A stretch of 62,479 bases of DNA, filler included, from Globobulimina sp. (lineage: Eukaryota), in the NCBI GenBank assembly GCA_003354225.1. It is 14 parts of 14 records of this genome, joined end to end, with 100 filler letters (N's around TTAATTAATTAA, not from the genome) between each part and the next. Parts side by side here need not be neighbours in the genome. Positions count along the whole stretch, not along the records: positions 13,438 to 17,810 come from PIVH01001305.1; 13 more parts are not named here. One strand, written 5' to 3'. The translations under genes and the position numbers were made by a program. The notes beneath the pieces were generated by a model. The model did no database searches and had not been told where the DNA came from. It was given only the letters and a program-made list of their open reading frames with translations. Numbering within the stretch: the stretch's first letter is position 1; every line of letters starts with the position of its first letter. Shown here one piece after another: positions 1 to 62,479 of this stretch.

Positions 1-1
1 T

Positions 2-1106
2 GTGGTGGTTGTCACTTTTGTGTCGGTGGATAATGACGTTTTATATAATATCGCTACTGCGTCAAGGGTGGTTGCTAATGATTTGAATGTGTCACAATGG
101 AAAGGATTAAGTGGTACAGGTTTAAATGGTGCAGAATTAACATCTCTTTCCAGTGTGAATAATGGATCTGACATAGTTCTGGCTATTTCGAGTCAGAATG
201 GAATGGTGTCTGTATTGTCAATGAACAAAATAAATTTGGAGATTGAGGTATATAGTATAATTATACAGGAATTAAATAATGTAACTTGTATAAGTATTGA
301 TGCACTGATAATATATTATCTAATTCCTCATAATTATAATTAAGGAGATAATGTATGGCCGGTTAGTACCACGTGAATGTGGCCAAGTTGTTGTTGTAAG
401 TTCAATGTTTTTACAATGGCAAAAACCGAAATTATTGATATCTCAGATATTTGTTTGTAACTCATTGGTTTTGGGCATTCAAAAATGGATACAAAATGCC
501 ACGGTGCCCAATGGATTTAGTGAGTATGGCGAGACAATGTTAATCACACAGTTCGAAGATATAAAAGACATTCGACATTTATCGATTGTGGTATCCGCTC
601 AGTTCAATATTGTTGCTTGGTCAGCAAATAAAAAGATATTTGGTGGATGGGGTAGTTTGACAATTACAGATATTATGCAAATTGGTGTTGGAGACAAACC
701 GCGATTATCAATGAATAATGATATGATTATTATGGTGCATGAAAATGCGTATTGCTGGATCAGTGAGAAACATTTAAAAAGATCGACGCCGGCCACTTGT
801 AACGCAACGCCTATGTCAATGAAAGGTGTGTTAGGATATAGCATTGGCACTGGAGAGGACTGGCAGAATAAGTTTAGGGATAATGATGGGATGATATCTG
901 TTTGTGATAAATATCTTATTCATGGAATGTACGATGGAGGAAATAATCCATATTCGAGCATTGTTACTGACACAAATGGCAATGTTGCGGTTGTAGCTAT
1001 TCATGGAGGAATAAGAGAGCTCTTTGGATACACAGAGTTGACTGCTTGTGGAGCACCTATCAAATACAATGATTTGGTTCTTGATTCTTGGAAGATCAAT
1101 GCATAA
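2..1106 (+). CDS. Hypothetical protein, 5'-truncated, probably two exons
   Basis: ORFs 2..343 and 351..1106 can be joined in frame by a GTAACT...TAAG intron at about 281..344. No family recognised. Confidence 0.5.
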
Positions 1107-1197
1107 ATGCGGGTGCTAATAATTTTAATTTTCCCTCCAAACTTGTTGAACTTTTCTAACGCTAAAAAAAGGGTTATGAGGACAAAGAACATTGAAT

Positions 1198-3183
1198 TCA
1201 AATATTAAAACTATAGGTCCCCGACGAAGGAATTACAATATTATATGTGTATACATTCCAATCAGTATTGCCTGTCGCCATTGGGACTAACACAGAAATC
1301 TGCACATTTTCATTTGCTTCACCTCTAACATCCACACTTAGTGATGATCCATCAATGAATAAATTATCAAATCTATGTTCAGAAACAGAAACATATTTAT
1401 CCAACTCACCCAATAACACACATTCATGGGAGTCTGCATCGACAATTTGTATCAATTCAAATGAATGACTCATTGGATATATTACGCGTTGTGGCGCCAA
1501 TGCATATAAATAATCACTATGTGCTTCCGCCAACTGTACACAATTACTTTTTATTGCCATTGTGCCATTCATCACACAGTTTCTATAATTATGCCAATTT
1601 CTGACAATATATCGAGAATCACTGTTTAAAACTGGCGCAAATGACGAATACTTTAAATCGTATGCCATCCCCATATCCAATGCATATACTATGCGATATT
1701 TACTATACATATTCTTTGGGCCGTATTCCGTGGACCAAACATTAATAGTTTTGCCTGAAAAGATGCGAACAATAAACTGATCATCAATTGCAGTCATTGG
1801 TCGCTGTGGTTGCAACAACCTCCCATCTGAGCGGCATAACCGTTTGATTAATGTCGCATTGCTATATCCCGCACGGTCACTTATCCCAACAGGGCCTAAA
1901 CTTAATAGAGCAGCGATCGCATGGACTTCCGTGCTGTTATGATCAGTGCCAGTCGGATGGTTTTCGGCTGGCACTGCTTCCTCAAAATATGTCCAGAAAT
2001 TGTCTTTGCTCGGTTTTAAATGCAACGCGGACCAAAATATAGCGCCTGGACCAATATTCCAATTGCCATCACTTGCATAATCACCTGATGCTCTACCATT
2101 TGTTACTTGGGATAGAGATAATGACTGCATTAAGTCCATTGGAGTAGCCATACAATCTGATGTTCATATTGATATATTGTTAATTTGTGTTATTTATGCT
2201 ATATATATACTTGCATTGTATTCCCAATCCGCGTTCCTTTGCTGCCAGATTCATGCCATCCAACCACTGTTGTTGTGCGCCAACATGCGTTCTAAAGTAT
2301 GGTGTTCCGGACAAACAAGACATAAAATCAACTTCGTAAGCCACCATGCCAGTATTTGGGCCATTTGTGGATGCTGTAATACCAAAGTCAAATAAAGCAG
2401 AATAAAACGCATATGAATCTTGCGGTGCTGGCAATACATACGCAGCGCCTTGAGGGATGAACTCAAAATCACCGCTCCAATCATTTTCTGGTTGAAAGTA
2501 GGGTCCATATAAAAGTAATGGCACTTGGATTGTTTTGGCTAAACCGGCTTTTTGTTAATTTATATAATATAATTATGCATTATGTGAGACAAAACAAACC
2601 TAAACCGCCTGGATAATATGTTCCTGGTGGCTCCCAATGCGACACTGCTTTAACTCCACCCCAATATTTGTCCGGATAATTACCAACATACCACCTTATA
2701 TTATAAAACTGTGTATGTAAATATGTAATATATATAAACAAACCAATCATCCATTTGCCAATACTTAATTGGAATCTGTTGAGCATCCAATTTCTCCTTA
2801 GTTTGTCGCATCTCATCCAACGAACAACATGTTAAATTCATTGGATTTGACCGTGTGGCTCCTTCCCAACTATCTCCATAATAATACGCACCGTTATCAG
2901 TCCTAATTCATGCATCGTAAACATTATTAGCGGTTATCGCAAAATACAGCAATTTATACATACCAGTAACCCAAATAAGAAGTTACCACATCTAACTCCG
3001 CTTCAATCCTTGCAGTGTGATACAGTGATGTCAATCTTTTGGACCATTTATTCAACACAACATCATGTATGCCATCACCAACAACCACCACTGTTTCATG
3101 CTTAAATCCTTGCGGGATTTCCAAAATCTGCGCTGCGATTCCTAAGCGCCAATCGTTATTTATATATCCAGAGCCATTATTAC
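1198..3183 (-). CDS. Glycoside hydrolase clan-D-like (GH36/raffinose-synthase-related) TIM-barrel protein, 5'-truncated, at least 5 exons
   Basis: Spliced translation gives LGYWTDNGAYYY, YWQMDDWWY, YPGGL, YEVDF, GIQYCM, RASGDY, KDNFWT, LSLGPVGISD and DGRLLQP. Introns at about 2157-2214 (GC-AG), 2548-2599, 2695-2743 and 2903-2963. Confidence 0.7.
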
Positions 3184-3187
3184 CTAA

Positions 3188-3667
3188 AATTATACACCAC
3201 TGGCGAAGAAGACGCGCTCTCAGAAGAATTTAGAACATGTTCGCCTATCTCAAATCAAACAAAAGCTTCCCACTTTCAAACATAAACGAAAGCCAAAACC
3301 CACACCAACTGAAGAAACAGCTGCATCTCCATCCATATCAACGGCAACACCATCCAGACACATCAGACCTCCAAAAGCCACCACGCGATCAATATTACGA
3401 CCAACAGCCAAATCCAGCCCCAAGAAGAAGCAGAGAAAGACAAAGACAAAAACCAAACCAAAACCGAGGACAAGAACAGTATCTAAAGCGCGTGCCAAAA
3501 AAGCCACAGCTCCCACTCACCGCAGAGTCACTCGCTCAAAGAAGGACCTCTCACAAGAATCCATCTCCGCCATTAGAGCAAGACTCGAAAGGGAAGAAAA
3601 ATTAATCAAACTACGAAATAAACAACGCAGACAAAAGGATAATCATAAGAAGAAAAAGAAGAAATAA
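3188..3667 (+). CDS. Lys/Arg/Thr-rich C-terminal fragment of an unknown protein (no start codon; absent from the ORF track)
   Basis: Stop-free frame PLAKKTRSQKNLEHVRLSQ...SKARAKKATAPTHRRVTRSKK...KDNHKKKKKK* ending at TAA 3665-3667. Confidence 0.45.
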   Translation, partial: NYTPLAKKTRSQKNLEHVRLSQIKQKLPTFKHKRKPKPTPTEETAASPSISTATPSRHIRPPKATTRSILRPTAKSSPKKKQRKTKTKTKPKPRTRTVSKARAKKATAPTHRRVTRSKKDLSQESISAIRARLEREEKLIKLRNKQRRQKDNHKKKKKK

Positions 3668-4095
3668 TGTCTCTTTGTCTCCTATCATCTGTTTATAAAG
3701 TTGTTTTTATGTTTTATTTAGTTTATATATTTTATAACCTAATCCATAGATTTATCCTCCATTATTTTGTATATATATTATTTTTTATTTCACCATCTTC
3801 TCCCTACTCTGTCAGTCAATATGATGACATGATAGGTGCTTATATATGGTTATTAATAATATTATTATTTCATTATTCCAATCTATTGATTGTTTGCATT
3901 TCTTTGTTTTATTTTTATTATTTCGATTGTATTGTGCTTAGAGTTTTTAGAAAGTGTTTTCAAAACAGTTTTTATTTTCAATTTAACCTCTCTGAAGAAG
4001 ACCTTCATTATAAGGTCGAAACGTCAGAAATTGTACATCAGATAGTTCGATCAAATCCTTTAATTCACTATCGACCTTCTTTCTATTTTTATTTC

Positions 4096-4381
4096 TTAAA
4101 ATACAGAAACACCCCTCTCATATAAAATGTATCCTTGTACCGCCACAAATACATATCCTTGCGAAAGTAATTGGTTTTTAATTTTCTGTGTGGCAGCAGT
4201 TGCATGGTCCTGCTTTTCTTGATTGTAATATAAGCTTAACGCCAATCGATTTGTTGCATTATTCCTATAAATATATCCGTTGTTAAATGAAATAGTATAT
4301 GTATTATCTGGCGGTGATATCGAGGTTGCAACATAATTGTCGTTATATTGAGTGGAATACCACAATGTCAATGCGATTAAT
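4096..4381 (-). CDS. 3' end of a protein with a DUF5648-like repeat
   Basis: LSLYYNQEKQDHATAAT...SQGYVFVAVQGYI resembles the 'LYRLYN...DH.YT...GY..EG..GY' repeat. Truncated by the contig end. Confidence 0.45.
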
Positions 4382-4481
4382 NNNNNNNNNNNNNNNNNNN
4401 NNNNNNNNNNNNNNNNNNNNNNNNNTTAATTAATTAANNNNNNNNNNNNNNNNNNNNNNNNNNNNNNNNNNNNNNNNNNNN
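4382..4481. other. Artificial contig-joining spacer (first of 13)
   Basis: N44-TTAATTAATTAA-N44 with stops in all six frames. Also at 8862, 13338, 17811, 22284, 26756, 31228, 35699, 40166, 44632, 49097, 53559 and 58020. Contig lengths fall steadily from 4381 to 4360 bp, so adjacency across spacers is not biological. Confidence 0.99.
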
Positions 4482-6284
4482 AATTGTAACATCTTTTATA
4501 TTTGGCGATGACGATGCTAAACAAATATAAAATGTTGCTTCAAATATATTTTCATCCGCTTTCTTCTCTTCTTTTTTGTCTCCATCATCAACATCTGGCC
4601 GTGGTATTAACTCCAAATACCATTTAAGACCAAACATGGTAAACATAGGAGAGATAAAATTCAATCCTTTCTCTGAATTCCTTATCTTTTCAATTGTATC
4701 CATATCACTTATCCTCCAGCAATAAACACTTTCTTTTCCATAATTCTTGCAAATGGGCATTTCAATCATATGCATATGGTCGACATCATTATTATTAATA
4801 AACTGTTCACTGATTATTTTTCCATTATTATCGAAAACATCAATAATTCTGATAATTACCTTAAAATTAAATTCATTCAACTGATCAATATCTTGTGTTT
4901 TTAATTTATTCTTTTTCCAACCCCATGACGGGGAATCCTTTGAATATTTAGCTACGATATGAAATATTGCCGAAGTATCTTTCATTGCTAATTGTGCATA
5001 AACACAAACACTGCAAATATTTGATGGGAAACTTGCTAATCGTAAGAATAAATGTGTCCATCCAACATCTACATCTTGATGCCCATTGGGATAAAATTTA
5101 AGATAAAATTTAAATGCACTGAGCTCAAATATATCACTCCTAAAATGTGTACCATTGGAGGCTCTCTTCCATTGATTTATAGTCTCTGTATCATTAATTA
5201 TCCATTCATATGAACCATCCAATGATATCAAATTATTTGCGTTTGACTCATATGGCTCATATGCATGTAAATCATTTTCATAGTCAATATGCAACACAAA
5301 TATCTCCAATTTCATGGTGATAGCATTTGATTTTAAAATTTGTTGTTTTGTAATAAAATCAAATATCCACATTCTGGTATTTTCTTTAGTAAATACACAG
5401 CTTTTATCAAACATAATATCCTGTTCAACCAATAACAATTGAATACGGATACATATCCTCTGTATTGTAGGTGGTAATGACAGTAAATGCAGGCACCAGT
5501 CGGCAATGCTTGCTGTAAAATATGATAATTCCATAAACCATTTAAATCCTTGCACCATAAACAAATCACTACCAATCTCATATCCTTTTGCACAGTTTCT
5601 TAACTGTCGCAGACTGGATCGCTCATTTATTCTCCATTCAAAATATCCGGATGAACGCATACGTAATGGAATACATTGAAGTTTATCTATAACTTCTTCT
5701 TCTTTTTTATCATACATTCGGAAGTCTGTTAATTGCAGTTTAATAGATATGGATTGCGCTGATTTTAAATATTGGAGTTCGTCACTAGAATCAGAACATA
5801 ACTTATATAACGATATTTTTTTATATTCATCACTATCTTTAAATGTTACTGCGTGATTTGATATTAATCCAGTTTCTGGCTGACTTATAGTGGCAATGCA
5901 TTCAATTCGGGATAAGTGTTTTGGTAAATATGCAAATAATACGTCCCACCGCCATTCTATATCTTTTTTAGTTTGAAACAGCATGTAAAACTGTATTGCG
6001 TTCAATGAAATCATATCAGTAGTTATTAAACATTGTGAGCTGGAATCGTGTTTCATTGCATCAAATATAGAATGTTGTAAGTTGTAATACCTGATGCAAA
6101 TTGAACAGAGATCAGGTGGTAAATATTGTTTTGTTGTGGAACGGATGTATCCAATGCAAAGATGGTCAATTTCTGTGTTAGATAACGACGGTATCTGCCA
6201 TGTATGTGTAATTCGACCTTCTTGTTCTTGGTCTTGTTCAATATTTGGCTTTGGCTTTGACAGCACTACTAATTGTGGCTTCAT
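4482..6284 (-). CDS. Multi-MATH/TRAF-domain protein, 3'-truncated
   Basis: Repeated MATH signatures: FEWRI...SDLFMVQGFKWFMEL, YEWII...SDIFELSAFKFYLKFYPNG, YCWRI...SPMFTMFGLKWYLEL. N-terminal IDHLCIGYIR...PPDL...IRYY motif. Confidence 0.85.
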
Positions 6285-6461
6285 TTTTTAAAGTAAGTTT
6301 TTTTCGTTTATTAATTAAGTGCAAAAATCAGCAAAAATGGACTGCGTAAAAATATATTGGCAATTGATTCTGGAAAAATATAATAACAATGCAAAAAAAA
6401 GGATAGAAAACACACAACACTAAATCAAGGCAAACTTACGCAATTTTTTGGCTGCATTTAA

Positions 6462-8861
6462 TTACTCCCAATATTCTTTAGATAATGGATTTGAATCAAT
6501 TTGCGTGAGCAGATGAACAATTTGATTAAATGTAGGTCGTTTTTGAGGATCCTGTGACCAACACCATTCCATCAATTCTTTGTATTGATTTGGCATATTA
6601 TTGTTATTCTCAATGATTTGCGGTCTTTTGTTGCTTCTGACCACATCAATTACAATATTTGTAGTATTCATATTTTCATTGGAATATGGTTCAATGCCAT
6701 AGAAGATCTCCCACATTGTTATCCCAAACATGTACGAATCCGATTTCTTTGAATATGTTTTCTTTTGTATGGACTCAGGAGACATCCATAGAATTGGTCC
6801 AATTTTTGCTTTTGATTCTTGTTGGCATTTCTCAGTGTTGCGTTTTAATTGTCTGGTTAATCCGAAATCGGATATTCGTACTTCAGTATGGGTGTCAATG
6901 CAATTGTTTTCTATGGTACCTAATAATATATTTCTACAGGCGATATCCCTATGCACCAAACCGTATTTATGTAAGAATTTAAAGCCTGAAGCTGCTTTTG
7001 TCAAAATAATTAATAACTCAATTATTGTGGGCATATTATGTGTATTTATATCTCTGTACACATATTGCTGTACCGAATCGCCCGACATATAACGCATAAC
7101 AATACCAAATGGCGAGCGTATATAACCAAATATTTCCACCAAATTTTGATGTGATGGAAGAGATGTTGCCAAAATAATTTCTGCTCTTATTTCTTTTTCG
7201 TTTGAATTTGATTCTTTTAATTGTTTTAAAACAACAATATTTCCTTCCCATTTTGCTTTAAATACCGTACCAAAGTTGCCTTTGCCAATCTGTTTATCAA
7301 TGATTAAATCTTCTGGTTTAATTTCATTTGCTTTGTTTGAATTAATAACTTGTTCAATCATTTCTTGTTCACCCTCCACATCATCAATAATTGGTAGATC
7401 AATATTCATCTCAATATCACGATTTTCTGCATCAAACTTAGCCAAAGAAGTTACATTTATATCAACGCTAATTGTAATTTTTCGAGATTCCTGCGGAAAA
7501 TGTCTGGTGTTACTTCCACTCGGAGTAAAAAAGTGTATTTCAGAGCTTTGAGTTTGCGTTTGAGTCATTTCAATTTTATTCGATTTTATTCGTTCGTGAT
7601 TTATTTTACTATCGTCTGTGATTATGCTACTTCGTGTATTTGATCGCGATTGATTCACAGCTTCATATTTTGATTCCAAGTCCATTTTCTCTTTCTTCTT
7701 CTTTTTGGATGTATAGCAATAGAACAATAATACACAACCAATAATAAATAAAACACTAACAATGATAATAATTGTTAAAATGATGTGATTGCGCTTATTC
7801 TTACCTGTTTCAGTTGCGTCACCTATTTTAATTCAGACAAAATATAAATTAGTTTGTAAAACGTTTTTGGCATTGTGATCGTTAAAAAAATGTATCGAAA
7901 AATGTCACAAACTATTTGTATTCTGTCCTATATCCGCATTTATTTCATTCTTGGTATATATTTTCGTTTCACAGGAATCATATTGTTGAGCTTTTACGTG
8001 ATCGCATGCATTTTCTTCCGCAGCTTTTGCATCATCGGATTCTGCAAAAATAATCACAACTGTGACCTGTTGATCTCGTCCATCACTTTCTAATAATATT
8101 CTCCTTTTTGTTTGACAAAAATCACCAATAATAATTGACGCATTTACTTGAGAATTATTCACATTAAATAAATCCGCAAACCAGTTCGCATATTCCATCT
8201 CCGAATGTTGTAATGATTCATCACTTAATTCTTCATCTGATAAATTACAAATTGTAAACATTATAGTTAATATATTTTGAGCTTGAATTCCAAAAAATTC
8301 ATTTTTATTCACAAAGTATGATACTGTGCAGGTTTGCGGCATACTGTGCCAATACAATACATTCACTCGCAATCCATATGCAACCATCGACGAATCAGCA
8401 TATGCATCGTCTGCATTATTTGTTATGAGATACTTCTCAATTTCTAAATAATATTCAGTATTGGTAGTTGATCCTTGTCCCACATGAATAGTTTGGTTAT
8501 TTGCTTTGGTTGCGTGTCTATTCGGACATGTACAATTACTTTGATTTGCAGAAACAAATGTTAAATCCCATGAATTCGTTGCATGACCGATAACATCTAT
8601 TTGTTGCAGACATTGCCAACATGAAAAGTTGCATTCTCCATCATATGAATCTAATTTTAATTGTGATCCGTCGGTTTCATCCTGGTGCGTGTGAGGAATA
8701 GTTGTGATTGCGTTTGAAGCATACGTTGTTGTATGGGAGTTGGTTGTTGGATTTCTTGTGGTTTGCAATTGTGTGAGAGTTGTGAGTGTATTGATGTGCA
8801 TGCTTGGATTGGCTGTTGTTGTGTAAGTTATAGGTGCATTCGTTGTGTGTGTATTTGTGAT
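6462..8861 (-). CDS. Single-pass receptor tyrosine-kinase-like protein, 5'-truncated
   Basis: A GT-AG intron at 7823-7912 joins the Thr-rich/Cys-containing ectodomain (ORF 7905..8801) to a TM helix (IILTIIIIVSVLFIIGCVLLFYCY-TSKKKKK) and a kinase domain with GKGNFG, HRDIACRN, DFG, GPILWMSPE and RPTF. Confidence 0.85.
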
Positions 8862-9216
8862 NNNNNNNNNNNNNNNNNNNNNNNNNNNNNNNNNNNNNNN
8901 NNNNNTTAATTAATTAANNNNNNNNNNNNNNNNNNNNNNNNNNNNNNNNNNNNNNNNNNNNCCACTAATTAAAAACCATTAAAAACATAGGTTATGATTT
9001 TCCTGTTAATTCGAAAACTATTTACCGGCACAATGCTGTGTTCTAACTGTTCTTAGTATTGCGAAGACGTAAAAAGTATTCTTTGATGGTAAACCATATT
9101 AATGTCGATATATAATAAGTTTCATGATCAACTCAATTATGAATTTTTTAAATATTTTATACCACGCCAATTAATAGAAACTAAAAAAAGAATTCGATGC
9201 TCTTTCTCGGAAAATA

Positions 9217-11253
9217 ATGTATAGCAAAATGACAACAAATTGCTTTAGAAACAGTCGCATTCGAACTTATCTGTTCTTCGCCATTGTTTCTGTTTGGCTG
9301 ATTTTGATGACAATCAATCAAGAATTAACATCAAATACAACAGAAACAATCTTGAAATCAATCCAAGGATCTAATCCCACCGCATTCTCGACAGACACAT
9401 CCAAAGCAAGCAATAAAGAAACGGAATCGTCGACAAATCATTTATTACATGGTCACAGTCAAAAAGTTGAATCATATTATCCAGCGAAAACAGCAAAGCT
9501 TTTCACGAAATATATCGTTTTGGACGATGAAAAGTGTGAATTTGAAATGTATCAAAGAAACGATATCAAGGACAACGATTTTGAGACTAAACAATGGGTG
9601 AAATATAGATCAAAAACTGTATTAAATAAAGATGATAATATTCAATTTAATTTCAGCTCATTGAAATGTGAGAAATTATTAACTTTGCATTCAAATTATA
9701 TTTGGAAATTTTCATTTGATATTATTGTAAACCATCACAATCAAAATAATGAAACGATTAAAGAGTTTGAAGTATTTATAAATAATCAAACTACGAACGA
9801 TGAATTCATACAAAGCGAAATAAGATCAGTTGGCAGAGTCAATGATGGCGAAATGCAGGAAAATAAAAGAATTTATAACGGGGAATTTTATATTTATGAA
9901 CCGTCGCTGGTTCATAATGTTGAAATTGTGTATTCATTTAATAATAAATGGTATGATTTCTCATCATTCAAAATTCCCGATATTTTGAATAAAATGGAAA
10001 GAGTCAGAGATGAATACAATGATTCATTGCCTGCTATTTTTGATTATTTGCGAAAGAATGTCTCATTAAATATAACAAAAAAAGATGAAATAAATTTATC
10101 CAAAGAGTTCCAATCTACACATTTTATCGGATCATATTTATATAACACACCGATACAAATTAAAATCATTCACAATGAGTCTATAAAACCATTACAACAT
10201 TTTTGTTATGAAAACGATTTTAATTATGATTCGTATCAAAAAACTAAGGGTGGAAATGAACTGATGATGTCATATAAAAATAAGACATATCCAATCTATG
10301 TAATGAAGCGAAGAATTGGTCGTTGGCTTAATATCACCAGCCATAATAACGATAATTACGGACTTTGGGCAGAACCAGATTGCATTTGGGCAGTTGACCA
10401 ATTTTCATTTGATGCGTTGGATAAAATATTTACCAAATTCCATTTGAGATTTGGTGGTGATTCTAATCATGAAAAGTCTGTAAGGTCAGCAAACAATGAA
10501 TTATGTACAAATGGAGAATTTCATATAAATTGCTTCAATCATACACATAACATTTCATTTGAATGGTGGTTTTATCGCGGCTCAAAAATGTATCTTAACG
10601 ATCAACAGAAAACTGATTTTGCCGATATATATACACAACGAATATTGAATAAAAATATACAAACAAATGCAAGACAAGAATATTTCGGTCCATTTCCGAC
10701 AAATCAAACATTCGATTGCCGCAACTTTTGGCTTTGGGGTGAAAAAAAAGGAAATTCTGCAACGCCACATTTTTCTTCAATGAATTCAGGAATGTGGTTA
10801 GCGAGATATTCGCAGCGTGCATATATGTCAGCATTGGCATTAAACATTGGTTATTTAACAAGACAATGCAGGAAGTTATACCCAGACTTATTTGAGGCAG
10901 TCGGTTTATTTTGGAGACAAACCTATGCTATGTCTCTCAAAAAAAAAGCAATTACGAGCGGAAGAAGGAGACGCTTGATTTTTGCAAATGGTCAAACTGA
11001 AGATAATTTGAGAATGTTTTTATCCGCATTACGCGGCGAATTAACCGGTGTTTTATTAGATTTTGAAAGAACATATGCCAGGCAATGGAAAGAAAGGGAC
11101 TATGTTATGCATTTAGAAGGGAATATGTATAAATGGATGAATCATGATATGTTCAACGAAATATTTCGATATATTCCACATTCAATGCACCAACAATGTT
11201 TCAAAACATTTGATAAAACTTGTATTAAAGCTTTTGTTAACGTTGGAAATTGA
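9217..11253 (+). CDS. Type II membrane protein with a C-terminal SGNH/PC-esterase-like (NXPE/Cas1/TBL-type) domain
   Basis: N-terminal TM anchor, then W.EPDC, FGGDSN (GDS), NSGMWL and a C-terminal DYVMH Asp-His motif. Confidence 0.6.
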   Translation: MYSKMTTNCFRNSRIRTYLFFAIVSVWLILMTINQELTSNTTETILKSIQGSNPTAFSTDTSKASNKETESSTNHLLHGHSQKVESYYPAKTAKLFTKYIVLDDEKCEFEMYQRNDIKDNDFETKQWVKYRSKTVLNKDDNIQFNFSSLKCEKLLTLHSNYIWKFSFDIIVNHHNQNNETIKEFEVFINNQTTNDEFIQSEIRSVGRVNDGEMQENKRIYNGEFYIYEPSLVHNVEIVYSFNNKWYDFSSFKIPDILNKMERVRDEYNDSLPAIFDYLRKNVSLNITKKDEINLSKEFQSTHFIGSYLYNTPIQIKIIHNESIKPLQHFCYENDFNYDSYQKTKGGNELMMSYKNKTYPIYVMKRRIGRWLNITSHNNDNYGLWAEPDCIWAVDQFSFDALDKIFTKFHLRFGGDSNHEKSVRSANNELCTNGEFHINCFNHTHNISFEWWFYRGSKMYLNDQQKTDFADIYTQRILNKNIQTNARQEYFGPFPTNQTFDCRNFWLWGEKKGNSATPHFSSMNSGMWLARYSQRAYMSALALNIGYLTRQCRKLYPDLFEAVGLFWRQTYAMSLKKKAITSGRRRRLIFANGQTEDNLRMFLSALRGELTGVLLDFERTYARQWKERDYVMHLEGNMYKWMNHDMFNEIFRYIPHSMHQQCFKTFDKTCIKAFVNVGN

Positions 11254-11362
11254 TATGTTGGCTTTCGATTTGTTTTTTTTTAGTGAGAAAAACCTGAACA
11301 CACTTGAGTGACTTAAGCAGTAAAAGTATATTACATAATATTAAACTAAGTGTAGATAAGCA

Positions 11363-12372
11363 TCAGCCAGACGGACAAAACGTAACCGCCATGAAATTGG
11401 TAGTGCAGGCATTGTATCCGGAAGCACCGGCACCCTGATAATCATCATAGGGGAACGCATACTCCTTAACCAATCCAGCATGAATCCAGGCCGCGTACGT
11501 ATTATACGGTGCATTGCTATAAAACTTAGATGGATCGTTTTGATTCCCTGCGTTTGAGTACATTCCTCGATTTATGGCAGAACACCATTCCGGTTGTTGG
11601 CTAAACCAACCACTGCAAGCATAGCATTGCGGCGTAGTCACACCGCTTTGGCAATGTCCGTCCCGTACACATTACTGAATTGTCGAATCCAATGAGTTAC
11701 AAATCGATGCAGACGGGTTGCCTGCACATAGGGCGCCGGGCGATTGACACACTCCGTACGGCGGCGTCGATATAAAATTGGTAGGACAGCCGCTGCGGAT
11801 ACTTCCCACTCGAATTAAGCCAGAGCCTGTAACGGGAACAGAGGAGCAATCGCTGGGGTTCGCAGGGCCGATATTAACGGGCAAACCAAAGTAGTCCACA
11901 GCTGTTGGATTATAACACATTGTCTGCGGGTTATTGTTACAATGATTAATCTCTACTTTGTCGCGTTGGGTCACACCATTTAAATTTTGACCGATTGGGT
12001 TTGCCCACCACGCATATAATCTTGTTTGTAATTAAAAATATATATATACTGTACAATGAGCTGCGATTGTGCGGGTTTTAAATAATATAAAATATATATT
12101 ATAGAAAGTGTAGGTAACCTTTGTCCAGAATTGATGGGCCAGCCGGATATATCTACGATGACAGTTTGTCCACTATTCATTGTGGTTACGTGGGTTGGAT
12201 TACCTTCTGGGCCATCTACGGTTGTTCTTTGTATATACAATGTATTTGGACATCTATTTGTTACTTGGATACATGCGGAGTATGGACAATTTGCAGTTAT
12301 GTTTGGATTGCTTGATGCTGACAAAGCGATACTAAATAATAAAATAACAGCAGTCAACGTTGCAATTGCCAT
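11363..12372 (-). CDS. Secreted thaumatin-like (PR-5/beta-1,3-glucanase-like) protein with an in-frame TAA
   Basis: Signal peptide MAIATLTAVILLFSIALS; VTNRCP, YNPTAVDYFGLPV, YAFPYDD, VTFCP. Intron 12021-12118. In-frame TAA at 11674-11672 (TIQ*CVRDGHC). Confidence 0.75.
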
Positions 12373-12714
12373 GTTGTGGTGAGTATTTGTATATTTATAG
12401 GAGTTGAATACTGCTTTATGTATAAAAAACAAAGAACTTTAAAAAACAGTTTATTTCTAAACAAATTTGGATATGATATAGCTGTATGTATTCTAACAAC
12501 AGTTCTGAAACTCATTTTGTGCCATTGTGGATAACAAAAAAGTTATACTCAGTCAAAGTTTTTAAATTTGAAATGAGACTTATTTCAACTAACATGACAA
12601 AATAGACAACAAAAAACAACAACAACAATTACATGGACAAATAATGATACTGAATATGCTCTGCTGTGTTTACAAGATTTTATAATTAATTGTTGTATTA
12701 AATTGTTTGTCATT

Positions 12715-12906
12715 AAATAAAATTGATTTTATTGGATTTAGTGATTTGACAATTTAGTTATTTATGATTTATTTACTATGAGTTGTGAAATAATTTTGTG
12801 TGATTTCGAGATGACTTTGTGTGGTTTCATGAAGAAACAAACCGACTCACATATACTTTGGGTATATTGATTAGATTTATTTCATCCAATAAAATCAATT
12901 TTATTT
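12715..12906. repeat. 23-bp perfect inverted repeat flanking about 146 bp (MITE-like)
   Basis: aaataaaattgattttattggat (12715-12737) and its reverse complement atccaataaaatcaattttattt (12884-12906). Confidence 0.6.
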
Positions 12907-12993
12907 CTTTTTTTTCATTTTTTGTGTTTGGACCAATGCAGCCATTTGATTTACTATAATTAAAAAAGCAGCATCCAGCCAATGATATTGATA

Positions 12994-13123
12994 TTTTATT
13001 CAAAGCATCCTCTTAATTCACCACCCACAGCGAAGCAATCTCTGTTGAGTCTCAATTTTTATTCAAAGCATCCTCTTAATTCACCACCCACAGCGAAGCA
13101 ATCTCTGTTGAGTCTCAATTTTT
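12994..13123. repeat. 63-bp tandem duplication (2 copies)
   Basis: ttttattcaaagcatcctcttaattcaccacccacagcgaagcaatctctgttgagtctcaat repeated with period 63. Confidence 0.9.
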
Positions 13124-13206
13124 GCATTCAATTTATTTTGTAATGTTTCTAAATCATTTGCATTCAAATCGAAGTTGCTGGGATTAAATGTGTGATAACT
13201 GATAAA

Positions 13207-13337
13207 ATATGCGGGGCGTCTACTTGCAACCCTCAAACATATTTAATATAATAAATGTGATATACATATGCGGGGCGTCTATTTGCAACCCTCTCAAACA
13301 TATTTAATATAATAAATGTGATATACATATGCGGGGC
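13207..13337. repeat. 59-61-bp minisatellite running off the contig end
   Basis: atatgcggggcgtcta(c/t)ttgcaaccctc...gtgatatac; gcggggc recurs at 13211, 13270 and 13331. Confidence 0.9.
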
Positions 13338-13437
13338 NNNNNNNNNNNNNNNNNNNNNNNNNNNNNNNNNNNNNNNNNNNNTTAATTAATTAANNNNNNN
13401 NNNNNNNNNNNNNNNNNNNNNNNNNNNNNNNNNNNNN

Positions 13438-15003
13438 CTATTGTCATGACAGTTGTCATTTGATAATATAATAAATAACTGATTACAAGATAAATATATA
13501 ATATTTTTAAAAATAAAACTCACAAAATCATTCAAACTAAATGTTATTGTATTATTTAAATTGTTCATATGCAAAATGTTCAGCGTTGAATAAAAAATCT
13601 TCCAACGCATCTCTCTGCGTATCTATTTTTGTGTTTTTTGTGTAAACAGATATGTTTTGTCTGGATGATGATAAACAAGACATTGAAGCCAGAATTATGA
13701 GCAATATCTGTGAAATGGGTGACATGTTTGAAAAAGATGTTGATGAACAGAAACCTTTCAGTGCAGTGCAGAACTGCTTTAAACAGATTTATTGTGACGT
13801 TTGCGAAACAATTGGCAAATCTGACAACAATGCAAATTTGGTTAGAATGTGTGTGTTTTATCTACGAAATAATCCGTTTGTTAAAGCAAAATGGCAACAA
13901 ATACGACGTACAGCAGATATTAACAAAGCAACAACAATCAGTAATAATTTATATGTGCCAGAAAGAACTGGCAGAGTTTATTTATGTCCCCCTATCAAAA
14001 GTTGCTTGCACTGTAACTCTGATTTAAATGTAAAGAAATTATCAAAATCCATTGCATTGACGACAAATGGACCAATTCATGTACGTACATTATCGTATTG
14101 TTGCCGTAGATGTTATTCCCAAACTGGACTTGAACCACAATATCATTATGATTATTATACAAATTTACATGGTAGCAATCAACGTGTACATTATTGTGGT
14201 GATTTACATGGCGTTCAATACAAATCACTGTTTTCGCAATATCTAAACAAACACGTTTGGGTTCCGAATTTTGTGCGTGTTTCCAGAGTCAGATGGTTTT
14301 CCTGGGAATTAATGCAATTTATTTCTCATTTAATGTGTGATGGTCGCTGTTCGTATTCACGTATTAACAAAATATTACATCGGACATTATATAAAAAAAA
14401 TCTCATACAATATGCGCCATTGCAAACTGTACTGTCTGAGTTAGAAACGGATCAATTATTTCCAGTACATCACGCATGGTGGAGATTACTCAAAGTATGT
14501 ACATACGTATTGATAATTGTGGTTTATTGCCACTCATTCGCACTGCTTTAGAATAAAGCGAACCATCAACATCATACTGTTTGTTTACATATAAATCTGT
14601 GTGTTTTATATAGTTTTTTATAATGTACAAAGATGAAGAGTTTGTGCACGAGAATTGGAGGAGGGAGACATTGATACAAAGTATAAGGGATCAAAATGAA
14701 GGTGTAGACATTGTTAAAAGGTGTAGAATTTGCACCTGCTTTATGTTTATATGAATAACATTTATTTAATTAATTCACAAACATTTAAATAATTTACAAT
14801 TTTTGAAAAACAGTAAATAGCCATGACAATGGTCATGACAATTGTCATAGCAATAGTCATATCACATCAAATCACAGTGATTAATGACAATAGTCATAGC
14901 AATAGTCATAGCAATAGTCATTTGAGTCTATCAAATAGCACTTGTCACAGCCTATGTCATTAGAAATAGCAATTGTCATAGCAATGGCGTTACTGGCGTT
15001 GTA
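13438..15003 (+). mobile_element. Probable internally deleted KDZ (Kyakuja-Dileera-Zisupton)-type DNA transposon
   Basis: CxC5-like ORF flanked by inverted arrays of a 12-bp GTCATGACAATT/GTCATAGCAATA unit (13438-13459 versus 14823-14985). Confidence 0.6.
13652..14754 (+). CDS. CxC5-like cysteine-cluster protein (N-terminal part of a KDZ transposase; catalytic domain absent)
   Basis: LCPPIKSCLHC...ALTTNGP...YCCRRC...YHYDYY...RVHY...PNFVRVS..WFSWELM matches the CxC5 pattern. In-frame GT-AG intron 14495-14613. Confidence 0.7.
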
Positions 15004-15080
15004 TCAATGTCTTCTAAAGCAGGTATACAATAAAACACATATATATATATATATTTACGATGTGGTCGTAAATACATAAA

Positions 15081-17528
15081 TTACTGTTCGTATAAAAAGC
15101 AATGTAACATATACACTCCAAAGTTGTGATTGATATTATTTGGCTCCTTTTCATTCACAAAACAAACTCCACGACAAGGAATTAATGATATTGCCGGAAT
15201 TTTAGATAAGGAAAGATCTTGAAAACATGATTCAATTTTATGTAACAACGATTTTGGTTCCAATGCTTCGGAATTATAATATAATCGTAAAAATACAATC
15301 GATCTTTCTGTCCAAATTGTTGTTTTATTATCATTCGAATTCATATTTTGTTTTTGTAAAATAAATCCATATCCATTTAAATATAATATCGATTGAGATA
15401 ACGCACTTTTAATCAATGTCGATATCGTATTTGCATTCTGTTGGGTTGTCAATTCGCAAATTGATACCAAACTGCACCATTTATCATATAAATTATAAAT
15501 TGTTTTTGTTTTTACACTCAAAAAATTACCAATATAATCCTGTTTATATTCCTTACAAATTGCATAAATATCCACTTTTCGCACATCATTATGCTTCTTC
15601 TTTCTTTTAATGTGAGCATATTTTAACTTCACCTTTCTTTTTATTGCATCATTATCATTATTATCAATATTATGCATATGTTGAGCTGGAACATTTGTCC
15701 TCGAATATGGTTTACATTTGCTTTCATTCAAAGTGTTGACACAATGTTGGGTCAATGACAGTGTTTGTAATTCAATTAAAGCATGTTTTGGTAAATCAGG
15801 CACATAAATCACAACTGCATTAAAATTCAAATCAGTAATAATATGTTTAAACACTGATCGTTGCACAATGCCAAATAAATATGGATCCATTTCTTTTGAT
15901 AATGTTATGCTTTCGGACTTTTCCTCGTCATATTCATCTGTTTTTGTTTTGGGCGCAGCCAATACAAATATATTATGATGAATGACAAGTGATAAATTAG
16001 AATCAAATGAAGTTAAGACAGCATTCATATTTTTCCATGTTAAATCAATTTGTTTTTCAGGTTTATGATTTTCAATCATTTTCATTGTCGCTGGTTCTAA
16101 ACCAATAACACCTGCGGCAAATATAAATTTATTTGCAATTTTGGAAGCTTACGAGTATGGGCCAATACAATTTGGTGCCCATTCCGATATACTTTGAATA
16201 TGTAAACAATCAAAAACGTTTTTATTTATTTCATTTTGTTTTTGTGTTTTATATTTATATCCCAATGCTTCTAAACTTATTTTATGTTTATGGCTGAAAT
16301 CTAATTCACAGCAAACACGTGATGGCGGATACAGTGAATTGGTAAAATATGATTTATAAAATGTATTTATTTTAGCAAATAAAGACATATCATTTACAAA
16401 TAAATGGCAATAAAATAAATGACAAATATTTAAGTCATATTCTTTTAATTTGATTGTTAATGCATTAAATAATAAATTCATTTCCGTTTTTAAATCTAAA
16501 TCTGAAATATATTTGTTATTGATTGAGACATTTGGATGTGACACAAATTGGAATATTCCATTTTTTAAACCATAATTACAAATATTTGTAGTTTTAATGG
16601 GTTGGGGTTCATAAAATGGTTTAAAATGATCAATTTTTAATAATTTCCAGTCATCTTTCTCTTCTTTGTTATCATTATTGTTTTTATCTTTGTTTTCTTT
16701 TTCAGCGTTGTGGATATTAATATTTTTTTGCTGTTCTTGCTTGCAAACTAATGATAATTTAATGAATTTAAGATAACCAGTCGGACAAATTGGATCTTTA
16801 ACATTCCCACAAATTGATGATTCATCAATGGATATTTTAAACTGTTTAAATAACGGACAATCAATGACAAATGTTTCATATTCGCCGCCTTCTCCACACA
16901 CATTCATTCCATATAACTCTCCTAATTCAGTTAATTTATTATAGATAATAGTGTCTTGAATGGATTTGTTAATGAATTCATTTGGTAATAAACCCATCGA
17001 TGCACACTTTATTATAATTGCATCAATCTTATTACTTATCATTTCTTTTAATAATATATTTTGATCCGTTCTTTGCCAAAGATATGATAAATTCACTAAA
17101 TTTAATCTCTCACAAACAGATTCAATACGTGTTCGTTGATAATTACTTAAAATGGCGCCACTTGCTACTCCTGTAATTGCTGGGTGTTTTGTTTTTATTT
17201 CTAGTAATAAACTAAATAAATCTTCTACTTCATCCATTTTGTTTTCATTCTTATTTTCATTGTCTATATTGAAATGATTATAAGAGACGGAATGTTGTTT
17301 TGATTTTCCAAGTGTTGTTTTAAAATAAAATGGTAAATCCATTGCTTTTGCAATGAATTCAATACCATTCCAACCCACCGTTTGATACATTTCTGAATCT
17401 AATTCATCGACATCTTTTGGTGCGGGTCGTAAGTTACCAATACAGACAATATCATGTCCATATTCCACACATTTCATTACATTGTAAATAGAATCTTTAC
17501 CACCACTTAAAAGTGCAACAACTTTCAT
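15081..17528 (-). CDS. DPH6: Diphthine--ammonia ligase with C-terminal RidA/YjgF-like domains, interrupted by an in-frame TAA
   Basis: MKVVALLSGGKDS, DELDSEMYQTVG, SGAILSNYQRTRIESVC, CGEGGEYET, PPSRVC, LHIQSISEWAPNCIGPYS*A...GVIGLEP. ORFs 16149..17648 and 15081..16085 are in the same frame. Confidence 0.93.
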
Positions 17529-17620
17529 TCTGTCGGAATTTGGAAGCTTAAGTTGAAAAACTTTAACTAAGTGAAAAATAATAATTAAACTATAAAAAAA
17601 AGCACAAAACAGAACAAGAT

Positions 17621-17810
17621 TCACCAAGTTATGATATTCATAAACCAATTCGTTTTATTTTGCTTAATATGCTTTCGGACATAATATTTTCTTAATTCTT
17701 CGATTACGAACAATAAAATCATAAATGGCGTAACAGAAAACCAACATGCTAGCTCTAATGGTTGTGTTCCAAATATATTCTGCAATGCTGGTTTCTGCAT
17801 CACGAAGAAA
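17621..17810 (-). CDS. C-terminus of a P-type IIC (Na+/K+- or H+/K+-like) ATPase alpha subunit
   Basis: PALQNIFGTQPL...PFMILLFVIEELRKYYVRKH...NWF...W* resembles the last TM segments and tail of P-type II ATPases. Confidence 0.7.
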
Positions 17811-18031
17811 NNNNNNNNNNNNNNNNNNNNNNNNNNNNNNNNNNNNNNNNNNNNTTAATTAATTAANNNNNNNNNNNNNNNNNNNNNNNNNNNNNNNNNN
17901 NNNNNNNNNNATATTCATATGTAACCCCTCAGAAACTGTTTGCTATCGCTTTGTGTTGGGTTTGTTCTGTAAACACAACAAGTATATCAAAAAAAACATG
18001 CTAATGTCTATGACGCATAGCTAAATGATGC

Positions 18032-18691
18032 TTATTTTACCTTGGAAAATATAGTTGTCATGGAAACATTGTTTTTATTGATTCTTTTTAAACATAAATT
18101 TTGCTGTTCATTGAAATACATTGCATATCGCATTTGTATGTTAGTATTTGTGTCAAATGACGTTCCAATGGCTTTATCATCGTTCCATATCGATGTCTTT
18201 TTGACAATATGTCCAGTATCACCTTTAATAGAATACGTTCTCCCATCAATAATCCACGTACAGTTACAATTTCCGTGGTCGTCATCTTCTTGCAATGAAA
18301 TCCCCATTGATTGATATTGATTCATTTTTAGTGCATCACCATTATGCTCGATTGTTAATGTCATATAGACGGTTTTTGCAAATTTCCTAGCAGCAAAACC
18401 GTATCCTTCATCAATTAAATAATTATCGAAATTGTCATATTTCGTCAACTGCCAAATACCGCTAAAGTTAGGAGTAACACTATGAATATCTTCAATATTT
18501 TCTTTACTTTCTACAAATATTTGAACATTCATTGTTTGTAAATATTGTTCGATATCTAATAAATTATCATCATACTCAAAAACCACTCTTTCTTTACCTA
18601 CCAAATGCATTGCAATTATTTCGTCTGCTGTTTCGTCACAAATATGTCTCATTTCTTGTATTTTTTGTTGGAACGATACCTCAGATTTCAT
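18032..18691 (-). CDS. Fatty-acid-binding-protein/lipocalin-like protein with an N-terminal extension
   Basis: NFSGIWQLTKYDNFDNYL...GYGFAARK is the FABP N-terminal signature. Confidence 0.7.
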   Translation of the reverse strand: MKSEVSFQQKIQEMRHICDETADEIIAMHLVGKERVVFEYDDNLLDIEQYLQTMNVQIFVESKENIEDIHSVTPNFSGIWQLTKYDNFDNYLIDEGYGFAARKFAKTVYMTLTIEHNGDALKMNQYQSMGISLQEDDDHGNCNCTWIIDGRTYSIKGDTGHIVKKTSIWNDDKAIGTSFDTNTNIQMRYAMYFNEQQNLCLKRINKNNVSMTTIFSKVK

Positions 18692-18953
18692 TGTAATATT
18701 TGTGCATTCATCAATGCATTCCGTTACATTATTTTTTTTTTGTGGTTAATGTTTTTAATTAGATACATAATTAATTAGATACATACCGTAAATCATCTTC
18801 ATTGCAACTCAGTAAAATTTTGTAACGAGCTGTGTGAGATCATTGCTTATTAATAATGTGCGTAAATACAGTCCTTCTGTCTGTATTATTTGAGTCATTA
18901 TCCAAGAGGTTTTTATTTACTCTCTACATCAAAAGTTAAATAAAAATGTTTGA

Positions 18954-20254
18954 TTAAAATACTTTCGGGTTTGGAAATAATACCGGGATACCACGAGTAA
19001 CTGCCTTTAATCGCAATGGCAAACATGGTCCAACTTCACCATCGCCGCCAACATCCGGTAAATCCATACGGTTTAATTCCTCTTCGTCTGTAATAATCTC
19101 ATTATTTTTATCCAATACCTCAACCACTACCTCTTTGCATCGATAATACAAAATACCTTTTTCACACAAAACATCCATGTTATTTTTTATTTTTTGCAAT
19201 CGCAGAAATAACGAAATTAATTCAATTCTGCTGTCCAATCTTTCCAATATCATAACATCCAAATATCCGTTATCTAATTTTGCAAACGGTGCGATACATA
19301 TTCCTTTGCCAAAATATTTCCCTTTCATTGCAACAAACATTTCCACACTTTTTATTAATTCCATTTTATTATTTTGTACATTGTTACTTTGCTTTTCACG
19401 ATTTCTTTGTCTTTGTAATCCATAAAAAGTAAATTTTAACTTATACTCTCTATGCTTACTCATCTCAATAAAAGCGCCAATATCATATCGCAATGCTAAT
19501 GTACCAAATATCATTTTGAAAACCTTAGAATTTGCCCAATCAGCGACTGCCGAAGGAATACCAAAATATGACTGCGATGCTGAGTATTTAAGCACTGTTT
19601 TATTGGTATTATGTTGACTAAATTCAATAACATCAATCCATTGAATCTTTTTTGAAGCTGCCTTATTTTGCGTATGTAATAAAATGTGCGTCAAATAATC
19701 TTTTAATTTTTGCTCATTGTCAGTAAATCCGTTCATTGTCAAACATAGAGAATTACCGCTGCCGCCATTCATTAATATAACTGCGATATTGCACTCTTTA
19801 TATTTTCCAACAACATATCCATTGACAAATTCATGCATTGTTCCATCGCCACCGACCACACAAAAACAATCCACTTTATATGCTAATATCTGCGCAGATT
19901 TGTTTTGTAAATATTGTGTTAAATCACCTTCGCATGTTATGGGATATACTATGGTGGAAATGTTTGATTTATGAAATAATGGTATTATTATATTTGATAC
20001 GATAGTACATGATTTGCCACCGCCTGCGCACGGATTATAAAATATTAATACCTTTTGCAATTATAATAATATGTAGGCACTCTGTATTTCTCTAAGTGCA
20101 CATAAAGGAAAGAAAAACATAGACTCACCCGTTTTAGCTCAAATTGTCCAAATTTAACATCATTTTCATATTTGATGAAAGGAGCAATAATATTCGGTGT
20201 TATTGGCCCTTTTATTTTGTAATTAAGTGAGTAATCTTGAAGCAGGTTCATCAT
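18954..20254 (-). CDS. Sphingosine/diacylglycerol-kinase family (DAGKc) lipid kinase
   Basis: IFYNPCAGGG, VVGGDGTMHE, GGSGNSL, IAPFAKLDNGYLDV, DGE. Intron 20052-20128. Confidence 0.88.
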
Positions 20255-20335
20255 GAAAGATGTACAAAAAACAAACTCTGTTTTTCGTTAATTATTAACA
20301 TCCTTTATTGCACATTCGCCTTGAAAGCAAAAACA

Positions 20336-21578
20336 ATGAATAATAATCTTACGATATCACCGAACAACGATGAAAGCAAAAACAATGATGCACAAAATGT
20401 TACGAACTTTCTATTGTGTTAATATTTTGTATCATATTTAATTATATGTCACTTTTTATGTACAATGTGCATAGATTTGTATAGCTCGCCAACAATTACG
20501 ATTTACCTCAATAAATTCAATAAATCGCAAAATAAGACCCGAAAATGTGTTGCAATTCGCTGAAAAAACAATAGAAACAATCTTAAAAACATCGGATATC
20601 TTTGAGGATGCCTTCAAATATGAATTTGATGTCTTTGAATTGCTAAACTATACAAACCGACCATTGCTAGTTTTGGGCATTTATTTATTATCCAATTCCT
20701 TTATATTTAGCAAATTATTTAATAAAAACGAAGTAAACTTATTGCAGTGTGCGCATTTCTTAGATTTATGCGAGAAATTATACCAAAACAACCCGTACCA
20801 CAACAACATCCATGCAAGCGACGTGATGCAGTTCAATGCCATCCTCTTATCCTCCAAATATGTGCAGCATAACTTCGCTGACTATGAGTGTTTAGCCGCA
20901 TTTATGTCGGCAGCGGCTCACGACATTGGCCATATTGGTAAGAATAATGATTTCCTCATCAAATCCAACCATAATTTGGCCATTCGGTACCAGCAAGTCT
21001 CGTGTTTGGAAAAGTATCACATCGAACAATTCCACCAAACCATCGCACAAAACAGCAAAGCAAATTGGATGAAGCATTTCAGCCAACAACGACAAGAATA
21101 CGTGACGCAAATCGTAGACTATGCCATAATGGGCACGGATATGGGCGTATATCACAACGCCATCAAACAGGAATTGAAAGAGAAGTACACCGCGCAATAT
21201 GTGCAAGAGTGCGATGCCAAATTGTCTGTGCAAGAAAAGAAGTTTCTGATCCGGGCAATGTTGCATTTGTCGGATATTTCCAATCCGATGCGGCCGTTTG
21301 CTGTCAGTCGCAAATGGGCGGCGAGAGTGAATGAGGAGTTTTTTATTCAGGGCGATGTGATGAAAGAGATGGGTTTGGCGGTCAGCGTTGGCTGCGATCG
21401 GCACAAAACAGATCTTGTCCAAAACCAATGTGGCTTCGTCGACTTTTGTGTGAAGCCATTGACGCAGTTATTGGCGGTGATGGTGTCTGAGTTGGAGTGG
21501 TGTTTGAATAATATTCATGAAAACGACGCCAAATGGAAGAAATTAAATGTTGAGAAATCAGAATCAGGAAGGAATTAA
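20336..21578 (+). CDS. Class I 3',5'-cyclic nucleotide phosphodiesterase (5' exon uncertain)
   Basis: NPYHNNIHASDV, AAAHDIGH.GKNN, LE.YH, GTDM, HLSDISNP, EEFFIQGD, Q.GFVDF. Splice acceptor at 20474. Confidence 0.92.
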
Positions 21579-21837
21579 ATTGTTTGTTGATGATGTTTTG
21601 TATACTTTTCGCTTACATTTTAATGTGTACATTGTGCAAATTGTAAACACGTATTTTGTTTTATTATTATTTAAGAATGTGGCTTTTTTTAATTTCTTAA
21701 TTTCAATGTATTCGTCTTCTGTTTTTTGTTGATGCGAATTCGAAGTGCCTCTTTTTGGAAAAACATTACCTTTTTGGAAAAGAACACCGTTTGTTTACAA
21801 ACTGTCACCGTCTTCAAAATACTAAGAAATCAAGAGA

Positions 21838-22283
21838 ATGAGTGCTTTTTTGCAAGAAAGTGGAGCATGTTTTGAAGGAGAAGTTCCGTTTGAATTTGAT
21901 AAATGGATTAAACAAAATGGATTACAAAATATCGAGAATATCTTATTAAAATATGGCATGAATACAGTGCATTCATTGTCCGTTCAATCTGCAGAATTTA
22001 GACAGTTTTTAGGTGATAAAGATGTCATTATAAAACATGCTCAAATGATATCAAAATTGGTGGAAGCAATGGAAACTATTCCAAAATCTGACGATTTTTC
22101 TTCGGTGATGGTAGTAACTGTGACTCAGAACGAACAAATTATTATCGATGAAACAAAAAAATATTTAAAAGCATTGGATTTGGTTGAAACTAAAATGGAT
22201 GATTTAAGACAAAAATATCCAAAAAGCATTGACAGAATAAAAGAAACGAAATATAAACAAATTCAAAATACGAAAAATAAAAA
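21838..22283 (+). CDS. SAM-like domain plus coiled-coil protein, 3'-truncated
   Basis: EFDKWIKQNGLQNIENILLKYGMNTVHSL followed by a heptad-rich segment. Confidence 0.55.
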
Positions 22284-22383
22284 NNNNNNNNNNNNNNNNN
22301 NNNNNNNNNNNNNNNNNNNNNNNNNNNTTAATTAATTAANNNNNNNNNNNNNNNNNNNNNNNNNNNNNNNNNNNNNNNNNNNN

Positions 22384-24667
22384 AGTGCAATGCCAGTGTC
22401 CTCTGTGGCGGCCATTCTCCTCCTTTCTTCTTCTCGGACGCTTACTGTCACACTAAAACATCGCGAAGCTAACGTTTCTCCGTATAGCTGCTTTACGACA
22501 TTAATCAGTGTCTGTATACACGCTGCGCTCACTTGATCTAAATTGCTTATCCAAGTCGCAGATAAAATGTCGGTTGAAATGGCAAATTCAATTGTTATTT
22601 GTCTGTCGGCTGCTGTGGATGGACATGACTCGTCGGAGATGGTTGACTCTATCACTTCTATTTCAAATGAAACAGAAAATGAGACCTCTGAATCAAACCA
22701 GCTATATGGCCATGACGTGCAGGTATATGTATATTATATTATATATATGTATATATTGACATAAACCCCAAAAACAATATATATGTACATATATACCCGG
22801 CGTTGTACGTTGCTAATGAATTAGAAAGCTGATTAGCAAAATATTGTTGCGCTTTTGTCACATCCCACTCCTCATCAAGCGTTAATTCATAAATATCACT
22901 GTTGACTTTAAATCTCATAAGAAATTGTACATCCGCATCAAAATACATTTCCAAACTCTCAACACCAACACAGCCGCAATCTAGTTCAGCATTCCAATAA
23001 TCAAAGCAATAGTAAGTATTCATAACATTATACGTTACTGCGTTGAGAAAAGAATAGCCGGCCTCCATTTTTACTGTTTCCATATTATTTTTCCAATCCA
23101 ATTGCGATATTGTATAATCCGGCTCGGGTACAATTACAGCATTCACATAATAAGAGGTCTCACCTTCGCATATGTCTCCATTTGGCGATACTACAGAACC
23201 AGAACAACCTGCGTCAATACGATATGCTATATCAAATTGCGTATAGTCAGTAACACCGTCATTATACACATCACTCTCTGTATATATATATATATATATA
23301 TTTATATATTTATCGTTTATCGTTTATCGCATAATCACAGAAACAGAAACATAAATAACAGCGTACCATACACAGTTCGCAAATCGCTATTAAATGTTAA
23401 CTCATCCGACTCGCCAATACAGCCAACAATACCAATGCCGATATTGTCCATCTCTCTGTCATTGTATATCAATGTAAGTTGCCAATAAAATTGACAATTG
23501 ACACCATCGCTACATTCTGTACCATAAATAGCTGCGGTTGAGCTTGCAAATCCAAAATACATTTCATAAAAACCCTCCCATGAGTTTTGACTCACCATCA
23601 CATCATCGATATATTGCTCCGCATTCAATACCATAACTCCTCCGTCGTGTATAGCGGCAGGCGTAATATCAGCAATATCGCCATTTACTGCATGTAGTTC
23701 CATTGTAAAACGCATCATATAGCCCTGACTGGTTAGATTTTGTAAATATACGGCCATTCCATATATATATACGCCATCTGCGCAGTCACTCGGCGCATTG
23801 ATAAATTGTACCCAGGTTGAATTTTGTTGCAACATTTGAGGATTTGTAGGTGTGGCAGAATCAAGACATGTGTACACATCAATGCACATTCCGTTGATTG
23901 TGCCGTCGCCGCAGTTCGTGGATGTACCTGTTTTGGTGTTAACATTTTTATTGTTTTTTGTTTATTGTTTATTAACAGGTTACTTAACTGGAACAATATC
24001 CATACGACGAAATAGCATTAAATTGAGGCAATTTCAAACCAAAACCAGTGGCAACAAAAGTAGTGCTACTCGAGCCAAGAAGGCCTAGCATGGTATTGGT
24101 GACTGCACCAAATGAATAATATTTTAATGTGGATGGCGCGGCGATAACGTCCATTGCTTTGGAACATTCCCACATTTTAATTGAAGTGATACCTTCGCCG
24201 ACACGGGTAATATTGATGAATATTGCAAGATTTGCAGGACACATAGCCTCTGTTGCTAAATTTAAAAATGTAAATGGAAAAGTTCCAGCAACATTGACCG
24301 TAATGTCATGATAGGTCTTCTCAAATAAGATATTCGTTTCTGCGCTCATAGGATCAAATGATAATAATGCAGATGTTTCTGCGCTCTGTGGGTCAGGGAA
24401 AAATATTACAAGCCGTAAATCCATCGATTTGATACCGCTTCCGGTTGTTATTGCAAATACAACTCGGAAGGAACTTAAACTGAATGCATCATCGTAGATT
24501 GCAGGCGCGCATACAATTGGCGAGATTGTTTGAACTAAAGCGTGCGATGTCAAATCATATTCAGATTGCCGGGAATCACCTACTTGGGCTAGTTGGCAGT
24601 CTTGACTTTGGATTTGAATAACTGCTGACAATAACGACACTAAAAATATTGCAATCGTGGTTGCCAT
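22384..24667 (-). CDS. Large secreted/cell-surface protein, at least 4 exons, 3'-truncated
   Basis: Signal peptide MATTIAIFLVSLLSAVIQIQS. ORFs at 23984, 23335, 22739 and 22332 are joined in frame by GT-AG introns. Cys pairs and an RRRM motif are present. Confidence 0.7.
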
Positions 24668-24718
24668 TGTAGTGAGTAAGTAAAATAAAAAGGTTTTGCT
24701 CAGATTACTAACGCTTTG

Positions 24719-25711
24719 ATGGCAAAGTTTTGGGATTGTGTAGTTTGTAATTTAAATAATTTAGGGACAGCAATAGAATTAGCGGAAGAATGTGCAGAGT
24801 TGGGGTATTATGGAGTTGTCTTAAATTTTATTATTGATCCCAATAATAAGGAGATTATTGAGTCATTAAATTCATTTCTCAACAATGATTATAATAAAAT
24901 TATTCAATATTTTGAGTATAAAATAAATGTTAAGAATAGATTAACATTGAAAATTAAAAACACCAATCATCAAAATATTCAATATAACAAGCAATTGTTT
25001 GATCAATTTGACATTATATCAGTAGCATTAAGTGATTTTAATCCATTTCTAATTAAAAATAAATCGTTTTTAGAAACAATTATAAAATGTGACTATATTG
25101 ATATTATAAATTTAAATAATATTTCAATCGCTGTTAATTCTAATTTTGTGCACAATTCGGTGAGACAATTAATAGAAACAACTGAGTTTAATAAATATTT
25201 TGAGATTTCATTATTCGAATTTAAGCAAAATATGCAAAACATAATACCATTATTTAATTGTTTTGGGTCCATAATTGGTAAAATTGACAAACAATTTATT
25301 ATTTCCACATTTGCAACAAACAGATTACAATGTAGGTTACCCAACGATTTATTAAATATTATCAATTTATTTGATTCAAAATTTAAAACAAATAAACTAA
25401 AAAATTGCATTTCTATAAATATTCAAAATGCATTGACACAATCAAAAATAAATAGATTTGCATTTAAAAAATCTATCGTATCATCACCATCAACAATGCC
25501 AAATAAACCATTACAAATTGAAGCATCATCAAATCAAAAAAAAGATATTAAACAAGATATACACAAGAATAGACATTCAAATCAGAATAAAAATTCAAAA
25601 ACAAAACCAAACAAACTGAATTTATTGCCTTCACCCATTGGAAAAAAGAAATGGAAAAAGAAAAACACTAAAAACATTAAAAACAATAAACTAAAATCGT
25701 TTAAAAAATAA
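24719..25711 (+). CDS. RPP30: RNase P/MRP subunit p30-like protein
   Basis: PHP-fold pattern FWD, LGYYGVVLN, RLTL, FDIISV, IDIINL, YFEISL, IISTFA, RLPNDL, with a basic tail. Confidence 0.7.
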   Translation: MAKFWDCVVCNLNNLGTAIELAEECAELGYYGVVLNFIIDPNNKEIIESLNSFLNNDYNKIIQYFEYKINVKNRLTLKIKNTNHQNIQYNKQLFDQFDIISVALSDFNPFLIKNKSFLETIIKCDYIDIINLNNISIAVNSNFVHNSVRQLIETTEFNKYFEISLFEFKQNMQNIIPLFNCFGSIIGKIDKQFIISTFATNRLQCRLPNDLLNIINLFDSKFKTNKLKNCISINIQNALTQSKINRFAFKKSIVSSPSTMPNKPLQIEASSNQKKDIKQDIHKNRHSNQNKNSKTKPNKLNLLPSPIGKKKWKKKNTKNIKNNKLKSFKK

Positions 25712-25807
25712 CCGGAGAATTTAACTCCATCCAAAAATGTAAAAATCTTTATGTGCGAGGATAGAAAAATAAAACACTAGTCTTAAAACATTAATAGCGA
25801 ATTAAGC

Positions 25808-26596
25808 ATGAGCAAGCCAGCAGCCTCACACGACACCAAATCAAATGAAGAAGTGTTAGTGTTTGGTAAACCCGATGCATCCGACAAGGAATTCATTGAA
25901 AAACATAGGAAAAAAAAGAATAAAAATAAAAATAAAATGGGCGGCATCCAAGTATTACGAAAAGGGCCAAAGCAAGCGGATGGCAGTCACAATATAACAC
26001 AGATTGGTAAAGGAAGCGGTGGTGGCATACAGGTGCACAGCGTGGGAGCAGACGGTGTATATCGCGATGAAGATGGAAACATAGCATTAGATCCAACCGA
26101 AGATAAAGAACTATTACATTTAAAAAAACGTGGTTTTTATTATAAAAAACGATTAATTTTCGAATGGATTCAGACATTGGAAGATGTGACAATTTATATA
26201 CGACCGCCAAAGAATATAAAATGCGCCGATTTAGTGATTTCAATGAAAACCTCTCAGCTCATTGTCGGGATGAAAGGAATGAAGGCATTTATCGACGAGG
26301 CGTTGTCGTATCCCATTGATAGCAGCAATAGTACGTGGTTTATGGACGACGATGGTATTTGTATATCGTTATCGAAACGGGAGATTGGGGAGCCATGGTT
26401 GCGTGTGATCGATAAGCAAGAGGCTATGAATACATTTGAAGCACAGAAAATTAAAAAATCTATGATGTTGGAACGGTTTGCGAGGGAGAATCCGCATATG
26501 GATTTTAGCGGTGCTAAGTTTGGGGGGAATTGTCCTGAACCCACACAGTTCTTAGATGGCATTGATACGAATCGATTTCATAAAGATGTTCAATGA
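25808..26596 (+). CDS. NudC-family (CS domain) nuclear movement protein
   Basis: FEWIQTLEDVTIYI CS domain; C-terminal MMLERFARENPHMDFSGAKFGG..P.P. Confidence 0.88.
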   Translation: MSKPAASHDTKSNEEVLVFGKPDASDKEFIEKHRKKKNKNKNKMGGIQVLRKGPKQADGSHNITQIGKGSGGGIQVHSVGADGVYRDEDGNIALDPTEDKELLHLKKRGFYYKKRLIFEWIQTLEDVTIYIRPPKNIKCADLVISMKTSQLIVGMKGMKAFIDEALSYPIDSSNSTWFMDDDGICISLSKREIGEPWLRVIDKQEAMNTFEAQKIKKSMMLERFARENPHMDFSGAKFGGNCPEPTQFLDGIDTNRFHKDVQ

Positions 26597-26855
26597 CCGG
26601 TGTCTGTGCAAGGATATCGATAAACAATCTTGTCGTAATATTAAATCAGAGTCGTAATTTTAAATGCTGCAATACATTGATGTGGTTTTGCAAACAAACA
26701 AAACGATTCAAGCAAGAGCAAGAATTCAACAAAAAAGCGCATCAAAAAATAGCAANNNNNNNNNNNNNNNNNNNNNNNNNNNNNNNNNNNNNNNNNNNNT
26801 TAATTAATTAANNNNNNNNNNNNNNNNNNNNNNNNNNNNNNNNNNNNNNNNNNNN

Positions 26856-29800
26856 CTTCTTTTTGATTTAAATCAATTTTAGTCCACCTATATTCATTAT
26901 TACCGACATTATTCGAACATTTCAATTGATATATTTTACAAACATAACATAATATTTTTATTCCAAACATTTCATGTTTGATTGTTTGTGATTGTGATAT
27001 CAATGCAATAATGTCATAAATTAAATCTTTTAGCCATTCCAGCTTTATTTCATTGTCATTCTTATCCGCAATAACCATTAACTTTGGTGAATGTGATAAA
27101 ATCGCATTGATTATGGATACCGCTTCATACATATTGATTTTTGTAACTTCGTTTTGTTGCTCTCTTATTTTATTATTAAATCGCCATCCCGGCAGACCAC
27201 GAGGTTCACGTTTTTGATGTTGTGTTTTTTTAGATTTGTTTGATTTCGATTGTGATGCATTCCAAAATGACATCATTAACGGCGTTAACATAATTAATAA
27301 AAGGGCCGATGTTTTGTGTCGTTTTACAAATAATAGCAAATGATGAAACACACGTTTTTCGAATCTGGATTGTTTCGCATCTGTACATATTTTTGAATTT
27401 TTTTTTCTTTGACGAAATGCAAATATTAATGCTTTATCCAATCTTTCCAATTCCGCATATTTCACTGTGTCTGTTTCTAAATTAATAAGCTTTTCGTCGA
27501 TTTCACCATAATCTGTTACCTCGAACGACAAATCACTGTCACTGTCACTCTCATCCTCTTCGTCACTGTCACTGTCATCATTATCCCCATCCTCTTCGCC
27601 TTCCTCTTCGTCACTGTCTTCGTCGCTGTCACTGTCATCCTCATCGTCGCTGTCATCCTCTTCAATAAATTCTGCTTCTTTCTGGTCATTTTCATCAATA
27701 TCCATATCTTCATCATCGTCCTCGTCCTTGTCGTCGTCACCCTTTTCTTGCAATTTCTTCTCATTTGTTTCCGTTTCCGTTTCTGGTGATATAAATGCTA
27801 ATAATTTCGAAAATGTATTGGAATGAAATAAGTCAGCAAATTCTAATAAAATATGCCTCGATAAACAGGATAGAAACATATCATCGGAGTGCAAACATTC
27901 TATGATAATATCCATCAATGCATCACCACAGTCAGTTGCTGATAAATCTGATATTTTATCAATAATTTCATTATCCAATTGCGATAAAATAGAAACTGAA
28001 CAATCTGAAGTCTCATTATTAAAAAAATAATAAATTGCAATAAATTTTACAAAATCTTTTAATAACTCTTTGTGTTTTGAAGACAAATATTCTACATTGA
28101 TTTTTTCGATTTTGTCTACAATTTCTTGTGGTTTTAAATCAAATGAATCCTCTACGCGATATTTCAAATATTTCTCTTGTTCGAATTCGCGAAGAGCGTC
28201 ATTAAAATATCCAATAAATGCATTTTTGTTGTTGGATGTCAATGTGTTCCATGCATTTTGTACTGAAATACGTAATACTTTTTGGGCCAAAAATAATATT
28301 TTTTCAAACCGCGATCTATTAACAATATCCCTCGAAGCTTTGAAAAAAACAATACGCACAAAAAAATACACAGATTCCTTCAACCATTTAATACCAGCAA
28401 TATCATCATTTTTTTCATGGTTTTTTTTCCAATTTTTCTTAATAAATTGTTGCATAATGTTTGCTACGGATTTAATGGAATTGACACAGTCTCTCTCTGC
28501 GGATAATAATTGTTTTCGATCTCCCATTCTATTGCGGGTTATGTCCGCATTGTTTCTCCAAAAAACGTTTGTATAAAACATAACGGTTTTTAAATTGGCC
28601 CTGTTCTCATCACTAATATTTTCGTTTTCGTTTTCCTTCGCGTTTATCTTTCCAATTAATCCAATATTAACAGAGGAAGATATTAATAAGGACTTAATTA
28701 TGGATCCATATATTTTACCGTCGGATAAGGACTTTAATTCCACCATAAAATCAAATGCTTCTTTACATTCCTTGTATTGTTTCTTGTTGTTTTTGTATTT
28801 TAATCCATATTTGGCTATAAATCGTAGCACCGACGGACTTAAAATATGTGCAAACAAAATATCACTGTTTACCTTCAAAACCATGCCACAAAATATAAAC
28901 GTATTACATAATACACTCACAAATGAGACATATTTTGGTTTTAATAAATTGGTGTTGACAAAATAAAACAACGTATTGCAACATTCGCTGAATTTTGAAT
29001 CTTGACTCGAAATATTGCCACCGGTACAATATAAACATATCAATGCTTTCCACATCTTTTTATCATTATAAATGTTTGAAACAATTGATGTACATAACGA
29101 TGTTTCTGATTTTTTTAACGGTTTTAATAGAAACTCGTAGACTAAGTCAATTTTCTTGGGTAATATTTCAACGGTTAAATTGTTCAAATCGCAATCATTC
29201 AAATTCCACGTTGAGCTGAACATATTATGATTGTTATAAATGCGTAAAATTAATTTAATTTGTGTTAATGTGACCAATTTAAATGAATTAATGGGAGTTG
29301 GTATTAATTTGCAACATAAATGCATTAAATCGGTGCGATGTGCGATTAATAATTTTTTCCATTCATCATGATCATGTTTGCCTGTTTCCATAACATCCAA
29401 TAAACAAATCATTGTTTGACAGGATAAATCGATGAGATTTTTCGCTTGTGCTGAGCCAACAATTCGTGTTAAAATTGCATGTAAATCATTCCATGACAAC
29501 TCAAAAATTCGCTGAGTTTGAAATAATATCAAAATAAATAGATTTCGAATTAATAATAACGATTCAACGATGGTCGATTGTTTTGCTTTTTCATTTGCAC
29601 AAAAATTATTTACTGTTTGTACTATAAATGGTGTATTGATGAATTTGCAATGGAGTAAGACTTGCGATAAAGTGTTGGCAAATGCTATTCTGTTTGCATG
29701 TGATGATGAGGATAATCCTCGTATTAGTCTCTGCAGTGTATATTTGATCAAAGGAATTGAATTTAAATCATCGTCTTTGTCATTGAGTTGTTGATGTTTC

Positions 29801-29928
29801 TCATTTACGTGTTTTATAATTATTTCAACTGTTTTTGATCGCGTTTCTAAATCCTTGTCGGTTAACTTGGTGAATAAATCTAAATATTCTTTGTTATTCT
29901 TTGCAAATTCAAGAAGGCTCATTGTCAT
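26856..29928 (-). CDS. POL5: DNA polymerase phi / Myb-binding protein 1A (Pol5) family nucleolar protein, 3'-truncated
   Basis: YLDLFTKL...YTLQRLIRGLSSS...R.AF...L at the N-terminus, a long acidic tract, then LD.AL...FR..K. Confidence 0.8.
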
Positions 29929-30075
29929 CAAAATGCTGACTGTACTGTTTGTAGTGAAAAATAATGAGAAGAAAAATTTAAAATAGTAGTCCTTGCACTT
30001 TTAAAACGCCAGAATTGTACACCATAAAATAATAGAATTACAATTACATTAATAAATTGAATTAAATGTTAAAGC

Positions 30076-30744
30076 TTAAAATTTTCGTGAAGATCTAGAT
30101 GAACTGACAGATTCTTGATTTGCTGATGAAAACATAAAACCGGCGCCTATACTCGTCATAGCTCCACGATCACTGTTTGACAGCATATACGCACCACAAC
30201 ATGAGACACAACATGTTAATAACAATTCGAAAATACAAAATATTAATATCATGTGACCAATGGGCGATGAATTGCATTCTACCGACATTTGATTGGTATA
30301 TATATAGATACCGACTATAGCCCAAATTGTATGAAATGCAGTAATTACGATTTGAAATAATGCATGATACTGAGATATAAGTACTTGCGATATTTGGGTA
30401 TAGACAATCAACGATGGACCAAATGTTTGATAACAATTCAACAACATATACAATAATGATACCATAATTCCTAAACCACAGCTAATATACAACCAAATAT
30501 CCAATTCAACTGTATATTCTGTTCCATATCTTTTGGGACTTTTGCATATTGTCGATCCTGTATTATTGGAGTATTCCGCAGCTATCACTAAACCAACAAT
30601 GCACGGTATCGATGCAACCATAAACACGCATATATAGCAACTGCCTATCCATTGCGCCACTGGCTCTTCTCTTGGGTCGCTCAAATTAATTGGCGTGTCA
30701 ACAGAACGTTGAACGAGTGAATCCTCCTCACTGGTTGAGTGCAT
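30076..30744 (-). CDS. Four-TM membrane protein of unknown function
   Basis: Four hydrophobic helices with Cys in the loops; intact 222-aa ORF. Confidence 0.7.
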   Translation of the reverse strand: MHSTSEEDSLVQRSVDTPINLSDPREEPVAQWIGSCYICVFMVASIPCIVGLVIAAEYSNNTGSTICKSPKRYGTEYTVELDIWLYISCGLGIMVSLLYMLLNCYQTFGPSLIVYTQISQVLISQYHALFQIVITAFHTIWAIVGIYIYTNQMSVECNSSPIGHMILIFCIFELLLTCCVSCCGAYMLSNSDRGAMTSIGAGFMFSSANQESVSSSRSSRKF

Positions 30745-30892
30745 TTATAGTGTGGACTGTGGAGTTTTTTTGGAAAAAATAAATGAAAAGAAAGAATGTT
30801 GAATATTCAAAATAATAAAGAAAAAAATAATGCAGAAGAAATGCGAAAAAAAAATTAAAATAAAGTCATTGAAAATTATATAATGCAAATGT

Positions 30893-31227
30893 TTATGATA
30901 AAAATATGCAATTTTTTAATTTCTGATAATCGTAAGTGAGAGAGAAGCGATCATATGACGACCGCATCAATGTATACATTTCATCACATGATTTCTCGAA
31001 TAATTTCAATAAGTCAAACAATGTGACATTGTTTGATTGCAGCCACAACTGATAATCATCCATTTTGAATGCAATATCGTGTCGTATCTTAAATGGAATA
31101 TTAATTTGAAACATTGAATTATAATCAATATATTTCATATATATTTTATGTGCTTTTATTTTATAATCCATTATCATCACTGCCATATCCACCAAATTAT
31201 CCTGCACATCACCGACACCATCAAAAA
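30893..31227 (-). CDS. RGS domain (C-terminus of a larger protein)
   Basis: AHKIYMKYI...FQINIPFKIR...LF......LM.SSYDRF. Confidence 0.8.
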
Positions 31228-31327
31228 NNNNNNNNNNNNNNNNNNNNNNNNNNNNNNNNNNNNNNNNNNNNTTAATTAATTAANNNNNNNNNNNNNNNNN
31301 NNNNNNNNNNNNNNNNNNNNNNNNNNN

Positions 31328-33112
31328 TATCATTTGCATTACTTTTATTTTCATGATTAAATATTGGCGGAATTACAACCTTAACATTTTCATCCAAACC
31401 ATTCTCTACAAACTCACCAAACTCACAGCTTTGATTCATGGCTCTGTCAATAAAGCTGTCAAACAAACTGTCATTATAGCAGCGAGACTCATTAATAGCA
31501 CCATACGGATTCACCATTTGCCAGATCGTATTCCCTGATTTTAAATCAATGGCATGCACAGATCCTGCACTGCAAAGTCTCATTTTATCATTCAATTCAT
31601 ACATATTGGCGCCCAGCGTCAGAACAATGCCAATCATCGAAGCTTCATCCACTGCCATATTAAAATTCGCCATGTCAGTAAAAGGTCCGAAACTTTTTGA
31701 TATCACCAATTTGCCGGAAGGCACCTCGAACACAAATAATTGTGATGGTTTTTGAGATGCAGCAACGTATAAACTGTTATTATATCGAAATGTAGCCACT
31801 GCAGAGAGATCAGCATTGGGTCCCTGATTACCTAAACTCGGACAAAATGGATAAGAAGTTTCGTCCGTCCAACATGAGGGAGAATAAAGCACATCAACTC
31901 CTTGCAAAGGCATTCCAGCCTCCAGTTCAAAAGTGTGTTTATTTAAAATAATTAAGCTGTCCGGAAACACATCGCGCTCCAAACATCTCCAAAATCTGTC
32001 ATCTTCTCTGTTATCTCCACAAACGTTTCGCGAATAACTATTTTCTAATGGCACTTTGCTGAAATCTCCCGATAAACACTCATCGATATAATATGGTGTT
32101 CGATACAATTGCCCAGTTCCTGTTTATCATTTTTTTATGTTTCACAGAAATGTTTAATATTTAATATAAAAAAAGAGTATATACCAAATACAACATAATC
32201 GTCGATAATAGCGGGGAAATTATAGGCTCCCGCTCCTAAATAAGACATGTTATGATCATCATAAATGGTTAAATTCCTATTAAATGGATACCATGTTTTG
32301 ACCACTTGCTGTGTATTAATATCAATTTTAAAAAATCTGCCAATAATTTGGGAGCCATTGACATGATTTCCAGACTGCGCCAAACCTCCATACGCGTAAC
32401 CACCATCGACAAAGAATCCATGCACATTACACTGCCAATTCAACGGATTATAACCAGCGGCGATTTCTAATTTCCATAGTAATGAACCATCGGAAATATC
32501 CACTGCTATGGCCCAGCAACCTGCTTTCATTGGATACGTAAAATGCCAACTTCCGAATGGATATGTTCGACGACTTGGTGCTCCAAATAGAGCTCCACGG
32601 CGCCCTCTTTTATCTTGAAACAATGTGAGTGACTGATGAGTTCCAACCGATATTTGTGTTTGGTTATAACCCATTATTTGGGCAACATTCACCCTCCAAC
32701 TTACTGCACACGTTTCCATATCAATTTTGGTGACAAAACCACTTAAATCTGTGAAATATGCATTGTAGTCATCATCGATTGTTGGGAATCCATTGACTCC
32801 AATGGCTCCTGGCGATTCATACACACATTTTGTTGTGACATCCTTTATATTGGTCGAATTTATTGTAATTCTATCTGGGTAAGGCGATGTTTGTTGATTT
32901 TGCAAATTCCCACCATAACAAGGCCACAGACCAATCATTCCTGATTTGTGTGACGACGAAGAGTCCAACACATCAAATACTGCGAATAATAAAATGAGTG
33001 TGATTATAATTATTACAATGATGACCGCAGTTGATATCAACAGCACAGATTTAGTTTTGGATGCAACTGGTTTCGATAAAAGCTGATCCTGACTTGTATA
33101 CATGGCCGCCAT
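31328..33112 (-). CDS. Type II membrane PQQ-like beta-propeller protein (polyvinyl-alcohol-dehydrogenase-like), 3'-truncated
   Basis: TM anchor, WPCYGGNLQNQ, repeated AVD..DG.LLWK / AIDLKSGNTIWQ, GPNAD, ASQK. Intron 32120-32184. Confidence 0.75.
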
Positions 33113-33245
33113 GTTGTGGTCGAAAAATAAGTGTTTCTTCAAAAAGAAAGTTTTGAGGAAAAAAAACATTATTCTATCAACAATAAAACATTAATTTACA
33201 ACAAAAATTATAATCACAATCACCACAAAATATTTATTCCTGCAC

Positions 33246-33881
33246 CTATGGAATGCCAGGAAAATGCTCGACAAATTTGATTTTAAAGTCTGGGAAATGT
33301 TGAACAATTTGAATCTTAAAATCTGGGAAATGATCAACAATCTGCCACTTTCCAATGGAATCTGGGAAATGTTGCACGCGCTGAACATTTAAGTCTGGGA
33401 AATGACTCACAACTTCGACTGTATAATCTGCAAAATGTTCCACAAATTGTATTTTACCATAGATCTGTGCTACGTTTACTTTTTTATTGCCAGCAATTTC
33501 TCCAATTCCTTGTGGTTGCGGGTTTTGTGGCGGTGGTTGTTGTGCTTGATATCCTTCCTGTTGTTCCATATTATATTGCGCAGATTGAGGTTGTTGCACT
33601 TGTACATATTGCGGTGGGTTCCCAGCGGGTTGTATTATCACTACATTATGCCCTTTGCAATCAAGAATTTGTATGTTGTGCAAGGATAATATATTATATA
33701 TACCTGCTTGATTTGGGGTTGCTTGTTCTTGTACAAATACTACAGGCTGTCTCTGTTGCCGTTGCATTAATAATCTTCTTTGTGCAATGCGTTGTCTTTG
33801 GCGTTGTCGCCGATAAACACAACTTACGATCACAACTACTATAAAAAATATCCACCACCAAGAATTGTAATAATCTGACAT
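33246..33881 (-). CDS. Single-TM, Gln/Pro-rich protein with a C-terminal (V/I)xHFPD repeat domain resembling the bacterial 7(1)-knot family
   Basis: WWWIFFIVVVIVSCVY-RRQR, probable in-frame intron 33653-33703, then IYGKIQFVEHFADYTVEVVSHFPDLNVQRVQHFPDSIGKWQIVDHFPDFKIQIVQHFPDFKIKFVEHFPG. Confidence 0.8.
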   Translation of the reverse strand: MSDYYNSWWWIFFIVVVIVSCVYRRQRQRQRIAQRRLLMQRQQRQPVVFVQEQATPNQAGIYNILSLHNIQILDCKGHNVVIIQPAGNPPQYVQVQQPQSAQYNMEQQEGYQAQQPPPQNPQPQGIGEIAGNKKVNVAQIYGKIQFVEHFADYTVEVVSHFPDLNVQRVQHFPDSIGKWQIVDHFPDFKIQIVQHFPDFKIKFVEHFPGIP

Positions 33882-33922
33882 GATACGTTTGAGTTTAAAG
33901 TTTTGTCAAAAAAACTATTACG

Positions 33923-35246
33923 ATGTTCTCCATGTTCTCCATATATGCGATATATGCAACATTATCATATCATTGTTTATCGTTAGACAATGGTTTAGCA
34001 CGCCGTCCGCCAATGGGATGGTCGACCTGGAATTTGTATCACCGCACTTTTACGGATCAAGTTTTTTATGACGCAGTAGATGTATTTGAATCGACCCCTA
34101 TGAAATCTGTAGGTTATGAATATATCAATGTAGATGGTGGTTGGTGGTATTCTGTAAATAAAACAGTAACACGCAACAGCACTGGTTACGCCTATGTAGA
34201 TCCAATAAAGTATCCAGACGGCATTCAAAAAGTAATAAATTATATCCATGCACACGGTTTGAAATATGGCCATTACACAGATGCAGGGACCAATGCATGC
34301 GATGGTGATACACAAATGAGTGAAAATTTCATGCCTCAGGATATTTCTCTATTTATTAGTTGGGGCATTGATATGATTAAAGTGGACGCCTGCTCTGTGA
34401 AAGGGAATGATACGGCCATTACATTCCAATGGAGAGACGATTTGAATGCAACTGGGCGAGCTGTACTATTTAGTAACTGTAGAAATCACTGTTTATATAA
34501 TGACTGGGAACCGTGGTGTGTTGGATTAGCAAATATGTGGAGGATAAGTGAGGACATACAATCGAATTGGAACGGTATGTTGAAAAATTTAGATGCCACA
34601 AAATCATATGGAAAATATGCGGGTCCTGGCGCTTGGAATGGTATTTTTTTATTTTTGTTTTTTAATATTATATATGCCGTATATTGTGTGTATAGATCCA
34701 GATTTTCTTGAAGTTGATATTGGTGAGTTTCAGTATAATGGAGACGAGGAATCAGTGTTAATGAATGAAGCTCATTTTAGTTTATGGTGTATTATATCGG
34801 CGCCATTGATCGGTGGGATGAGTTTGACGAATATTAGTGAGGCCATATTGGATATCATGGTGAATAAAGATGCCATTGCTGTGAACCAAAATTATTTAGA
34901 CAATGCTGGTGATGTTATCACAGAATTTAATATTTCGGATAGTTTTAGAAATGAATATGAAGAGCAAATGGCTAAAAATGGTAATCAAACTGAATTGTTT
35001 TATAAACCGTTACCTGCAGCAGTTGGTAATGCAGCATTTGTGTTTTTGAATCGGAATACGAGCAAAGCATATAATGTTTCGTTGGGATTTAGCCAATTAC
35101 CATTTAATAATGGTAATAGTGCTGTGGTGGAATGTTCATCGTTAGATATTTGGACAAAAGCTATAAATAAAACAACTTCTTTTGAAGCTACATTACCTCC
35201 ACAGAGTGTTAAATTTATTCTGTTGTCTGATTGTGTAATTTATTAA
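33923..35246 (+). CDS. Alpha-galactosidase / alpha-N-acetylgalactosaminidase (GH27)
   Basis: Signal peptide, LDNGLARRPPMGWSTWN, YINVDGGW, WGIDMIKVDAC, NMWRISEDI, GPGAWN|DPDFL (intron 34641-34695), HFSLWCIISAPL. Confidence 0.95.
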
Positions 35247-35798
35247 TTTATAATGTAACTTATATTATACAGTACTTTAACAACTGTTTACCAACTGTTT
35301 AAGCATCAGCAATCATGGGCTGCACGGAAAGCATCAGCGACCCAATCAAGCATGAATCTAAAACAACAAGAATTTGAAAATATAGTGTCAAACAATCATC
35401 CCGGCGAGGTTGCTTATAGTGTCCCGGCGAGGTTGCAGTGCAATGTTTTTTTTTTTTAACTTCGAACTTAGAATGATGACATTTATTATTAACAAAAAAA
35501 AATGCTCACATCATCTTCAGATTGTATTTAGTGCGACAACAAAAATAAAAAGTTTATATTTTTATATAAACCAACAAAAACAAAACAAACAAAAAACAAA
35601 TTTAATAATGGTAATAGTGCTGTGGTGGAATGTTCATCGTTAGATATTTGGACAAAAGCTATAAATAAAACAACTTCTTTTGAAGCTACATTACCTCCNN
35701 NNNNNNNNNNNNNNNNNNNNNNNNNNNNNNNNNNNNNNNNNNTTAATTAATTAANNNNNNNNNNNNNNNNNNNNNNNNNNNNNNNNNNNNNNNNNNNN

Positions 35799-38700
35799 AA
35801 ACATACACAGTCATTGCATTATGGGCAAGTTGGTGGTGGTCAATTATTATTAGACCATAACGCCACCATTAAAGCCCTCAAAACACCGACATGGAATAGA
35901 AACATTTGGTGATTTGGCCCAAATGCATAAAAATAATACAAAAAGTAAATAATACATAAATGATTATAAGTTATATAAAAGGGAGACTATGGAGTGGAAT
36001 ACAGTGAATTTGGATGCATTTGGATGAAATATTGGTGAATGGCTATGTAAAGGTCTTATTGGTGGTGAATTATCATCAAAATCACCAATACCAACAAACA
36101 AACCGCACAGAAACACATTGACATTGTATTTATTGTAAAAAATGTAAATATTTATTGTGTTGTTCTTGGAAACACTTAGAAACAGTTAGAAACACTTAGA
36201 AACGCGTACCTATGTTCTTATGTGCATACATGTCTATTTACACTATGATATTCCAATGCATTTTCACCATATGGTTTCTACACTGACATGATTAAAGATG
36301 TTCGTAGTTTTTTCCAGTGAGTCCAGTTTTTAGCTGCAAATTTCAAATGGCGCTTAAGTTGAATCCAACCGTTATCGAACCAGGGAGATTGATGGGCTAC
36401 AATAGCATTCATTCAGTGTTGAATACCATAACATTAGCTGTGATTAACAGCATTAACTATTCTGAGTTGCGTGTTGTTTTAAATTAATATAAATATGTTC
36501 TTAAATAGATTAATAGATCAAAAATGGATGTTATTGATATCGATGAATTCGGTGATTCGGAAGCAATATCAGTGCGTAAATCATTAAATGAATTATTTAT
36601 CATTGCTCCTGTAATAACAACTGGATTATCTGATTGCTGGTCAGAATTAAATCAATATGTATTGGAAGGTTGTGTTCCTGTATCTACTTATGATAAAAAT
36701 GAAATTTATTATTGTTTATGGCCTAACGATGATGGTTCTTTTTCCACTGTTTATTATCCTGCATATTATCGAAAACACACACAACAACATACTACTTTAC
36801 AATACGTCAAACACTCCGAACAAATATCAATACCAAATAAAACTATAATATCACAGTTTCATGTACCTACTATTATTAAAAGAATTGCTGTTGTCAACAG
36901 TACACCGTACACTTTGTATGTTTTCCCCAAACTTGGAAAACAATCCGCAAACTTGGAAAACAATCCGATTTGGAGTCATATGACGAAGCATTATATGACA
37001 AAGAAACGGCTCGTTTTGCAACAGCACTATCTGCTGCTGATCTTGTGACTGAGTTAGACGAAGTAAACGAAAATGCTGCAAAACTTCCGCTAGAGACAAA
37101 GGAAGGAAAATATACAAAGCAGACTTTTGCAGGTCTCGACTGGGAGTATAAACCCATATTAGTTTCTATATCATCTGATTGGTTAAAAAATAATGTTTTT
37201 GATATTATAGAAACGGAGAGTGAATATAAATATTATTTCAAACAACCTACACGCCAATCAACACAACGACTGTTAACAAAAATACAATCTACACAAATTT
37301 ATAAAGATATTTTCAAACATATACCATTAGGAATAAGAACTGATCCATATTTTGCTCAAGGATCCGGTCTTAATCATATCACTGTATATTATTATTGCAT
37401 GCATCGACGAGATATGTGCAATGTTAGATTTCGTGGATATATTAATATGAATGAAGTGATTTATGATTCATATTCGGAGATATTATTAAAACCAATAAAT
37501 TATCCTTGTATCCATATAAAAGGTCGCATTGCTGGCTGTATCCGCGCTGAAGAAAGGACTAATTTTATTTCACATAAGCCACCAAGGATTCAGTTCAATG
37601 ATGCATTACATGATAATATAAATAACCAGCAGCACTTATATGGCAATTATAATAATTCCTTGAAATCCATCGGACAAAGTCGGCGCATAAAACATGTCAT
37701 AAGCAAAGATAGATTCATTCCATTAAATAATCGATGTTTAAGCTAAAACTGTTAATGCTAAAACATGTGATAATGATATTATTGCTAAAACTGTTAATGA
37801 AATAACTATTTTGCAGGACAAGTACCAATTGGAAGAGATACAGACATTAGGATCGAAAGCAGATTGTGTTGATCAGGATGATTTAGGTTGGATTCATTCG
37901 TTGATTGCAAATATTCCATCCGGTGCAATATATCATTTCTCCGCATTAAAAATATATGCAAAGTTATCTCGCAAGCGGTGTATTCCATTGTATATTGATG
38001 ATATCAGTAATTTGGTGTTGGAAGTATATGGAAGGCGTATATTGCATTCTATAATATGGATGAGAGATCCATCAGGCTGTGCTCCAATACCGTTGGCTGA
38101 ATTTTTCTGTGGTAATTGGAAAAGTAAATATTTTGGTGATGCGTTTCAAAGGTACTTCACAGTTTTTTCATACATGTTTATGTTTATGATGGCTTGGCTT
38201 AACTTTGTGTTTATGTTTGTGGTGATTTCTATTTATTTGTTCATCAGATTTAACGACGATTTGGAGATTAATGGTGAAGTGCGTATTGATGTTTTTGTTA
38301 TGGATAATTACACGGGTTTTATCAAACGTATTATTCGAGTCAGAAACGGAATGTCTGTTCCGCAATATTATCAAAGAATGATTGATATTATTGGAAAATC
38401 GACACAATGGCCAAGAACATTAGTGTCAAGATGTCAAAACCATACAACACATGATATATGCCAGTATTATAAGAACGCACCGAATTGTAAATCGCTTATA
38501 AAAAATATGTGGATAACATTGAAAACAACAACATCGCATTCACATTGGTTAGCTGTTATATCATTTTTATTTTATATATCATCAAATAAACGAATTTTTG
38601 TTCAATCGAACACAATAAATATGATTGATCCATTTATTAATGTAAAATTTGATATGTACAAATTATTTGAAGAGTAAAAAACAACAACAAATAACACTGC

Positions 38701-40165
38701 TATGTTGGGAGATATGTTGGGAGATATGTTGGAAGATAATAAACAAGAAATAATATTAAGTAATGATACTATTACAATTTATCCAATCATTGGAACCAAT
38801 ATTATTTCATTGACTATTGATAAATATGCTATAAATGGAGTTAAATATGTCACAATCGATTACGGATTATCTCAAGCTATAATTTCGTATAACACCGATG
38901 ATTCATTTGCATCCATAATGTTTAATATAGAGAGAAAGTCCGCAAATTTAAAAGAATATGCTTGGGATAATATATTTAAATGGTATGGTTCATATGCGGC
39001 ACAAATTTTTAATAGATTTTCGGATAATGTCACAGATAATGGCAGATCTGAAAAAGGAAATGGTTTTCGCAGATCTGAATTGGGAAAGACAAAAGGCACA
39101 CCATCACTGAGTGTATATATAGCCGATGTAAAGGAAATAATGGAAAAAAGAGTTGCAATTTTAGTTCCATCATCAAAGTGTACACAGAGTCAAGATATTG
39201 GTAAAGCTTTGACGTTGATGGCTGGATATAAAATGAAACAAAGGGTATATGTATTGGATGAGACTGAAAAATTGATAAACAAGCAAATGATTGGAGCTAT
39301 TGAACATTTACAACAATTGGTTACTGCAGAAATTAATATTAATGACAAAAAAGTTATTCAAAGGAGTTTAATGAAATTTAAAAAAAAGAAACAATTGATT
39401 TTATTTGAGAATTGTGGTGATACAACAATGGTAAAGCATGTATCTAGTATGATATCAAGAGATAAACCAAAGCATTGGAGTAAGAATGATAAATATCATC
39501 AATCTGTTTTAAAATGGATAAAAAAAGCGAAAAAAATACAAACAAAGAGAAAAGCTAAACGTTTCTTGTGTATAAGCTAATGCCAATGACATCCGCTATT
39601 TAAACTGCACTTTCTGCGCAATGAACTCATTGAAATGTCACTTAAGTCAAAGTCTTTTTTTTTTCATCATGAAACTGATAGTCACAATGGTCACAATGGC
39701 GTCGTTTCCGTCGAAACATTGGAATCACAATGGCGTAGGCATTATGTGGGATCTTTGGAATCAAAATCCAAATTATTATGGTATTATGGCTTGAATATAA
39801 CATCTCTTATAAGTCACAAGTGCTCTGCAATGTGTAGCATCACTCAGTCGCCACGAGCATCATACCCTCGCGTGATATCCCTTTATGAACAACAACTCCC
39901 TGCAAAAATTCAAAGACCCAATCACCAATCACCAGATTAAAGACCCTATCACTGAAACAAAACAAAAACGAAATAATAACAATACCGATAGGTATTGCAC
40001 TGTGTTAAGTGTTATTTATTGTATACGATTTTGATAAAATGCAATAAAACATACACAGTCATTGCATTATGGGCAAGTTGGTGGTGGTCAATTATTATTA
40101 GACCATAACGCCACCATTAAAGCCCTCAAAACACCGACATGGAATAGAAACATTTGGTGATTTGG
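35799..40165 (+). mobile_element. Circularly permuted 4,248-bp unit carrying a Mutator/NOF-FB-like DDE transposase
   Basis: The first 119 bp (35799-35917) equal the last 119 bp (40047-40165). One transposase-like gene occupies most of the unit. Confidence 0.7.
36524..39580 (+). pseudogene. Disrupted Mutator/NOF-like transposase with introns
   Basis: YYYCMH...C...CIH Zn-finger-like region; LYIDD, PIPLAEFF, FVMDN, SRCQNH (CxxH), NGRSEKG. Intron 38152-38247 and an acceptor near 37816. A 20-bp tandem duplication (36928-36967) shifts the frame; in-frame TAA at 38675-38677. Confidence 0.65.
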
Positions 40166-40265
40166 NNNNNNNNNNNNNNNNNNNNNNNNNNNNNNNNNNN
40201 NNNNNNNNNTTAATTAATTAANNNNNNNNNNNNNNNNNNNNNNNNNNNNNNNNNNNNNNNNNNNN

Positions 40266-41097
40266 CATCGCGTCGGGCGGCTTAGATAACACAGTCTCAA
40301 TATTCAAGACTTCCAACCAAAACGCACAAGCCGGTACACCTCCATTTTAATAATATATCCTCGCACTCTGTAATATGCCACATCGCGGTTTCGCAACACG
40401 CAAAATCGCACAATACATAGGAGCCAATGGCGGCAGATTCCGCTCAAAAGATTTATACCGAGAATTGGAGAAACATGACGGTTATTTATCGTGTGCCCGT
40501 TTCATCGATGATGGAGAGATCATATCGGCATCGGGCGACGGAACGTGTATATTATGGGACGCCGAGAACCGCTCTGCAAAGAATATATTCATGGACCATA
40601 CGGGAGATGTAATGTCGATCGATTTGAACAAGAAAAACCCCAATTTATTCGTGTCGGGTTCGGTCGACGCCACTGCAAAGATATGGGACATGCGAAGCAG
40701 CGATCGATGTATTAGTAACTTCCCGGGACATATATCTGACATTAATACTGTTAAATGGTTCGTTGACGGCGAGTCCGTAGTGACCGGCAGCGATGATGGC
40801 ACGGTGCGGCTATTTGATATGCGATCGTATCGGCAGTTGAATGAGTACTCGGATGGCGAGAATCGGTCATTACATTCGCAAGACGCGGCGGGTGTGACTA
40901 GTGTCGATGTGTCGGCGTCGGGGCAGTATGTGTTCGCAGCTTATGACAATGGACAGGTTTATATGTGGTCGGCTCTCCGCGCCATCAAAATATGTGATAT
41001 GCCGCATGATTCTCGCGTGTCTTCGTTGGGAGTGTCGCCGGATGGATATGCGCTTGCCACTGGTTGTTGGGACTTCAATTTGCGTGTATTTGCGTAA
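40266..41097 (+). CDS. GNB1: Heterotrimeric G-protein beta subunit, 5'-truncated
   Basis: IASGGLDN, RELEKHDGYLSCARF, SASGDGTCILWD, HTGDVMS, GHISDIN, TGSDDGTVRLFDMR, HDSRVSSLGVSPDG.ALATG.WD. Intron about 40335-40420. Confidence 0.92.
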
Positions 41098-41525
41098 TGA
41101 GACTTATGATATAAAAGATTTCTTTTTTCTTTCTCCTTTTTGTATTGTAAATATAATATTTTGTTTGATAATTTGCATGTGAATGAATCGGCGAATCTGC
41201 TTTTTTTTTGAATTGATTTTGATGCTTGTATCGAATTCGTATTTTGCGCTTGTTGGGAATTGTTAGGCAACGCTGAGTGCCTTACTTAGTATTTTGAAGA
41301 AATCAATAGTTTTATTGCCAGAAAATCAATACGATTGAGAGCTAGATTTATAATTAAAACATTGATACATGAAACTCGCAATAAATACTAACACAAAAAT
41401 ATTAAATTCTTTCTTCAAAAAATAAACAATTTGTATATTATATAAAATATATTGTGCGACGTACGTTTTGTGTCTAAAAAGAAACAAAGATTTAATTATA
41501 TTATTCGTAATAAATAATTTTATAT

Positions 41526-42512
41526 TTACAGACATATTTTAACTTCATCATTTTCTGCCCACGAACTGAACACTGATAAAAATTTATTACATCGACACGA
41601 ACCATCCACATTATAACTTGCATAATAAAATGCATTTATTTCCGGCATATTTCCATAAACCGCTCTTGCCCCAAATTCATCATTCTCTCGGATTCCACCA
41701 AAGTTCCCAATGTCAACATCAATGTTTAAATTTGAAATAATCCCAATTTCTTGGCGCAATAAATCACACTTTATTATCTTATACAAAGTCACAAATAATT
41801 TGCGCAGAGTACAGCAGACATTGTAAAATTTAGCTAAAATCATCTGAAATTATTTTAAAATATATGCTGTAATCTGAAAATTGTTTACCTTAATTATCCA
41901 TTCATGATATCCAGTATTAAACCCATTGGATAGCATGAAATATTTATTATTTTTGCCGTGAATAATTTTAAATTTCTTAATAAGCGATGTATAAATTGGT
42001 GTAGGCGCTGCATATGAAGTTGGTGATGGCTTTATAGGTTCCGGTGAATTGCAGGACGATATAATTGATGGTGATGCAGTCATTGCAGTGGTACAACCGG
42101 TAGAAAATGCGGAAACCATTGAATTATTCACTGATAAATCAGAAACTGCAGAACATGAATCTGACGATTTTTTGCTGGGAATTTTTATTGCTGGTACGTT
42201 AATTTTGTATTTTTTTGTCTCTTTTGGTACTTTAATCATCAGAGTGTATTTGGATGGTGGGCTACAATGGTCATTATTGATTATTTGCAATTGATCGTCA
42301 TTGTAAACATCAAGTAAGTCAGAACAATCTGCAGCTGATACTTTTGTAGTACTATGTTGTGGTGTTATTGATGAATGTGATAATAAATGATTATTATTAC
42401 TTGTATCATCATAGGACGAGCCACGTCGGACTGGCTGGGGTACATCGAATTGTTTTGCTTTCATTATCAAGCGCAGTTTTCTTTTTTGATTAAAATAGCT
42501 ACTTAGTGACAT
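41526..42512 (-). CDS. Ser-rich protein with a C-terminal SPRY/B30.2-like domain (3' end uncertain)
   Basis: GFNTGYHEWIIK|IIKCD...QEIGIISN...W.ENDEVKICL; one GT-AG intron at about 41778-41889. Confidence 0.5.
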
Positions 42513-42524
42513 AGGTTGGCCACA

Positions 42525-43106
42525 ATGTCAACTCACAGTCATAGAACAAGAAAAAAACGTACTAAATTATCAAGAAAAAGGAGCAATGTATCAAACAAAC
42601 GACGTAAAACAAACAAAGGGAGAGATGATTATGAAAGTAATGAAGCTGTATATTGTATTTGTAGGAAACCTGATGACATGAAACCAATGGTACGATGTGA
42701 ACACTGTTTAGAATGGTTCCATTATCAATGTGTACAAATCAGGAAAGAATCATCCATTGTATATGCAGATGAATTTGATTGCCCGCTTTGTAAAAAAAGG
42801 AAATGTAAAAAGAAAAAGAAAAATAAGCTGGGAAATAGTAGTAACGCAAAAGTAAAACAACAACAAATGGAAACAAATGATGTGTGTAATATTGACATTA
42901 ATATTGTTAATAAATTAAGAGATATTCATCAATTAATAAATTCATTGGATGATAAACAAAGTAATGACTCAAAGGATGATACAATTATAAGATCACTACG
43001 AAAAACAATTAATGGATTAAAAGAAGAAATATCTGTCAAAGACGCGGAAATAAAAAGATTGCGAAGTAGCTATAGACAAATTTCAAGCACTGACAAACAA
43101 ATTTAA
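42525..43106 (+). CDS. PHD-finger protein with C-terminal coiled coil
   Basis: VYCICRKP....MVRCEHCLEWFHYQCV...FDCPLC, with NLS-like basic tracts. Confidence 0.9.
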   Translation: MSTHSHRTRKKRTKLSRKRSNVSNKRRKTNKGRDDYESNEAVYCICRKPDDMKPMVRCEHCLEWFHYQCVQIRKESSIVYADEFDCPLCKKRKCKKKKKNKLGNSSNAKVKQQQMETNDVCNIDINIVNKLRDIHQLINSLDDKQSNDSKDDTIIRSLRKTINGLKEEISVKDAEIKRLRSSYRQISSTDKQI

Positions 43107-43370
43107 TTGTAATGCACTTACAAAAGTGCTATTGGATGATCATGATTTATTTTGTTATGCTTTCTTTCATTTGTATACAACCGGCTTGATTTACTTGTAC
43201 TTTTCTAAAAATCGGAAAGGTTTTCACTGAACAGTTTGAAATTTCTAACAAATGCTGAATTCACAATATATTCTTGAAAAACTCTTAACTAAAGCGACAT
43301 TTCAAAGAAATGTGAAAAAAATAACAATATCACAATATATATGTATACAAATAACACGACACCACATTGT

Positions 43371-44279
43371 TTACTCTTTGTTGACTGTAACATCTTTGAA
43401 TGAGCCATCATAAATTATGTCTGACCCATCGATTGGATTAATATCCAGCCAATATTTTGTCACCTTTGACGCCAAAATGTGAACATATTGAGGTCGCACT
43501 ATGGATTTCAACATTTGTCGAACAAAGAATAGCGTACAAGTAATACCGGCAGAGGCACCCCAATCAGCTGAATGTATTCCAGTAAAGGCGAGTTTTATTT
43601 TTTTATTTTCTATATTTGCCCATTTAAAGTACATAGCAATGGTTAAAAATGCCAACCATACCACCATTATACCAATGTTAACAATTTTGACTCTCGGCTT
43701 AGTGGGCCATCCATCAGCCATTGCGATCATAGCTGCAAAGGTTATGGAGATAACAAAGTCCCAAATACTTGTTTGAAATTCAATGGATCCGCTTTCATAA
43801 TGACCGGCAGAATATGCATAACAAAAATTCATTACAGCCAAATTGTAGAGTTTTATCCAAAATTCAAATGTAAATATTATCTTTTGAATCATGGCAACAT
43901 TAAAAGTAAAAAAACAACATAATTCGCCACAAAATACTATAACGGAACAGGGCAATGTCCATAATGTTCCTCGTAAAGTGGCTCTGGAAATGAAATATAA
44001 CATAAAACTAAACAGCAATGTTATTACTTGTCCGTATTTGTTCAATCCGATGTGCACTATTTTGGATGCAATTTGCTTTCTGGATCTTAGTATTTTATGC
44101 CATACACTGTCATTTAATCGTAAACGAAGTGCATTGGCTGAAAATCTCTCTTGTTGTTGCTCGATTGCTGTTGTTGCTCTATGGATATTTGAGTCTTGTG
44201 GTTTGGAGTCTGGCTCATTTGCCAGCTGTTTAACGTTGGTTGGGACTGTAATTGTAAGTGTCGTCGCTGTCCGTTCCAT
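43371..44279 (-). CDS. Multi-pass (about 6 TM) membrane protein of unknown function
   Basis: Intact 302-aa ORF with multiple hydrophobic helices. Confidence 0.7.
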   Translation of the reverse strand: MERTATTLTITVPTNVKQLANEPDSKPQDSNIHRATTAIEQQQERFSANALRLRLNDSVWHKILRSRKQIASKIVHIGLNKYGQVITLLFSFMLYFISRATLRGTLWTLPCSVIVFCGELCCFFTFNVAMIQKIIFTFEFWIKLYNLAVMNFCYAYSAGHYESGSIEFQTSIWDFVISITFAAMIAMADGWPTKPRVKIVNIGIMVVWLAFLTIAMYFKWANIENKKIKLAFTGIHSADWGASAGITCTLFFVRQMLKSIVRPQYVHILASKVTKYWLDINPIDGSDIIYDGSFKDVTVNKE

Positions 44280-44355
44280 GTTTCTATAGTAAAAGTTAGA
44301 AAAAAAATAAAAAACTTTCTCTGTTGTTTAATCGACAAATTAATGTTTGTAAATG

Positions 44356-44631
44356 TCACTGAACACTGCCTTTCCTTTGGAACATCAAATCAGTTCGAAT
44401 GATATATTTAACACCGTTCCTTGGTGCCAATGCACAATGTCTTTTACATAAATCTTTACCAGCCCCGTCATGATAAAATATTAAAACCGATCCCGTTTTG
44501 GGAAACACATTTATAACCTTATCATAATTCCCCTTTTCTTTATCATCCTCCATTCCATTAAACTGATTATAATCATTAAAAAACTGTGTTTCACCATTTT
44601 CAAAACTATCATTTAAATAAATAACCACACT
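44356..44631 (-). CDS. C-terminus of a 2OG-Fe(II) dioxygenase (prolyl-4-hydroxylase-like)
   Basis: IYLNDSFENGETQF...PKTGSVLIF.H...H.A....GVKYIIRTDLMF. Confidence 0.85.
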   Translation of the reverse strand, partial: SVVIYLNDSFENGETQFFNDYNQFNGMEDDKEKGNYDKVINVFPKTGSVLIFYHDGAGKDLCKRHCALAPRNGVKYIIRTDLMFQRKGSVQ

Positions 44632-44731
44632 NNNNNNNNNNNNNNNNNNNNNNNNNNNNNNNNNNNNNNNNNNNNTTAATTAATTAANNNNNNNNNNNNN
44701 NNNNNNNNNNNNNNNNNNNNNNNNNNNNNNN

Positions 44732-44849
44732 TCAATATGCTTTGCTATTAATCTACATATCACTCCATATCTTCTTGTTTTTATTGGCTTCAACAAAATC
44801 ATATTTAAACGCTAACAATTTTCACATTTTACATCCATGGGAAAGATTT
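44732..44849 (-). repeat. Inverted copy of 44957-45074 (5' part of a probable second SRP RNA gene)
   Basis: 118-bp arm with 2 mismatches to the reverse complement of 44957-45074, separated by a 107-bp spacer; runs off the contig start. Confidence 0.8.
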
Positions 44850-45029
44850 GTGTTCCGCTTATAATAAGATTATTTGGCGTACAATGTCATATTGATTATA
44901 AAATATAAAATGAATGTCAGTGTACTCACTATACGGCTGATCGAATTAAATTGTTAAAATCTTTCCCATGGATGTAAAATGTCAAAATTGTTAACGTTTA
45001 AATATGATTTTGTTGAAGCCAATAAAAAC

Positions 45030-45348
45030 AAGAAGATATGGAGTGATATGTAGATTAATAGCAAAGCATATTGATTACCAAATGAATGTCTAATCACTTT
45101 AATACTTATTGATGTGTGACCAACACTGATATCCACTCGAAAGTATGGGTAAAAAGTATTGTATGATATTTATATTGTGCAATATCTTCGGGGTTGATAA
45201 TAAGAGGGAGTACCGTGTGAGGCCGGAAACGGAGCAGCAAAAATCCCCTATCACCATTCAGCTTAAGTGCCGATTAAATCGCATTCTCATTTAATGTAAT
45301 CGATATGCGCTTTGTTATCAAATCTTCTGTACACATATCTTCTTTTTT
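45030..45348 (+). ncRNA. Signal recognition particle RNA (7SL); the 5' end may extend upstream to about 44965
   Basis: Helix-8 motif taagagggagtaccgtgtgAGGCCGGAAACGGAGCAGcaaaaatccc closely resembles eukaryotic 7SL (AGGUCGGAAACGGAGCAG). Long-range pairing: gaagatatg/catatcttc and agcaaagcatattgattac/gtaatcgatatgcgctttgtt. GAAA-capped hairpin near 45130-45151. Ends in a Pol III T-run. Confidence 0.85.
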
Positions 45349-45488
45349 TGCTTTTTTCTGTCGACTGCCAAATTAAAATTTTAACACTATATTTGCACAT
45401 TTTGCTTATGGTGAGTGCGATAAGTGATGATGTATCAGTGAAAAAAAAACACCCAAGATAACACATCCTAAAAACTTCTTAGTATATA

Positions 45489-47092
45489 ATGATGAAATAT
45501 GCTCCATCTTCAACACAAAATCCAAGAAATAACGCAACTAAATCAAATAAACTATTACCAATCATCCTTCGTGCATTAGCCATAGGTAATATTAATATAT
45601 CCTTACATATATCTTACATCTGCATATAACAAAAACAATTAAGGTGTTATTATTGGAAATGTCTTCTTTATATTATCATACATGATTGGTCTGCCCACAG
45701 TTCTTCGACGCTCAACATCTGACATCTCAACCATTCCTCAAAACACATTGTATATAATACACGATCCAGTCAAAGATGTACCAGACCTAAATCAAGCAGC
45801 ACGATCATTAGTGGTTGGTAATGATAAGACACTCATAACTCTCCAAAACAGGTTCATTCGGCGTCCACCGTCAAAGAATTGCTCGTTACCACCAGGATTT
45901 CCAGGCAGCACTCCTGGCTGGAAACGTTTAATCAGAATATGTAACCATTTGAACAGATTTAGTATTGCCTGCCCAGCCGACAAGGCCTGTATTGACTGTA
46001 TCCCTCCGTGGGGCGGTCCCAATTGGTTACGTGAATGGGTCACAACATTCACAAAACGTGAATATAACACACGTACGCGGCGAAGACAAGAGTTACAAAA
46101 ACTAATCTCAACTAAACTATCATTGAAAAATGACGAAGCTTCTATAACATTAATGACATTAAACAGTGGTTATTCGTATTTGTTTCTAAATTGGCTGTGT
46201 GGTTTGTATTTGTTAGGTATTGCTGACGATGTACGATTGACCACAATTATTATCGCCACAGACGAAAAAACAGAATTTCTAGCAAGAAAAGTTGGCTTTC
46301 AAGTTTTGTCAAAACTAATATGCAAATTAACAAACAAAAAAATACGATTATTATAAAATATATATTTAGGTGGTACGCGGTGATTGGTTGGAAATAAAAA
46401 TTGATGAGGCAGCAGCTAAAGAGTTTGCACTTGGAGCTCACCGATGGGTGGTTTGTCTGCAGATTGTGTATTCTTTTGATTTAATTGAGATGGGATACAA
46501 TATCATCCAACAGGACGTTGATGTAGTTTGGTTACGCGATGTTCGTAAATATTTTGAAAATACTTATAATGATATCGAGATGGTTTGTGATGGCAGGTTG
46601 GATTGGGGAGGACCGGGTAATTCCGGTTTCATTCATGTTCGGTCGAATTGTAAAACAAAAGTTTATATGGAAACATTGGTTTATTATATTGGTCTGGTTA
46701 TTTCTGGGCGCAGTGATCAGAGAGTTTGGAACCTGTTTTTAACGAGTTATGATTTTCGACAGTTGTTATTTGAAATGCTACCGCCAGACATCTTTGTTGG
46801 TGGCGATTTATGGGGTAATGGAAGGAAGAAAGGTGATCGCTTAAGTGATCATATTTGGTTTTTGCACGCTTCGTGGACTGCCGATCATACCGAGAAAATA
46901 ACGAAATTCAAGCAAGTGGATGCTTGGTTTTTTAATGAAAGTTGTCCGTTTTATAATGCTGAAATGACTCCAAATCATAAACCGCCACCATATTATAGTC
47001 CATCTGGAGAGAGACATTTTGTTTATCCTGATCCAAATGGAAAGGTTTGGTGGAAAACAAAAGGACAGAAACATTTTTATGAAGACCGATAA
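45489..47092 (+). CDS. Nucleotide-diphospho-sugar transferase (GT77-like) type II Golgi glycosyltransferase, 3 exons
   Basis: TM anchor; N.GY..LFLNWLC; GYNIIQQDVDVVWLRD (DxD); NSGF; SDQ; HASW. Introns about 45586-45642 and 46304-46369. Confidence 0.85.
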
Positions 47093-47094
47093 TA

Positions 47095-49096
47095 TTTTTT
47101 TTTTGAAGAAAGAGACCATTAAAAACTATGGAATCTATGAGCGTAATTAAATAGGTTAGCATCAAACCACACAGTTACATTGCATACAATTTCCAAACAG
47201 GAACAAAAACAAAACAGTGAAACAAGTTGTAAATAACACAAAGATAACTGGTAGCCCCATTAATTAAAGTTTGGTTGAATTATTAAATAGATTTGATTGT
47301 CTCCACTAACTTTGACTCGCTTTACTTTGATGTTATCGAATATCATTATTATAAATAGAATAATGATGTAATAGCGACACTGCGTTCGCTTTATGTAACT
47401 TTGCTGAGATGAATTCGAAACAATGTCCTGTTGATTTGGATATTTCATCGTTGATTGTCGCCGCGCGAAGCTTCGCAATTCTTTTGATGAATTTTATTGT
47501 TTGTTTGTGCATTCCGCCGTAATCCTCGAATATAACCGGCATATAAATCAATCCGTTTATTCTCCCACGGTTTTCATGCAAATAGTTGTTGTATTTGTTG
47601 ACTTTGTGATTGTAGAAATTGTTCGCCGCGCTCAATTTTCTGATCGCAGCATTCTGGTAACGACTGTTGCAAACAACTGAAGTGACTCCGATGTCCACGG
47701 CTAGCGCTTCGCCGTTGTCTCCCCAGTTATTTATGTAAATATCGGCGGGTTTCATATTATTGTTATCGAATATGTGCCGCTTTTCTATAGAATGCTTGAT
47801 TTTGGCAGATTTCAAGAGGGTTGAAATGCCATTGACTATCAAGTCGTGTTTATAAATGATTCCTTTTCCATGCTTGCATATAACGCCATGATCCCCGTAT
47901 TCATCGATTGGGTCGTCACAGCTGATGCATTTGTCACTATTTATGATAAGTTCGTGTCTCAATTTGCGTTTCAATAAAATTCGGATCTCCGGATTGCTGT
48001 AAGTCATTCCAATTCCATTGGTCATCGGTGCATTGAGCCATGCATTGGCATTCCGGTTGCACTGCGATAATAAGGCCGCTTTGTGTTTGCCTGTCTTTGT
48101 AGCCAGCAACCGATTCAATTGTAGGGATTGGATGGCATTTATCATCCATTTGGTTGTATGAGTTGTCGCGTCGAAGTCCGATATTTGGTATCTCGCTGAA
48201 ACGGACGCATTAAACAATGACAACGCATAAACAATTCGCTCATCAATAACTTGCATGAAATCATCATAAATCTCAGAGTCCAATAACTTTTTACATATCG
48301 CTTTTGCGGCGAAAATCGATGGCAAATAGATCGCGCTAATTTTATCCGTTGCGGTGCGCATACCCAATCCAGCTTTTTTCGTCGATAAACTACATTGCAA
48401 AAATTCGTCATCCGATAATATAAATCCTCCCATCATTGATAATAGTTCGCGTAGCATCGAATCATACTTCCTCGCGACCGCCAGACTGATCTTCGGCGGT
48501 ACGGAGTGAAACCAATAAATCATACGGGAAATGTTGATGTAATCCTTCATTACTTTCAATTGTAAGAAGGTTAAGTCCATCCCCGCTATTTTGGTGATGC
48601 TCTTTTTGATTCCAATGATTTTGATATCCATTTGTTGTAACACATAATCCTCTGAACCTATTGGTATGTTCAGGCATTCGGAGTTTGCGTTTTCTTTGAT
48701 TTTAAATAGTTTCAAGTCATCGGATAAGAGGTCCCATATCGCGTCACGGTGCCCACTGCACGTTATGACACTTTTGGATTCATTGAGAATGAAACCAAAG
48801 ACGGGGCCCAATAGTTTGATGACTTTAATATAAATATTTGCGTCGGCAATGGTCAATAATTCAAATGTGTCATCGACGTACCCCGCTTCGCCCCGTTTTT
48901 TAAAGTCCGGTTTGATTTCAATGCATTTCTTCAACACGATTTCGTTGAAATGCTTTGATACGACGGCTGTGATGGTGTTTGATGACGTACTGCCTTGACC
49001 TAATCCTTCCTCGTTGGCTAACCACTCATTATTGGCCATATAGATATAATATGGCTTGCCATATAGCTGAAAGGCCTGAGGATACATTGTGGGCAC
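47095..49096 (-). mobile_element. CRE/SLACS-like non-LTR retrotransposon (RT + Zn-knuckle + restriction-like endonuclease), 5'-truncated by the contig end
   Basis: ORF 47333..49096: GLGQG, GYVDD, G..LN.SK, GLGMR, CISC...D.YG.H..IC...KHD, KPADI, AVDIGV, K.NKY, P.IFE.YG. About 230-bp 3' UTR ending in A10 at 47104-47095. Confidence 0.88.
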
Positions 49097-49305
49097 NNNN
49101 NNNNNNNNNNNNNNNNNNNNNNNNNNNNNNNNNNNNNNNNTTAATTAATTAANNNNNNNNNNNNNNNNNNNNNNNNNNNNNNNNNNNNNNNNNNNNACGT
49201 ATAATCGACACAATTGTGTTTCAATTGGAGTTATTGCAGCTGTTTAGATCAATTGCAAAATTCGCTAATTAATTATTAATATCAACTATTTCCCGCCAAT
49301 TCAAT

Positions 49306-50693
49306 ATGGATAGTTTCTCGGTTGATTCGTACGATACGATATTTATCTTTGCAGAATCATCGGATTTTGCTTTCACGAAATCTTTGATCGCAAAACGTGG
49401 CACCTCCAAAGGTATTATAACCACCAGACACAAATCTGATGTCGATCAAGTTTCTGCATTAAAAGCTGCACTCGGCAGAGACGGCACTCTCATCACTAAT
49501 GTCGATGTAACATCACTGCACAATTCATTGTCGTCACTGTATATGAACAAATTGGATCTAATGATTGCTACTTTCCCTAGAATGGCAAAAAAAGTTTCTA
49601 GAGATTATTATATGACACTCAATCAACAATTTATGAAAAAGATTATGCAAACAGCGCATCAATGGTTGAGTGGCAATGGCGAACTGCATCTGGTAATTCT
49701 TGAAAAACAATATTTGGATTGGAATCTATCAGAAACTTGCAACACGACAGGAATGTATTTAAAACAAAAGTATTCCATCGATCTATTGACACTTTTATCT
49801 GTTTTCCCAAACTATTCACCCAAAAATAAATCCGACGCGATATGGAGGCCACGAGGTACAATCCGGTATTGTGTGTTCTGCAGACAAAGCAGTAAACGCT
49901 TCATTGCACAGAATGCAAATCATGCATCTGAGCCTGCGTTAAAATTACATGCGCACAGCGATGATATTCATGAAATTCATCCGAATTTATGGCTTTTCGC
50001 ATTGAAGAATGGGGACAAAGTGGATTGTTTGGACAGAGTGAATAAATGGTACACGTCTACGGTTGTAAACAAGTCTGGATTTGAGGTAGAGATAAATTTT
50101 GATGGTTGGAGTGATCGATGCAATGAAATCATTCATTTAGAAACGGGAAAGATTGCTCGGTACCAATCAAAAGCGGTTGGTGGTAAAATAGTTGGTGGGA
50201 TCGCTGGTGTTCCGACTAACATTGATCCAAACGCATGGCGTTATGGGTTGGCAAATGGAGATGTTATTGATTGCTTGGATACTGTATCAATGTGGTACAC
50301 TGCGGTTATAATTGATACAAATGATAGTGCTGTTTTGGTGCAATATGATGGATGGAGTGATAAATGGAATGAATGGATGGGGCGGTCGTGTGATAGATTT
50401 GCACGTCACAAGTCACATGCCATTGGCGGAAAAGGTACTGGAGTTTTTGACAAAGATTCATGGATTCGGGGGTTAAAAAAAGGTGATAAATCGATTGCAA
50501 AGACTATGTGAATAAATGGTATACATCAACCGTTTTAGAAATAGAGGCAACGCGTTTGAAAATTAAATTTGATGGATGGAGTAGCAAATACGATGAATGG
50601 ATTGATACCACTGGCGAATCTGACAGAATTTCTAGATTTAAAAGCATTGCCACTGGCGGAAAAAAGAAACTTGACGGAACATATACAAATTAA
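49306..50693 (+). CDS. Divergent Bmt5/DUF2431-like Rossmann domain fused to three MBT/Tudor-like repeats; frameshift in repeat 3
   Basis: IFIFAESSDFAF, NVDVTSL, DLMIATFP, L..NGELHL, Y.DWN, FPNY, then 3x L..GD..DC.D...WY...V.....FDGW...(N/D)E. One base is missing at about 50488-50492. Confidence 0.7.
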
Positions 50694-50769
50694 TTGTATA
50701 TAAGCGTACTTGATGGAAACATTTATTGTATATAAGCATATATCTCAAGAAAGCTCAATATGTATTCAT

Positions 50770-51989
50770 TCAGTTACCTTCATACAATGGTTTCACTTTT
50801 CTATCCTTTGTGGACTCCTCAAATGCTTGCAATGCTCTGTTCTTATCGTTTGATCCGATTGTAACTAAATATTCCCGTCTTTCTACATCCAATGCATCCA
50901 TAAAATTACCCATTTGCATTCCTTTATTTATCGCTTGTTTGGCAGCTTTTAAAGCCAGCGGTCCAGTCTCCAACATTTTTCTTGCATAATCCAATGCAAT
51001 ATCCATTGAACTAACTATATTTACAAAATTTAAAAATATCTTTTTTGAGCTATTGATGCATTGATTATAAAATAAATCCGATATTATATGTATCATAATA
51101 AATGTCTGCAGTATAAAATTATAAATCACAACAGCCACAATTTTTGATATCCAACAGCCCAAAATTATCAGTTTTATACTGTAGACAAAAATTAAATATT
51201 CCATTAACATCCCAACGCATATTGCCAAAAGCTCAAAAAAAAACATTTTTAAATTTTATATTGCACCTTGGTCTGTTTTCGCATTTATTAATCCAATTCG
51301 ATATGCTTCATTTGCATCGATCATATTTCCTGTCATAATCATTTCCTTTGCATATGGTATCCCAATCAAACGAGGCAATCTTTGCGTGCCTCCAGCACCG
51401 GGAATTATGGCCAATTTAGTTTCAGTTAATGCAAACTGGGCATTGCAACCAGCAACGCGAATATCTGCAGCCAATGATAGCTCACAGCCACCGCCCATTG
51501 CATAGCCATCCACGCAGGCAATTACTGGCTGAGGCAATGCTTCCAATCCATTTAATACTGCACGTATTTTATCCACAAAGTTGCATATTTCTGATGTTGT
51601 TGTCATAGCTTTGCGTTCTTTTAAATCAGCACCGGTACAAAAAGCCTTTTCCACTGCGCTGTTTACAATAACTACACGACAGTCGGTGAGAGGATTGCTG
51701 TTTATCTCATCAATGCTGGCAAGAAATTCATTGATGAGATTTTGGCCCAATGCATTGTACGCTTTTGGTCTGTTCATTGTGAACAATACAATTCCATGGT
51801 CGTCTCCTGTCAATCGACTTAGTATCACCTCTTTTGTTGGTTGGGTCTTGGAAGTTTGACAGTTTGTGGTGAGTGACATATACCTGTTTTAAAGAGAACA
51901 AGTACCGAGAAAATGCGTAATGATTGAAAACGTGATAAGTGTGTGCTGTGCGCATATTTTGTGATTTGTTTGGCAGTTCGAACTAACAT
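50770..51989 (-). CDS. AUH: Mitochondrial methylglutaconyl-CoA hydratase-like enoyl-CoA hydratase
   Basis: Presequence MLVRTAKQITKY...; FCTGADLKER, GGGCEL, ETKLAIIPGAGGTQRLPR, GPLALKAAK.AI. Introns 51847-51905 and about 51014-51266. Confidence 0.88.
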
Positions 51990-52264
51990 GATTCAAATGT
52001 AAAATTGAGAGGACTAGCTTTGTGAAAAACTTTTCTAAAAACACACCAAATCTATTAAGTTATCGCGAGATATGGTGATATTATTGTAATTGCGTTAATA
52101 TATCTTTAATACAAAGGCATAAAAGAACTTGTAATTGTTCCACAAAACAGAACTAGTGTTCGGATATCTTTTCATAACAAAAAACAAACAGACGTACATT
52201 TGTACAATTTAAAAACAAACCAATTGGAAGAGATTTGTCAACATTTCAAACTTTTTTTAATAAT

Positions 52265-53437
52265 TTAGGTGAGATCGATATACATTGGATGGCTATTCTT
52301 ATTCTTATTATTTATACGAGTAATTTTAACCAATAATCCATGAACAACAATTCCAACGTTTTCTTTCGTGTACCATTCCAATTCATGATTACTAAAATTT
52401 GCATCGATTATATATCCTTGTTTTGTCGCATCGACAGTTTCCTGTCCAATTCCATATGAATTTGGTCGAATCCTCAGTTGAAATGCACATTGCACTTTCA
52501 ATGTATTATTAAAACAATAAAATGGTTTTGCATATATTTCATTTGCTGCATAACTGTATCATATATACACAACACACACAAACAACGTATATATATCTAA
52601 TATAATATAAATAAAATACACATAACATGATTGATGGCGATACAAATATTTGATTTGGGTCAAATAATTCATTTCCATTTGTATAATGATTTCGCCTCCA
52701 TATACATTGTCGTATATGTCCATCATTTATGCCTATTTTGTTGCCATCAATGGTATAATCGCCAGGTTTTAATAAATTTAATCCCGATTTGAATATAAGT
52801 TTCGCAGTTTCTCTGTTTGTACCATGATAAGCAACGTGCCAATCCGTAAAGACATTATTCATTTTACATTTGCCTGAATCCACATTTAAACCAAATCTTA
52901 TCCAACCCAGAGGTACACAATATTTCTTTGCTGGTTTGCCGCGTGGAAATACCACATATTCATTCCGCTGCAAATGACAACGTTGACAAAAACATTTGTC
53001 ATAGGACGGATTCATAAATTCACTGGGAATATTGACGTATTTCTGGATTATTTCGGAGCACAGATTCATTAAATCACACTTTCTTTGATAAATATTGTTG
53101 TTTTTTAATTGCATCGGTTGTTGTTGACATAACGAACAGCAACAACCTATTTGAAAACACATTTGGTCGCTTTGATTAATGGAAAAATAACAAATAAATA
53201 TACTAAACATGAGGTTACATTGACAGTAGAGCTCATTGCCATATTATTAATCATGTAATTCATGTTATTTATAATATTATTGTTATTGTTGCTATTATTA
53301 TGTTGTAATGAAATACATTCCGTGCAATCAACAGTGCTTTTATTTTCTGTTTGTGGCAACGAACCCCACACAACATTACCATCCATTATCTCGTTTACCA
53401 GATTCACATTATTGTTGGACAGTGTATTGATATTCAT
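52265..53437 (-). CDS. Protein with a NEURL4-type C-terminal ADP-ribosyltransferase-like domain
   Basis: CFCQRCH...RGKP..Y.VP.GW.RFGL, WHVAYHGT, IFVSPSI.YA, AFQLRIRPNSY, ELEWYT; two introns. Confidence 0.8.
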
Positions 53438-53914
53438 TCAAGCGAATTACGACGCAATGATGAAATAAGAAGGCAATGATACAACGGCAAATAACTGATT
53501 GCTCGGTGTGAAATTTGAACTGAAGTTTTTTCGACTGAACTAAAACAACATAAACAGCNNNNNNNNNNNNNNNNNNNNNNNNNNNNNNNNNNNNNNNNNN
53601 NNTTAATTAATTAANNNNNNNNNNNNNNNNNNNNNNNNNNNNNNNNNNNNNNNNNNNNTTCACAGAAAAAAAAAAAAAAAAAAAAGTAGGGTTGTCAAAA
53701 AAAAAACAAAAAAAAAAAAAAAATAAAAGCAATAAAAAAAAACCCAAAACCCAAAAATATTCGATTATAAATATGTGTAACAATGGGACACATTTATGGG
53801 ACAAATGTTAAAATATATGGTGATTTGTACGGGAAAGTCGGGAATCAACATTCAACAAATTATTTATATGTTTCTCATTTCTCAAATCAACCACATCGAT
53901 GCTATATTGTGAAT

Positions 53915-55159
53915 TTAATAATATACACAATCATCCTCATAATCTGACATCAATTCAGATTCAAGATGCTTAGAATCAGTAAAAACAATTGTTATATGAT
54001 GTCCTGCAATAACCCTATAAATATATGCATCTTCTGACTCGAACCCCATTTCAGTTACTTTGGACATAATATGTGGAAACGCAATACGTTCCCTGGCTGT
54101 TTCACCACATTGCTGATAAACGTTGCTTCCAAAAGCTATAACATCATTTTTATCTGAGATCAAAATCGTATGTTCGTGGCCTAAGCTGGCATCAACAATT
54201 TGCATATCCTTAAATTCATCAAAACTACTTTGAAATCGAACCATTTTAAAAAATCGATCTTGTAGTTTTGATTTTTTTTTATGTGATCCAAGTTGTCCGT
54301 CATCATTAGAACCAAAAAGATAACAATCACCATTTTCATAGATAACGCATGTGTGACAAGTCCCATTTTTGATCATTTTCACTTTACCGTTTGGAGCTTT
54401 TTGCTGTAAATACATCCAATCTTTTGGCCATAAAACATCTTGAATTTGACAATCATGTTTCAATTCATTTTTGCCATAAATCGATATGGTATTAATATTA
54501 TTATGATCGTTACAATAAAATACAATAAATTGGTATACTCTTTCTATTTTAATAATATTTGTATGTGTCGGAATCATAGCAGTCATATCATTTTGATTAC
54601 ATTCTATTATTTTATAATGCTCCTCGATAAATAATCTGTAGCTATAATTATAAGAAAACTGGTTCGAATCTCCATTGTGAAATTTAAGCAAAATCATAAA
54701 ATAATCCCGAAATGGTGCAATTAATACTTGACTGGCAGAAGCAATGAGATTTGAGCTCAATATGTTACATTTAGCTTGCAACGAAATGAAATTACCAACA
54801 GAGTAACTTTTAAAACCCAAACAACAGTCACCTTCAATGTTCCATCCTTTGATGTATATTTGATGGTCAATATGGTTATATAATAAAAGCACATTATTGT
54901 TTGAATTGATATACACATTATTGTAATGGCTGATTTTGTCATTGTAATCATCCAACCAGGTCCATTCTTTGTGAACATTCATTGGTATTGGTGACAGTTC
55001 TGAACATTCATTTTTGCCAATACCAAAGCAACAAAACGATGGAGAATTCAAAAAAAGGAAGATTAAATGAGACAAAGTTTCTACAAATAGGGAAATATGT
55101 TGCTGTCGAATATGCCATTTGATAATCATGCATCTTTCTTCTGTTGACGCGTGATCCAT
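53915..55159 (-). CDS. RCC1/BLIP-II repeat protein
   Basis: GTCHT.V...G..Y.FGSNDDGQLG; LGHEHTILI...V.AFGSN.YQQCG; AGHHIT. Confidence 0.8.
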   Translation of the reverse strand: MDHASTEERCMIIKWHIRQQHISLFVETLSHLIFLFLNSPSFCCFGIGKNECSELSPIPMNVHKEWTWLDDYNDKISHYNNVYINSNNNVLLLYNHIDHQIYIKGWNIEGDCCLGFKSYSVGNFISLQAKCNILSSNLIASASQVLIAPFRDYFMILLKFHNGDSNQFSYNYSYRLFIEEHYKIIECNQNDMTAMIPTHTNIIKIERVYQFIVFYCNDHNNINTISIYGKNELKHDCQIQDVLWPKDWMYLQQKAPNGKVKMIKNGTCHTCVIYENGDCYLFGSNDDGQLGSHKKKSKLQDRFFKMVRFQSSFDEFKDMQIVDASLGHEHTILISDKNDVIAFGSNVYQQCGETARERIAFPHIMSKVTEMGFESEDAYIYRVIAGHHITIVFTDSKHLESELMSDYEDDCVYY

Positions 55160-55170
55160 CGTCAACGCTT

Positions 55171-55278
55171 CACTGCAGTCACAACTATTGAGCTAATTTT
55201 CATTGTGTTGATCGGACTTCAACTTTTGGAGTTGATCGATCAGCACAATAAATTAGCTCAATAGTTGTGTCTGCAGTG
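55171..55278. repeat. 108-bp near-perfect foldback (MITE-like; CACTG...CAGTG ends)
   Basis: cactgcagtcacaactattgagctaattt pairs with aaattagctcaatagttgtgtctgcagtg (1 mismatch); inner attgtgttgatcg/cgatcagcacaat also pairs. Confidence 0.75.
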
Positions 55279-55437
55279 GTTTGGGTTTTAATTACAAAGA
55301 TGTCGGAAACCAAAAAAATAAAATGCATGCTATAGCTTCAAAATAAATCATAATTTTCACAAATATTCCATTATAAATACGCGTGCAACAATGGAACACA
55401 TTCATGGGACTGATGTTAAAAAATTCACTCAATTGTA

Positions 55438-56559
55438 TTATTGTTTATTTTTGCAAGAATCAACAAACTCATTTATATGTTTCTCATTTCTCAAATCAAC
55501 CGCATCGATGGGATATCTATATTGTGAATTTGAATCGAACTTAATTTTTGCAGTTGAGTCACAATCAACATATCCAAACCTAATTCTCTCCGAACATTTA
55601 TTCAATTTATCCCCTTTTTTGCCTTCCTTTTTTTCAATCAATTTGCAAATATCAATCCATGACAAAGCAGTCCCACAATCAGTAAACTCATAAAATGGAT
55701 TAAAATCAATAATATAAACTTTAAATTCTTTATCAATGTACACATCCATTACATATTTATCATTCGTAAATTCATTCGCTACGTATTTATTAAAAAATAA
55801 CTCAATGCATTCACTTATTTTGTTTCGATTTATTTCCGATTGTAATTCAGTAAAAACATCATCGTCAATTCTTTGTGTGATTGCAAGTATGTCATTTTTG
55901 TAAATAAAACATCTAAACTCTCGATTTGGATATAAATTGCAATATTTTCGTAAAATTAATTTGTATTCGAACACTGTTTCTTTGTCATTTGAATTATAAT
56001 CAAAACAGCCATGAAAAGGATAAAATAAATCATGCTGCACAAATTGTGATGATTTCAATAACAATAAAATCTGCGTAATATTGTCACATCGTAAGGTTTG
56101 ACCATTTATCCATTTTGCATCTTTTGGTGCGCTCCAATTTAATTTTGGTATTACTGCACCTTTTAATGCTTTTATTTTAGTTCTTATTTTAACAAATAAT
56201 TCATCGAAAAGGCTATAATCAATGTCATCGTGTTTATCCTCACAATGTTGATCTGGTTTGGAGTTAAATGTTTTATCATGTTCATAATCTGAATCTTGAT
56301 CAGAATCCAATTCATAATAATTATCCATTTCTGATTGAATTTGTGGAGGTAGTTTTAGTCCATCTTTTTTTAAATAATCAATAAATGTTTGATTTATTGG
56401 TAGAAGGCGTGATTTGATGGTTTGTTTTTTAAATTTAGTATACCAACAATCGAAACTGCAATTCAGTTTCTCGTTGCATGTTACCATCATGTATTGTTTC
56501 TTGTATTCCAAGAATAATTGTTCTGTTTTGCTATCATCGTCAGCTTTTTGTTGCGACAT
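55438..56559 (-). CDS. CDC123: Cell division cycle protein 123 (D123, eIF2 assembly factor)
   Basis: CSFDCWY.KF, PKLNWSAPKDAKWI, LLLKSSQFVQHDL, LRK...P.REFRCF, DVYI, IIDFNPF. Confidence 0.95.
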   Translation of the reverse strand: MSQQKADDDSKTEQLFLEYKKQYMMVTCNEKLNCSFDCWYTKFKKQTIKSRLLPINQTFIDYLKKDGLKLPPQIQSEMDNYYELDSDQDSDYEHDKTFNSKPDQHCEDKHDDIDYSLFDELFVKIRTKIKALKGAVIPKLNWSAPKDAKWINGQTLRCDNITQILLLLKSSQFVQHDLFYPFHGCFDYNSNDKETVFEYKLILRKYCNLYPNREFRCFIYKNDILAITQRIDDDVFTELQSEINRNKISECIELFFNKYVANEFTNDKYVMDVYIDKEFKVYIIDFNPFYEFTDCGTALSWIDICKLIEKKEGKKGDKLNKCSERIRFGYVDCDSTAKIKFDSNSQYRYPIDAVDLRNEKHINEFVDSCKNKQ

Positions 56560-56609
56560 TGAATGTTAAGAGTTTTCCTATATATACCTTTAAAAAACAC
56601 AGTCACGGC

Positions 56610-57700
56610 ATGGCAGAAACAATCATATATACTCATAAAAAACACTTTGAAGATATGACAAACATAGTACAAGCAATATATACAACATCGAAGTCAAGAA
56701 TGATACGTCCAGAAGAATGCAAACATCATAAATGCGCATCATCAATTGTTTTAATCAATAATTTAATTGTAGCCATCCGGTTTTTCAATTCAAAAAAAAA
56801 GGATAGAATAAATCCACTGAATTGTTATGATGACACTGAATTGTTATGTAAGAACTGCGCATTTTGTTTTCTTTCACATTTTTATCATCAATTTTTACAA
56901 GCACCAATATGCATTGCTCATTCTTTAGGCAATTACACGGAACTCATTATCTCATATCCTAATCTAATAAAGTTTGCTTATCATAAAACAAATATTTGGT
57001 TGTGCTCCATAGCAAATCTTGCGTTTTCTATGGATTCCATCATTTTTATAAGTGATCATCAACTGTCCTCATACCATGCTATGTTTATATGTTTAAGATC
57101 AATCATTGACAATTTAGCTTTGTTTAAAAATCATCATTGGAAACTAATAACAATGCATCGGAACAAGTTTATTATGCGAATATTTGCATTTATCGAAAAT
57201 GAATTGAATTTTAGAATGAAGTGTGATAAAACTGATAATGCAAAGGTTCAAACAAGTTCACGGCTCTGTTTACATATGTTGCTAATATTTATGTCAAAAT
57301 GGTTATTTTGGTATTCCGGCAAATTTCGAACACGGAGAAAATATAAACATACAACGGTCACAATGGATAGGCGTATTGCAACTTTTTCGCATAGGTTGCA
57401 ATGTGTTGTCGGAACGTGTCCTGACACTTTTCACTTAGTGATGCAATATTTTATCTGTCTTATTGATTACCCAAAATACCAAGACATAATAGATAGTCAG
57501 GCTTTACTGTGCTGGAATGAAAGAAAACAAAATCAACCATGTAATAGAGAAAAATGTAAGGTGACAAGGAAAGATGCTGCAAAATGGTATCTTGTTTTGT
57601 TGCAACGTATTGCGGAAAACGATGTGCAAAAATAGATTGGAAATATGGTAATCACAAAATATATTGCAGGCGATATGTGGAATGTGGATATAATGCATGA
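56610..57700 (+). CDS. MYND-zinc-finger protein with a frameshift inside the finger
   Basis: ...PCNREKC...KWY in one frame; CFVATYCGKRCAKIDWKYGNHKIYC in another frame from 57593 to TGA at 57700. Confidence 0.7.
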
Positions 57701-57821
57701 TATTCATAGAGTTTATTAACTTGCGAGTCTTAGCTCGATCCATATTTAATTAAAATGCAAAAATTTAAAAACACTAAATCTTTCATAAATGTTGCAGAAA
57801 TGTTGTAAAATACTTTTGACT

Positions 57822-58019
57822 TTTTAGGCTTAAACTTCTAAACACTTCTTTTGTGATTGGCAAGGTTTTTGGGTTAGCTAGAGTGGTTTTCAACTTTGAA
57901 TACTAGGATTCGAAGTTGACCTAGGTTTCGAATCCTAGTATTCAAAGTTGAAAACCACTCTAGCTAACCCAAAAACCTTGCCAATCACAAAAGAAGTGTT
58001 TAGAAGTTTAAGCCTAAAA
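57822..58019. repeat. Perfect 93-bp inverted repeat with a 12-nt loop at the contig end
   Basis: 57822-57914 is the exact reverse complement of 57927-58019. Confidence 0.9.
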
Positions 58020-58228
58020 NNNNNNNNNNNNNNNNNNNNNNNNNNNNNNNNNNNNNNNNNNNNTTAATTAATTAANNNNNNNNNNNNNNNNNNNNNNNNN
58101 NNNNNNNNNNNNNNNNNNNAAAAAAAAATCCTTTTAACATCTTTTTTGCATTCCGCTCACGTTCAAGTTCAATTCACCCAATAAATCCAACAAACACACA
58201 AAAACACTTTCCCTCAATAATAAACAGA

Positions 58229-59326
58229 ATGGAAGTGGAAAAAAAACACTTTCAATTTGCTGGTAAATCTACCAACATCCGTCTCTCCCCAGTTCCTCCT
58301 GAGTTCACTGAATCCGATATCTATGATTGGATCCAATCGTTAACAGACAAGACCCCGTTATCCATCGATGTGCGCCGGTTTATGCGCAACAAAGTCCACC
58401 GTTTATGCGTTTATCGTATCGTATTTGCATCAATTGATGATGCATCATTTTGTGCGAGCAAACTCAATCGACAAACAATACCCAACACTGGCTTTATCTG
58501 TCAATGTTCCGTGGCCGCACCATGGCGAATCGCAGTGAACAGAAATGACATCCCCCGCGATACCACGATATGGGTAAAGTTGACGGGTTTATCCAAAAGC
58601 ACCACCGAACAGGACATAATATCGCATATCCAGCAGAAAAGTGGCATTGCCAATGAACCAAAAACTATCCGTTTGGTACAGCATGAAAACGAGAAGTATC
58701 CCGGTCTTGCCTTTGTAGAGTGTGCGAACAGTGAGGATGCCACCAAATGTGTGGAGAATTTGCTGTTAACCACGTTGTGTGGCAGTAAAGTTTGGTGCGA
58801 CTGGAGGCCACCACTCAGAAAACTGAATCGCAAGGAAAAGTTGGCTGGGAAAACCAGCTCACTTTTGGTGGTTAATTTGCATTCTTCGCTTAAGAGCGCA
58901 GATGTGGTACGTTTATGCGAGAAGTATGGGGAGGTGATGGATGTGGATCTATGGGTTGATAGGTCTGGATATCCCAAAGGCAGTGCCCAGGTCAGGATGG
59001 AGACTGTTGATGAGGCACAGAACGCATTTGAAGGTTTACATGGCGAGAAAGTGAAAGGTTTGTCGTTGGATACTGCGTATTTTTTGGCGACATCAAAAGA
59101 GATCGAGAAACGTAAGAATCGACAGAAGAAACAAAAGGAACTTAAGAAAGTGCTTATTAAAAGTAAGAAAATTCAAAAAAAGAAAGGAAAAGGAAAAGGA
59201 AAAAGACATGGCAGTAAAAGTGTGTTAAAGAAAGATAGTAATACAAGTATTGCATTAACAAAAAAAACAGCGAGAGGAAAAGGAAAAGGAAGGAGAAGGG
59301 GACCAAAAATGGCTGGTTGGTTATGA
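58229..59326 (+). CDS. Three-RRM RNA-binding protein with basic/Gly-rich tail, paralog 1
   Basis: RNP-like motifs VKLTGL...GLAFVE and LLVVNL...KGSAQV; KGKGRRRG tail. Confidence 0.88.
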   Translation: MEVEKKHFQFAGKSTNIRLSPVPPEFTESDIYDWIQSLTDKTPLSIDVRRFMRNKVHRLCVYRIVFASIDDASFCASKLNRQTIPNTGFICQCSVAAPWRIAVNRNDIPRDTTIWVKLTGLSKSTTEQDIISHIQQKSGIANEPKTIRLVQHENEKYPGLAFVECANSEDATKCVENLLLTTLCGSKVWCDWRPPLRKLNRKEKLAGKTSSLLVVNLHSSLKSADVVRLCEKYGEVMDVDLWVDRSGYPKGSAQVRMETVDEAQNAFEGLHGEKVKGLSLDTAYFLATSKEIEKRKNRQKKQKELKKVLIKSKKIQKKKGKGKGKRHGSKSVLKKDSNTSIALTKKTARGKGKGRRRGPKMAGWL

Positions 59327-59876
59327 CAAAGCTTTATCATGACTTTTTTTTCTTTATCATGACTTTTTTTCTTATCATAACATTTATTCTTTTTGTGAAT
59401 TGTGTAGTTACTGTAGTATATAAAGTTGATTTGTTAATTAAAGTTGAATTATTGATAAGTTTTAAGTTAATTTGTACGGAAAAGTTGATTAAAGTCATTT
59501 TATAGTAGCGGGGCCACATTCAGCCAGGATCTAAGTCTGGCTCCATACTCACCGATTGCGTAAACATCCCGGCGAGGATATTTATTGCTTTGTGCAGTTT
59601 TCATCTTAGAAATTTATATGCACACATCCTACGTACAAGAATACTAAAATCCTGCCTTTCATTTATTTGTCAGATGTCTAGAATTGATGATTTTCTTCTA
59701 AACTAAAAAAAAAAATCCTTTTAACATCTTTTTTGCATTCCGCTCACGTTCAAGTTCAATTCACCATCAATCCAACGAGTATGTCACTGTCATTTACATT
59801 CGGCAAAACCAATGGATGGTAACCATCCACAACAACAACAACACCACACAAAAACACTTTTCCTTTTACACACAGA

Positions 59877-61105
59877 ATGGAAGTAGAAAACAACGAAGAC
59901 TCATTCCTTGAGGACTCTGTAGACACTGACGACTCCCAAACCCAAACAGAAACACAAAGTTAAACCAACATTCATAAACAAAACCTGTCTGTGCAAGGAT
60001 TGATGAGTCAGTTAACAAATAAATAAAAAACCAAAACTCAGCAAAACCAAAAAGAGAACAAGCAAAAGAGCAAACAAAAGAGCAAACATCCGCCACCGTC
60101 CGTCTCTGTCCACTCCCTATAGGTTTCTCTGAATCCGATGTATGTGAATGGATCCAATCATTGACAGGCAAGACCCCCAAATGCATCGCTGTTCGCTATC
60201 TCAAAAGCAAACGCTCAAGAGGCAAATTTCGTCCCACTACGCAAGATTCGTTCATCGTATTTGACTCAATTGCTGATGCATCATTTTGTGTGCCCAAAAT
60301 CGACGGACAAACCATACCCAACGCTGAAGTAGCCTGCCAGTGCCAAGTCACCTCACCAACACAGGTCAAAAATACTGATCTCAGTGGCACCACCTCGTGG
60401 ATGATAATGAGTGGTTTATCCCAACGCACCACCGAACAGGATATATTATCGCATATCCAGCAGAAAAGTGGCATTACCAACAAACCAAAAACAATCCGTT
60501 TGGTACAGCATGACAACGCGAAATTTTCTGGCCGTGCTTTTGTAGAGTGTGCGAATCCGGAGGATGCCACCAAATGTGTGGAGAATATGCAGTTAACGAC
60601 GTTGTGTGGCAGTAAAATTTGGTGCTATTATCGAATCGTAAAGAGCGGATTTAATCGCAGGGAAGCCTTAGCAAATGACAGCAGTTCCATACTTTTGGTG
60701 AATTTACATTATTCATTATGTGACGAAGATGTGTGTGCTTTATGTGACAAATATGGGGAGGTGAAAGATGTGGTTATATGGTATGACAGCGCTGGATATC
60801 GAAAAGGAATGGCGGTTGTGACTATGGGTAGTACTGAAGCGGCAACCAAAGTCTATGAAGGTTTACATGGCGAGAAAGTGAAGAATTTGGAGCTGATTAC
60901 CTCTTATTTCAAAATCAGAGAAAACAAAGTCAAACAACCGAAGAGAACTGGTGGTAAACGTGATTCGTTAAAGGAAAAGATTGTTAAAAGTAAGAACATT
61001 AAAAAAAAATTGCAATCTGATAATAGTACAAAATCGGATATAAAAATGAAGAGCGGAAGAGGAAGAGGAAAAGGAAAAGGAAGAAGTGGACCAAAAATTG
61101 CATAG
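59877..61105 (+). CDS. Three-RRM RNA-binding protein, tandem paralog 2
   Basis: ATG at 59877 (MEVE), phase-1 intron 59959-60041; shares TTEQDI.SHIQQKSGI.N.PKTIRLVQH and EGLHGEKVK with paralog 1. Confidence 0.88.
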
Positions 61106-61455
61106 ATTTGTGAATTGTGTAGTATATAAAGTTGATTTGTTAATTAAAGTTGAATTATTGATAAGTTTTAAATTAATTTGTACGTTGAAGTTGATTACAG
61201 TCATTTTATTCAATTTTTATTGCTGTTTTTGGTAACCTGCCTTGGCCTTTTATTGCTTTATGCAGTTTTAGCTGCTAATAAACTTTAAATCTTAAAATTT
61301 GATATTTTGATATATATATATATATGTGTGTTGTGCGAGGATAGCTGTAACGATATATTCCGCATATTGGCATGGGATGGGGGTTACGCACCGGAACTCA
61401 TTGTTTAAATTTATATCTTCTAACGTACTGTTGTCAAAATAGTCTTATATCAAAC

Positions 61456-62385
61456 ATGGCACTTAGAACACCTAAAAAAAGGAAAAAGGTGTCGTTTATG
61501 ATGGACGCAACTGGTTTTAATTTTAGCCCATCAAAAGAAAGGCCACATCTGCAAAATGATCATAGTCATAGTGACAGCCATGTGTGTATAATAATATTCT
61601 AACACCAAAACAATAATATATAATATTACAATACATGACAGCATTGGAGGGCTTTTGGCTCGTTATCCAAATCAGAGTTTTCTTTCATGAGTGACAGATC
61701 GTCATTTGCAGCAAGTTTAAATACATTAAGTGATGATAGTATGTGGTTAGCCGATCCTGAACATCGTATACTAGAAACAGAGCAAAAATTAGATTTTAGC
61801 AAGGAAGAAAACAACAACGTTCAAGGATTTACATTTGGAAACAGCGCAAAGACTAAAACTAATCATATACAAAATAAACCGCGAACAATCTCGGTGACAT
61901 CGCCATCGTTTAGCAGCAAACATAGCAAATCAGCACATTCCATTACATTTTCATCGACAATCTCATTGTACACCGATACAGAAAAGAAACAGAATTCGTT
62001 ATTATTCTATGATTTATGGGGTGTGCCAGCAACAGAGGAACGATCACGTGGATCGCGCGCAGACTCAACCTCTGAGTCTGAAGACAATCATCAATATACA
62101 CATCATACCAATACATCCACGTCGTTATCGGGCTTAATTGCGTCGGGGGATATTGGTAGAAAGCAATCCACCACAATTACCATAATGAGTGATGCCATCG
62201 ATGAGGAGGACGAATGGAGTGAGTGCGAGAATGAATGGAGTGACAGTGACATGCCGCTCACACAATTAATATCCACTAAAAAACGCAGTCATAGTGTGAC
62301 AACGCATAAATTTAGAAAACGAAAATCCACTCTCACTGATAACTTTATATTTGGTGGTATGAGCTCGAGTACACTTAACAAATAA
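61456..62385 (+). CDS. Ser/Thr-rich low-complexity hypothetical protein, 2 exons
   Basis: MALRTPKKRKKVSF... joined in frame by a GT-AG intron (about 61582-61640) to ORF 61687..62385. Confidence 0.6.
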
Positions 62386-62479
62386 ATCAATGTTTAAACA
62401 TATTAACTTATATAATGACTTGGCGAGAACGTACGTAAATAATTGTTAGTGTCCTTCCTTCTCTCCCGTTTTTTTTTTT

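Follow-up and report, generated by a model that had tools for sequence, protein, structure and literature searches.

This locus raises the question of how an in-frame TAA comes to occupy the place of a near-invariant glutamine in DPH6 (diphthine--ammonia ligase), a gene that is itself already known: through a lesion or a base error, through U-to-C editing of the mRNA, through reading of UAA as glutamine, or through an intron, a gene split or foreign DNA. The window, by which we mean the whole stretch of DNA analysed (62,479 nucleotides from Globobulimina sp.), consists of contigs of approximately 4.4 kb joined by N44-TTAATTAATTAA-N44 linkers, 13 in number (for example, 17811–17910). Since these linkers are artificial, neighbours across a linker are not real neighbours. 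The TAA is very probably a sporadic CAA>TAA lesion, real null allele and base error being taken together.

The DPH6 gene and its internal stop codon

The assembly searched (G000) comprises 70.2 Mb in 48,370 contigs, one of which carries DPH6 with the following features:

13438–17810 (no strand assigned), contig of DPH6 (G000:C1305), 4,373 bases, bounded by artificial linkers (contig match)
15081–17528 (minus strand), DPH6 coding sequence, intronless, 815 codons plus stop if read through (homology)
16815–17528 (minus strand), N-terminal diphthamide synthase (adenine nucleotide alpha hydrolase) domain, residues 1–238, intact (PF01902, E 2e-31)
16305–16508 (minus strand), first YjgF/RidA-like domain, residues ~341–408, upstream of the stop (PF01042, E 1.7e-4, under the curated cut-off)
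15948–16178 (minus strand), second YjgF/RidA-like domain, residues 451–527, its GPYSQ motif cut by the stop (PF01042)
16149–16151 (minus strand), in-frame TAA, DPH6 codon 460; CAA (Gln) in runs X2, X3 and X6, TAA in X1
15084–16148 (minus strand), open frame after the stop, 355 codons, with no sign of decay (identity to relatives)
15081–15083 (minus strand), normal terminal TAA, near where the proteins of close relatives end

Judged by its sequence, the gene is an ordinary foraminiferan DPH6 in the standard code. It possesses the sequence features of a DPH6, whose predicted activity would be the amidation of diphthine on eEF2, namely an N-terminal ATPase domain with GEGGEYE and, as expected of non-mammalian eukaryotes, two C-terminal YjgF/RidA-like domains (the first weak), and the second YjgF/RidA stretch also matches solved RidA chains, e.g. 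5hp7 (E 4.9e-9). The domain order (ATPase, two YjgF/RidA-like) and the length class are those of other eukaryotic DPH6 proteins, such as yeast Dph6/Ylr143w and those of Bolivina argentea and Nonionella stella, with which it also shares the invariant motifs WAPxxIGPYSQ and CGEGGEYE; in the alignment, the latter is invariant in DPH6 and its close relatives. The five closest proteins are 57–75% identical to DPH6, the named foraminifera among them being B. argentea (75%) and N. stella (65%). In contrast to these proteins, the window copy carries the TAA in place of the GPYSQ glutamine, and its product would stop at residue 459.

The minus strand at 16166–16143 reads ATT GGC CCA TAC TCG TAA GCT TCC and, counted from the ATG at 17528, the internal TAA is codon 460 of 816. 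It splits DPH6 into a frame ending in IGPYS and a 355-codon frame starting with ASKIANKF. Glutamine is found at this column in 119 of the 120 listed homologues (histidine in one), and IGPYSQ is present in all five close DPH6 relatives. The in-frame TAA at the conserved Gln of IGPYSQA, reported in a preliminary description of this DNA, is thus confirmed, and the frame indeed stays open for 355 further codons, to the TAA at 15083–15081. That description had called the sequence after the stop RidA-like, which is correct for approximately residues 461–527 only; the C-terminal region beyond approximately residue 527 is conserved in relatives and is not RidA-like. Identity to the four full-length close relatives is 51–62% over residues 461–815 and 52–68% over residues 300–459, and GC3 is even, at 0.19 before the internal stop and 0.22 after it. 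Since the part behind the stop is not decayed, the lesion, if real, would be recent. Codon use for Gln in DPH6 is CAA 23 and CAG 5.

DNA and protein searches of G000 both indicated that DPH6 is a single-copy gene; the intact second copy considered in the preliminary description was not found by either. A pattern for the GPYS-Q/stop motif was uninformative (36 matches versus 70 in the control), and none of 67 pattern matches to related DPH6 DNA in metagenome contigs was confirmed. In the library of papers searched, nothing was found on foraminifera and diphthamide.

Three further features were noted on the same contig. In a 301-codon frame adjoining DPH6 (13646–14551, plus strand), the CxC5 cysteine cluster of KDZ transposases was matched weakly (E 0.011, below cut-off), a 12-nt tandem repeat of 8.8 copies lies downstream of DPH6 at 14816–14921, and a 45-nt piece just past the DPH6 stop (15011–15055) has an exact second occurrence on G000:C19102.

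Haplotypes at codon 460 and the origin of the stop

Seven sequencing runs from three studies contain the contig or part of it, and four of these (X1, X2, X3 and X6) were compared over 15600–16700, as assembled contigs rather than raw reads. In its two main pieces X1 is identical to the window throughout, TAA included. The plus strand at 16151 is G, giving CAA, in X2 (depth 8.7; same sample as X1), in X3 (from the second study, unbroken over the whole stretch at a depth of 13.7) and in X6 (third study), the last at a depth of 2.8, and below 5 a single contig may be wrong. Codon 460 is therefore CAA in the contigs of three of the four runs compared, which gives the letter of the species only if these runs show genomic DNA. 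Those that read CAA are 97–99% identical to the window. The preliminary description had asked whether reads would mostly show CAA; at the level of contigs, they do. The stretches without cover in X1 (16058–16139) and in X6 are no evidence in themselves.

At five sites, the window stands apart from all other runs with cover: 16151, 16667, 16670, 15677 and 15700. On the mRNA strand, the changes from window to the other runs are 16151 T>C, 16667 A>G, 16670 A>T, 15677 A>G and 15700 G>T. Those accompanying the stop are:

16667 and 16670 (no strand assigned), two window-private missense substitutions in a variable linker; X2, X3 and X6 agree on the other letter
15677 and 15700 (no strand assigned), two window-private missense substitutions; X2 and X3 agree on the other letter, X6 being without cover

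The window is a distinct haplotype, with five private changes of mixed type that include the stop. Four of the five are not of the U-to-C type, so an allele difference is needed in any case and explains the fifth (16151) as well. With CAA in three of the four runs, and TAA only one of several changes private to a haplotype, the lesion or error listed first in the preliminary description is the option best borne out; the stop would have arisen by a single C>T transition (CAA>TAA), private to the haplotype shown by the assembly. The five private changes, all missense or nonsense, compared to one in X2 might suggest relaxed selection on the window haplotype, but the difference (p = 0.22) does not permit this claim, and the differences of X3 are likewise mostly missense.

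The kind of each run matters here. None of the seven is recorded as RNA, which points in neither direction. The longest record in X1 is 98 kb, as against 11.9–14.0 kb in X2, X3 and X6, and the X2 contig projects onto 15075–17522, the limits of the DPH6 coding sequence. Judging from these record lengths and contig limits, X2, X3 and X6 may be transcriptomes and X1 DNA. The RNA-like runs would then read CAA and the DNA-like run TAA, which is formally the pattern that RNA editing predicts.

Our inclination is, by a little, towards a real and recent null allele existing beside working alleles. Translation of its mRNA would end 1,066 nt before the normal stop. Transcripts with premature stops are degraded by nonsense-mediated decay, and the mRNA of the null allele is probably degraded too; this would explain why only CAA appears in the RNA-like runs. 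Any product would be a 459-residue protein containing the ATPase domain and the first YjgF domain, without the second. Against a lesion of either kind stand the possibility that all CAA runs are RNA, the lack of an intact second copy in G000, and the price that a homozygous stop could carry. According to passages of PMC3585130, yeast Dph6/Ylr143w needs its YjgF domains, loss of the YjgF region abolishing function, while human DPH6, which is without YjgF domains, still complements. It is because yeast needs these domains that a homozygous stop could be costly.

It is possible, as a tentative second form of the lesion reading, that TAA is absent from living cells, being a C>T error of amplification, DNA damage or sequencing that was taken into the consensus where depth was low. 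In X1, the contig with the TAA has a mean depth of 6.5 and ends 11 nt away, where an 82-nt hole (16058–16139) adjoins it, and every other covering run reads CAA; in addition, chimeric contigs in the assembly (L231) suggest that the material was amplified. On the other hand, TAA is found both in the assembly and in the separately built contig of X1, and the four other private changes lie well inside X1 contigs, which makes X1 a distinct real haplotype. The hole itself may be a short record removed by filtering (142 nt at a word length of 31), the minimum length of X1-type contigs being, as we assume, 150 nt. The first X1 piece ends exactly before 16058, a site variable in X3, which hints at a haplotype branch rather than a gap in cover and weakly suggests that X1 contains a second haplotype. 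Whether allele or error, codon 460 would not be recoded.

RNA editing, recoding and other explanations

U-to-C editing, by which a PPR-DYW deaminase would restore the genomic TAA to CAA in the nuclear mRNA of DPH6, was among the options of the preliminary description and appears highly unlikely. The one DNA-like run with TAA and the three RNA-like runs with CAA (kinds judged as above) agree with it, and the CAA runs may all be RNA, but they represent haplotypes other than that of the window, so that the comparison is between alleles and not between DNA and RNA of the same allele. The allele differences make an extra mechanism unnecessary. Furthermore, in the close relative P0004 the residue is Gln, on a contig of 10 kb that is probably genomic, and the other exonic stops of G000 at Tyr and Ser columns (see below) are not restorable by U-to-C change.

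On the side of editing, G000 has 34 DYW-domain matches, none of which contains a stop. Among the 26 inspected (L255–L280), five have HAE at the active site, which is typical of U-to-C DYW:KP enzymes (PMC9478123), while 20 have HSE and one HGE. Twelve of the 26, the best ones, are canonical and end in DYW-like triplets; the 14 divergent domains have HSEKK or HAEKK/HAEKR and short Cys-rich tails. From the portions of PMC9478123 that bear on this, the HAE residue is not decisive for the direction of editing, designer DYW:KP proteins in human cells carry out U-to-C editing of mRNA, and DYW:KP proteins prefer a pyrimidine at -1 and a purine at -2, a purine at -1 or a pyrimidine at -2 lowering editing. 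The DPH6 site goes against this preference at both positions, with a G at -1 and a C at -2. Natural DYW:KP proteins are known from the organelles of hornworts, lycophytes and ferns (PMC11845758, in part). The likeness to these systems is in the type of change (UAA to CAA) and in the PPR-DYW deaminases encoded, some with HAE (PMC9478123, PMC11845758, both in part); the differences are that DPH6 is nuclear, that its -1 and -2 bases are disfavoured, and that the DYW domains here are only candidates for the KP type. In the library searched, nothing was found on foraminiferan DYW editing, the one match on foraminifera, RNA editing and DYW concerning Physarum, and for U-to-C editing the matches listed included organelle papers.

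Exceedingly improbable is the reading of UAA as Gln, whether through a suppressor tRNA or through readthrough that depends on context, for which Condylostoma and Blastocrithidia, with their context-dependent UAA/UAG=Gln codes (PMC10127745, in part), are the models. The stop does fall exactly on a near-invariant Gln with the frame intact behind it, and as in those codes TAA also serves as gene end. In those codes, according to the same passages of PMC10127745, stop codons are frequent at Gln columns genome-wide, whereas G000 yielded no clear case among approximately 3,070 Gln; and, unlike in those codes, other haplotypes of DPH6 have CAA. The recoded stops of radiolarian mitochondria (PMC10127745, in part) have no bearing on a nuclear gene, and the portions of PMC11980380 consulted are silent on stop reassignment in foraminiferan nuclei.

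The count comes from four conserved families in G000, comprising 137 kinase, 150 of 163 Ras, 130 kinesin and 44 DEAD matches. These 461 matches correspond to 82,630 codons, some of them intronic, and to the approximately 3,070 Gln above by the share of Gln in clean matches. Stops occurred in 59 matches, all of which were inspected by eye, with profiles of clean copies as the reference: 49 were intronic, one lay in a foreign chimeric piece, three were unclear and six were exonic. Two of the unclear ones are at match edges, and the third, at a contig edge, is a TAG either at a Gln column or in a splice acceptor. Over the whole sample, TAA or TAG at conserved Gln columns thus amounted to no clear case and one ambiguous one.

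The six exonic stops are diverse. The locus L062 (G000:C8396:1301-2116), presumably a G-protein-coupled-receptor-kinase-like gene, has one TAG at a Tyr/His column before the RDLK motif in a contig of 46% GC; L223 has TAG at Ser plus a further TGA and a frame change; L192 (C28580) and L199 (C136) have TAA at variable columns where paralogues carry many residues; and L075 and L163 have TGA at variable columns. Two of the six loci are decayed kinesin copies. The preliminary description had asked whether internal stops align to random residues, and in this sample the residues are indeed mixed. The rate is 5–7 exonic-stop loci per 82,630 codons (approximately one per 12,000–16,000), a figure that counts the best candidates only and may be low. 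The expectation is then approximately 0.05–0.07 per gene of DPH6 length, so a single case in the 62-kb window is close to the background level.

TAA, the commonest frame-ending stop, ends 11 of the 17 long frames counted in the window (some of which end in introns), and also ends DPH6 where its relatives end. Together with the six exonic stops in 461 matches, this bears out the earlier statement that TAA ends many genes here and that internal TAAs are rare, and, with no stop-to-Gln signal in those matches, the judgement that full reassignment is unlikely.

All three exonic TAAs (DPH6 16152–16149, L192 and L199) follow G, compared to 54 of 264 CAA codons in the window (20%), and two of the three read GTAAGC, a donor-like word; this observation, which counts among the points against the lesion reading, is post hoc with n = 3. 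Elsewhere in the window, two long same-phase frames at 37742–39580 (plus strand) have a TAA between them at 38675–38677, with no Pfam family spanning it, and may be two genes. At 51256, an enoyl-CoA hydratase gene has a TAA within a stretch that looks like an intron.

Decoding components were searched for in G000. No tRNA-Gln(UUA) or tRNA-Gln(CUA) was seen among 57 Rfam and 27 pattern matches (control 22), in searches that scored 63 of 4,169 candidates, so that context-dependent UAA=Gln, also proposed earlier, is unsupported by these incomplete searches as it is by the Gln columns. Four tRNA-like elements, L086 (C19897), L090 (C13801), L091 (C15869) and L114 (C7300:155-223), pair well in the acceptor, D and T arms, but their anticodon arms are irregular and their D-loops lack GG. 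Two of these (L086 and L114) have UUA in the anticodon loop region, which would favour readthrough; besides these irregularities, they do not resemble the tRNA-Gln(CTG) fragment (L129) found in the same searches. Canonical eRF1 was not found in the G000 searches: PF03463 led to Pelota only, and TIGR03676 to four divergent copies below cut-off. One divergent eRF1-like piece (L100; G000:C1714:686-1210) has TAG at the Gln of the GGQ motif with a frame change directly after it; the other three are further divergent eRF1-like pieces.

It is scarcely credible that an intron contains the TAA, or that the stop is the natural border between two genes, a short DPH6 and a RidA-like one. The GTAAG at 16152 resembles a donor, and 15 GT/GC-AG pairs (21–147 nt) would drop the stop and keep the frame; all 15, however, delete all or part of the invariant WAPxxIGPYSQ. 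The AG acceptors within 200 nt of this GTAAG would give introns of 5, 41, 56 and 62 nt, all frame-breaking; the preliminary description was right about the last three and had missed the 5-nt case. X2, X3 and X6 run through the site without a joint, and there is no joint in any of the four runs. A split could be compared to the DPH6 of mammals and archaea, which is without YjgF domains (PMC3585130, in part), but the stop interrupts a domain, through which the five close relatives read without a break. Intron and split alike are largely refuted by the unspliced CAA contigs.

Finally, the chance that the DPH6 stretch is foreign DNA from a TAA/TAG=Gln organism in a chimeric contig is practically negligible, for although such a piece exists elsewhere in G000 (L231), DPH6 shows 57–75% identity to foraminiferan-type proteins both before and after the stop, contains a single internal TAA versus 28 CAA/CAG codons, has an even GC3, and is read as CAA at this site in runs 97–99% identical to it. 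In L231 itself (G000:C23254), an AT-rich (~30% GC) Ras-family gene passes at ~850–1110 into a piece of 50–58% GC that reads as a coiled coil with four in-frame TAA/TAG codons; the contig is probably a chimera, its GC-rich piece coming from foreign DNA that uses TAA/TAG=Gln.

Meaning for DPH6 and for the assembly

Read as a sporadic lesion, the stop matters little, being a nonsense allele or a base error in a known housekeeping gene. This fragmented assembly contains both sporadic exonic stops and probably foreign TAA/TAG=Gln pieces, and either is able to mimic recoding. Were editing true, it would represent natural U-to-C editing of a nuclear mRNA outside plant organelles, in a rhizarian, and would gate a translation-fidelity enzyme. 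If, instead, the allele is real and also homozygous, it would show, as an experiment of nature, whether the second YjgF domain is dispensable for DPH6 function.

Follow-up and report, generated by a model that had tools for sequence, protein, structure and literature searches.

The window analysed here is a stretch of 62,479 nt of DNA from Globobulimina sp. (GCA_003354225.1), in which 14 parts of 14 records are joined end to end with filler. It is AT-rich (27-38% GC per 2-kb window) and gene-dense, with open reading frames encoding protein kinase, PDEase_I, DNA_pol_phi, RCC1, MATH, Melibiase_2 and diphthamide synthase domains. When the window was scanned with Rfam, no family reached its gathering threshold. 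The close relatives of its diphthine-ammonia ligase (49-73% identity) are only two EukProt entries and four metagenome proteins, with named organisms all at 31-53% identity; in a 22-row tree, the window sequence and those six rows form a fully supported clade, whose deeper placement falls near Willaertia and dictyostelids, without a resolved position.

A two-exon gene extends on the minus strand from 33881 to 33246, with its ATG at 33881-33879 and its stop codon at 33248-33246. The unspliced reading from the first ATG (P0001) comprises 211 codons. Together, the exons comprise 582 nt, which is divisible by three and corresponds to 194 codons, so that the spliced product has 194 aa. From N- to C-terminus, the protein consists of a stub, a hydrophobic helix, a strongly basic stretch, a linker rich in glutamine and proline, and a domain of 72-79 aa (Table 1). 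All elements that a preliminary description of this DNA had listed were recovered on the minus strand by ORF analysis and translation, each at the place where it had been put.

Table 1 Features of the Septknot gene (positions counted from the first letter of the window; residue numbers of the unspliced reading)
Feature	Position	Strand	Description
Exon 1, 178 nt	33704..33881	-	Start codon, 7-residue stub, hydrophobic helix, basic stretch and start of linker; from ORF and splice joint
Exon 2, 404 nt	33249..33652	-	Encodes the Q/P-rich linker and the Septknot domain; followed by the stop codon (33246-33248)
Spliceosomal intron, 51 nt	33653..33703	-	GT..AG, GC 0.255, phase 1, in frame without stop
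Approximate mRNA extent	33151..33894	-	5' end near 33893/33894 and possible poly(A) site near 33151, as weakly indicated by contig ends
Predicted transmembrane helix, residues 8-23	33813..33860	-	WWWIFFIVVVIVSCVY; top Kyte-Doolittle 15-residue window; kept in P0082
Basic stretch after helix	33774..33812	-	RRQRQRQRIAQRR; kept in P0082; basis of the proposed N-out/C-in orientation
PPQY motif in linker, residues 89-92	33606..33617	-	Single copy
Septknot (PF19647) domain, 79 aa as modelled	33249..33485	-	Modelled with six beta-strands; HF(P/A)D at five turns, HFPG at the last

To examine the gene structure, contigs of four public runs (X1, X2, X3 and X4) were aligned to positions 31500-35690. X1 and X2 stem from one sample (study P1) and gave contigs that mostly match the window at 90-99% (about 5% divergent); X4 (study P3) yielded contigs mostly at least 99% alike. 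The 51-nt intron was missing from the contigs of X1, X2 and X4, in which 33651/2 is joined to 33703/4, and was kept in a DNA-like X3 contig covering 33600-34276. Likewise, contigs of the RNA-like runs lack 65-66 nt of the neighbouring gene (32118-32183), and in the alpha-galactosidase gene 34636 was joined to 34695 in one X2 contig. Because introns are absent from their contigs, X1, X2 and X4 behave as cDNA; that they are RNA is our guess, as no run is recorded as such. One X2 contig of 675 nt (record 10; 33235-33894) covers the whole coding region with the intron removed. X4 contigs end in adapter letters at 33893 and in adapter letters with a T run before 33151, which weakly hints that the transcript starts at 33893 and is polyadenylated near 33151. 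In the relative represented by X1 and X2, this gene is likewise expressed and spliced, and its linker is longer by an insertion of 39 nt. The AT-rich intron that the preliminary description had considered probable is therefore real, and its proposal of a eukaryotic gene is borne out by the removal of a spliceosomal intron in transcript-like contigs: the gene is transcribed, spliced and belongs to a protist.

These data also bear on the origin of the sequence in the assembly. Identities to bacterial proteins of up to 76-78% could point to bacterial contamination or mis-assembly, but this explanation is refuted by splicing and linkage and retains practically no probability. In addition to the removal of the intron in transcript contigs, X3 contigs (records 16 and 17) connect the gene to its eukaryotic neighbours on both sides, a bridging that is not independent proof of linkage since X3 is possibly the source sample of the window assembly. 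The base composition of the domain (GC 0.359, GC3 0.304) fits the means of host ORFs (0.346 and 0.320) and not the nearest bacterial genes, gene GC being 0.43-0.68 in six of the closest bacterial loci. Moreover, the same gene is present in the approximately 5% divergent relative and in a more distant one, represented by the EukProt protein P0082.

On the basis of its sequence, the C-terminal domain is a member of the Septknot family (PF19647, formerly DUF6150). It begins with IYGKIQFV, includes GKWQIV, lacks cysteines and contains six turns (HFAD149, HFPD160, HFPD171, HFPD184, HFPD195 and HFPG206, in unspliced numbering), in agreement with the six HF(P/A)(D/G) repeats over about 75 aa noticed earlier. 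The turns lie between six modelled strands, giving the repeated xFPD turns of PF19647. In a word-indexed search among 5.8 billion proteins, 150 matches passed E<=0.01 (best E 2.2e-34). Among the 120 of these that were listed, 119 carry a precomputed PF19647.5 annotation, at 34-73% identity and confined to the C-terminal third of the query. Alignment A1 combines the domain with 115 of those matches (52-76% identity to the window). A profile built from the 115 homologues without the window sequence recovered the domain in the six-frame translated window with 136 bits and E 1.4e-41 over positions 2-78 of 79, placing the repeat domain far beyond chance; the same profile found no second Septknot copy in the six frames of the window. 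At the turn position before the phenylalanine, histidine occurs 202 times and serine 405 times across the 115 homologues.

Searches against known structures and annotated proteins led to the same family. A phmmer search of PDB sequences gave one significant chain, 8iwa_A ('Uncharacterized protein UU089.1', E 7e-7), and the A1 profile matched this chain, which is Ureaplasma Q9PR55, with E 2.3e-15 over chain residues 26-85, thereby substantiating the link to Q9PR55 that the preliminary description had drawn. When residues 133-211 were submitted to the ESM Atlas, all 30 neighbours were labelled '7(1) septoil knot domain-containing protein' (PF19647 Septknot), and the three clusters shown were each 100% Bacteria; the full-length protein gave no usable match there. 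Neither Pfam-A nor NCBIfam yielded a Septknot row in local scans, whether with the whole protein or with its domain. Since the local Pfam-A scan also gave no PF19647 row for P0002, P0006, P0015, P0023, P0109 and P0118, all of which carry the precomputed PF19647 label, we treat the missing row as a property of that scan and draw no conclusion on the protein from it.

The AlphaFold2 model of the domain calculated with A1 has a mean pLDDT of 93.2 and a pTM of 0.77, with strands predicted at positions 10-14, 21-25, 32-36, 46-49, 56-60 and 67-71 of the 79-residue piece. In a Foldseek search of the PDB, the matches at E<=1e-3 were entries of Q9PR55 only (four of 25 rows; best E 1.7e-5, probability 1.00), with a poor superposition on 8iwa and 8iwb (TM 0.36-0.41, rmsd about 10 A). 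VIA-align superposed the model on 8iwa and 8iwb with Z 8.2 and an rmsd of 2.4 A over 67 aligned of 77-79 residues, and on the NMR model of Q9PR55 with Z 6.3. VIA-align pairs model residues 1-78 with chain residues 12-84, and the sequence alignment pairs model residue 11 with chain residue 26 and residue 68 with 85. Towards the C-terminal end, the two alignments thus differ in register, probably by about one repeat of 11 residues, as is expected from a pseudo-fivefold structure, and this shift probably underlies the poor Foldseek superposition. The window domain, as modelled, and Q9PR55 therefore have a common fold, with the register shift leaving their residue-level equivalence unsettled.

Q9PR55 (UU089.1; PDB 8iwa, 8iwb, 8iwc, 8jrm and 8w68) is the solved example of a 7_1 'septoil' knot, which was predicted by Brems et al. 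(PMC9278004) and structurally determined by Hsu et al. (PMC10840475). The latter describe the protein as monomeric, with five conserved xFPD turns, and as unaffected by 7.2 M urea; ClpXP degrades it at a slow rate similar to that of UCHL5, and its conserved phenylalanines are suggested to act as linchpins against strand slippage (PMC10840475). Both domains consist of six short beta-strands joined by xFPD turns. In contrast to Q9PR55, to which it is 30-34% identical, the window domain has HFPD instead of SFPD turns, carries the extra C-terminal HFPG tail and the GKW loop typical of the mainstream family, and sits on a membrane anchor with a linker of roughly 110 residues, in a eukaryote. Judging from the superposition on 8iwa, it is predicted to form the same torus-knotted, six-stranded mini-barrel. 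The knot of Synechocystis P73136, which is 48% identical to Q9PR55, was computed as 5_1 (Brems et al. 2022, PMC9278004). Because of this protein, which belongs to the same family as the window domain and indicates that members may differ in their computed knot (5_1 versus 7_1), the window domain could be either 7_1 or 5_1. Deriving the knot type from strand counts alone was dropped as unreliable.

The Septknot family is large and bacterial, with hundreds of bacterial proteins 55-76% identical to the window domain. A pattern scan of one genome per bacterial and archaeal species yielded at least 600 stretches, with relatives encoded in 553 of 600, and an exhaustive phmmer search of 1.84 billion representatives identified 1113 proteins at E<=1e-3, of which 627 also passed E<=1e-10. 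The best 80 bacterial rows are 57-76% identical to the window domain, which is within the bacterial range (median pairwise identity among these rows, 64%). They come from phyla including Bacteroidota, Rhodothermota, Acidobacteriota, Verrucomicrobiota and Planctomycetota, as well as from Pseudomonas, Campylobacterota, Spirochaetota, Cyanobacteriota and others. When 81 domains were placed in a maximum-likelihood tree, the window domain was nested in a group of 17 bacterial rows (support 92/86, which is not strong; internally unresolved), whose members include Bacteroidota and Rhodothermota and mostly have the 'HFPD' form. With more database rows, the nearest sequences were P0003 (78% identity), P0002, a Rhodothermales MAG and P0006. 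Neither the 81-domain tree nor the larger tree contained a strongly supported clade holding the window row, and we therefore name no donor. The bacterial origin that had been proposed for the domain is supported by this nesting in a large bacterial family.

The bacterial proteins also share much of the overall plan of the window protein. A hydrophobic segment lies within the first 45 residues of 102 of the 115 homologues, and the Septknot domain is C-terminal in 105. Among the 102 with a hydrophobic N-terminus, 63 have more lysines and arginines before the hydrophobic core, 11 have more after it, and in 28 the numbers are equal. Mainstream members from Bacteroidetes and Rhodothermales MAGs (P0002, P0003, P0006 and L001/L002) are 71-78% identical to the window over the whole domain, have the same six turns in the HFPD form, and are likewise built of a hydrophobic N-terminus, a linker and an extreme C-terminal domain ending in FPG. 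They differ in being 100-135 aa long with a signal-peptide-like charge order, whereas the charge bias of the window protein is reversed, its Q/P-rich linker is much longer, and its gene has an intron and a host-like base composition. Some bacterial subfamilies contain paired cysteines. Among 80 bacterial loci, the largest cluster of conserved neighbours was present in seven; neighbours are thus not conserved, and a general operon partner and a functional lead are lacking. None of 254 candidates for longer homologues passed E<=1e-3, weak evidence against large fused forms. A C-terminal Septknot domain is present in the 817-aa P0249 and the 490-aa P0377.

Among the 120 database matches listed, two are from EukProt (P0082 and P0118). 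P0118 carries adapter-like peptides on both sides and thus resembles a chimera derived from a contaminant. P0082 comprises 150 aa and ends after the first strand of the domain; from the helix through the basic stretch and the linker to the beginning of the domain, it is 47% identical to the window protein. As most database matches lack an organism name, there may be further eukaryotic holders. Indeed, a second group (P0109, P0115, P0117, P0119 and P0120) consists of proteins of about 250-260 aa that begin with 'MGC', are Cys-rich in the middle and end in a Septknot domain of the SFPD type. One such gene lies at 1029-1772 of a 1988-nt contig with about 20% GC (L081), where it adjoins a clathrin light chain gene (PF01086, E 9.4e-10, 39.2 bits versus a cut-off of 22), for which reason we consider it eukaryotic. 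While both groups are eukaryotic genes with a C-terminal Septknot domain, the second differs from the window gene by its MGC start, Cys-rich part, SFPD turns and lack of a helix, and its N-terminal part is unrelated.

The distribution of these genes allowed us to compare horizontal transfer with descent from an early eukaryote. An ancient eukaryotic domain, inherited vertically and looking bacterial owing to extreme sequence constraint, would fit the high conservation (64% median identity among the best 80 bacterial rows from many phyla) and the presence of the domain in at least two eukaryotic groups. Yet a tree constrained to unite the second group and the window domain as one clade is worse by 60.3 log-likelihood units and is rejected (p-AU 0.0115), in a test that is not strong (77 columns) and for which the group was defined before the tree was seen. 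The unrelated N-terminal parts of the two groups, the entirely bacterial ESM Atlas clusters among those shown, and the share of EukProt among the matches listed (two of 120, one of them the adapter chimera) likewise argue against vertical descent, which we regard as very improbable. Eukaryotic Septknot genes are scattered and probably have separate origins, a pattern that fits repeated transfer over vertical descent. A bacteria-to-protist horizontal transfer into the ancestor of a narrow protist lineage is thus well supported, with its direction suggested by the nesting of the window domain among bacterial sequences. The transfer is likely to be old, because the base composition is host-like and the gene is common to relatives of the host, namely the approximately 5% divergent one and the source of P0082.

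The N-terminal half of the protein carries the features that bear on its orientation in the membrane. The transmembrane helix noted in the preliminary description is predicted at W8-V22, with a Kyte-Doolittle mean of 2.61 over the 15 residues starting at residue 8. The net charge is +7 in the 15 residues after the helix, which include a run of arginines, and -1 in the seven residues before it, where lysine and arginine do not occur. Positive charge flanks the cytosolic side of a membrane helix (positive-inside rule). Following this rule, the net +7 after the helix and the lack of lysine and arginine before it predict an N-out/C-in protein, in which the linker and the Septknot domain would be cytosolic. 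The opposite orientation, with the domain facing the lumen or the outside as in bacteria and the helix serving as a signal anchor or a cleaved signal peptide of a secreted or surface Septknot protein, would retain the ancestral compartment and hence be the simplest history. It would also agree with the hydrophobic N-termini of most bacterial homologues, their frequent signal-peptide-like charge order and the paired cysteines of some subfamilies. However, the charge layout around the helix argues against it and is kept in P0082, and the window domain is devoid of cysteines; we therefore consider a lumenal or external domain rather improbable and favour the cytosolic one.

The linker, roughly 110 residues long and rich in proline, glutamine and tyrosine, contains one PPQY, as described initially. 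In that description, the bacterial domain was thought to have been fused to a single-pass adaptor. Accordingly, the N-terminal half could be a pre-existing PPxY adaptor of the WBP1/NDFIP kind, which would recruit WW-domain HECT ubiquitin ligases and to which the knot domain was added. In layout, the protein does resemble WBP1-type adaptors (PF11669), which likewise combine a single helix behind a short stub with a basic stretch and a proline-rich tail containing PPxY, and the region from helix to PPQY gave weak WBP-1 matches in P0001 (E 0.011, 16.9 bits) and P0082 (E 0.19, 12.8 bits); both scores, however, lie far under the family cut-off of 28.1 bits. A single PPQY is present in the linker of each of these two orthologues and, given the basic stretch after the helix, would be on the cytosolic side. 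Its position in the linker is not kept between the two, so that its conservation appears weak and, in a linker of this composition, its occurrence may be due to chance. The resemblance to WBP1-type proteins is thus one of layout only.

The architecture of the gene and its relatives further weakens a fusion. Among the 120 and 150 matches listed in two protein searches, the N-terminal half was matched by P0082 only, and no protein with the N-terminal half alone was present; weaker N-terminal-only matches would rank below those listed. The intron lies inside the linker and not at a module boundary. In addition, bacterial members already possess a hydrophobic N-terminus (the 102 of 115 homologues above) and a linker, and the fusion originally suggested has found no support. 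We consider it unlikely that the N-terminal half is a recruited adaptor and prefer its derivation from the bacterial plan.

Taken together, we regard it as highly probable that the locus encodes a 194-aa single-pass protein of a protist, expressed from a spliced gene and carrying a Septknot domain of bacterial origin. In the history that we propose, the domain would have been acquired by horizontal transfer from bacteria, with the donor probably belonging to a lineage with the 'HFPD' repeat form, to which the nearest, Bacteroidota/Rhodothermota-like rows point. Since then, the gene would have adopted a host-like base composition and gained an intron, and it would have come to be shared with a more distant lineage, at least that of P0082. 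The order of parts known from bacteria, with a hydrophobic N-terminus first and the knot domain last behind a linker, would have been retained, while the charge bias around the helix was reversed; because of this reversal, the domain would face the cytosol rather than being exported. By analogy to the resistance of Q9PR55 to urea and ClpXP, the domain might serve as an exceptionally unfolding-resistant, membrane-tethered module, a mechanical role that we put forward tentatively.

A more far-reaching version, to which we assign little probability, combines at least two independent eukaryotic captures in which the domain moved from an exported compartment to the cytosolic face of a membrane, by a reversed signal anchor here and perhaps by an N-terminal MGC lipidation site in the group of L081. 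The window protein would then be a PPxY-bearing membrane adaptor on which the torus-knotted barrel forms a C-terminal stopper resistant to unfoldases and the proteasome and, if this were true, the first protein knot recruited for mechanical resistance in eukaryotic membrane-protein turnover.

PF19647 is a catalogued family, and what is new here is a eukaryotic, intron-bearing member. A keyword search of the available literature returned no report of eukaryotic Septknot members, and the other eukaryotic Septknot genes described above lower the uniqueness of the window's case. The family includes the most complex protein knot solved so far, and its characterised context is entirely bacterial. 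An expressed, membrane-anchored and probably cytosolic copy in a eukaryote offers a setting for knot folding on eukaryotic ribosomes and raises the question of whether such a knot blocks the proteasome or Cdc48. At the level of the gene, it provides a clean example of how a small bacterial gene may turn into a spliced protist gene.

In the window, the Septknot gene (minus strand) and an alpha-galactosidase gene (plus strand) lie in divergent orientation (33881-33932). Their start codons are separated by about 45-50 nt, and contigs end at 33893 for the minus-strand Septknot gene and at 33927 for the plus-strand alpha-galactosidase gene, suggesting that the two transcripts start only ~33 nt apart. 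At the other end of the Septknot mRNA, a contig from the RNA-like run X4 bears an adapter and a T run at its end before 33151, which hints at a poly(A) site near this position. The next minus-strand gene has an ATG at 33113, and contig ends at 33113-33115 hint at its 5' end. With these two boundaries, the intergenic spacer within 33113-33151 would be ~36 nt long. The product of the neighbouring minus-strand gene is a membrane protein of the single-pass type. Its large domain gave no Pfam match at E<=1e-5.

Two N runs in the window (35699-35742 and 35755-35798) are separated by 12 bases. Directly ahead of them, positions 35610-35698 hold a partial duplicate of the alpha-galactosidase ORF end, in which the peptide SAVVECSSLDIWTKAINKTTSFEATLPP recurs. 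The N runs (35699-35798) and the duplicated end are probably an assembly gap or artefact.

Coordinates of genes neighbouring the window's Septknot gene and of the genes on contig L081
Feature	Location	Strand	Remarks
Neighbouring gene, two stretches	window 32135-33190 and 31272-32123	-	65-66 nt intron, confirmed by contigs
Septknot gene	L081:1029-1772	+	247 aa, MGC start, Cys-rich middle, SFPD-type turns
Clathrin light chain gene	L081:206-790	-	adjoins the L081 Septknot gene

A second eukaryotic Septknot gene is carried by contig L081 (GC ~20%). The MGC start of its protein may be a lipidation site, and its relatives include P0109, P0115, P0117, P0119, and P0120. Placing the L081 and window Septknot domains in a single clade was rejected by the topology test (p-AU 0.0115). 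Among the other homologues, P0249 (817 aa), P0377 (490 aa), P0346, P0289, and P0382 are long proteins that all carry the Septknot domain at the extreme C-terminus; among the features of their N-terminal parts are coiled-coil-rich, Thr/Pro-rich, and Tudor-like repeat regions. Two tandem Septknot domains with paired cysteines occur in each of P0242, P0015, and P0023. P0118, a 'protein' from a EukProt transcriptome, has a Septknot core that lies between adapter-like translated peptides, and it is probably a chimera with a bacterial contaminant rather than a eukaryotic gene.

Contigs of X1 and X2, which represent a ~5% divergent relative, carry 39 additional letters (13 codons) at window position ~33493-33495, that is, in the linker immediately ahead of the Septknot domain. 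A similar additional stretch, PISNIAPIAHNY, is present in the linker of P0082, a truncated protein from a more distant relative. Thus, linker length varies while the Septknot domain is kept.
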